39,809 bases of DNA from Candidatus Aenigmatarchaeota archaeon (GTDB taxonomy: Archaea > Aenigmatarchaeota > Aenigmatarchaeia > CG10238-14 > SpSt-28). The stretch's first letter is position 1, and the number at the start of each line of letters is the position of its first letter. The notes beneath the pieces are model-generated. The model had not been told where the DNA came from. It saw only the letters and a program-made list of their open reading frames with translations, and made no database searches. The position numbers were made by a program, and so were the translations under genes. Positions 1-39,809 of this stretch are shown here, one piece after another. Where the stretch lies: NCBI GenBank assembly GCA_032249395.1, contig JAVVFY010000007.1, positions 1 to 39,809 on the forward strand, written 5' to 3'.

Positions 1-13
1 AAAATAAAATTAA

Positions 14-79
14 CCCCCATCCCGTTCTTCTGTATCATCGCAAGCATAAGCGTCTCCACAGAGGCTTTAGAGATGGGGG
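14..79. ncRNA. Candidate small structured RNA (GC-rich hairpin; K-loop-like on - strand, H/ACA-like geometry on + strand)
   Basis: CCCCCATC (14-21) pairs with GATGGGGG (72-79); inner TCTGT/ACAGA stem; GC-rich island in AT-rich intergenic DNA. Family not identified. Confidence 0.35.
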
Positions 80-115
80 ATATATAAATTTGGAATATGG
101 TAAAAAATTTTTGAT

Positions 116-1591
116 TTATGAGAAGAAGAAATCTATGTATTCTTGTTTCTTTTCTTTAAACTCTTTTATTTCTTCTTCTAATGTTACCTCTTTGACTGCT
201 TTGATGCTTCTCTTTCTTACTTTAATTAAAACAGGAAAATTAACAGCTTCACCAACAATGAAAGCCTCGCCAACCTTTAAACCTGAAATTGCCTTTGCTA
301 TTTCAGCTGTTATACCTTCACTACTTTCCTCTATATGCTGCAAATCGTATGGATTAGTTATTCTTAAAATAATATGAGTGTTGCATTGACTTAAAGCTGT
401 TGTTGATAGTTTTATAGGTCTTTGGCTAATTAAAACTAAGCTAGCGAAGAATTTTCTACCTTCTCTAGCTATTTGTTCTATAACACTTCTAGAAATCGCC
501 ATACTAACTTCCTCTCTTTCTGGAGCAAATTGATGTGCTTCCTCGATTACAATTATAAAAGGTGGTATCATCTTCGCTCTTCTTGCCTCGAACAAACTTC
601 TCGCTATTCTCGTTACAACAATTTGTTTTTCTTTTAAATGAATAAATGATGACAAATCTATAACACTTAATCCAGAAACTCTTGCTAGCTCCTGTAAAGA
701 TGGTTTATCAACATTAGAAAATAATCCGCTCGAGTTTAAGTCTTCTAACCAAGAAACTAAGGCATCTTTTACGTTTTGTTTTATGTCAGAATTCTCCACT
801 TCTTTAATCAAATCACTCAAATCGTAAACTTTCTTTTTCTCTCTAAGTTTGTCGATTATTTTAGCCAAATCTCTTCTTTGAGCCGCAGACATTTCTGGAA
901 TTAATTCTGCAAAGGAATTAGCTGAAATCTTGTAGGTTGCAAAACTTATATTCTCTTTGTTCCAAACTTTTGTTTTATGAGAAAATCTTTCATCTTGAGA
1001 AAAAACTGTGTATTCTCCGTGAGGATCAATAACTATAATTGCTGGAGAATCTTCTCTCGAAAGCAATTCTTCTATCAAAACATTGCTAAGATGAGATTTT
1101 CCGCTACCAGAAATTCCTAATATTGCTAAATGTTTTTTAAACAATCTTGTTATGTTTAATTTTGCCTCTAAATTATGATGTTCAACAATACCAACGCTTA
1201 AGCCATTGTCATCAAAGCCAAAAACTCTTTTCAAAATCTCATTATCAGCTAGATAGACTTTTGTTGAAGGAGATGGCGGAATTGTTACCCTTCTTTCCTC
1301 ACCATCAACAAAAACTCCAAGAGGTCTAACTTTTGCTATCAAATATTCCCATCTATCTACGGGAAATTGTTCATTTAAATTTCTTCCATAATTTTCAAAC
1401 TCGCTGACTGTTTCTGGGTTTGAAAAATATTTGTTTGCTTTTTCTAATTCCTCAATCCTTCCAACTAACAAACCTTCTTTTGTTTGTAATTGAACGTATT
1501 GATGCTTTTTTATTTCAACGTCTTTCTTAACAACAAACCAAAATTCGTTGGTAGATGGGCCATTAAAAGAGATTATTGCACCAACTTCCAT
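116..1591 (-). CDS. HerA/DUF87-family ATPase with N-terminal HAS-barrel-like domain
   Basis: Walker A GISGSGKS, IIVIDPHGEY, Walker B IIVIEEAH, REGRKF and LISQRP motifs typical of HerA-like ATPases. Confidence 0.88.
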   Translation of the reverse strand: MEVGAIISFNGPSTNEFWFVVKKDVEIKKHQYVQLQTKEGLLVGRIEELEKANKYFSNPETVSEFENYGRNLNEQFPVDRWEYLIAKVRPLGVFVDGEERRVTIPPSPSTKVYLADNEILKRVFGFDDNGLSVGIVEHHNLEAKLNITRLFKKHLAILGISGSGKSHLSNVLIEELLSREDSPAIIVIDPHGEYTVFSQDERFSHKTKVWNKENISFATYKISANSFAELIPEMSAAQRRDLAKIIDKLREKKKVYDLSDLIKEVENSDIKQNVKDALVSWLEDLNSSGLFSNVDKPSLQELARVSGLSVIDLSSFIHLKEKQIVVTRIARSLFEARRAKMIPPFIIVIEEAHQFAPEREEVSMAISRSVIEQIAREGRKFFASLVLISQRPIKLSTTALSQCNTHIILRITNPYDLQHIEESSEGITAEIAKAISGLKVGEAFIVGEAVNFPVLIKVRKRSIKAVKEVTLEEEIKEFKEKKQEYIDFFFS

Positions 1592-1614
1592 AAATTTTTA
1601 GTTTTTATTTAAAT

Positions 1615-2064
1615 TTAACTTTTTAAGAGCTTTAATTCTTTCAATTTATCCAAAACTTCTTCTGCATGTCCTTCTGGATTCACTTCGGGGAAAACAAATC
1701 TCAATATTCCCTTTTCATCGAAAATAAAAGTAGTTCTTTTCGCGAATCCGCTTGGCTTTAAAACTCCAAACTTCTTACAAACTTTTTTGTCTTTATCAGC
1801 AATCAGAGTAAAATTCAAATTATACTTTTTAATGAATTTCTGATGAGATTCTACCCCTTGCGTACTAACTCCAACAATATTAACTCCCTTAAATTTATCG
1901 ATGTTATCTCTAAAGGAACACGCCTCTTTAGTGCAGCCAGGAGTATCGTCCATAGGATAAAAATATATAACTGTTGGCTTGCCAATAAAATCTCTCAAAT
2001 TTATTTTATTACCATTATGATCAATAGTTTCTATATCAGGCAATTCTGAGCCTACTTTTAACAT
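1615..2064 (-). CDS. bcp: Peroxiredoxin, BCP/PrxQ family
   Basis: YFYPMDDTPGCTKEAC active-site motif. Confidence 0.93.
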   Translation of the reverse strand: MLKVGSELPDIETIDHNGNKINLRDFIGKPTVIYFYPMDDTPGCTKEACSFRDNIDKFKGVNIVGVSTQGVESHQKFIKKYNLNFTLIADKDKKVCKKFGVLKPSGFAKRTTFIFDEKGILRFVFPEVNPEGHAEEVLDKLKELKLLKS

Positions 2065-2661
2065 TTAATCGCCGGAAAGCCTTTTTTCAACGTCATCCCA
2101 ATTAACAACTTTCCACCAATTGTCAACATACTTTCCTCTATCGTTCAAATAATCTAAATAATAAGCATGTTCCCAAACGTCTAAAACTAAAAGCGGTTTA
2201 AAGCCAGCAACATGCATTAAATTATGTTTCTCTATTTGAAAAACGTAAAGATTGTCTTTTTCATCTTTAGCTAATACTGCCCACCCTGAACCTTCCACAC
2301 TTTTAGCCGCATTGCTAAACTCTTTCTTAAAAGATTCAAAAGAGCCAAAAACTTTATTTATTAAATCAGCAATTTTTCCTCCTGGCTTATTGTTTTCCTC
2401 TGGAGGCTTCATATTGGGCCAAAATATAGAATGTAAAACATGGCCATTCATGTGAAAGCTCAAGTCTCTTAATGTAGCTCTAACATCAATCTCTATCTCT
2501 CCTTTCCTATATTTTTCTAGTTTTTCCAAAGCCGCATTAGCTCCATCCACATAACTCTTGTGGTGTTTATCATGATGTAACTCCATAATTTTCTGGGAAA
2601 TTACTGGTTCTAAAGCGTTATATTTGTAAGGTAAAGGCGGAAGTTCAATTTTGACTATCAT
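2065..2661 (-). CDS. sod: Fe/Mn superoxide dismutase
   Basis: LPPLPYKYNALEP, HHDKHH and DVWEHAYY signatures. Start trimmed to ATG 2661 by family length (ORF track begins at 2682). Confidence 0.96.
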   Translation of the reverse strand: MIVKIELPPLPYKYNALEPVISQKIMELHHDKHHKSYVDGANAALEKLEKYRKGEIEIDVRATLRDLSFHMNGHVLHSIFWPNMKPPEENNKPGGKIADLINKVFGSFESFKKEFSNAAKSVEGSGWAVLAKDEKDNLYVFQIEKHNLMHVAGFKPLLVLDVWEHAYYLDYLNDRGKYVDNWWKVVNWDDVEKRLSGD

Positions 2662-2805
2662 GAATAGTAATTTATTTCTCATTTAAAAAGCTTTCTCTTT
2701 GCTATTATCGACGCTACTCCCAAGCTGTTTGCAAAAGTAAATAAATTCGGTATAAAATTATAGCTGTCAAATATGGGACATTTGAAATAAAGTTAGAAGT
2801 ATGAT

Positions 2806-3666
2806 TCAAATTTCGATTTTAAGAAATGTCCTAGCTAAAATTCCAATAATAAATGTAATTAGTGCGATTCCTAAGCTTAAAGTAAACATTTCCATTAACT
2901 CTTTTTTGTATTCTCTTTCGAATAGAACAGCAATATAAAAAGACGTAAAACTAACTATTGAAATTGCTATAAAAATAGAAAAAAGAAAAGCGAAATAAAC
3001 ATTCGATAAAAGAAAGTAAGGTAAAACCAAAAATAAGACAACAGAGATATAATAAATGCCTGTATAATAAGCGGTTTTCTTAGGATTTTTATTTTCCGCT
3101 TTTGCTTGTAAATAAGACGATGCTGCCATAGACATAGAAGCTGCAATTCCTGTTATTAAAGCGGAAATAGCTACTATAAAAGAGTTTTGTAAAGCTGCCG
3201 TTAAACCGGCTAACACTCCAGTAATTTCAACTAAACTATCATTCAAGCCTAAAATGCTTGCACCCAAATAAGTTACTCTCTCTTCTTTTATCATGTCTAT
3301 CAGATTTGCTTCATGAAACTCCTCTTCTTTAATTATCTTCTCCAATTCGGTACTCTTAGAGCCTTTAACTCTCTTTAAATATTCTTTATAGGTTTTAATA
3401 ACATCTTTTTCGTGATTTTCAAGAAGCTTTAAAGTAAAAGTTAATCCAAAAATTAGCATCATAACCTTAAAAAACAACACTTCTATCTTACTCACAGAAT
3501 ATTGTTTTTTAGTTGAAAGTTTAGACCAAAATTTATAGTGAGAGAATTCGTGATTAGCAAGCTTTTCTAATATCTTTTTTGTTTTTTTGTCCTTTACCAT
3601 CTTATTAAGCTCCGAATATATAATAAAATCCTTTAATTCATCTTGGGCAAACTTTTCTATTTCCAT
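2806..3666 (-). CDS. Rubrerythrin/ferritin-like domain fused to VIT1/CCC1 membrane domain (iron detoxification/export)
   Basis: N-terminal ExxH motifs (HEFSH, EEEFH), then ILGLNDSLVE and GIAASMSMAAS VIT1 motifs with hydrophobic helices. Confidence 0.85.
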   Translation of the reverse strand: MEIEKFAQDELKDFIIYSELNKMVKDKKTKKILEKLANHEFSHYKFWSKLSTKKQYSVSKIEVLFFKVMMLIFGLTFTLKLLENHEKDVIKTYKEYLKRVKGSKSTELEKIIKEEEFHEANLIDMIKEERVTYLGASILGLNDSLVEITGVLAGLTAALQNSFIVAISALITGIAASMSMAASSYLQAKAENKNPKKTAYYTGIYYISVVLFLVLPYFLLSNVYFAFLFSIFIAISIVSFTSFYIAVLFEREYKKELMEMFTLSLGIALITFIIGILARTFLKIEI

Positions 3667-3759
3667 TTACTAGAATAGAACTTCTACAATTAAATTTACA
3701 TCTAAAGTGTCAAAAAGAAACTAAAATTAAAACTTTATTTTGAAAAAAGAAATCAAGTT

Positions 3760-4047
3760 ATGTTTCCCGAAGAAGTTTTGACAAAAACAAAAAAAGGAAA
3801 CATAGAAGTTAGAAACCTTATAGCAAGGGGGAAATTTGTTTGGTATGATTACAGAGATCCAAAAACTTTTGAGAAAGTAGAAAATGGAAAAAGTAGAATT
3901 TTTTTGAAGGATGATGAAGGAAACGTTTACAGTTATTTTGTTATTCCTTTAAAAGACGGGAGACTTTTGCTAATAGAGGCTGATAAGGAAGAAGATAAAA
4001 AAGTTTGGAATGATAAAACTAAAAAGGCGGAAGATTTATGGCCTTAA
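3760..4047 (+). CDS. Hypothetical protein
   Basis: 95-aa ORF with host-like composition, overlapping the next gene's start. Confidence 0.7.
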   Translation: MFPEEVLTKTKKGNIEVRNLIARGKFVWYDYRDPKTFEKVENGKSRIFLKDDEGNVYSYFVIPLKDGRLLLIEADKEEDKKVWNDKTKKAEDLWP

Positions 4048-4295
4048 AGGAAACAGATAAGAAAGGAAGAAAGCTTTTTAAGGAAGGGAGAGTTAGATTA
4101 GATTTTGAGAGTGAGAAAAGGATTTATTTTACAGTTTATAGCAGAGATGTTCATTCTGTTATTTATGACAAAGAAAAGAGTGAGTTTAAATGCGATTGTA
4201 AATATTTTTCAGTAAAACAAAAAGAATGCTCACATATAAAAGCATGCAAACTCTTTATAAAACATTATAGAATAGAAAGGGCAATAAAATTATGA
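4038..4295 (+). CDS. SWIM zinc-finger protein
   Basis: CDC...CSH (CxC-x9-CxH) pattern preceded by beta-strand-like segments. Confidence 0.8.
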   Translation: MALKETDKKGRKLFKEGRVRLDFESEKRIYFTVYSRDVHSVIYDKEKSEFKCDCKYFSVKQKECSHIKACKLFIKHYRIERAIKL

Positions 4296-5218
4296 TGTTT
4301 TGGTTTTTCCTATTAATAGCTTCTCTTTACTTGCTTTATAAAGTTAGTAACACCGCTGAAAGAGAACTAGTTAAATATGCGGAATATTCTGGTATAAGCC
4401 ATTTGTCTATTGGATTCATTTTCATAGCGGCTGCAAGTTCTCTACCAGAACTATCAATTTCTACAAGTTCAGCTTTTCTAGGAAATCAAGAAATTTCAGT
4501 AGGAGTCTCTTTAGGAAATGTTCTTTATGATTTGCTATTAGTTTTGCCTTTAGTTGCAATATGGTATGGAGTAAAATTTAGTGAAGAAGCTATTAGAAGG
4601 ATTAGAATAATTTCGACTATAGCAATTATATCTCTATTTCCAATACTTTTCCTAAAGCATGTACCAAGAATTTACGGTTTAGCTATTATCATTTCTTTTC
4701 TCGTTTTGATTAATTTCATACTTAAGCGCAAAACTAGTGAATATAGATATACAACAAGAGAAGAGAAATTTAGGAATAAAATAGTTCTTGCTATATCTTT
4801 ACTATCGCTTTCCATTCTTTCGTTTTTAGTTAATTTATCAGTAAAAATGATTTCCGAAACAGCAAAAATTCCAACGCTTTTAATAGGATCTCTTTTAATT
4901 CCAATTTTTACTTGTACTCCTGAACTATTTTCTTGTTTAGCTGCTGCAAAAAGAAAAAATTATGATGTTATATTAGGTATAATTTTTGGTGTTTTGGCTT
5001 TTGACTCTATGTTTCTAATTGGTTCTGTTTCTATTATAGCACCTATAACATTTTCAAATATTAATCAATTCTATCTGCTTTACTTCTTTCTTTTTACTTC
5101 TCTAACTTCAATAAACATAATGTTTGCTAGCGATAGAAAACTTAGTATTTATTCTTCTATCTTTTTGCTAATGCTATTTGCCCTTTGGATATTTTTATCA
5201 ATTTTGTTTGGAATATAA
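4292..5218 (+). CDS. Na+/Ca2+ exchanger (CaCA family)
   Basis: Two alpha-repeats (SSLPELS...GNV; TCTPELF...), about 10 hydrophobic segments. Confidence 0.85.
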   Translation: MMFWFFLLIASLYLLYKVSNTAERELVKYAEYSGISHLSIGFIFIAAASSLPELSISTSSAFLGNQEISVGVSLGNVLYDLLLVLPLVAIWYGVKFSEEAIRRIRIISTIAIISLFPILFLKHVPRIYGLAIIISFLVLINFILKRKTSEYRYTTREEKFRNKIVLAISLLSLSILSFLVNLSVKMISETAKIPTLLIGSLLIPIFTCTPELFSCLAAAKRKNYDVILGIIFGVLAFDSMFLIGSVSIIAPITFSNINQFYLLYFFLFTSLTSINIMFASDRKLSIYSSIFLLMLFALWIFLSILFGI

Positions 5219-5221
5219 GTT

Positions 5222-6238
5222 ATGATTGAATTAGATGGAGCAATAGGTTACGGACAAGTTTTAAGAACAGCTATAGCATTATCTGCCTTAACTTTACAGC
5301 CAATAAGGGTTTTTAATATAAGAATAAATCGACCCAATCCCGGTTTAAGACCCCAACATTTAACTGGAGTTTTAGAAGCTGCGAAACTTTGTCATGCTGA
5401 AGTTAAAAATGCAAAAATAGGTTCTACTGAAATAACCTTCATACCAAAAAGATTGGATATTCCCAATAGAATAATAATTGATATAAAAACAGCCGGCAGC
5501 GTAACTCTACTATTACAAACAATATTACCAATTGTGATATTCTCTAATAAAAAAGTTTCTATAACAATTTTTGGAGGAACAGACGTTCCAGGCTCGCCAA
5601 CAATAAATTATTACAAAAAGGTTTTTGCCTACTATCTAGAAAAATTTGGAGTAATTCTTAAGATTAATGTCGAAAGATACGGGTTTTATCCGAAGGGTGG
5701 CGGAAAAGTAAATATAGAAGTCAATGGTGTGAAAAATTTAAATTCTGTTAGTTTTGTGGAGAAAGGAGAATTAAGAGAAATTTCTGGTTTTAGCATTGCT
5801 AGTAAAGAACTTCAAAAAGCAAGAGTTGCAGAAAGACAAATAGCAGGTTTAGAATCGGTTTTAGAGAAAATAAACGGAAGTTATCAGTATGTAGATACTT
5901 TAAGCATAGGAACATCTTTGTTAGCAATAGCAGAATACGAAAATTGTATTCTTGGTAAAGATGGCTTAGGCGAAAAGGGTAAAAGAGCAGAAGATGTTGG
6001 AAGAGAAGTTGGGTTAGAGTTAAAAAAAAGTATTGAAAGCAATGCTTGTTTAGACAAATTTATGGCAGATCAGATATTAATCTTTGCTGCATTAGCGAGA
6101 GGAAGTTCAGAATTTACAATTGAGGAGTTTACAGATCATGTAAATACAAACATGATAACTTGTGAGAAACTTCTCAATGTGAAATTTGAAAAAGAAGGAA
6201 ATAAGGTTAAAGTCGATGGAATAGGATTTTCTCTATAA
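5222..6238 (+). CDS. rtcA: RNA 3'-terminal phosphate cyclase
   Basis: GQVLRTA, RPNPGLRPQH, GGTDVP, GFYPKGGG, ADQI and catalytic His region TDHVNTN. Confidence 0.95.
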   Translation: MIELDGAIGYGQVLRTAIALSALTLQPIRVFNIRINRPNPGLRPQHLTGVLEAAKLCHAEVKNAKIGSTEITFIPKRLDIPNRIIIDIKTAGSVTLLLQTILPIVIFSNKKVSITIFGGTDVPGSPTINYYKKVFAYYLEKFGVILKINVERYGFYPKGGGKVNIEVNGVKNLNSVSFVEKGELREISGFSIASKELQKARVAERQIAGLESVLEKINGSYQYVDTLSIGTSLLAIAEYENCILGKDGLGEKGKRAEDVGREVGLELKKSIESNACLDKFMADQILIFAALARGSSEFTIEEFTDHVNTNMITCEKLLNVKFEKEGNKVKVDGIGFSL

Positions 6239-6256
6239 ATTCATTTTTTCAAAAAT

Positions 6257-6342
6257 TGCGGGGGGTGGGATTTGAACCCACGAAGGGACTAACCCACCAG
6301 CACCTCAAGCTGGCGCCATTGACCAGGCTAGGCGACCCCCGC
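6257..6342 (-). tRNA. tRNA-Leu(GAG), long variable arm, no intron, CCA not encoded
   Basis: GCGGGGG acceptor stem, anticodon arm CCAGC-TTGAGGT-GCTGG, T arm GTGGG-TTCAAAT-CCCAC, discriminator A. Confidence 0.96.
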
Positions 6343-6375
6343 GATAATAGTTTTGATTTTGGAAAAATAAAATTT

Positions 6376-7077
6376 TCAACTTTGTTTATTCTCATTCAAA
6401 TATATCCATATCTCTTTGAAAAACTCCAATTGTTCAGTTTTTATTTTTTTATTTTTTTCCAAATGAAGAATCGGTAAAAAGTTTTTGACTATTTCTTCTC
6501 TTTCCCACCTTTCCACTATATCCGCAAATTCTACTCTCTTTTTTAATGAATATAGTTCTTCTATTTTTTGAAAAACCGATTGGATTCTTTTTTCAACGTC
6601 TTCTTCTATATTTATTTCTCTTTGCAATCTTTGATATAGAATCTCTCTTCTTTTCTCTCTTCTTTTCTCTATTTCCATGGCTTTCTTTAAAGCAATTATC
6701 AATTCTTCTAAAGTTATTTGTCTTCGTGGGATTCTTTTAACTGGGTATGCAATTTTTATCATTTCTGGTTTTATATCAAAAAATTCTGGTATTTCTTCTT
6801 CTTTTTCTTCTATTTTCTCTTCTTCTTTTAACAATAAATATTCAGCTTTCATTTTAAGTAAAATTGCTGCTACGAAAACTATTTTTGCTGGTATTCTAAA
6901 GTCTAACTCTCTTGCTTTTTTCAAAAAATTTACAAATCCGTTGCAAAGTTTAATTATATCAACATTCCAAGGGTCAATTTTTTCTATGTTTACAATATAA
7001 TAAATAATTTCTTCCCAGCTTTCTTTTTCTATTATGGTTTTTAATAAGCTATCTTCTACTTCTACACTTTCCCTCAT
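6376..7077 (-). CDS. scpA: Segregation/condensation protein A (kleisin)
   Basis: IDPWNVDIIKL, AAILLKMKAE, RQITLEEL and C-terminal FLPILHL...QLEFFKEI motifs. Confidence 0.9.
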   Translation of the reverse strand: MRESVEVEDSLLKTIIEKESWEEIIYYIVNIEKIDPWNVDIIKLCNGFVNFLKKARELDFRIPAKIVFVAAILLKMKAEYLLLKEEEKIEEKEEEIPEFFDIKPEMIKIAYPVKRIPRRQITLEELIIALKKAMEIEKRREKRREILYQRLQREINIEEDVEKRIQSVFQKIEELYSLKKRVEFADIVERWEREEIVKNFLPILHLEKNKKIKTEQLEFFKEIWIYLNENKQS

Positions 7078-7122
7078 CTTAGTAATTGATTTTTTAAGAT
7101 TAAGGTTAAAATATAATAAATA

Positions 7123-7638
7123 ATGATTCGGGAGATAATCCTCTTTATTTTTACAGTATTTTTAATAAAAGTGTGGATAGATTTATTGAGAGGGGAGGCA
7201 ATTTTTGTTCCATTGCCAAAAGATACAATTAGAAAAATGCTAAAAGAAGCCAAGGTTTCACCAAAAGATTTAGTTTATGATTTGGGATGTGGTGATGGAA
7301 GAGTTTTAATAATAGCTGCAAAAGAGTTTGGTGCTCGCGCTATTGGAGTAGAAAAGAGTTTTATTCTTTCGAAAATTGCAGAGTGGAATATTAGAAGGGA
7401 AGGCTTGGAAGATAGAGTGAAGGTTTTGAATGACGATTTCTTTAATGTAAATTTGTCTAAAGCAACAGTCATTTTTGCTTATCTTTCTAGAAAGATAAAT
7501 AGAAAATTGGAACCAAAATTGAAAAAGGAATTAAAGAAGGGGTGTAGAGTTGTTTCTGCATCTCACGAATTTGAAGGACTAAGGCTCGTTAAGAAGTTTA
7601 GGACCGGACATTTCTACTCTTACTTGTATGTAATTTAA
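7123..7638 (+). CDS. Class I SAM-dependent methyltransferase with N-terminal hydrophobic anchor
   Basis: VYDLGCGDGR motif I, AIGVE motif II, LKKGCRVVS. Confidence 0.88.
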   Translation: MIREIILFIFTVFLIKVWIDLLRGEAIFVPLPKDTIRKMLKEAKVSPKDLVYDLGCGDGRVLIIAAKEFGARAIGVEKSFILSKIAEWNIRREGLEDRVKVLNDDFFNVNLSKATVIFAYLSRKINRKLEPKLKKELKKGCRVVSASHEFEGLRLVKKFRTGHFYSYLYVI

Positions 7639-7660
7639 GTTAACTAACTAATAACAATCA

Positions 7661-8017
7661 ATGGAAGTGGAGGGAAAGACAATAAGGGATGTTGCTAAAA
7701 ATCTTATTAAAGAAATAAACGATAAAGTTAATACTTTCGGAGAATACGAAAACTTTTCAACAAAATTTGAAGTGAAGGGTAAGGATATAAGGGAAGCTTT
7801 AGAAGATTTGGCTAATAAAATAGTTAGTTACTTCGAGAAGAAAAATGCTATTTTTGAGGAATTGGAAATAGAAGTAGTTCCTTTGAAAAAGTGGGTATTG
7901 AGAATCGTTGCTAAAGGAAAGGTTTTTGAAGATGTTAAAAAAGATTTTAGAGAAGTAAAAATTTCGAGATTAGAAGAAAGTGAAAGTGGATGGAAGTTAG
8001 AATTTTCTTTAAATTAA
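7661..8017 (+). CDS. Archease-like protein (degenerate)
   Basis: Repeated VEGKTI / FEVKGKDI...LEDL units, AKGKVF and terminal W-x-strand resemble the archease fold; conserved DHTAD and KAxTY motifs are absent. Confidence 0.55.
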   Translation: MEVEGKTIRDVAKNLIKEINDKVNTFGEYENFSTKFEVKGKDIREALEDLANKIVSYFEKKNAIFEELEIEVVPLKKWVLRIVAKGKVFEDVKKDFREVKISRLEESESGWKLEFSLN

Positions 8018-8167
8018 GAAATTAAGAAAAATCAGACAGATACCAATACCGACCAAAATATAAACTAGATGTTCAGGCTTTATTTTTATTTTGCTTTCTT
8101 CATATTCTCCATATCTTATTAAGCCACCCACACCTAAAGGCAGATATGTTTTTTGCTTTCTTGTCAT
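8009..8167 (-). CDS. secG: Preprotein translocase subunit Sec61beta/SecG (missed by ORF track)
   Basis: 52 aa MTRKQKTYLPLGVGGLIRYGEYEESKIKIKPEHLVYILVGIGICLIFLNFLI; GLIRY...KIKPE motif plus C-terminal TM helix. Confidence 0.88.
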   Translation of the reverse strand: MTRKQKTYLPLGVGGLIRYGEYEESKIKIKPEHLVYILVGIGICLIFLNFLI

Positions 8168-8209
8168 ATGTATATTTTGATTAATTAATAAAAAGTTTAA
8201 AAATAAATT

Positions 8210-9892
8210 ATGAAGAATCTAGTTGCTAAGGTTTTAAGAGATATAGGTTTCGAGATTAGCGAGGCTGAAATTGAAGAGCCTTCAAAAAAAGAATGGGGGG
8301 ACTATTCTTTTCCTTGCTTCTCTTTGGCAAAGAAGCTAAGGACTAATCCTATGGAGCTGGCAGTATATATAGCTAAGAAGATTCCTGTAGATAGATATTC
8401 TTTTCTTTTAAAGGTAGAGGCAGTAAATGGTTATGTAAATTTCTTCATTTATTGGGAAAGGCTTGCAGATAAGATTTTAGATGAAATATTAAATTTGAAG
8501 AAACTAAACATTGGTAATAGAAAAAAAGTGATGATAGAATTCTCTCAACCGAATCCGGTCCATCCTATGCATATAGGTCATGCAAGAGGTACTTTTATTG
8601 GAGATGCATTGAGTAGAATTTTTGAATTTTGCAACTTCAAAGTAATAAGGGCAAATTTAATGAACGATGTTGGATTACAAGTAGCTAAACTTTGTACTGC
8701 ATACATCCTATGGTACAATGGAAAAAAACCAAACAAAAAACCAGATCATTGGTTATGGGAAATTTATGTAAGGTTTCATGAAGAAGCTAAGAATGATGTC
8801 ACATTGGAAGAAAAAGCGAGGGAAGTTTTGAGAAAATACGAGCTTGAAAGAGATAAAGAAATAATAAAAATCTGGAATAAGTTAGTTAGATGGTGTGTAA
8901 ATGGTTTTAAAGAAACATATAAAAAACTCAAGATAAAGTTCGATGTTTGGTTCTATGAGCACGAGTTTAGAGAATTAGGAAAAGAATTAGTGTATCAAGC
9001 CTTAGCTAAAAACATAGCTTTTAAAAGCAATGAAGGTGCTGTAATAGCAAATTTGGAGAATTACGGTTTGCCGAATTGTGTTATTTTGAGATCGGATGGC
9101 ACTGGATTGTATTTAACTAGCGATTTGGGACTAACTGTTCATAAGTTTAATAAATACAAGTTAGATAAATCGATCTGGGTGGTTTCTACTCAGCAATCTC
9201 TACATTTTAAACAACTCTTCAAATTGTTAGAATTGCTAGGTTATGAGTGGGTTAAGGATTGTTATCATTGCTCTTTCGAACATGTTAATTTACCAGAAGG
9301 CAAAATGTCATCTAGAGAAGGAAGAGCAGTTTTATTGGATGAAGTAATTAGCACGCTTGAAAAAAGAGTAAGAGAAGAAGTAGAAAAAAGAAATCCTAAA
9401 AAAGACAAGAGAAAAATTGCTATAGTTAGTAGAAAAATCGCCATAGGAGCAATAAAGTATTCTATTTTAAAAATAAGTCCAGAGGATCAAATAGTTTTTG
9501 AATGGGAAAGGATGTTAAAGTTAGATGGAAACACAGGACCTTATATTCAATATGCGTTAACAAGATGCAAGGGAATTCTTAAAAAAGCAGGAAAATTTGA
9601 GAGAAATTTTTATCCAAAAAGTATGAAAGAAGAGGAGAGATTACTTATTAAAAAGATTGGAGAGTTTCAATTTATAATACAAAAGGTTATAAAGGAAATG
9701 AAGCCTTATTATTTAGCTAACTATCTTTATGAACTATCCACCCTTTTCAGCGATTTCTACGAAAAAGTGCCTGTAATAAAGGAAGAAGATAAAGATATAA
9801 GAAATTTTAGATTGACTTTAGTAGAAGCAACGCAAAAAGTTCTTAATCTCGGACTTAATTTATTGGGTATAGAAGCTCCAGAGTTTATGTAA
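8210..9892 (+). CDS. argS: Arginyl-tRNA synthetase
   Basis: EFSQPNPVHPMHIGH (HIGH), RSDGTGLY, KMSSREG, GPYIQY, C-terminal LGIEAPEFM. Confidence 0.97.
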   Translation: MKNLVAKVLRDIGFEISEAEIEEPSKKEWGDYSFPCFSLAKKLRTNPMELAVYIAKKIPVDRYSFLLKVEAVNGYVNFFIYWERLADKILDEILNLKKLNIGNRKKVMIEFSQPNPVHPMHIGHARGTFIGDALSRIFEFCNFKVIRANLMNDVGLQVAKLCTAYILWYNGKKPNKKPDHWLWEIYVRFHEEAKNDVTLEEKAREVLRKYELERDKEIIKIWNKLVRWCVNGFKETYKKLKIKFDVWFYEHEFRELGKELVYQALAKNIAFKSNEGAVIANLENYGLPNCVILRSDGTGLYLTSDLGLTVHKFNKYKLDKSIWVVSTQQSLHFKQLFKLLELLGYEWVKDCYHCSFEHVNLPEGKMSSREGRAVLLDEVISTLEKRVREEVEKRNPKKDKRKIAIVSRKIAIGAIKYSILKISPEDQIVFEWERMLKLDGNTGPYIQYALTRCKGILKKAGKFERNFYPKSMKEEERLLIKKIGEFQFIIQKVIKEMKPYYLANYLYELSTLFSDFYEKVPVIKEEDKDIRNFRLTLVEATQKVLNLGLNLLGIEAPEFM

Positions 9893-9896
9893 ATAT

Positions 9897-10154
9897 TTAA
9901 ATCTCTCCACCCCTCTCTTTTAACCAGTTTTCTACAGCTTTTCTTATTGCAACTATTTTAATCTCACCATTTGGTAAAGTTCTTCTTATTGTTACAGGAA
10001 CCATCATTTTTTTAAACTCCTCTTTCGCAAGTTCTATAGGATCTGTTTTGTCGCTTTTAACTAAAACTGGGGCCCCTAATGCAATTTGCAAAGCTCTCGC
10101 ACTTATGATTCTTGCGACCTCAAATCTAGTCAATCTATCTTCTGGCCATTCCAT
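9897..10154 (-). CDS. rpoK: RNA polymerase subunit K (Rpo6)
   Basis: [22 protein letters not shown] signature. Confidence 0.96.
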
Positions 10155-10164
10155 AAAAAACCTC

Positions 10165-10359
10165 CTAAGGTTTAAATTGGGCTATATTTTTGAATAGGTC
10201 TACGTGAGCAAGAAACATTCTTCTGCAGCAATACCTTTTAACTTTTAAATCATCTAATATTTTTGCAGGATCTTCTCCATCTTCTACCCTTTTTTTAAAT
10301 AATTCGTATAAATGTCCTATCACTTTTCCGCAAGTAAAGCATCTAACAGGGAATAGTAT
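10165..10359 (-). CDS. rpoN: RNA polymerase subunit N (Rpo10); probable ATA start
   Basis: PVRCFTCGK...RYCCRRM. SD AGGTG (10370-10366) lies 6 nt before ATA 10359, giving the family-typical MLFPVRC N-terminus. ORF track start is TTG 10374. Confidence 0.93.
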
Positions 10360-10431
10360 ATTTACCACCTTCAATTACAGTATTTATTAATTTTGTACAT
10401 ACTAATTTAAAAGTATTGATTAAAAAATTTT

Positions 10432-10758
10432 ATGAAGAGTGCTAAATCCACTTTAAAAAATGAATTTAAACTTAAACAAAAAGCTTTAAATGCTTTGAAA
10501 AAAGTTATAGACCCAGAACTAGGGGCGAATATAGTAGATCTGGGTCTAATTTATGACATAAAAGTTAATGAAAATAGCATAGATGTTTTAATGACTTTGA
10601 CGTATATTGGTTGTCCTCTTGGAAATTTTCTTATGTTTGAAGTGGAAGATAAATTAAAAAAAGCAGGATTTGAGAATGTTAACATTAGTCTAACATTCGA
10701 CCCACCTTGGACACCGGAAAGAATGAGCGAAAAGTTAAGGAAGAAGTTTGTAATTTAA
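10432..10758 (+). CDS. DUF59/SufT-like Fe-S cluster assembly protein
   Basis: VIDPELGANIVDLGLIY, TYIGCP, FDPPWTPERMS motifs. Confidence 0.92.
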   Translation: MKSAKSTLKNEFKLKQKALNALKKVIDPELGANIVDLGLIYDIKVNENSIDVLMTLTYIGCPLGNFLMFEVEDKLKKAGFENVNISLTFDPPWTPERMSEKLRKKFVI

Positions 10759-10998
10759 ATTAATATATTTTATTTTTTATAAAAATTTTTTTAATTGTTC
10801 CTTTTCAATATTCTACTTACATTTCAAGAACTTGATTACATCTTAGTAAGCTTTTAAGTTGAAAAATAGTGGATTAAAAACATATGCTCGTAAAACTTTA
10901 GACTATATCTATGTTTTTGAAGCAATTTATTTGAATTGCATATAAACAGTCCATCTTCTTTAGTTTTTTAGCTGCAACATGAACAAAATAATATTAAA

Positions 10999-11025
10999 AT
11001 GCATTGCAATTTATTTACAATGCAT
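10999..11025. repeat. 11-5-11 imperfect inverted repeat in long AT-rich intergenic region
   Basis: ATGCATTGCAA-TTTAT-TTACAATGCAT (10/11 complementary); a related sequence occurs at 10922-10946. Confidence 0.6.
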
Positions 11026-11206
11026 ACAAAGGGATTCAGCAGAGTCGTTAATTGTATTATTTTATAGATTAGTAACTTCTACTTTTTAGAATGAGGAGAG
11101 AATAATTGAGAAATGGTATGTATTAAAGTTACATTTTTAGAAAGCTGTATTAGTTGGTTTAATAGTTAAGTAGCTTACACTATTTACATTAGAGATTTTA
11201 AAACTA

Positions 11207-11320
11207 CTACTTTTTGTGTTCTAATCTGCAAATCAACACATGTTTGGAAAACCCAATGTAAATAGCATTACCACAATAAGGGCAAATACCTTCAGGTTCT
11301 GGCAACTTTCCTTTTGCCAT
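11207..11320 (-). CDS. Small zinc-finger-like protein (missed by ORF track)
   Basis: MAKGKLPEPEGICPYCGNAIYIGFSKHVLICRLEHKK; CxxC-x10-HxxxC; SD AGGTG 5 nt upstream (alternative ATG 11323); tandem TAG stops. Confidence 0.72.
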   Translation of the reverse strand: MAKGKLPEPEGICPYCGNAIYIGFSKHVLICRLEHKK

Positions 11321-11362
11321 CATACCACCTATTTATTTATTAATGGCTAGGTTTAAATTTAA

Positions 11363-11860
11363 TTAAGCTATAAGCCAATCCCTCTTTAACCAAAAGATCT
11401 TTTCATCACTTTTCTGCTTCTTTTCTTTTTCCTCTTCTTTAACTTCTTCTTTTTCCTCTATTTTATTTATCATAATGTTCTTTCTTATAGTTTCGGCGAT
11501 ATTTTTAAGTTCTTCAGGCTTTATTTCTATAGGTTTATTTTCTATTAGTGGGATTTCGTTTTCAAAATAAGGATAAATTCTTAAGTGTAGGTGCTCTATT
11601 TGAGAAGGCATATGAGCAATACTGATTGCTAGTGGCGACAAAGCTTTTTTAATACTTTCAGCTATTTTAACAGCTATAAGAAACATTTCTCTAGATAGAT
11701 TTTCATCTTCTTCGAAAGACTTGACATGTTTTTTTGGCATAACTAGACTCATTCCTTTACTCCTCGGATGTATATCTAAGAAAGCTAAAAAATTTTCATC
11801 CTCATAAACGATTTCGCTTTTAATTTCTTTTCTTGCTATTTTACAAAAAACACATTCCAT
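11363..11860 (-). CDS. HIT-family nucleotide hydrolase with charged C-terminal extension
   Basis: CVFCKI, AFLDIHP, QIEHLHLR (third His of the triad replaced by Arg). Confidence 0.88.
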   Translation of the reverse strand: MECVFCKIARKEIKSEIVYEDENFLAFLDIHPRSKGMSLVMPKKHVKSFEEDENLSREMFLIAVKIAESIKKALSPLAISIAHMPSQIEHLHLRIYPYFENEIPLIENKPIEIKPEELKNIAETIRKNIMINKIEEKEEVKEEEKEKKQKSDEKIFWLKRDWLIA

Positions 11861-11927
11861 GATGCTATTTAAACCTTAAATTTTAAAACAAGAAGTATAA
11901 AAGTATAAGAATGCATCAGGTGGGCTC

Positions 11928-12905
11928 ATGCCGGAAGTAAGAAAACCTAGGGAAGGCAGTCTAGCATTTTACCCTAGAAAGAGGGCTAAGAGAATCTACC
12001 CAAACATAGATACTTATCCTTCTATTGAAAAAACAATTCCTCTAGCTTTTGCTGCATATAAAGTTGGTATGTGTCATGTTATTTGTTTAGATAATAGAAA
12101 AAATTCTCCTACTTACGGAATGCAAATTTCCATACCTGTAACTATTCTAGAGGCACCTCCTTTAAAGGTCATTGGAGTGAGGCTATACCAAAAAACAATA
12201 AAAGGTTTGAAAGCTTTAACAGAGATATATTCTAAAGATTTGCCAAAAGAATTAGAAAGAAAAGTAAAAATTAAGTCTAATTATTCTGAACAGAAAATTG
12301 AAGAAATTAAAAAGATTGCTGAAAAAGTTTCTAACGTTAGATTAATAGTTACTACACAACCAAAAAAAGCTGGAGTTGGAAAGAAGAAACCAGAAGTATT
12401 TGAAATAGAAATTGGTGGAAAGGATTCTAAAGAAAAAGTTGAGTATGCTTTAAGCTTGTTGGGAAAAGAAATTTTAGCGAATGAAGTTTTTAAAGAAGGA
12501 GAGCTTGTCGACGTCATTGCAGTCACTAAAGGAAAAGGAACACAAGGTCCTGTAAAAAGATTTGGAGTTAAGATCCAAGGAAGAAAAGCCAAAGAAAAAA
12601 GAAGGCATGTTGGTAGCTTGGGTCAAGAAAGGCCAGGAAAAGTAAGGTGGACTGTTCCTATGGCTGGTCAAATGGGATTCCAGACTAGAACCGAACTAAA
12701 CAAAAGAATCTTAAAATTTGGAAACGGCAATGAAATAAATCCAAAAGGCGGTTTCATAAGATACGGTATTATAAAATCTTACTACCTCCTTATAGAAGGC
12801 TCTGTTCCGGGAAGTAAGAAAAGATTGGTAATGATAAGAAAGGCCATTCGTTCGAAATTGCCTCCAATAATGCCATATGAAATAAAAAGTATAGAGGTGA
12901 GTTAA
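11928..12905 (+). CDS. rpl3: Ribosomal protein uL3
   Basis: PREGSLAFYPRKRA, YKVGM, KGKGTQGPVKRFG, GQMGF, GSVPG. Confidence 0.97.
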   Translation: MPEVRKPREGSLAFYPRKRAKRIYPNIDTYPSIEKTIPLAFAAYKVGMCHVICLDNRKNSPTYGMQISIPVTILEAPPLKVIGVRLYQKTIKGLKALTEIYSKDLPKELERKVKIKSNYSEQKIEEIKKIAEKVSNVRLIVTTQPKKAGVGKKKPEVFEIEIGGKDSKEKVEYALSLLGKEILANEVFKEGELVDVIAVTKGKGTQGPVKRFGVKIQGRKAKEKRRHVGSLGQERPGKVRWTVPMAGQMGFQTRTELNKRILKFGNGNEINPKGGFIRYGIIKSYYLLIEGSVPGSKKRLVMIRKAIRSKLPPIMPYEIKSIEVS

Positions 12906-13711
12906 TGGTAAGTGTTTTTGATATTAATGGCAAAGAAATAGAGAATATTGAACTACCAAGAGTTTTTTATCAGCCAGTTAGAGAAGATTTAATACTAAGA
13001 GCTTTTCTAGCTATTCAAAGCCATAAAAGGCAACCTTATGGACCTAACGAACTTTCTGGCTTAAGAACTTCAGCTCATTATCATGGTAAAAGACGTTCCA
13101 GATATACTATGATGAATAGAGAGATTGCTAGACATCAAAGATTGCATGGTAAAACTGTTCCTCAGCTTTTTTGGCAAGCTAGAATTGCCCCTCAAACAAA
13201 AGGAGGAAGGCCTGCTCATCCACCATTGCCTGAAAAGAATTGGTATCAAAAAATTAATAAAAAAGAAAAAATAAAAGCAACAATCTCTGCAATAGCGGCT
13301 ACCTCTTTAAAAGAATTCGTAAAAGCAAGAGGTCATAGAATTGAAGAAGTAAAAGAATTGCCAATAGTGGTAGAAGATAAAATTGAAGAAATTAAAAAAA
13401 CTAAAGAAATCATAGAATTTTTGAAGAAAATAGGTTTGGAAAAAGAATTAGAAAGGACTAAAGAAAAAAAAGTAAGAGCTGGTAAGGGAAAATTAAGGGG
13501 GAGAAGATATAAGAAAAAAGTTGGGATTTTGTTTGTTGTAAACGAAGATAAGGGAATAGGAAAAGCCGTTAGAAATATACCAGGTTGCGACGTAATCAAA
13601 GTTAAAGATTTATCTGTAGAGAAATTAGCGCCAGGTGGGAAAGCTGGTAGGTTAACAATATTTACTAAAACCGCAATTTTAAAAATAGGTGAAAAATATG
13701 GATCCTTTTAA
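12905..13711 (+). CDS. rpl4: Ribosomal protein uL4
   Basis: [31 protein letters not shown]; operon position. Confidence 0.97.
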
Positions 13712-13958
13712 AGTTTTGTTGTATCCTTTAGTAACTGAAAAAAGCGTTGGGATGATTGAGAAGGAAAATAAGATAGTGTTTATCGTCGATAGAAAAGCTA
13801 ATAAAAAGTTGATAAAAGAGGCATTTGAGAAGCTTTTCGGGGTTAAAGTTGAAAAAATAAATACTTTAATAACAAGAGATGGTAAGAAGAAAGCCTTTAT
13901 AAAATTAAAAAAAGAATTTAAGGCTAGTGATATAGCTGTAAAATTGGGAATATTATAG
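13698..13958 (+). CDS. rpl23: Ribosomal protein uL23
   Basis: PLVTEKS, KKAFIKL; SD GGTG 6 nt before ATG 13698. Confidence 0.96.
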
Positions 13959-13966
13959 GCGAGAGT

Positions 13967-14662
13967 ATGGGAAAGCGTATAATTGCTAGAGCTAGAGGTA
14001 AGGGTGGACCAAGATATAGGGCACCTTCTCACAGATATTTATGTAAGGTAGAATATTTTGAAGGTAAGGGCGAAGGAGTAGTTAAAGATATTTTACACGA
14101 TCCAGGTAGGTCATCTTTAGTCATGTTAGTTAAAATTGGCAATAAAGAAATATTTCAAATCGCGCCAGAAGGAGCTTACGTTGGACAAATTATTAAGTAT
14201 GATGGTGAAATTGCAAATGGTAATGTAGTTGAATTGGGCAAAATACCAGAAGGAACTAAAATATTTGGAATAGAGAGTTATCCTGGATCCGGACCGAAAT
14301 ATTGTAGAGCAGCAGGGAGTTTCGGAATAGTTATTGGTAAAAGTGAAAATAAAGTCACCGTTCAATTTTCTTCGGGAAAACAAAAAGTTTTAGATGCAAG
14401 ATGCAGAGCTACTATCGGAGTTCCATCGAACGGTGGGAGAACGGAAAAGCCATGGGTAAAAGCTGGTAAAAAATATATTGCATTACATGCTAGAGGAAAA
14501 CTTTTCCCAAGAACAGCAGCAGTAGCAATGAATCCCGTCGATCATCCTTGGGGTGGAAAAAGAAAAAGACCAAGACCATCTAAATTTGTAAGTAGAAGGG
14601 CACCCCCAGGAGCAAAAGTTGGAAGTATTTCTCCAAAACCGAAAAAGAAAACAACAGTTTAG
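13967..14662 (+). CDS. rpl2: Ribosomal protein uL2
   Basis: MGKRI...RGKG, HDPGR, AMNPVDHPWGG, PPGAKVG. Confidence 0.97.
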   Translation: MGKRIIARARGKGGPRYRAPSHRYLCKVEYFEGKGEGVVKDILHDPGRSSLVMLVKIGNKEIFQIAPEGAYVGQIIKYDGEIANGNVVELGKIPEGTKIFGIESYPGSGPKYCRAAGSFGIVIGKSENKVTVQFSSGKQKVLDARCRATIGVPSNGGRTEKPWVKAGKKYIALHARGKLFPRTAAVAMNPVDHPWGGKRKRPRPSKFVSRRAPPGAKVGSISPKPKKKTTV

Positions 14663-15375
14663 ACAAATTTTTGTAAACCTGGCTTTATTTTGTCTGTGTC
14701 TATTATTACGATTCTTTTATTAACCGGAAATGCCACATTAAAAATCGGAATTGTATCTATCCATGCAAATCTTTTTCCAAGGTGAGAATGCCCATGAATA
14801 ACTATGTTTGGTTTAGTTTCAAGTATTGCCATTTCCATTTCAATACTTCCTAAATTTTTATAAAAAAGAGGATTTTCTCCTTCCAGTGTTTTATATGTTG
14901 GAGCATAATGTGTTACAAGTATTTTGAAACCGCTATAATTTTTAAAACACGATCTCATTTTTTCTATTCTCGATTTGAATATTTGATTTATGTTAGGAAT
15001 ATTTGATTTTTGCCATCTCGTAGGTTCATCCAAGCTGCCTGTAGTACCGAAAATGAGTATAGGTTTTTCTCCGATTTTTAATTCTAAGTATTGATCGTCT
15101 AGAAATTTTATTCCCGTTATTTCATTCTTAATTTTTTCTCTGTAGTCTTCGAATTCTGTATTTCCGAACACAGCTATTATAGGAGAGGAAAATTTACCAA
15201 ATAATGAATTATATATTTTTCTGTATTCCTCTATTTCTTTTTCTAGAGAATCTCTTTCAACCATATCTCCAGCAAAAATTATTAGGTCAATTTCTTCGTT
15301 AATTTTTTCTAACTGTTTCACAAATTCAGAATAAAAAACTGGAGAGTGTATGTCGCTGCAAGCTAAAATCTTCAT
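14659..15375 (-). CDS. Calcineurin-like metallophosphoesterase
   Basis: SDIH, AGD, GNTE, THYAP, HGHSH motifs. Confidence 0.9.
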   Translation of the reverse strand: MKILACSDIHSPVFYSEFVKQLEKINEEIDLIIFAGDMVERDSLEKEIEEYRKIYNSLFGKFSSPIIAVFGNTEFEDYREKIKNEITGIKFLDDQYLELKIGEKPILIFGTTGSLDEPTRWQKSNIPNINQIFKSRIEKMRSCFKNYSGFKILVTHYAPTYKTLEGENPLFYKNLGSIEMEMAILETKPNIVIHGHSHLGKRFAWIDTIPIFNVAFPVNKRIVIIDTDKIKPGLQKFV

Positions 15376-15447
15376 AACATAATTTTATTTTAACTAATTT
15401 TAAATTAAAATTGTTCAAAAAATACAGTTAATTAAAAAACTTTATTT

Positions 15448-16235
15448 TTACTCACATTTACTAACAGATAGTTTGTTCAAGAAGAAATCTTTTATTTTTC
15501 TTTGCCAAGAATCTTTCTTCAATACTTCTTCAAAGACCCACCTCTTAACTTTCTTATTATCTTCTAGAAGCTTTCTTGCAATATCTTTGACAGTTTCCCA
15601 GTGAAGTCTTAAATAATCTGGTGGTTTTTCTTCTGTTTGCATTATCTTTTCTATAAACAATCTTGTTTTCTTATCATGGGCATAACCGACACCAAAATCA
15701 AAGTTAACCCTTTTCTTAATTTCTTCAATTTCTTTATCTCTTTCAACTTTAGCAACTATTGAAGCTGCAGAAACTACAGGAATTTTTTCATCTAGATAAT
15801 TTTTAACAACGAGTTTTACATTTTTTTCATTTGGCAAGAATTGTTTAATCATTTTTTCAAACTTCTCACAATTTTGTTCTATCGAATCAACGTAGATCTT
15901 CTCAACATTATCTAACATATTAATTATATCTGCGATCTTCATCGCTTCTAGTTTATCGAGATTTATTCCTTTAGAATTAAAGTAGGAAATTTTGCAGGCA
16001 GAAACTTTAACTACAATAATATCTTTTGCTATATTTTCTATTTGCTTAAACAGCTCTTCCCTTTTCTTCGGATTAAGCTGTTTAGAATCTCTAACACCTA
16101 ATATTTTTAGTTTTTTAGAATCTCTACTACTTATAGATACTCCAGCTAATACCATTGGACCTATAACAGCTCCGCGGCCTGATTGACGCCTTCTTTTAAG
16201 AAGGTTTCGTCTATGCCGCAGATTATAGAGCTAAT
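15448..16235 (-). CDS. rnhB: Ribonuclease HII, interrupted by a 23-nt insert (exon 1 16235-16206, exon 2 16182-15448; 254 aa if joined)
   Basis: Joined N-terminus IICGIDE|SGRGAVIGPMV; RDSK, VDS, VSAASIVAKVERD, FGVGY motifs; C-terminal PIP box QRKIKDFF. No in-frame ATG/GTG/TTG in exon 1; ATT start inferred from the SD. Confidence 0.9.
16183..16205 (-). other. Putative bulge-helix-bulge pre-mRNA intron (23 nt)
   Basis: ACCTTCTTAAAAGAAGGCGTCAA. 4-bp GACG/CGTC helix flanked by 3-nt bulges AAA and AAT; cutting after the 2nd nt of each bulge removes exactly this segment and restores D-E-S-G-R-G. Confidence 0.85.
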
Positions 16236-16421
16236 AATAGCACCCCCAACTTATTTATTAACACCCCCTATTCATTGAGGTTTTGTTGTGAAAGTTATTT
16301 ACTTTTTTGTTTAATCTAAATATAGCTAGGATTGAGTTAGAACTTTTCATAATTAATACATAAATTTTTCAATATAAAAGATTTTCAAAAGTTATATTCT
16401 TCTATTTTTGTCAAAATAATT

Positions 16422-16853
16422 ATGAGGTTAGATGAAATAGAGAAATTTATTAGAAGTGGAAAGAATATTGAGGATATTTTCAGTCTATTTAATTGGAGGG
16501 AGTTTGAAGAAAAAGTTGAAGAAATATTTAGAATTCATAATTTCAAAACTATAAAAAACTTCAGGTTCAAGACTACAAAAAGGTTTGAAATAGACATATT
16601 AGCCGAAAAAAGAGACTTACTGTTTGTTGTAGATTGTAAACAATGGGGCAAAGGAAGAAATAAGACGAGTGCGTTGAAGAGAGCTGCTGATAAGAATTCC
16701 GAAAGAGCAGAAGAACTTAAAAACACTCTAATGGGAAGAAACAAGATAATTATTCCAATTATAATATCTCTTTTTGATGAAGGTATATACGAGCATCATG
16801 GAGTTTACATTGTTCCATTGTTTAAGTTGAATAATTTTCTATTGCAATTTTAG
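16422..16853 (+). CDS. PD-(D/E)xK restriction-endonuclease-like protein (Mrr/NERD-like)
   Basis: WREFEE...EIDILA...VVDCKQW pattern. Confidence 0.8.
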   Translation: MRLDEIEKFIRSGKNIEDIFSLFNWREFEEKVEEIFRIHNFKTIKNFRFKTTKRFEIDILAEKRDLLFVVDCKQWGKGRNKTSALKRAADKNSERAEELKNTLMGRNKIIIPIIISLFDEGIYEHHGVYIVPLFKLNNFLLQF

Positions 16854-16906
16854 AACTAGAAGTAAAAAATAAAAAGATATAATTCAATTTTTTTAACGGT
16901 GAAGAT

Positions 16907-17455
16907 ATGACTGACTTCGATGTTAGAGTGGAGAACATAGTAGCATCCATTTCTCTTGGGACGAAAATTCCTTTAAACAATTTGCTTGATGAGGACACAG
17001 AATACGAACCAGAGCAATTCCCAGGGGTAGTTTTTAGGATGGAAGAACCAAAAGCAGCAGCTCTAATTTTTAGCTCAGGTAAGATAGTTTGTACAGGTTG
17101 TAGAAGCATGAGTGATTTAAAAAAAGCAATACAGCTAATTTTCAAAAAAATTAGGAAGGCAGGAGTTAGAATCCCACCCAATTATAAGGTTGAAATTCAA
17201 AATATAGTTGCATCTGCAAAATTCAAAGAAAGAGTAAATTTAGATAAAGTTGCATTCGAACTAGAAAACACAGAATACGAACCAGAGCAATTCCCAGGGG
17301 TAGTTTTTAGGATGGAGGAGCCTAAAGTTGCTTTTCTTTTCTTTAGTTCCGGAAAAATAGTTTGTACAGGAACAAGAAAAGTAGAAGAAATTAAAGATGC
17401 TATAGAGAAGGTTTACAAGAAATTAAAAGAAATAAAGGCGTTTGAAGAATCTTAA
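16907..17455 (+). CDS. tbp: TATA-box binding protein
   Basis: Two repeats NIVAS...EYEPEQFPG...FSSGKIVCTG. Confidence 0.98.
   Translation: MTDFDVRVENIVASISLGTKIPLNNLLDEDTEYEPEQFPGVVFRMEEPKAAALIFSSGKIVCTGCRSMSDLKKAIQLIFKKIRKAGVRIPPNYKVEIQNIVASAKFKERVNLDKVAFELENTEYEPEQFPGVVFRMEEPKVAFLFFSSGKIVCTGTRKVEEIKDAIEKVYKKLKEIKAFEES
16995..17316 (+). repeat. 49-bp perfect direct repeat between the two TBP halves (16995-17043 and 17268-17316)
   Basis: ACACAGAATACGAACCAGAGCAATTCCCAGGGGTAGTTTTTAGGATGGA occurs twice, identical. Confidence 0.92.
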
Positions 17456-17529
17456 TATACTTTTTTACATTTTTTTGTATCTTCATACTTTTTAATAAAA
17501 AACTTTAAATACTGCCTTAAATTTTCAAC

Positions 17530-20500
17530 ATGGAGAAAGAAAAGGTAGTAGAAAAATTTTTGTCATTTTTAGAAGATTATTATAAAGAAAAGATTTTAGT
17601 GGCGGTGACGGAAGGAAAGAGCTCAATAGAGATAGATTTTAGGGAAATCGAGAAATATGATGTTGAGGTAGCTGATTATATACTAGAAAATCCAGATGAG
17701 TTTCTAAAAGAAGTAGAAAGTTCCTTAGGAGAGTTAGATGCAACGCTTTTAGAAAAAAGGTTTCATTTGAGATTTTTTAATTTACCTGAAGACAGAAACA
17801 TAAGAATAAGAAATTTGAGAGCCGAACACGTCGGAAAGTTAATAGTTGTTGATGGTATAGTTAAGAGAGCTAGCGAAGTTAGACCCGAGGTTTATGAAAT
17901 AACTTTTCAATGTCCGTCTTGTGGGGAATTAATTAACATTAAACAAGAAGCTAGAGTTTTGAAAGCACCAGAGGTTTGTCCGAATTGTGGAAACAAAAAG
18001 GGTTTCAAGCAGGTTGCTGAGAAGTTTTACGATACGCGATGGATTGTTATAGAAGAACCTTTTGAAATAACAAGTGGAGAGAGACCTTCCGACTTGATAG
18101 TTTATCTAAAAGAAGATTTAGTTACACCAAAAATGCAATATAGAACTGATCCGGGAAATAGGATAAAGGTTACAGGAGTTTTAAGACAACTACCGAGAAG
18201 AGTTAGGGGCAGCATTTCCAAACAAATGGAGATCTATCTAGATGCTATTTATGTTGAAAGTGTAGAAACAGAATGGGAGGAAATTGAAATCACAGAGGAA
18301 GATGAAAAGAAGATAATTGAACTTGCAAAAGATCCCCAAATTTATGATAAGATTGTTGCATCTATAGCGCCAACTATTTACGGATTAGAAGACGTCAAGC
18401 TAGCTATTGCTCTACAGCTTTTCGGTGGAGAGGAACACATTCAAAAAGATAAGTCGAGAGTAAGAGGAGAAATCCATATATTATTAATCGGAGATCCTAG
18501 TTGCATAGTTGGAGACGAAAGAGTTGTTTTGTCAAACGGAGCAATAGTTAAAATTGAGAATTTAGGGTCACATCACTTACAATCAATAAATGTTCCTTTA
18601 TATTTAGCTGAAGGATATAAAATAGGAATAGCAAAGATTTTCCACAAATACGAGTTTCAGCCTATCATAGAAATTATAACAGAAAGCGGGAAAAGTATCA
18701 AAGGAACCTTTAATCAACCTTTATTGGTTAAGGAAAATGTTAAGAGTGAATTTGGTAAACAAAAGCCAAAAGTTTGGAAGAGGTTAGATGAAATTAAAAT
18801 TGGTGATGAGGTTAGAGTTATCAATTGGATACCTTGTAAAATCAAGAAGTACGTAGAGACAGGGTGGGAAGATAAAGAATTTGGCAACGAGAAGATAAAA
18901 GTTCCAAAAGTTTTAGATGAAAAATTGGCGGCGATACTTGGATATTTATTATCTGAGGGATATTTTAGAAAGTATAGAGTTGGTTGTGTTTTCAACTATA
19001 ACGAATTAGATTTGTTACCAAAGTTCAAGCAAATGTTTTTCGAGTCTTTTGGAATAGAACCAAAACAATATTATAAAAAAGAAAAAGGTGTAACTAATGT
19101 TGAAATTGTTTTTGAGTCTCCTCCACTATCAGAAATATTGTCATTTTTAAAAGAAAAAAGAATACCAGATATCATTTTCAGGTCGAAAAATAGTGTAGTT
19201 GCATCTTTCTTATCTTGGCTTTACGATGGTAATGGTTCTGTTATAAGTTATGGAAGAGGTAGAAATGGCATACTCTATAAATCTAAAGAAATAGAATTGC
19301 TTAGAGATATTCAAATTCTTTTGTTGAGATTCGGAATTGATGCAACAATATATGGAAACAATTTGATTATAAGGCAACCCGATTGTATAGAAAGATTTTC
19401 AAAGTACATAGGATTTAATTCTGAAAGAAAGAAAAAGAAGTTACAAGAACTATTGGAAAAAATTAAAAATTACAAGAAGAGAAGACACAGGAAAAGGTGG
19501 GAAAGAGTTGTTAAAATAATATATCATCCGCCAGAAACTGTTTACGACGTTGAAGTTCCAGTATACCATAAATTTGTAGCTAACGGAATAGTTTGCCATA
19601 ATACTGCCAAAAGTCAATTAATGAAAATTGCTTCAACTCTAATACCGAGAGCAAGATATGTTAGTGGAAAAGGAATAACTGGCGTTGGTATAACAGCAAG
19701 TGTAGTAAGAGATGAAGAGCTTTTTGGCGGTTGGGTTTTGGAGGCAGGTGCTTTAGTTCTTTGCAATAAATCTCTTTTGGCTATAGATGAATTTGAGAAA
19801 ATAGATAAGCAAGATATGACAGCATTACATGAAGCTATGGAAATGGGTCAAATTTCAATAGCTAAAGCAAACATTGTTGCAACCTTACCTGCTAAAACTT
19901 CAATATTAGCTGGAGGTAATCCTAAATTTGGTAGGTTTGATCCTTATCTACCTATAAAAGAGCAGATAGAAGTTCCAGAGACAATTTTAAGTAGGTTCGA
20001 TTTGAAATTTGCATTGAGAGATGTCCCTAACCCAGAAGTTGACGAAAAGGTTATATCTCATTTAATACAAGTAAGACATCTAGATGGAAAAGCTGCAGAA
20101 CCTCCAATTCCTGCTGAGCTTTTTAGAAAATATGTAGCATATGCAAGAAAAAATTGTCATCCTAGATTAACTCAAGAAGCGGCTGAAGAAATAAAAAAAT
20201 TCTTTCTAAACTTAAGAAGCAAATATGTCGAAGGTTCTCCAGTTTCCATAACTTTTAGACAGTATGAAGCTTTAATAAGGTTGGCTGAAGCTTCAGCAAA
20301 AATCCAATTAAGAAATGAAGTAACAAAGGAAGATGCACTAAGAGCTATAAAGTTGATGAGCGTTTCTCTAAGACAATTGGGTTTTGAACCAGAGGTAGGA
20401 ACAATAGATATTGATAGACTAGAAGGTGCTAGAGCTACTGCTATGCAAAGGAGTAAAATTAGAACAGTAATATCAATAATTGAAGATATGGAGAAAACTT

Positions 20501-20640
20501 ATGGTAAGGAAATTCCGTTTGATGAAATTTTAAAAAGAGGTAAAGCTAGTGGAATAGAAGATATAGAAGATATTCTTAGAAAAATGCAACAAGAGGGAAT
20601 AATTTACTCGCCGAAACCAGGATTTATAAGTAGAATATAG
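17530..20640 (+). CDS. mcm: MCM replicative helicase (contains one intein)
   Basis: CPSC/CPNC Zn finger, Walker A GDPS|TAKS split by the intein, IDEFEKI, HEAME, arginine finger SRFD. Confidence 0.97.
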   Translation: MEKEKVVEKFLSFLEDYYKEKILVAVTEGKSSIEIDFREIEKYDVEVADYILENPDEFLKEVESSLGELDATLLEKRFHLRFFNLPEDRNIRIRNLRAEHVGKLIVVDGIVKRASEVRPEVYEITFQCPSCGELINIKQEARVLKAPEVCPNCGNKKGFKQVAEKFYDTRWIVIEEPFEITSGERPSDLIVYLKEDLVTPKMQYRTDPGNRIKVTGVLRQLPRRVRGSISKQMEIYLDAIYVESVETEWEEIEITEEDEKKIIELAKDPQIYDKIVASIAPTIYGLEDVKLAIALQLFGGEEHIQKDKSRVRGEIHILLIGDPSCIVGDERVVLSNGAIVKIENLGSHHLQSINVPLYLAEGYKIGIAKIFHKYEFQPIIEIITESGKSIKGTFNQPLLVKENVKSEFGKQKPKVWKRLDEIKIGDEVRVINWIPCKIKKYVETGWEDKEFGNEKIKVPKVLDEKLAAILGYLLSEGYFRKYRVGCVFNYNELDLLPKFKQMFFESFGIEPKQYYKKEKGVTNVEIVFESPPLSEILSFLKEKRIPDIIFRSKNSVVASFLSWLYDGNGSVISYGRGRNGILYKSKEIELLRDIQILLLRFGIDATIYGNNLIIRQPDCIERFSKYIGFNSERKKKKLQELLEKIKNYKKRRHRKRWERVVKIIYHPPETVYDVEVPVYHKFVANGIVCHNTAKSQLMKIASTLIPRARYVSGKGITGVGITASVVRDEELFGGWVLEAGALVLCNKSLLAIDEFEKIDKQDMTALHEAMEMGQISIAKANIVATLPAKTSILAGGNPKFGRFDPYLPIKEQIEVPETILSRFDLKFALRDVPNPEVDEKVISHLIQVRHLDGKAAEPPIPAELFRKYVAYARKNCHPRLTQEAAEEIKKFFLNLRSKYVEGSPVSITFRQYEALIRLAEASAKIQLRNEVTKEDALRAIKLMSVSLRQLGFEPEVGTIDIDRLEGARATAMQRSKIRTVISIIEDMEKTYGKEIPFDEILKRGKASGIEDIEDILRKMQQEGIIYSPKPGFISRI
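18502..19602 (+). mobile_element. Intein (367 aa) with LAGLIDADG homing-endonuclease domain in the MCM Walker A motif
   Basis: Starts CIVGD, ends FVANGIVCHN followed by Thr; internal LGYLLSEG and FLSWLYDGNG motifs. Confidence 0.95.
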
Positions 20641-20699
20641 ATTAACGTAAAATAAAAATCTTTAAACGCTTGTTCTACAATATCTTTTTAGTGAGAAGT

Positions 20700-21863
20700 A
20701 TGAAGTGGTTGTTGCTTGCTTTAATAATAACAACATTAGTCTTACCAGTAATAGCAATAGCACAAATGCAACAAGGGGAAGTTAGTGTTACTCAAAGAAC
20801 AGTTGTAACACCACCTAGTATTCCACCTTCTGAGGAAAATGAGACCGATGAAGCAATAATGTTAAGAGAAAGAGAAAAAGTAGCATGGATGGAAATGAAG
20901 AATCTAAGAAATTGTAAAGTAGATTCAGATTGTGTGACAATAATTTGTCCAATGGTAATTGGAAGGGACACACCAATGTGTGTTGGTGGAGTATGCATTT
21001 GTGGTCCAGGTAGAAATCCAAAATATACAATAAACGAGACAAAAATAGCAATTTGCAGCGAAATCAGAGAAAGAATAAGAAATATGACTGAAATGATAAA
21101 AGAAGAAAAAAATGAAACAATGATGCAAGAAATGTTGAGAGAATTAGTAAGATTGAGAGAAGAGCATAAAGATTGTTTTCCTAGACCAGTAAATCCGGTA
21201 CCTATAATTGCAATAGAATCAAAGATAAAGAAAGCTCAGGCTTTAGACGAATTTCTTGATGAAATGAAAAACCTTAGAGAAGAAATGCTTAACAATATAA
21301 CATCTCAAAACTTAACAGGAAGGGAACTTGCACAAGTGGTTAAAGAATACAACGAAAAAAGAAAGGAACTTGTTAAAGAATTTGTTCAGAGAATTCATGA
21401 AATAAACATGGAAAGAATGGAAGAAATTAAAGAAGTTGTTGTTGCAAGACATGTAAAGTGGGAAAACGAGACATTGTTCAATGTAACAAGAATTGTAGTA
21501 ACAGTAAATGGCAAAAACATTACAATAGAACCTGGAGATAATGTAACAATAAGCGTAGGGGGCGTTGTTGTTAAGTCAATAATTCCACTTAAAGTTAAAA
21601 ACAATACAATAGAAGATGCAGATACGAATCAAACAATTAGAGAAACTCCAGATAGAATAAAAGCTAAGATAAGAGAACAAATAAGAGAAATGAAATTAGA
21701 AAGAAAAGGAAACAAGCCTGTTTATGTGGTATCTGCAGCGAAACAAGGAAGATTATTAGGAGTTATTCCAATAAATGTTAGCGTAAACTATGAAATATCA
21801 GCAACTGATGGTAGTACAATAGCAATAAACAGGCCTTGGTGGAGCTTTCTTGTTTTTGGTTAA
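20700..21863 (+). CDS. Secreted/surface hypothetical protein (Cys-rich module, coiled coil, C-terminal PWWSFL)
   Basis: Signal peptide MKWLLLALII...; CKVDSDC...CVGGVCIC; many N-x-T sequons. Start trimmed to ATG 20700. Confidence 0.75.
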   Translation: MKWLLLALIITTLVLPVIAIAQMQQGEVSVTQRTVVTPPSIPPSEENETDEAIMLREREKVAWMEMKNLRNCKVDSDCVTIICPMVIGRDTPMCVGGVCICGPGRNPKYTINETKIAICSEIRERIRNMTEMIKEEKNETMMQEMLRELVRLREEHKDCFPRPVNPVPIIAIESKIKKAQALDEFLDEMKNLREEMLNNITSQNLTGRELAQVVKEYNEKRKELVKEFVQRIHEINMERMEEIKEVVVARHVKWENETLFNVTRIVVTVNGKNITIEPGDNVTISVGGVVVKSIIPLKVKNNTIEDADTNQTIRETPDRIKAKIREQIREMKLERKGNKPVYVVSAAKQGRLLGVIPINVSVNYEISATDGSTIAINRPWWSFLVFG

Positions 21864-21899
21864 TTCTATATTTTTTATTTTTTGAAAAAAGAATAGTTT

Positions 21900-23216
21900 A
21901 TGGATGTTTATGAGATCTTGAAAAACAATGGGATTTGTGTTGGAGATAAAATAAGAGTAGATTCAATAGAAGGCATTTTGATGCCAAGAACGGAGTTTGT
22001 AGAAAGTGATATTATTGTTCTCAAAATGAATAATGGTTATAATATAGGAATAAAATTTAGAGGCGATTTGAAAATTGAATTGATAGAGAAAAAGAAAGAG
22101 CAAAAATTAGAGAATCTAAAGCATAAAGAATTCGATCCAAACAAACCTACTGTTTCAATTTTAGCATGTGGCGGAACAATAGCAAGCAGAGTAGAATATA
22201 AAACTGGAGCCGTTTTCCCCTCATTTTCCCCAGAGGAATTAATAGAAGCTTTCCCAGAAATAGGAGAAATAGCAAACATAAAATCAAGAAAACTTTTTGA
22301 TTTGTTTAGCGAAGATATGCAACCTGAACACTGGAAAATTATCGCTCAAGAAGTTGCTAAAGAAATTGAAAGTGGAGTTGATGGTGTTGTTTTAATGCAT
22401 GGAACCGATACAATGCATTATACAAGTGCCGCTTTAAGTTTTATGTTACAAGATTTGCCAGTGCCAGTAGTCTTAGTAGGTGCCCAAAGGAGCAGTGATA
22501 GAGGAAGTAGTGACAATAGAGTAAATTTAGTTTCTGCCGTCTTGTTCGCTGCTAAAGGAGAAATAGCAGAAGTTGTTGTTTGCATGCATGAAAGTTCAAA
22601 TGATGATTATTGCACTATTCATAGAGGTACTAAAGTTAGAAAAATGCACACTAGTAGAAGAGACGCATTCAAATCAATAAACATTTCTCCTCTAGCAAGA
22701 GTCAATTACTTCGAAAAAAGAATAGAGTATATTTCAACAAACTTCAAGAAAAGAGACAAAAGTAGAAAGTTAAAGCTAGATACTAATATTAATCCAAATG
22801 TTGGAGTTTTCTATTTTCATCCTGGTTCAAAGCCAGAATTTTTGAAAGAAATGAGCAAATTTTATGAAGGTATAGTTATAGCTGCAACTGGTTTGGGTCA
22901 TATTGGAATAAATCCTGGAAATGACAAATTAGCAAAGAATTTTCTACCTGTAATAAAAGAGTTAATAGAAAAAGGAATTCCAATTGTTTTCGCCCCTCAA
23001 ACAATCTATGGAAGATTAAACATGAATGTTTATTCTACAGGAAGAATTTTAGAAAAAGCTGGAGTTATAGGAAGTCTTTGCGATTGGACGATTGAAACAG
23101 CTTTAGTAAAATTAATGTTCGTTTTGGGACATACAAAAGATATGGGTGAAATAAAGAAAATGATGCTGACTAATATAGCTGGAGAAATAAGTGAGAGGAT
23201 TGAGTATGAATTATAA
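21900..23216 (+). CDS. gatD: Glu-tRNA(Gln) amidotransferase subunit D
   Basis: NGYNIGI, GGTIASRV, HGTDT, GAQRSSDRGSSD, KMHTSRRDAF. Confidence 0.96.
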   Translation: MDVYEILKNNGICVGDKIRVDSIEGILMPRTEFVESDIIVLKMNNGYNIGIKFRGDLKIELIEKKKEQKLENLKHKEFDPNKPTVSILACGGTIASRVEYKTGAVFPSFSPEELIEAFPEIGEIANIKSRKLFDLFSEDMQPEHWKIIAQEVAKEIESGVDGVVLMHGTDTMHYTSAALSFMLQDLPVPVVLVGAQRSSDRGSSDNRVNLVSAVLFAAKGEIAEVVVCMHESSNDDYCTIHRGTKVRKMHTSRRDAFKSINISPLARVNYFEKRIEYISTNFKKRDKSRKLKLDTNINPNVGVFYFHPGSKPEFLKEMSKFYEGIVIAATGLGHIGINPGNDKLAKNFLPVIKELIEKGIPIVFAPQTIYGRLNMNVYSTGRILEKAGVIGSLCDWTIETALVKLMFVLGHTKDMGEIKKMMLTNIAGEISERIEYEL

Positions 23217-24639
23217 AGAGTTAGGATTGAAAGTTGGCTTAGAAATTCATTTTCAGTTGGATGTAGATAAAAAACTTTTTTGCAATTGTTCTTCTTTAAT
23301 GAAAGAAAAAGAACCAATAGCAATTGTTAAAAGGAAATTGCATCCAGTTTCTAGCGAATTGGGGGAAGTAGATGTTGCAGCTCAATTTGAGTATTTGAGA
23401 AACAGAACATTCTTTTATGAAGTTTTTAAGAATGAAAGTTGTCTTGTAGAGTTAGACGAGGAACCACCTCATAACCCAAATGAAGAAGCTTTAAAAGTTG
23501 CATTACAAATTGCAAGGCTATTTAATTGTAGAATACCAGAGCAAATTTTCGTAATGAGAAAAACTGTTATTGACGGTAGCAACACTTCTGGCTTCCAAAG
23601 AACGATGATAGTTGGTTTCGACGGTTATTTCGAATTTAAAGGAAGAAGAATAAATATAACACAAGTATGTCTAGAAGAAGATGCAGCAGCTATAGATAGA
23701 GAGGAAAATGGAAGCGTCTATTATAAACTAAACAGGCTTGGAGTTCCTTTAGTAGAGATAGATACAGACGTTATAGAGGGTTTTACTCCAAAGGAAATAG
23801 AGGAAGTAGCATATCAAATATTTTTAATTGCATCTTCAACAGGAAAAATCAGGAAACAGTTGGGTTCGATTAGGCAAGATGTAAATATTTCTATAATAGG
23901 AGGAGAGAGAGTTGAGATAAAAGGAGTGCAAAGATTGGGGTTGATTTCAAAAGTTATAGAAAAGGAAATAGAAAGACAACTAGAAATAATAAGAAAAGGA
24001 GAAAAAGTTAAGAAAGAAACGAGAGTAGCAAAGGAAGACGGCTCTACAGAATTTATGCGTCCTTTACCAGGAGCAGAGAGGATGTATCCAGAAACAGATA
24101 TTAAGCCTATAAAATCTGCAGAGATTTTGAAAAGTTTAGAAATACCAGAGTCGTTACCAAAGAGAATAGAAAGATATGAAAATGAGTACAAGATTTCTAA
24201 AAGTTTGATAGACAGTTTATTGAAGACTGAATACTTTATTCTTTTCGAGAAGCTAGTTAGACTATTTCCAAACGTTCAACCAACAGTTATAGCAACAATT
24301 CTATCCTCCACTTTAAAAGAGATTGAGAGAGCAGAAAAAACGGAAATAAGGTTGAGCGAGGAACGAATAATAGAGTTTTTCGATGCGCTAAATAGAAAAA
24401 TTATCTTCAAGGAAGCCGCTCCTGCTATATTGAAAGAAATGAATAAAGGCAAAAAGATAGATGATATTATAAAAGAATTAAACTTATTTCCATTAACAAA
24501 GGACGAAATAAAGGAAATTATCGAAAAATGTAAGAGAGAGGTGAAGGATAAAAATAAGTTGGTTGGTATGGTGCTTTCTAGAGTTAGAGGAAGAGCTGAT
24601 ATAAATGAAGTAATCAAGATGATTGAAGAATCAGGATAG
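23206..24639 (+). CDS. gatE: Glu-tRNA(Gln) amidotransferase subunit E (short form)
   Basis: GLEIHFQL, DGSNTSGFQRT, LEEDAA, RQDVNIS, RPLPGAERMYPETD; follows gatD. Confidence 0.94.
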   Translation: MNYKELGLKVGLEIHFQLDVDKKLFCNCSSLMKEKEPIAIVKRKLHPVSSELGEVDVAAQFEYLRNRTFFYEVFKNESCLVELDEEPPHNPNEEALKVALQIARLFNCRIPEQIFVMRKTVIDGSNTSGFQRTMIVGFDGYFEFKGRRINITQVCLEEDAAAIDREENGSVYYKLNRLGVPLVEIDTDVIEGFTPKEIEEVAYQIFLIASSTGKIRKQLGSIRQDVNISIIGGERVEIKGVQRLGLISKVIEKEIERQLEIIRKGEKVKKETRVAKEDGSTEFMRPLPGAERMYPETDIKPIKSAEILKSLEIPESLPKRIERYENEYKISKSLIDSLLKTEYFILFEKLVRLFPNVQPTVIATILSSTLKEIERAEKTEIRLSEERIIEFFDALNRKIIFKEAAPAILKEMNKGKKIDDIIKELNLFPLTKDEIKEIIEKCKREVKDKNKLVGMVLSRVRGRADINEVIKMIEESG

Positions 24640-25080
24640 AAGTTCAACCACATCCGCCGAGTTTTTTAAGCTTGAAGAGAAACCTGGCTCTGCTCCAAAA
24701 ACTATAACTTTTTTCCCATATTCTTTTGCTTTCTGAATCAATGGAAGAAAATCCGCATCTCTTGTTGCTATAGCAATTATATCAATATCCTTTGTCAATA
24801 TAGCCTCCATAGCTTCTACTGCTAATGACACATCAACGTCGCTATGTTCTTCATTTTTAGTACCAAGCACTATTTTCGGTTCGAAACCTTCGTTTATTAT
24901 TGCTTCTATCAACTTCTCGGGAGCGAACTGATTCACAAAAACTTTGGCTATTACAATCCTACCATATTTTGATGTTCTTTTTTTTAATTCTCTCAAGTCT
25001 ATAGAAAATTCTTTTCTAAGCATGTTTGGACCATCTACAAATAAAGCAATATTTTGTGGTTCATATTTTGTTCTTAGCAT
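24631..25080 (-). CDS. NYN-domain (LabA/DUF88, PIN-like) protein
   Basis: FVDGPNMLRKEF, DVDV, TRDADF; SD GGTG 5 nt before ATG 25080. Confidence 0.9.
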   Translation of the reverse strand: MLRTKYEPQNIALFVDGPNMLRKEFSIDLRELKKRTSKYGRIVIAKVFVNQFAPEKLIEAIINEGFEPKIVLGTKNEEHSDVDVSLAVEAMEAILTKDIDIIAIATRDADFLPLIQKAKEYGKKVIVFGAEPGFSSSLKNSADVVELLS

Positions 25081-25699
25081 TTTCACACCAGTAGAATATT
25101 CTGGCATTTCCTTCAATTAAAGTATAGTTATATATTCTAATTTCGCCCTCAAAATCTAAAACTTCTATATCTGTACACGGTGGAAAGTTAATCGTTGTTG
25201 AAATTTGCGCATTTGTAATCTTTTCTAATTTTCCTTTCAAGTTTTTAATTTTAAGATTTGGAGAGAAGACACTAACTGATAAGGAATCGACATTCATTCC
25301 CATCGATATTTTCTCGTTAGATATATACTCTACATTATCTATTTTTATTATAGGAGATGAAGCCTCCAAATATATGTTTCTTCCGTTGATTTTTATGTTT
25401 CCGTTTGGAGAGTATAGTTCAATCTTACAAGGCATTGAGGTCTTCTGGATAGAGACTTTGCCTATTGTTATAGGAGTTAAACAAGTCCCGTTTGCATAAA
25501 AAGTTTTGTTTAACAATATAAATGATCCTTCATATATAAAGTCTAAGTGCAATCTGAAATCCGAAGGTTTGTTGGAAGATAAAACTTTATAAAAAAATCC
25601 AGTTATTGAAGGAAATTTAAAGGATGGATAAAATCTAAAGTAAACAAGGCCTAGTAATAAAGTTAGTATAAAAAAGAAAAGTAGCAGTTTCCATCTCAT
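25061..25699 (-). CDS. Hypothetical membrane-anchored protein
   Basis: N-terminal hydrophobic helix followed by ITGFF, then beta-rich region. Confidence 0.7.
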   Translation of the reverse strand: MRWKLLLFFFILTLLLGLVYFRFYPSFKFPSITGFFYKVLSSNKPSDFRLHLDFIYEGSFILLNKTFYANGTCLTPITIGKVSIQKTSMPCKIELYSPNGNIKINGRNIYLEASSPIIKIDNVEYISNEKISMGMNVDSLSVSVFSPNLKIKNLKGKLEKITNAQISTTINFPPCTDIEVLDFEGEIRIYNYTLIEGNARIFYWCENAKNKI

Positions 25700-25768
25700 A
25701 AACTATATTAACCAATTAAATATTTATATTTACTTTCAATGAATAATCTATTGAGAGGTGCTTATTTT

Positions 25769-26938
25769 ATGAATCAACTTCAAGCCGATATTTTTGGAAT
25801 ATTCTGGATATTTCTATTTTTCTTTATGTTGTTTTTCTATCCTAGGCTCCTTCTTTATCAGCTTTTGGATAGATTTTACAAAACATCTCAGCTTTTGGAT
25901 ACTTTGAATCAAATGGGTAGAAAGAAAATCTTGTCTAAAATAAATGGAAGAGAAGAAGAGGAAAACGAAATTAAAAGATTTTTAAATTTCTTTCTAATTC
26001 CTCCGGTTTCTTTGGACCCATTTGGAATAATAAAAAAGCTTGAGCATCTAATCAATCAAGAAGAAGAAAGGTTTAGGAATTTTGCTTCTAAAGTAGCAAA
26101 AAATCTTAATGAAGAAGAAAAATGGAATTTTATTTCTGCTCTTTCTGCTCAAATCGCATTGCACAATTTTTCTAAAATAGTTAAACATTATATACAACTT
26201 ATAGAAAAGACAAAAAGTTATCAACTAGGTTTTATAATTCAAATGCAACTTCCTTTTATAGAGAAATATTCGAAAGCTATTTATAAGGCTGTTGAAGCAT
26301 TTGTTAGTAATCACCCTATTGGCGACTCTGTGGGACCACTTTTAGCTGCTAGCATGATGAAAAATGTTGCAAAGGAGATTGATAATTCAGTATATTCTAT
26401 AGAAAAATTGAAAGGAAAAAAAGTTATTGTGGTGAAAGCTAAAGGTCCAGGTGCTAGGGTAGGCAGACTAGGTAGAGTTGTAGAAATTTTAGCAAAGAAA
26501 TTTAAAGTTGAAAAAATTATAACTGTCGATGCTGCCTTAAAGTTAGAAAGCGAAAAGACAGGAGAAATAGCCGAAGGAATAGGAGTTGCTATTGGTGGTA
26601 TAGGAGTAGAGAAAGCGATAATAGAAGAGGTCGCAACGAAAAATAAAATAAAATTAGATAGCTACGTTATAAAAATGTCTGCAGAGGAAGCTTTGTATAG
26701 CATGAAGGAAGAAATATTGAATGCGGCATTTGAAGTAAAGAAAATGATAGAAAAAAATATAGAAGAGAGTAAAGAGAAAGTTATAATGGTAGTTGGCGTT
26801 GGCAATACTTGTGGTATACCAAATAATAACAATCTTGATGAGGTAATAAAAGTTATAAAGAGGGGCTCGAGAGAGATAAAAAAGTGGGAAGAGGAGGAGA
26901 GAAAAAGAGAAAAATCCTTATGGAATTTTGGGATATGA
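25769..26938 (+). CDS. DUF1512-like archaeal membrane protein
   Basis: PVSLDPFGI, PIGDSVGP, TVDAALKLE, GVGNT; SD GAGGTG before ATG 25769 (ORF track start 25739). Confidence 0.8.
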   Translation: MNQLQADIFGIFWIFLFFFMLFFYPRLLLYQLLDRFYKTSQLLDTLNQMGRKKILSKINGREEEENEIKRFLNFFLIPPVSLDPFGIIKKLEHLINQEEERFRNFASKVAKNLNEEEKWNFISALSAQIALHNFSKIVKHYIQLIEKTKSYQLGFIIQMQLPFIEKYSKAIYKAVEAFVSNHPIGDSVGPLLAASMMKNVAKEIDNSVYSIEKLKGKKVIVVKAKGPGARVGRLGRVVEILAKKFKVEKIITVDAALKLESEKTGEIAEGIGVAIGGIGVEKAIIEEVATKNKIKLDSYVIKMSAEEALYSMKEEILNAAFEVKKMIEKNIEESKEKVIMVVGVGNTCGIPNNNNLDEVIKVIKRGSREIKKWEEEERKREKSLWNFGI

Positions 26939-26982
26939 ATTAAATTTAAATTCAATTATTAAGTATTTAATAGGAGAAAATT

Positions 26983-27768
26983 ATGGCTACAAAAATAATA
27001 GTTTTTGAAAGACCAAAACTAAAGAATCCTATATTTATAGAGGGACTTCCTGGAGTTGGTAATGTAGGTAGAGTCGCTGCAGGTTATCTAATAGAAGAAC
27101 TTAGAGCAAAAAAGTTTGCGGAGCTTATATCTTCCCATTTCATGCCTATAGCTGTGATACCTCAACGTTCGCAGGTAGAGATGATTAAGGCCGAATTTTT
27201 CTATTGGAAGTCGAAGGATGGTAATAAAAGCGATTTGATAATAATGATTGGAGATAGTCAAAGTACGACGCCTGAAGGTCACTATGAAATAGTTGAGGAG
27301 GTATTAAAATTTTTGAAAGAATTAAAAGTTAAAGAGATCTTCACTTTAGGAGGATTGAATATTGGTGTACCAACAGAAAGGCCGAAGGTTGTTGGTGCTG
27401 TGAATGATATTTCACTAGAAAAAAAATACAGAAAATATAACATAGTTTTTGATACTAGTCAAAGAGTAGGTAGTATAGTTGGGGCAGCAGGTCTTTTTGT
27501 CGCACTGGCAAAATATTACAATATCCCTGCTACATGTTTGCTCGGGGAAACTTCAGGAATGCCTTTCTTACCTGATCCAAAAAGTGCAGAAGCAGTTATA
27601 AAGGTTCTTTCAGATATATTAGATCTAAAAATAGATACTAGCAGGCTACAGCAAAGAATAAAGGAAATGAAAGAATTTATGAAAAGAATAGAAGCCATGC
27701 AAGCTCAATTATTGCAACCCTCATCTACTACAACAGTCGAAAAAGAAAAACTTACTTATATAGGTTAA
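26983..27768 (+). CDS. PAC2-family proteasome assembly chaperone
   Basis: EGLPGVGNVG, FTLGG, CLLGET, PDPKSA, C-terminal YIG. Confidence 0.9.
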   Translation: MATKIIVFERPKLKNPIFIEGLPGVGNVGRVAAGYLIEELRAKKFAELISSHFMPIAVIPQRSQVEMIKAEFFYWKSKDGNKSDLIIMIGDSQSTTPEGHYEIVEEVLKFLKELKVKEIFTLGGLNIGVPTERPKVVGAVNDISLEKKYRKYNIVFDTSQRVGSIVGAAGLFVALAKYYNIPATCLLGETSGMPFLPDPKSAEAVIKVLSDILDLKIDTSRLQQRIKEMKEFMKRIEAMQAQLLQPSSTTTVEKEKLTYIG

Positions 27769-27910
27769 TTTTTCGCATTTCTTCCAATTCCTTTTTAAAT
27801 CTTTCAATAACTCTTGGTAGATCTTTGTCTTCTACTTTAAAGACTTTGGCCGCTTCTTTTAAAATTTTATACTTTTTCTTCAATTTCTCAAATTCCTCTT
27901 TTTCATTCAT
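27752..27910 (-). CDS. Small helical protein resembling the AlaRS C-terminal coiled coil
   Basis: 52 aa; ATGA overlap with the alaS stop; ILKEAAKVFKVEDKDLPRVIERFKKE resembles the archaeal AlaRS post-editing helices. Confidence 0.65.
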   Translation of the reverse strand: MNEKEEFEKLKKKYKILKEAAKVFKVEDKDLPRVIERFKKELEEMRKINLYK

Positions 27911-30216
27911 CTTTTTAACCTCTTTCTTTCTCTTTTCCAATCTTCGAAAAGTTTTTTACAAGCTTCAACAACTTCTTCCTCTTTTACGCCAAGTTTTTCT
28001 GCAACCTCTCTTAATAACATCTCTTTCTCCCTTAAATAATTAATAGCTCTTTCTCCACTACAAAATTCTAATCTAACAACGCCATCTGCTATTCTTTTTG
28101 CGCCCAATATTAGGATATATCCTATTTCTTTAGTAGAGGATAACATATTATGAGTGCCACTACAGGCTTCTATCTCTTCGCCTATTTTAACTATTCTGAT
28201 ATTTTTTTCAGGTACAGCACCACCCTGATATATTCTAAAGCCATACTTCTTTTCAGCTTCTATTCTATTTTCTACTTTTATTTCTATTGGAAGATCTTTT
28301 TCAACTATTTCGTTGGCAATTCTTTCTACTTTTTCTATTTCTTCATCAGTTAATTTCTCAAAATGCGTTATATCTAGTCTTGCTTTATCTACATCTACCT
28401 TGCTGCCAGTTTGCCATACCCAATTACCAATCGTTTTTCTAACCGCATAATTTACTATGTGAGTTGCAGAATGATGCTTAGAAATTATAATTCTCCTTTC
28501 TTTATCTATTTTACATTTTACAATTTCACCTTTTTTTAGGTTGCAGTTTTTAACTTTGTGGACAATCATCTTCCCTATTTTTATTACGTCCTCTACTTCA
28601 CAATCATTTATGAATCCTTTGTCACATTCTTGACCACCTTGTCTAGGGAAAAACGCCGTTTTGTCTAGCACGACATAGTTATCTTTAACCTCTACTACTT
28701 TAGCTTCAAATTCAAATATAGGCATATAGTAAAGGGGAATGGTTTCGATTTCTTCGATATCTATTGATGTTCTTTCTTCTTTGCTAACTGTTGCATGCTT
28801 CTTATGAAGTATTTCGTAAAATTCTTTAGTAGATTCTAGCCCTAGTTGCTCTGGTGATATTCCGTAAGTCTCATACAATTTAACTAATTCTTCTGTAGTG
28901 AGCGGTTTTTTATAGTTTGCTTCTATTATTTTTCTATTTCTTGATTTCGATTCTTCAAATTTCCTCTTTTCGACCTCTATAACTTTCACTATTTCGTTTT
29001 CGCTCTCTTTCAATTCCGGAAATATTGAGCTAAGAGAATAAGCGTGCCATATAGCAATTTCTTCCAAGCTTACGTTGAATGAAAATTTTTCTATTAAATT
29101 TAGTGCTCTTCTTAGTATCACTCTAAGGAAGTATCCTGCACCAGAATTACTTGGCAAACCACCATCGCAAATAGCAAAAGCTAAAGCTCTTGCATGTTCT
29201 ATAATTGCATAAGCTGCTTGAATTTTCTCAATCTTTTCGATGAAATCTTTTTCATCTATTTTCATCTTTTCGATGATTTCTTTTTTTGCTCTTTTTGTAT
29301 CGACCAAATCCTCTATATTTAACTTTCCAGAAATTTTGGAGTATCTTTTAAATATCTCTTTATCAATTTCTAACCCCGTTTTTTCAAAAAACTTTTCAAT
29401 AACTTCTTTAAATACAGCATCATAAGCAGTTAGAGTTGCCGCTGAAAACCATGCCAATCTTTCAAGGCCCCATCCAACATCAACAACTTTCATAGGGAGC
29501 TCTTTTAATCCATCCTTCCAAGTAAAATACATAAATCCAGAATTACAAAGCTCCAAACCTAGGCAAAAAGTCTCTATGTATGGGCCTAAAGCAGAAAAAT
29601 CTGGCATTGTCCATAGATCTTCGACGTAAATTATTTTCTCTTTTGGTATTTTTAATTCTTCAGTTAAAAATCTAAAGTTAAGCTCAATAGTTTCATTTTT
29701 CCAGTATCCTTCTTTAGGATAGTTGAACGAGTGTTGTCCCGGCATAACAAATGCTGTAAAGTGTCTTCCTGTTACTCCAACGTTTAAAATATCGTTAAAC
29801 CTAAGACAAACTTGAGGAACTATCAAAGGATTTGCTGGATATTCAAATACCATTATACCATTATCAAATCTTTGGAAATTAACGATGGAAGCAATATTAT
29901 AGTAAATATCATTTCTCCATCTCGCTAAAACCGGATATCTTGGAATTGAAGCATGCCCATTCTTAACGAAAAATTCTTCCATTTTTTTCCAAACTTCTAC
30001 GTAGCTAAGTTTTTTTGCTATCGGATTATCTATAAAACCGTATTCCTCTCCACATTCAGGATCGGGGCAATGACTCCTTTCTTCAATACTCCAAAAACCT
30101 TTTCCACAATTAGGACAAATTCTTCTTTTGAATCCTTCTTTTTCAAAGAGCTCCACTTCCCAATATTTTTTCGGTTCCTTCTGAAATATTTTTAAAATTT
30201 CTCCCTTTGTTACCAT
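27907..30216 (-). CDS. alaS: Alanyl-tRNA synthetase (archaeal type, C-terminally short)
   Basis: VGVTGRH, VDVGWGLER, editing HSATH, YQGG and EACSGTH. Confidence 0.96.
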   Translation of the reverse strand: MVTKGEILKIFQKEPKKYWEVELFEKEGFKRRICPNCGKGFWSIEERSHCPDPECGEEYGFIDNPIAKKLSYVEVWKKMEEFFVKNGHASIPRYPVLARWRNDIYYNIASIVNFQRFDNGIMVFEYPANPLIVPQVCLRFNDILNVGVTGRHFTAFVMPGQHSFNYPKEGYWKNETIELNFRFLTEELKIPKEKIIYVEDLWTMPDFSALGPYIETFCLGLELCNSGFMYFTWKDGLKELPMKVVDVGWGLERLAWFSAATLTAYDAVFKEVIEKFFEKTGLEIDKEIFKRYSKISGKLNIEDLVDTKRAKKEIIEKMKIDEKDFIEKIEKIQAAYAIIEHARALAFAICDGGLPSNSGAGYFLRVILRRALNLIEKFSFNVSLEEIAIWHAYSLSSIFPELKESENEIVKVIEVEKRKFEESKSRNRKIIEANYKKPLTTEELVKLYETYGISPEQLGLESTKEFYEILHKKHATVSKEERTSIDIEEIETIPLYYMPIFEFEAKVVEVKDNYVVLDKTAFFPRQGGQECDKGFINDCEVEDVIKIGKMIVHKVKNCNLKKGEIVKCKIDKERRIIISKHHSATHIVNYAVRKTIGNWVWQTGSKVDVDKARLDITHFEKLTDEEIEKVERIANEIVEKDLPIEIKVENRIEAEKKYGFRIYQGGAVPEKNIRIVKIGEEIEACSGTHNMLSSTKEIGYILILGAKRIADGVVRLEFCSGERAINYLREKEMLLREVAEKLGVKEEEVVEACKKLFEDWKRERKRLKR

Positions 30217-30393
30217 AGTTTATAATTGATTGCAAATTTTTTAATATTAGTTTTTCTTTTAAGTTTCATCAAAAAATGAAGGAAGTCAAGAAACTAGATG
30301 CAGAAATGCTAAAAAAGTGTTTTAGAATCAATAACTTGTAAGCGTGAGAAAAAAAGTTGAAATAAATAATTAAACCCTAGAATTCTAATGCGG

Positions 30394-31860
30394 TTAGTCT
30401 CCTTTTATCACAGCAATTGGTTTCAATCTAACAACTCTTTTCGCTAAACCCGCTTTCTCACAAACTTCAGCAACTTCATCAACTGGTTTGTATGCTTCTG
30501 GAGCTTCTTCAGCAACTCCTTTCCAACTCCATGCCTTAACTAAAATTCCTCTTTGTTGCAACTTTCTAGCTACTTCCTCCCCTCTAAATTCTCTTAACAT
30601 TTTTGCTCTAGAAGCTCTTCTTCCTGCTCCATGAGCTATAGAAGCAAAAGATTCTTCTTCAGCTTTCTTAGTTCCAATTAAAATATGGCTTGCATCACCC
30701 ATAGAACCAGGAATGAGTGATACCAACCCATATCTTCTATATTTTGCTGGTGTGCCAGGCCAATCAGGACCATAAGCTCTTGTAGCCCCTTTTCTATGAA
30801 CTAAAACTTTCATCTTCTTCCCATCTATTTCATGCTCTTCAAGCTTAGCCATGTTGTGGGTAATGTCATAAATTAAATTTAATCCTAAGCTTTCTGCATC
30901 TTTCTTAAAAACTTTTTCAAAACTTTCCCTAATCCAATGAGTTATCATTTGCCTGTTAGCAAAGGCAAAGTTTGCTGCAGCGTTCATAGCCCCAAAATAA
31001 TCATAAAAAGTTTTAGTACCGCTAGGAGCAAAAGCTAGTTGTCTATCTGGTAATTTCCTTAACCAATCTTTATGTTCTCTTTCCATAATTTGTAAGTAGT
31101 CTGTAGCTACCTGATGACCCAATCCTCTAGAACCGCAATGAACCATAACAGTAACTTGTCCTACTTGCTCTATTCCTAAAGCTTTGGCCACTTCAGGTAA
31201 ATATATTTTATCAACTACTTGAATTTCTAGAAAATGATTACCAGAACCCAAAGTTCCAAGCTGATCCTTTCCTCTATCAATAGCTTTTTTGGAAACTTTT
31301 TCTGGTTGGGCTAATTTTTCCTCGTTACCATTATCTTCCATATACTCTAGATCTTCTTCCCAACCATATCCATTTTCCACTGCCCATTTCGCTCCATATT
31401 TTAAAACATCGTGCATTTTCTCTGAAGCTAATTTTATTACTCCACCTTTGCCAACTCCAGCAGGAACTGCTCTAAAGATTTCATCAACCAACTGCTCTAA
31501 ATACGGCTTTATTTCCTCGTGAGTAAAGTTTGTCCTTAGTACTCTAACTCCGCAGTTTATATCGAAGCCTACTCCACCTGGCGATATTCCTCCTTCTTCA
31601 TAGCTAATTGCTGCTACTCCTCCTATAGGAAAACCGTAACCCCAATGCATATCTGGCATTGCTAAAGACCATTTCTGAATTCCGGGCAAAAATGCAACGT
31701 TTGCCACTTGTTCTATTGCTCCCTCTTCAACATCCTTAATCATTTCTTCTGACATGAATATTTTTCCAGGAACTCTCATTCCTGGTTTTGCATCTTTCGG
31801 CAATTCCCATTCATAGTCACTAATTTTCTTCAGTTTATCTTTCAAGCTAATTTTAACCAC
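30394..31860 (-). CDS. rtcB: tRNA-splicing ligase RtcB
   Basis: MPDMHWGYGFPIGG, DINCG, GSGNHF, HRKGATRA, PGSMG, HGAGR, EEAPEAYK. True start may be ATT 31851. Confidence 0.97.
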   Translation of the reverse strand: MVKISLKDKLKKISDYEWELPKDAKPGMRVPGKIFMSEEMIKDVEEGAIEQVANVAFLPGIQKWSLAMPDMHWGYGFPIGGVAAISYEEGGISPGGVGFDINCGVRVLRTNFTHEEIKPYLEQLVDEIFRAVPAGVGKGGVIKLASEKMHDVLKYGAKWAVENGYGWEEDLEYMEDNGNEEKLAQPEKVSKKAIDRGKDQLGTLGSGNHFLEIQVVDKIYLPEVAKALGIEQVGQVTVMVHCGSRGLGHQVATDYLQIMEREHKDWLRKLPDRQLAFAPSGTKTFYDYFGAMNAAANFAFANRQMITHWIRESFEKVFKKDAESLGLNLIYDITHNMAKLEEHEIDGKKMKVLVHRKGATRAYGPDWPGTPAKYRRYGLVSLIPGSMGDASHILIGTKKAEEESFASIAHGAGRRASRAKMLREFRGEEVARKLQQRGILVKAWSWKGVAEEAPEAYKPVDEVAEVCEKAGLAKRVVRLKPIAVIKGD

Positions 31861-31879
31861 CCCAATTGAATTTTAACAT

Positions 31880-31947
31880 TTTATTGGCGTGCAGAACTAG
31901 CTGCACGCACCGTTTCCGCAAATTTAGCAGCGGTGCGTGCCAACAAA
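31880..31947 (-). promoter_or_regulatory. GC-rich structured element in the rtcB 5' leader with bulge-helix-loop motif
   Basis: P1 TTTGTTGGC/GCCAATAAA; P2 ACGCACCG/CGGTGCGT enclosing CTGC-TAAATTT-GCGG-AAA; P3 GCAG/CTGC. G-U pairs favour the - strand. TATA-like TTTTAAAT at about 31986-31979 upstream. Confidence 0.65.
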
Positions 31948-32060
31948 TTTTTCAGATACTTAACATTTGAAAAGTTGATTTAAAAGCTTTAAGTTTTGAT
32001 AAAGTTAAGAAAATAATCAAATTTATAGAGTTTAAAAAGAAATTAAAATAAGGTGGTTGA

Positions 32061-32891
32061 ATGAGCAAAATTCTACCAATGTTGTTGATAACATTGCTAG
32101 TATTCTCGGTAACATCAGTTGCTCTTGTAAAAGCACAAACAAGTAACTCAGATATAGAAAAATTAGTATTCATTCATTACAAGAAAGGTTCAGGAAAACC
32201 ACCAGTAGAAGTTTTAAAATGCGAAGAACCAAACGCATTAGATATTGTTAAGGAATTGTATGCCAGCAGAGGAATAACTCTTCAAACAATGGCTAAGTTG
32301 AAAACACCAAAATGCTACACTTTCTTAACACCAACGAAGGTTAAGTGGAAGACATTACCAGTAAGTTATGTGATAAATCCAATCAATCCTCTACAGCAGT
32401 TAGATGAAAATCAACTCATTTCAGCAATATACAATGCAGCTGAAGAATGGGATTCTCATACAAGTGTTGAGTTAATGAATAACCAATATACTATAGATTA
32501 TTCAGCAGCTCCAGGAGTTCAAGATTATAGAAATGTGATTGGTTTTGGAAATTACAGCGATCCAAATGTTATAGCTGTAACAACAGTTTGGTATAGCAGA
32601 GTAACAAATCAAATAGTAGAGTTTGATATGATGCTTGATACAGATTGGATTTGGGGAGATGCAGTAGCTCAATGCAATTCAAACGAAACTTTCACAAATT
32701 CAACTTGCACAATTATGGACATTCAAAATATAGCAACCCATGAATTTGGACATGCAATTGGTCTAGGAGATATTTATGATTCAAGTTGTTCAGAAGTAAC
32801 AATGTATGGTTATTCAGATTATGGAGAAGTTAAAAAGAGAACTCTAGAACAACCAGATATAAGAGGACTACAAACTCTCTATGGAGCTTGA
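32061..32891 (+). CDS. Secreted matrixin-like (M10) zinc metalloprotease
   Basis: Signal peptide; HEFGHAIGLGD zinc motif followed by Met-turn TMYG. Confidence 0.88.
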   Translation: MSKILPMLLITLLVFSVTSVALVKAQTSNSDIEKLVFIHYKKGSGKPPVEVLKCEEPNALDIVKELYASRGITLQTMAKLKTPKCYTFLTPTKVKWKTLPVSYVINPINPLQQLDENQLISAIYNAAEEWDSHTSVELMNNQYTIDYSAAPGVQDYRNVIGFGNYSDPNVIAVTTVWYSRVTNQIVEFDMMLDTDWIWGDAVAQCNSNETFTNSTCTIMDIQNIATHEFGHAIGLGDIYDSSCSEVTMYGYSDYGEVKKRTLEQPDIRGLQTLYGA

Positions 32892-32985
32892 ATCCTTTCT
32901 TCCTTTCTTTTTTAGTTGCAAGTTTTTAAAATGAATTTAGATTTCAAATAAGTTAAAAATGAAAAAGTAAAGGTGAATGTATCTC

Positions 32986-34089
32986 TTATCTTGTTATGCT
33001 CGCATTTTTAACAATCTCATAAAGTTTTCTTGCTTTTTCATCTTTTTCAAAGTGGCTTCTTATTGGTTCTAAAATTAAGTTCAAGTGTTCAGCGACTGCG
33101 TTTTTCAAATCGAGAGGATGAACTTTTCCTTCATCATATGCTTTGGCAAACTCTTCATAACTTTTGAATTCTATCTTGCCACCAAACTTCTCCTCTCTTT
33201 TTATTACAAAACTGTCAAACTTCCTGAAAATTATGTATCTAACAATTTCAACTATCGGATTGTCTTCTATTTGCTTTGGAGGACAAAATGCATTGAGTAT
33301 TTTCTTTTTAATTTCTTCTTCGCTATCGTGAATGAAAATAGCAGTCTCGGGCTTGCTTTTACTCATCTTAAAGCTAATTTGTTTGTTTATTGATTCATTT
33401 TCATCAAAAGTTCCCATTCTGCCAGAAGCTTGCAATCCCATTAACAAATGATGATGTATAGCTACAGGTTTTTTTCTTCCTAATTCTTCAACAATTTCTC
33501 TAACTAGCATATTTACTTTTCTTTGGTCCATGCCAAGCTGACAAATATCAACACCTTTTTTATCGTTTAGCATTAAAACGTCTGTAGCTTGCATCAAAGG
33601 ATAAATAAGCAAGGAAGGATTTTTTACTTCGCTTTCCTCTCTTCCAGCAATAGTCACAGCTCTTAATGTTCTTTTTATCGTTACAAGCTTTGAGATTTTT
33701 AGAAAAGTTTCCCAATATTCTGGGTCTTTGATTAAATCGCTGCACCAAACAATTTTTATTTTGCTTATATCTACTCCACAAGCTTTCCATCCTTCTATGA
33801 AGTATTCTCCAGCTTTCCTTATCAACTCTAAATTTCCACCTAACTTATTGTTTAAGTAAGCAAACCAGTCTGCAATGTAGAGTATGAAATCAATTTTTGC
33901 TTCAATGAAATCTTGAAGTTTTATTGCTCTTAGTAAACCAGTACCGATATGCATTAAACCGCTTGGTTCAAAGCCATCGTAAGCAACTATCCTATCTTTG
34001 GTTTTCAACAGTTCTATAAGTTCTTCTTCAGTTACTATTTCTTCAGTTGGCTCTCTTTTAATTAATTCAAATCTTTTTTGCCAATCCAT
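32986..34089 (-). CDS. tyrS: Tyrosyl-tRNA synthetase
   Basis: AYDGFEPSG.MHIG, YPLMQATD, GMDQRK, KMSKS, VHPLDLK. Confidence 0.97.
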   Translation of the reverse strand: MDWQKRFELIKREPTEEIVTEEELIELLKTKDRIVAYDGFEPSGLMHIGTGLLRAIKLQDFIEAKIDFILYIADWFAYLNNKLGGNLELIRKAGEYFIEGWKACGVDISKIKIVWCSDLIKDPEYWETFLKISKLVTIKRTLRAVTIAGREESEVKNPSLLIYPLMQATDVLMLNDKKGVDICQLGMDQRKVNMLVREIVEELGRKKPVAIHHHLLMGLQASGRMGTFDENESINKQISFKMSKSKPETAIFIHDSEEEIKKKILNAFCPPKQIEDNPIVEIVRYIIFRKFDSFVIKREEKFGGKIEFKSYEEFAKAYDEGKVHPLDLKNAVAEHLNLILEPIRSHFEKDEKARKLYEIVKNASITR

Positions 34090-34193
34090 TTTTTAATTAA
34101 AATTGGAAACTTATAAGAATGAAGACTGATAAATATTGAAAGGTGGATTTTGTAAAAGAGACTTTAGGATTAAAAAGAAAAATAATTTATCAT

Positions 34194-34268
34194 GGCCGCG
34201 ATAGCGTAGCCTGGTCAGCGCGGGGGCCTGTGGAGCCCCATGCCCGGGTTCAAATCCCGGTCGCGGCC
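34194..34268 (+). tRNA. tRNA-His(GTG) with genomically encoded G-1, no intron
   Basis: G-GCCGCGA/TCGCGGC-C acceptor, anticodon arm GGGGC-CTGTGGA-GCCCC, T arm CCGGG-TTCAAAT-CCCGG. Confidence 0.96.
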
Positions 34269-34292
34269 TTTGGCCTCATGAGAAGTGGTTCT

Positions 34293-35236
34293 ATGGTAAA
34301 GGCAGTATTTCTATTTTCAACTAGTTTATACGGTCAGTTATCATTCCATTTGTTAAAAAAGTTGGTATAGAGGTTATTGTTTTGGTTATCACAACTCCAT
34401 TTAACAAGATTAATGAAGCCGTTTTGAATGAGAGAAAGAAAGAAGCTAAGGTTATCTTTTATGGAGCAAAAGACGATTATTTGCAAATTGTAAAAAAATC
34501 CTAAGTTTGGTTATGGAAGACAAATGAATCCTTGTATTGATTGCAAGATTTACATGTACAAGATTGCAAAAAATTTTTAGAAGAAGAAAAAGCCGGTTTC
34601 ATGGCTACAGGAGAGGTCCTGAACCAAATAAGCTTTTCTCAAAACTTAGATAAATTGAAATTAATTGAAAAGGAAGCTGGTGTTGAAGGACTAGTTGTTA
34701 GACCTTTATCTGCGAAACTTCTTCCTAAAACTTTGTAGAAGAGAAAGGATTGATTAACAGAGAGAAGCTCTTGGATGTTAAGGGAAGGGAAAAAAACTTA
34801 AACTGGTTAAAGATTAGGAATATCCATTTATTCTCAGCCTGCTGGTGGTTGTTCACTTACAGATCCAATGTTTTTAAAGAGGTTAAAAGATTTAATGGAA
34901 CACAATCCAAACTTTGATCTATAAGATGTTGAATTGCTAAAAATAGGAAGACATTTTAGAATTGGAAGATCTAAGCTAACTCTTGGGAAAGATTAAAGCG
35001 AAAGCAATCTTTTGGAAAAAATGAGAAACCATCTTGTTTTAAAGCCAAAAAGCAAAGGACCGACTGGAATTTTCGTTGGAGAAGAAAGTGATTTAATGCT
35101 TGCTTGTGAAATACTAACAAGTTATTGTAAAGACGAGAAAGTTGTTATTGAGTTATTGAAAAATGGAGAGAAAATAAAAGAAGTTGAAGTCCAAAGAAAG
35201 AATAAAGAAGAATTTAGAAAATATATGATTGTTTAA
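34293..35236 (+). pseudogene. Decayed ThiI/MnmA-like tRNA thiolation protein (PP-loop family with NPCIDC/TGEV/PAGGC motifs)
   Basis: Motifs KAVFLFS, PKFGYGRQMNPCIDCK, ATGEVLNQ, RPLSAKLL, PAGGC.LTD and GRHFR lie in different frames. At least 5 frameshifts and 2 in-frame TAA; PP-loop eroded to STSLYG. Confidence 0.85.
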
Positions 35237-36414
35237 ATTTTTGAGAAAACTATTTTCCAGAGTTTTGTTGGATTTAATTTCATCCCTTTAGCAGCTTCAA
35301 ATTCATCAAAAGTTTTAAATTTCTTTTTTGATTTTAGTGGGGAAATTAGAACAGGAACATTTCCAAATTCATGCTTTCTTGTTTTACATGAAGTTATGTG
35401 GTCTGTTGTTATTACAATTCTTCCTTCAAAATTTCTGTAATTTTCCAAATATTTGTCGAACTCTTCTATAACTTTTTTCTTTCTCTCAAAATCTCCATCA
35501 TGAGCAGCTTCATCAGTCCATTTTATGTGAGCATAAATGAAATCATAGCTTGGTAAACTTTCTTCTATTTTTTCAAAAATAAATCTTATTCCATTTCTAT
35601 AATCTAAACCTTCTGGAATTTCTATTGCATCAAATCCAGCTAGCATGCAAGTTGCTTTCATCACTCCAGCTTCAGAAATTACTAAAGGCCTTACATGGAA
35701 TCTGCTTCTGAATGAAGGTCTCAATGCGATTATCTTGTTTCCAGGTTCTCTGAAAAGCAGATAATTAGCTGGCGGCACCCCCTTTCTAGTTCTTTCCTTG
35801 TTGGCTTTATGTTTTTCTAAAACTTTTACAGCTTTTTCTAAAAACCTTTTCACAATTTCTACAGAGATTTCAGCTTGTTTATCTTTTGCTACAAATTCTT
35901 TTGGTGGAAGATTATTGCTAAGAGGATCGTTAGCTTCAAAATTGTCGCTCAATTTTTCTTTTATTACTAAAACTGCTCTGTGACCATAAGTTCTTTTAAA
36001 AACAAATGGAACACCAATTTTTATTTTGTTTAATGCTTTAGCAAGTCTGTCTAAACCGTAAATATTTCTTCCAGCTCTCCTATCAACAATAATTCCATCT
36101 TTAATCGTTGCAAAATCGCATCTTAAAGCAAGCCAACCATTCTTCATTTCTATTCCTGATGAGATTGCTTCTAGGACACCTCTTTTTAATGGGAACTTCT
36201 TTATATCATAACCAAGCAAAGAAATGTTTGCTAAATGGCTAACACTAGCTCTTGTTTGCTCGTTCCAATCTGATTTTTTAAACAATTGTAAATTGGCTAC
36301 GATTCCTTTGTTAGCTAAAAAATCTATATTAGGTTTTTTTGCTTCGCTTAAAGGAGTTTTATCTTCTGGTAAATCTGCCAAACCATCGAAAGCAAAGAAT
36401 AATGTCTTCATCAT
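35233..36414 (-). CDS. apgM: Cofactor-independent phosphoglycerate mutase (archaeal ApgM family)
   Basis: FDGLAD, TPLSEA..PNID, DRRAGR, DEAAHDG, TTDH motifs. Confidence 0.85.
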   Translation of the reverse strand: MMKTLFFAFDGLADLPEDKTPLSEAKKPNIDFLANKGIVANLQLFKKSDWNEQTRASVSHLANISLLGYDIKKFPLKRGVLEAISSGIEMKNGWLALRCDFATIKDGIIVDRRAGRNIYGLDRLAKALNKIKIGVPFVFKRTYGHRAVLVIKEKLSDNFEANDPLSNNLPPKEFVAKDKQAEISVEIVKRFLEKAVKVLEKHKANKERTRKGVPPANYLLFREPGNKIIALRPSFRSRFHVRPLVISEAGVMKATCMLAGFDAIEIPEGLDYRNGIRFIFEKIEESLPSYDFIYAHIKWTDEAAHDGDFERKKKVIEEFDKYLENYRNFEGRIVITTDHITSCKTRKHEFGNVPVLISPLKSKKKFKTFDEFEAAKGMKLNPTKLWKIVFSKI

Positions 36415-36568
36415 TAATCTTCGTTTCTCAAATTAAATCTTTTTGAGGCATTCATTCTTATATCAAATAGTGAATAATGATAAGAAACGAAATAACAAAA
36501 ATATGTGTTTTCATTGATACGCGCATTAGTGAAAAAGTTGAACTGCCCTTAATTTAATAGTATTTCTA

Positions 36569-37825
36569 TCACTCATACATTAGTGCCTCTACTGGCTCTA
36601 ATTCTGCTGCTCTTTTAGCTGGTATTAAACCAGATAAAGCTCCGATGATTGTTGAAAAAGATAAGTCAAGTAAAATAAGATCTGGAGTTATTATAGCTGA
36701 TGGCATTCTAGCTCCAGGAAAGGAAAACATTCTAACACCAAACTCGTTTAACAAGCCAGTAACTATAAATCCTAAGAATACTCCTATTAAACCACCTATA
36801 AAACCAATTAGTGCAGATTCAAACAAAAACATTTTCATTATTTCTGAATTTTTTGCACCTAAAGCCTTTAATGTTCCAATTTGCCTTGTTCTCTCTATAA
36901 CTGAAGTAAACATCGTATTAGCTATACCCACAGCACCAACAACTAAAGAAACTCCAGCAATTCCTCCTAGGAAAAGGTTCATTGAAGAAATTATCATGTT
37001 AACATTTTGAGCGATTTGCTTAGAAGAAATTATAGTATAGGTCTTTTTATCTGGGGTTTCCTTTCTTTTCATCATTAAAGATTTGTCGATTTTTGATATC
37101 ATAGTATCAATGCTCGATGTATCTTCTATTTTTACGTTTATTATTGAGTATTTGTCTTTTTCTATATTTGGTATTACATCTCTGGCATCTTTTATATTCA
37201 TAAATATAGTGTTATCTAGTAATCCCATCTGTGCGCCACTTTCTTTTAAAATTCCTATAACTCTAAATGATATTCCTCCTACTGTTATTTGTGAGTCTAC
37301 TGGAATTTTCTGAGAGAACATTTCTTTAGCAATTCTGCTACCGAGAATGACTACTCTTCTTTCATTAGGTAAAAAGTCTCTACCCTCCTCTATATCCACA
37401 TTTATCATATTTCTCCATTTATTTGGGTCGACGCCTCTTATCATGACACTAAATTTCTCATTGCCATATGTGACAAAATTAACTCCTATTATAATTCCTT
37501 CGACATCTTTTACTCCTTCTAAATTTCTTATTGTCTCAACATCTTTATCGCTTAGAGTGGACGTCCCCCTTGCAGAGGCAAAAGCTCTTATTATCCCAGT
37601 AATATCTCCACCTCCAGTTCTAACTGAACCAGAAGTAACCATAATTAAATCTTGTCCAAATACGGACAATTGCGAATTTATACTTTTTCTCATTCCCTCC
37701 CCAATAGAAAGCATTGAGACTATAGTGGCTACACCAATTACTATCCCAATAATAGTTAGCCAGCTTCTTAAACTTCTTTGAGAGAGATTTCTAAATGAAA
37801 TTACTAGAATGTCTAGTGATTTCAT
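36569..37825 (-). CDS. MacB/FtsX-like ABC transporter permease
   Basis: RSWLTIIGIVIGV, ERTRQIGTLKALGA, PAKRAAELEPVEAL. Confidence 0.93.
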   Translation of the reverse strand: MKSLDILVISFRNLSQRSLRSWLTIIGIVIGVATIVSMLSIGEGMRKSINSQLSVFGQDLIMVTSGSVRTGGGDITGIIRAFASARGTSTLSDKDVETIRNLEGVKDVEGIIIGVNFVTYGNEKFSVMIRGVDPNKWRNMINVDIEEGRDFLPNERRVVILGSRIAKEMFSQKIPVDSQITVGGISFRVIGILKESGAQMGLLDNTIFMNIKDARDVIPNIEKDKYSIINVKIEDTSSIDTMISKIDKSLMMKRKETPDKKTYTIISSKQIAQNVNMIISSMNLFLGGIAGVSLVVGAVGIANTMFTSVIERTRQIGTLKALGAKNSEIMKMFLFESALIGFIGGLIGVFLGFIVTGLLNEFGVRMFSFPGARMPSAIITPDLILLDLSFSTIIGALSGLIPAKRAAELEPVEALMYE

Positions 37826-39069
37826 TTCTTTTTACCTCTTCTCAAAGCGTATCTGAATATTAAAACCAAAGCTACTATACCAACTATACCAATTAGAATG
37901 TATGTCATTCCTTCGCTAGTAACTTGAGTTCTTTGAGCTTGAGTTGTTCTTAATGTTGAAATTGCTCTAGCGGATGTATACATTGGTATTATTTCTTTTA
38001 CAACGCTTCTCCTAACTCCAGAAGAATCTGTATATGAAACTTCTACTCTTATTAAATCTGATGTACTATTGAAAGTTCTTTCAAACGTTCTATTTGTTTC
38101 ATTTCTAGTGATGTTCAATAATTGAACAGAGAAAGTTGCAGTTGTATAATCACCAGCGTTCAAATTTCCTAGGACTGCTACAGCTGGGCTAAGGATGAAG
38201 TTTCTAGAGGGTAATACTCTTAATATTGTTGAGTAAGCTGTTGTTGAACCAATGTTTGTAACTACTAATGTTAAACTGTTTTGAGAAAAATCTTGAATGC
38301 TCACATCAAAATCAGTTTCACTAGTTATTTCTAATCCAGCAACCAAGTTTATTAATTGCATATTTCCAGCTTTATCAGTGTATTGAAGTGTTATCATTAA
38401 TGGTAAAGAGCCGACCATTGCCGAAGGATTAACATAAACAGGAATTGTTATATCGTAAGCTGATTTTGCTGGTAATTTAGAAATTGTCAATCTATTCCCA
38501 ACCCCTAAAGGCAATATGAAGTTTGTATAGTTTGTTGGTAAGCTCCATGTAAATACCAAATTGTTAATGTCGAACTCTCCCTTATTAGCGATTTTGAATG
38601 TAATATTTGCCTTTTCCCCAGGCTTTAAAGATGAAGGGGAAACTGAGAGTAATTCTAGAGTAGAAGGTGCTTGAACGTTAACTATTGCATTCGGATATAT
38701 TGTCTGACAAACTGATCCCTTGCAATAATCGATTGCGAATTGAATTGTATACAGACCTGGAGATGCATATGGATCTACAGTAAACTTGAAGAAATAAGTT
38801 GAAGTATCACCAGGATTTAAAGAACCTAAATCGGCAACCCATTCTGCTGTTTTTATTGGACCATCAATTTTGACTTGATTAATTTTAATTCTGTCGGCTA
38901 CATCTGTTCCTACGTTTTTTAAAGTTAAGTGAATGAAACCATCACTTCCTGGAAACATGGCTTGCGGATAAACTTGTGCTGAAGCGTACACTAATGGTTG
39001 AAATGTTATTGCTTTTGCTACATTAGTCAAAAACAAAGCAAACAACACTAATGCAACAACTCTTTTCAT
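37822..39069 (-). CDS. COG1361-like S-layer-domain membrane protein accompanying the ABC exporter
   Basis: Signal peptide, repeated Ig-like units (LGSLNPG, LGNLNAG, YTD), C-terminal TM plus basic tail. Confidence 0.8.
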   Translation of the reverse strand: MKRVVALVLFALFLTNVAKAITFQPLVYASAQVYPQAMFPGSDGFIHLTLKNVGTDVADRIKINQVKIDGPIKTAEWVADLGSLNPGDTSTYFFKFTVDPYASPGLYTIQFAIDYCKGSVCQTIYPNAIVNVQAPSTLELLSVSPSSLKPGEKANITFKIANKGEFDINNLVFTWSLPTNYTNFILPLGVGNRLTISKLPAKSAYDITIPVYVNPSAMVGSLPLMITLQYTDKAGNMQLINLVAGLEITSETDFDVSIQDFSQNSLTLVVTNIGSTTAYSTILRVLPSRNFILSPAVAVLGNLNAGDYTTATFSVQLLNITRNETNRTFERTFNSTSDLIRVEVSYTDSSGVRRSVVKEIIPMYTSARAISTLRTTQAQRTQVTSEGMTYILIGIVGIVALVLIFRYALRRGKKK

Positions 39070-39083
39070 TTATCGCACCTCCA

Positions 39084-39797
39084 TTATTTTCTCTCATCTT
39101 TAATTATTTTTCCATCTTTTAATCGAATTATTCTTTCAGCGAATTTTGCTAAATTTTCGTTATGAGTTACAACAACTATAGTTTTCCCTTTTTTGTTTAG
39201 TTCTGTGAAGATTTTCATGACTTCTTCACCAGATTTTGAATCTAGATTACCAGTTGGTTCATCAGCAAGAATTATTGGTGGGTCATTTGCTAAGGCTCTA
39301 GCAATAGCTATTTTTTGTCTTTGACCTCCAGATAGTTGAGATGGCAAATGATCCTTAAATTCTTCCATCTCCACCATTTTTAACAATTCAAGAGCTCTTT
39401 TCTTCCTAAATTCTTTATCTTTTTCAGCAATTATCATTGGCAACTCAACATTTTCTAAAGCCGTTAGAGTTGGGTATAAATTGAAGAATTGAAAGACAAA
39501 ACCTATTTTATATTTTCTTAAATCTGCTAATTCATCATTACTCATTCTTGATGCATCAACACCATCAATAAGAACTTTTCCATATGTTGGCTTATCTAAA
39601 CATCCCATTAAATGAAGCATCGTTGACTTACCAGAGCCACTTGGTCCCATCACACAAACAAATTCTCCTTTTTTGATTTTCAAATTAATGTTTTCTACAC
39701 CAACAACACTAACACTATCCATTCTGTAGATTTTTGTGACATTTTGCATTTCTATAACAAATTGATTCTTCATAATCATTATTATTGGTGAAACCAT
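39084..39797 (-). CDS. LolD/MacB-family ABC transporter ATP-binding protein
   Basis: GPSGSGKS, LSGGQRQ, ILADEPTGNLD, VTH. Confidence 0.95.
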   Translation of the reverse strand: MVSPIIMIMKNQFVIEMQNVTKIYRMDSVSVVGVENINLKIKKGEFVCVMGPSGSGKSTMLHLMGCLDKPTYGKVLIDGVDASRMSNDELADLRKYKIGFVFQFFNLYPTLTALENVELPMIIAEKDKEFRKKRALELLKMVEMEEFKDHLPSQLSGGQRQKIAIARALANDPPIILADEPTGNLDSKSGEEVMKIFTELNKKGKTIVVVTHNENLAKFAERIIRLKDGKIIKDERK

Positions 39798-39809
39798 ATT
39801 TAAATAGTC

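Follow-up and report, generated by a model that had tools for sequence, protein, structure and literature searches.

How can an archaeon obtain an active RNase HII from an rnhB gene whose reading frame is broken directly after two catalytic residues? The question is raised by a locus in a hot-spring archaeon of the Aenigmarchaeota (DPANN), represented by a draft MAG of 25 contigs. The window, that is, the whole stretch of DNA that was analysed, comprises 39,809 nucleotides. A preliminary description of this DNA claimed that a 23-nt insert at 16205..16183 of the minus strand splits rnhB, and the codons can be read directly: the strand runs ATC TGC GGC ATA GAC GAA up to the insert, ending on the Asp-Glu pair, and continues behind it with TCA GGC CGC GGA GCT GTT ATA GGT CCA ATG. 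From the anatomy of the insert, its conservation and covariation, its presence in the DNA and the enzymes encoded by the genome, all of which are observed, we consider it very probable that these 23 nt are an archaeal bulge-helix-bulge (BHB)-type intron in the rnhB pre-mRNA, which would be cleaved and ligated in the EndA/RtcB manner.

The frame downstream of the insert (exon 2, 15448-16182) encodes RNase HII. In profile searches it matched PF01351 (E 2.1e-40; positions 7-199 of 199) and TIGR00729 (E 1.2e-49), the latter with 169 bits against a curated cut-off of 123, and exon 1 contributes the G-I-D-E of the family. Because its alignment with solved archaeal RNase HII structures starts at chain residue 9, the Asp-Glu of the motif belong to the upstream piece. 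The downstream ATG ORF lacks both carboxylates, as had been claimed, and the unspliced frame, whose read-through translation is ...IICGIDETFLKEGVNQAAELL*, stops after 24 codons when the ATT at 16235 is taken as the start, in agreement with an earlier estimate of about 24. From unspliced RNA, nothing but a peptide of 24 residues or an enzyme lacking the first two catalytic residues could be made, so that active RNase HII depends on splicing. The open frame of exon 1 opens after a TAA (16253..16251), and no in-frame ATG, GTG or TTG was found in it. Translation is likely to start at the ATT at 16235..16233 (AUU), as judged from its spacing to the Shine-Dalgarno-like site and from the same pattern in relatives, in which an SD-like GGTG(A) lies about 5 nt ahead of the first codon of an N-terminal (I/M)-x-I-C/A-G-I-D-E.

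Table 1. Positions of the rnhB exons, the putative intron with its predicted RNA elements, and the RNA ligase gene in the window
Feature	Position	Strand	Description
Shine-Dalgarno-like GGGGGTG	16241..16247	-	before exon 1
Exon 1	16206..16235	-	10 codons, (AUU)-S-S-I-I-C-G-I-D-E; bears the first two catalytic carboxylates
Putative intron, 23 nt	16183..16205	-	hairpin CCUUCU-UAAA-AGAAGG, preceded by the third base of the 5' bulge and followed by CGUC (central helix, 3' strand) and AA
Exon 2	15448..16182	-	244 codons and stop, SGRGAVIGPMVLAG... through the end of RNase HII
ATG ORF, 235 aa	15448..16155	-	likely report of a gene caller; without the active-site Asp-Glu
Outer helix extension	16228..16223	-	CUAUAA with UUAUAG
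Exon-exon outer helix	16215..16222	-	5' strand UCUGCGGC pairs with GCCGCGGA at 16178..16171
Central 4-bp helix	16208..16211	-	GACG (Asp codon and first base of the Glu codon) as 5' strand; partner CGUC at 16188..16185
5' bulge AAA	16205..16207	-	predicted cut between 16206 and 16205
3' splice-site loop AAUCAG	16179..16184	-	faces AUA at 16214..16212; predicted cut between 16183 and 16182
RtcB RNA ligase gene	30400..31710	-	PF01139 E 9.2e-173, 492-aa open frame; presumed exon-joining enzyme

The insert is part of the organism's DNA. A run search found the locus in 20 sequencing runs, all of DNA. Contigs from four runs of four studies cover 16150..16414 and are unchanged within 16070..16272, one of them from a strain with seven substitutions elsewhere in the stretch, and the insert is also present in an independently assembled congener (L003/L077). 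The idea that the 23 nt are absent from the DNA and arose in assembly or sequencing is already refuted by these four independent assemblies and the congener, and its probability is practically nil. The intron is identical at 22 of 23 nt in a congener that differs from the window at 49% of fourfold-degenerate sites (29/59); 53 of the 59 structure positions are identical, and from the outer helix inwards there are three differences, all at unpaired positions. When the genome was searched for further copies of the intron and of its hairpin, as a mobile repeat would leave, each occurred once.

Interrupted rnhB genes are common among the relatives. Within the same order, rnhB was found in 111 of 118 genomes, and in 38 of these 111 it is interrupted inside an 8-nt stretch of the motif. 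Candidates were the 38 genes whose alignments begin no earlier than query residue 5. Reading their DNA showed, in each of the 38, an insert located between GIDE and G-x-x-I-G-P, as had been suggested might be seen at the rnhB loci of relatives. The gap between these two motifs is 23-49 nt in the 38 interrupted genes versus 9 nt otherwise. Two further interrupted genes (L070 and L093) occur in another family of the same class, which brings the total to 40. One gene, L094 (G205), is unclassified: its alignment starts late, and the downstream G-x-x-I-G-P was not found by the motif parser. The introns form three families, one located after the Glu codon (14-23 nt) and two in different registers inside the Arg codon (28-40 nt); in type B the junction lies inside the codon (AG|A or A|GA). 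Presence and absence of the intron are both found within single genera. In family f21, two rnhB matches per genome were considered as a possible split gene; this was rejected, the matches being two paralogs at distant loci.

The minimum free energy fold of 16240..16160 returns GCGGC/GACG/CCUUCU-UAAA-AGAAGG/CGUC/GCCGC at -28.7 kcal/mol, compared with a shuffle mean of -16.3 (z = -4.0), and none of 200 shuffles was as stable. The helices are those of the preliminary description, but the 3x3 loop plus 3-nt bulge that it gave for the 3' side is only one reading of a 3x6 loop. Type A introns have a 3x6 (or 4x3) internal loop at the 3' site, formed in the window by AUA facing AAUCAG, and type B introns have a bulge of 6 nt there. 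The 5' site has a clean bulge, AAA, which separates the intron hairpin from the central helix. The central 4-bp helix is complete, both in the window (GACG/CGUC) and in 38 of the 40 interrupted genes. The strict hBHBh' motif, with two clean 3-nt bulges on opposite strands and flanked by helices, is not formed, and the structure agrees only with the relaxed HBh' motif. The flanking codons had been described as unusually GC-rich. Across 405 ORFs of at least 200 codons, CGC accounts for 0.9% of Arg codons, GGC for 10% of Gly, GAC for 19% of Asp and TGC for 34% of Cys, which bears this out. These rare GC-rich codons are complementary to each other only in intron-bearing alleles; the median exon-exon complementarity is 5 GC/8 bp in type A (n=20), 4 GC/9 bp in type B (n=19) and 2 GC/4 bp in intronless genes (n=24).

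The archaeal tRNA splicing endonuclease cuts after the second nucleotide of each bulge, and RtcB ligates the products. In our comparison, excision was set solely by restoring the protein motif and then compared with the structure. For the window and for 38 of the 40 interrupted genes, the rule, which the preliminary description had applied to the window, removes exactly the bases whose loss restores G-I-D-E-[A/S]-G-R-G. A complete central helix together with cuts after base 2 of both bulges was found in 37 of 39 genes and also in L093; the exceptions are L038 and L063, whose central helix has 3 of 4 bp. When the 3' partner was slid from -4 to +4, the matches among the 39 were 6, 5, 10, 1, 37, 0, 1, 0 and 0, with 37 at the unshifted position.

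The helices also covary, synonymous exon positions included. For the 20 sequences of type A, of which 19 are distinct, the paired cells amount to 88.9%, versus 29-46% when the partner is slid, and both sides have changed in 8 pairs (35 cells). The central helix is 98.7% paired over the 19 distinct sequences, with GAC/CGUC replaced by GAU/CAUC in three, and the outer helix is 87.5% paired. In type B (14 sequences), the corresponding values are 85.1% versus 33-50%, with both-side changes in 9 pairs (36 cells) and a central helix that is 96.4% paired; here the wobble position of a Gly codon in the exon and its partner in the intron change together (GC 5, CG 4, UG 2, AU 1, UA 1). The covariation score was 0.298 against 0.160 in shuffled alignments for type A and 0.374 against 0.152 for type B, each reached by none of 500 shuffles, but the related sequences are not independent and these shuffle statistics therefore overstate the significance.

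Both a splicing endonuclease and RtcB are encoded in the genome, and an EndA is present in each of 41 relatives. An EndA of 400 aa (G000:C3:59932-61131) aligns over residues 31-400 with 4fz2, the epsilon EndA of ARMAN-2 (E 3e-89), and an alpha-type EndA of about 185 aa is encoded as well (G000:C2). The tRNA introns of the genome, some of only 11-12 nt, share the arrangement of the rnhB insert (4-bp helix / Ng|a ... / aa|a). The epsilon EndA was considered as the sole enabler of the relaxed motif and rejected: in the intron-bearing relatives in f2, f5 and f6, the only EndA seen is of alpha type, with about 190 aa, so that the epsilon enzyme gives no general explanation for the tolerance of relaxed motifs. 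These components suggest the following pathway. In the transcript, the GC-rich exon stretches UCUGCGGC and GCCGCGGA would pair and thereby assemble the central helix from GACG of the Asp and Glu codons and CGUC of the 3' end of the intron. The AAA bulge would separate this helix from the intron hairpin, and the 3' site would lie in the loop at the opposite end of the helix. The tRNA-splicing endonuclease, for which the ARMAN-type three-unit epsilon EndA and the alpha-type EndA are candidates, would cut after the second base on each side. RtcB, whose gene lies 14 kb away in the same window, would then join the exons and probably circularise the intron. The mature mRNA, reading ...GAC GAA | UCA GGC..., would encode a complete RNase HII (about 254 aa), whose translation probably begins at the AUU 5 nt after the Shine-Dalgarno site.

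Could the gene be read without splicing, or not be read at all? Aided by the hairpin, a ribosome might hop over the 23 nt in the manner of phage T4 gene 60, where the gap likewise has a stable hairpin and a nearby stop. A stable hairpin does stand directly after the last codon of exon 1, and the read-through frame soon stops. However, hopping requires matching take-off and landing codons, none of which are conserved here, and it could not produce the type B junction within a codon. In addition, a single structural rule, the 4-bp helix with cuts after the second bulge base, fits 38 of 40 cases across three intron families, and the covariation reaches an exon-exon helix that a translating ribosome must melt. 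Such bypassing is very unlikely. A decayed rnhB, either a pseudogene or a gene expressed only as the truncated ATG ORF, would explain the broken frame, the absence of a canonical start codon from exon 1 and the existence of a 235-aa ATG ORF; the insert would then be a chance palindromic insertion. Yet exon 2 is free of stops and frameshifts and shares 73-76% amino-acid identity with congeners, all 40 interrupted genes keep an intact [G/A]-x-D-E piece directly 5' of the insert, and the insert region covaries and is conserved far above synonymous sites. Moreover, rnhB is single-copy, with one match in this genome (G000), and is possessed by 21 of 21 high-quality relatives. Decay is, on this evidence, highly improbable.

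It is also conceivable that the insert is removed by another route, through a different structure-specific RNase and a different ligase or through self-cleavage. At 14-40 nt, the introns are below the size of self-splicing introns, all of which, to our knowledge, are larger. The positions given by the EndA rule are exactly those that restore the frame, and the tRNA introns of this genome have the same architecture. In favor of another route, the 3' site deviates from the strict bulge, and the small alpha-type EndA that alone is seen in the intron carriers of f2, f5 and f6 belongs to a type that, according to PMC5829648, is classically strict as alpha4; the same source, however, associates DPANN alpha-type EndAs having an extra loop with disrupted tRNA genes. 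Removal by other enzymes or by self-cleavage is very improbable, and we retain excision of the 23 nt by EndA and ligation by RtcB as the preferred reading.

The closest known case is the intron of the cbf5 pre-mRNA in Crenarchaeota, for which cDNA and in vitro splicing provide support (Watanabe 2002; Yoshinari 2006; Yokobori 2009, PMC2738675). As far as it is described in PMC2738675, this intron is, like the one in rnhB, small, placed in coding sequence and bounded by a relaxed BHB with predicted cuts between the second and third bulge bases; it too lies at a catalytic residue, which makes splicing obligatory for an active enzyme, and its patchy distribution implies gain and loss. The differences concern the gene, the lineage (Aenigmarchaeota/DPANN versus Sulfolobales/Desulfurococcales), the first exon, which is only 10 codons in rnhB, and the endonuclease, which is a heterotetramer in Crenarchaeota and of epsilon and alpha type in the present genome. 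The cbf5 intron has one position in the source cited, whereas the three rnhB families occupy three positions within 8 nt, and cbf5 splicing is experimentally supported, whereas that of rnhB is deduced from DNA comparison. The cbf5 gene (TruB_N) of this genome was matched in one uninterrupted frame, and its metK and rpl11 genes proved to be uninterrupted as well. The rnhB intron is one that works like the cbf5 intron and stands outside that homologous family.

In Haloferax volcanii, a strict BHB intron in the 5' UTR of HVO_1309 is processed by a homodimeric enzyme, as verified in vivo and in vitro (Schwarz 2020, PMC7714728). Here too an mRNA is the substrate of the tRNA-splicing endonuclease, and PMC7714728 suggests that removal matters for HVO_1309 expression; unlike this leader intron, the rnhB intron lies in coding sequence and has a relaxed motif. 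The non-canonical tRNA introns of ARMAN-2 and other DPANN, described as relaxed-BHB introns cut by epsilon2 EndA (Fujishima 2011, PMC3239211; PMC12397907; PMC5829648), share with it the enzyme class (the full-length 4fz2 match), the tiny size range and the helix/bulge arrangement. In rnhB, in contrast, the host RNA is an mRNA, and the exon parts of the motif come from codons instead of tRNA stems. The unconventional splicing of eukaryotic HAC1/XBP1 mRNA, a proven stress-regulated switch, uses Ire1 cleavage and RtcB or Trl1 ligation. It resembles the proposed rnhB pathway in that a short frame-changing mRNA intron is released by a protein endonuclease at stem-loop sites, that a tRNA ligase joins the exons and that protein output hangs on a non-spliceosomal pathway; unlike EndA here, Ire1 is the nuclease there, regulation of rnhB is only a possibility, and no homology is implied.

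As listed in PMC7714728, archaeal introns inside protein-coding sequence have comprised essentially one gene, cbf5, for more than 20 years, and our literature search for an rnhB BHB intron found no description. The comparative data point to rnhB as the second well-supported gene family with this rare type of archaeal mRNA intron, with about one third of the related genomes apparently carrying one at the same spot. Its comparative material is far richer, with 40 interrupted alleles, three families within 8 nt and sizes down to 14 nt. In intron-bearing genomes, automatic gene prediction will systematically annotate rnhB wrongly, as a truncated protein devoid of catalytic activity. The introns would also provide a naturally occurring set of minimal substrates other than tRNA for the DPANN endonucleases of broad specificity, and the origin and spread of BHB introns can be tested directly by comparing closely related rnhB alleles with and without an intron.

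Why introns should gather at this motif may be considered tentatively. The motif is possibly a hot spot of eight bases, with at least three independent gains of BHB introns (after Glu, A|GA and AG|A) and repeated losses within genera; with this, or instead of it, selection might tie the amount of active RNase HII to tRNA-splicing capacity. We regard this proposal as rather doubtful. If the hot-spot reading were true, tRNA-type introns would still be actively inserted into mRNA-coding DNA in Aenigmarchaeota, possibly by EndA/RtcB reverse splicing at sites where one half of a BHB can be formed by codons, the product then being copied back into DNA. A relaxed scan of the genome (G000) for other frame-joining BHB inserts gave no enrichment over a decoy pairing rule (1949 versus 3360, then 588 versus 1311), a strict GC-rich scan returned 10 real and 10 decoy matches (9 versus 11 in the mirror arrangement), and a GC-rich window scan of the genome (456 windows) gave no discrimination. 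Among the real matches of the strict scan, from which AT-rich or weakly structured introns would escape, only rnhB looked coding, and the others were tRNA, rRNA or noise. A link to a homing endonuclease was considered and rejected: the neighboring Mrr_cat/NERD nuclease (PD-(D/E)XK) represents conserved synteny unrelated to intron presence, lying beside rnhB at 4 of 6 loci with the intron and at 17 of 24 without it.

The RNase HII gene (rnhB) on the - strand of the window reads ATC TGC GGC ATA GAC GAA, then 23 nt (16205..16183), then TCA GGC CGC GGA GCT GTT ATA GGT CCA ATG. This reading bears out the frame-breaking insert that the preliminary description had placed between GAC GAA and TCA GGC CGC. 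Without splicing, the upstream frame continues as ...IICGIDETFLKEGVNQAAELL and then meets a stop. The downstream frame was matched to PF01351 (E 2.1e-40, profile positions 7-199 of 199) and TIGR00729 (169 bits, cut-off 123), and its alignment with solved archaeal RNase HII (1uax, 1io2; E ~1e-32) starts from chain residue 9. The eight residues that normally precede, ending G-I-D-E, correspond to the upstream piece in the window. The downstream ATG ORF lacks the first two catalytic carboxylates, as had been claimed. The genome is a draft of 752,806 bases in 25 contigs with 31.9% G+C, the window being contig 7; it contains one copy of the intron, and DNA of the organism is present in hot-spring metagenomes, whereas no RNA run with the locus turned up among the sequencing runs searched.

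Features of the rnhB region and of the splicing enzymes (G000:C3, contig 3 of the window's own genome; L032, a fetched locus)
Feature	Position	Strand	Basis
Downstream frame, RNase HII, 244 codons	15448-16182	-	PF01351 and TIGR00729 matches
ATG ORF expected from a gene finder, without the Asp-Glu pair	15448..16155	-	ORF reading
Small Mrr_cat/NERD PD-(D/E)XK nuclease, 143 aa, divergent from rnhB	16422..16853	+	
RtcB (RNA ligase)	30400..31710	-	
Epsilon-type EndA (tRNA splicing endonuclease), 400 aa	G000:C3:59932-61131; L032:1189-2391	-	match to 4fz2

We found rnhB in 40 of 41 related genomes searched. Among 30 inspected loci, the 23-nt insert is present at the identical site in one congener (L003) and in none of seven other congeners, and in four other genera the insert is not this one and lies a few bases further downstream. 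An order-wide search with an intact congener protein as query (L002:1480-2235:-) detected the gene in 111 of 118 genomes, and 38 of the 111 alignments start at query residue 5 at least. The DNA of all 38 genes (six from the first survey and 32 fetched for the order-wide survey) is interrupted between G-I-D-E and G-x-x-I-G-P, with a spacing of 23-49 nt versus 9 in intact genes. The remaining 73 alignments begin at residue 1-3, and no interruption was seen in the 24 genes whose DNA was read. In a phylum-wide search, the out-of-order matches, among those listed, all begin at residue 1-4. In family f21, 3 of 35 alignments begin at residue 12; loci L070 and L093 are interrupted, and the motif of L094 could not be parsed.

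Type A introns lie after the Glu codon (GAY GAR^GCN, the caret marking the junction; 20 genomes, 14-23 nt). Type B introns occur in two registers, GCU GGA A^GA (5 genomes, 31-32 nt) and GCU GGN AG^A (15, including L070 and L093; 28-40 nt). Double inserts in one gene were not found among the interrupted genes classified. Within genus g36, two species carry type A and another two carry type B, and several genera are mixed for interrupted and intact alleles (interrupted in g1, 2/9; g15, 5/10; g17, 2/8; g11, 5/6). Three inserts have lengths that are multiples of three (15 and 18 nt), all with in-frame stops. Many type B introns (L013, L025, L060, L062, L063 and L064) share a conserved small inner hairpin, AAGUC...GAUUU, which is dispensable for the bulge-helix-bulge (BHB) geometry.

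The excision was set only by in-frame restoration of G-x-D-E-[A/V/S/G]-G-[R/K]-G-..., and its geometry was examined afterwards, canonical geometry being a helix of 4 bp separating the two sites, with cleavage after base 2 of both 3-nt bulges. This geometry was observed at the frame-restoring excision in 37 of 39 interrupted genes, plus L093; each of the two exceptions has a single mismatch in the helix. When the 3' partner was slid from -4 to +4, the rule was satisfied by 6, 5, 10, 1, 37 (unslid), 0, 1, 0 and 0 genes. The frame-restoring cuts are those of the EndA rule, and the claim that this rule removes exactly the 23 nt held. The RNA 16240..16160 folds at -28.7 kcal/mol versus -16.3 for shuffles (z = -4.0; equally stable shuffles, 0/200). 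The exon-exon helix, the 4-bp helix GACG/CGUC, the 3-nt bulge AAA and the hairpin CCUUCU-UAAA-AGAAGG were recovered as first drawn, but the 3' splice site was not, since it belongs to an internal loop of 3x6 nt, with AUA facing AAUCAG, and forms no clean bulge. The BHB motif is relaxed at this site.

Because the sequences are related, the covariation figures overstate independence: in type A (20 sequences, 19 distinct) 88.9% of cells are paired versus 29-46% when slid, with changes on both sides in 8 pairs and 35 cells and a score of 0.298 versus 0.160 shuffled (shuffles reaching it, 0/500), and in the second register of type B (14 sequences) 85.1% are paired versus 33-50%, with changes on both sides in 9 pairs and 36 cells and a score of 0.374 versus 0.152 (0/500). 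The slid controls preserve relatedness, yet are clearly separated from the real pairing. All six pairs of the type A hairpin show compensatory change. The third base of the Asp codon in type A (CG 16, UA 3) and that of the exon Gly codon in type B (GC 5, CG 4, UG 2, AU 1, UA 1) covary with an intron base. The comparison with relatives yielded inserts at or near the same site, with compensatory changes.

Between the window and its intron-bearing congener, protein identity is 75% and 29 of 59 fourfold-degenerate sites differ; 53 of 59 structure positions and 22 of the 23 intron positions are identical, and from the outer helix inwards the differences number three, each of them at an unpaired position. 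The exon flanks are mutually complementary only in intron-bearing genes (medians: type A, 5 GC pairs/8 bp; type B, 4/9 bp; 24 intact genes, 2/4 bp). In the window, this pairing is built from rare codons: CGC makes up 0.9% of Arg codons, GGC (present two times) 10% of Gly codons, GAC 19% of Asp codons and TGC 34% of Cys codons. The flanking codons are unusually GC-rich, as proposed.

An assembly artefact was excluded by comparing contigs of four runs from four different studies over 15900..16420: all kept the insert, and this stretch without the 23 nt was not found in any of them. One run matched exactly and three had a strain variant with no difference at 16070..16272, leaving the intron and its helices unaffected. 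This variant, from three 2025 hot-spring assemblies, differs over the 521-nt stretch by seven substitutions and one inserted T (15943, 16053, 16069, 16273, 16335, 16342, 16343 and 16364).

Decay of rnhB is contradicted by the conservation and covariation of the insert region, and by the single-copy, core status of the gene. Bypassing of the insert by the ribosome also fails, because type B junctions lie inside a codon and there is no conserved take-off/landing pair. Processing by a route other than EndA is very improbable, since the cuts expected from the EndA rule are precisely those that restore the frame. On these comparisons, the 23 nt are in all likelihood a genuine and conserved mini-intron of the tRNA type, located within the rnhB catalytic motif.

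The mini-intron would add a case to a class of introns that is known, though very rare. In the available text on it, the crenarchaeal cbf5 intron has a relaxed BHB, is cut between bulge bases 2 and 3, sits in the codon that specifies the catalytic residue and shows patchy loss (PMC2738675). It is the closest parallel, having the relaxed BHB, cut position, catalytic site and patchy loss in common with rnhB. Its authors proposed that it is a negative regulator of expression (PMC2738675). The excerpted text of another report names only cbf5 as an mRNA BHB intron, besides the 5' UTR case HVO_1309 (PMC7714728). Literature searches, supplements and subscription journals aside, turned up no paper in which rnhB, or any Aenigmarchaeota mRNA, hosts a BHB intron.

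The genome has two EndA genes. Residues 31-400 of the epsilon-type enzyme match the three-unit epsilon EndA of ARMAN-2 (4fz2; E 3e-89), and the second is alpha-type (~185 aa). In the excerpted text of a 2018 description, relaxed motifs and tRNA gene disruption go with epsilon2 and loop-bearing DPANN EndAs, and epsilon2 was then known from ARMAN-1/-2 and Mancarchaeum alone (PMC5829648). EndA was found in 41 of 41 relatives searched, the epsilon form in families f1, f3 and f7 of the Aenigmarchaeota order only, alongside a separate alpha-type EndA. It is no general requirement, because the intron-bearing genomes of f2, f5 and f6 showed the small form only.

ARAGORN called introns in 19 of 45 tRNA predictions of the genome, part of these calls being doubtful, and several of the introns are arranged like the one in rnhB (4-bp helix / Ng^a ... 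4-bp partner / aa^a / stem). Many tRNA introns (e.g. C1:71188-71287, C1:89844-89947, C4:20739-20842, C6:21145-21268 and C5:36039-36152) have in common an element resembling UUUGA...(G)AUGAUAG, which recalls box C/D or k-turn motifs. There are hints that tRNA introns of this genome house small guide RNAs. Two intron-bearing 'tRNA-Stop(UUA)' calls (G000:C5:36039-36152 and C9:29202-29327) are probably ordinary tRNAs with mis-set intron boundaries rather than suppressors.

No in-frame ATG, GTG or TTG was found in exon 1 after the upstream TAA. From the spacing, we propose that rnhB starts at ATT (16235..16233), 5 nt past GGGGGTG. In relatives, whether or not they carry the intron, an SD-like GGTG(A) is followed after ~5 nt by ATT, ATC or ATA, three to six codons and G-I-D-E; this GGTG(A)-AUH arrangement is seen in the window (16233-16250, -) and in L003, L010, L015, L016, L022, L028 and L036-L048. 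A canonical start is absent within 12 codons in 13 of 63 loci, and in many others the sole one is a GTG inside the SD-like sequence. The pattern suggests AUH start codons for rnhB in the order.

The Mrr_cat/NERD nuclease adjoins rnhB at 21 of 30 loci, 4 of the 6 with an intron and 17 of the 24 without. Because the pairing is independent of intron status, it is conserved synteny, and an intron-linked homing endonuclease was rejected. Structure-plus-frame scans of the genome, which have little power at 32% G+C, found no second convincing coding intron; metK, rpl11 and cbf5 are uninterrupted. Five genomes of f21, a sister family (G172, G174, G187, G190 and G197; L072-L076), have an additional RNase HII-like paralog, divergent at 26-30% identity, at a distant locus.
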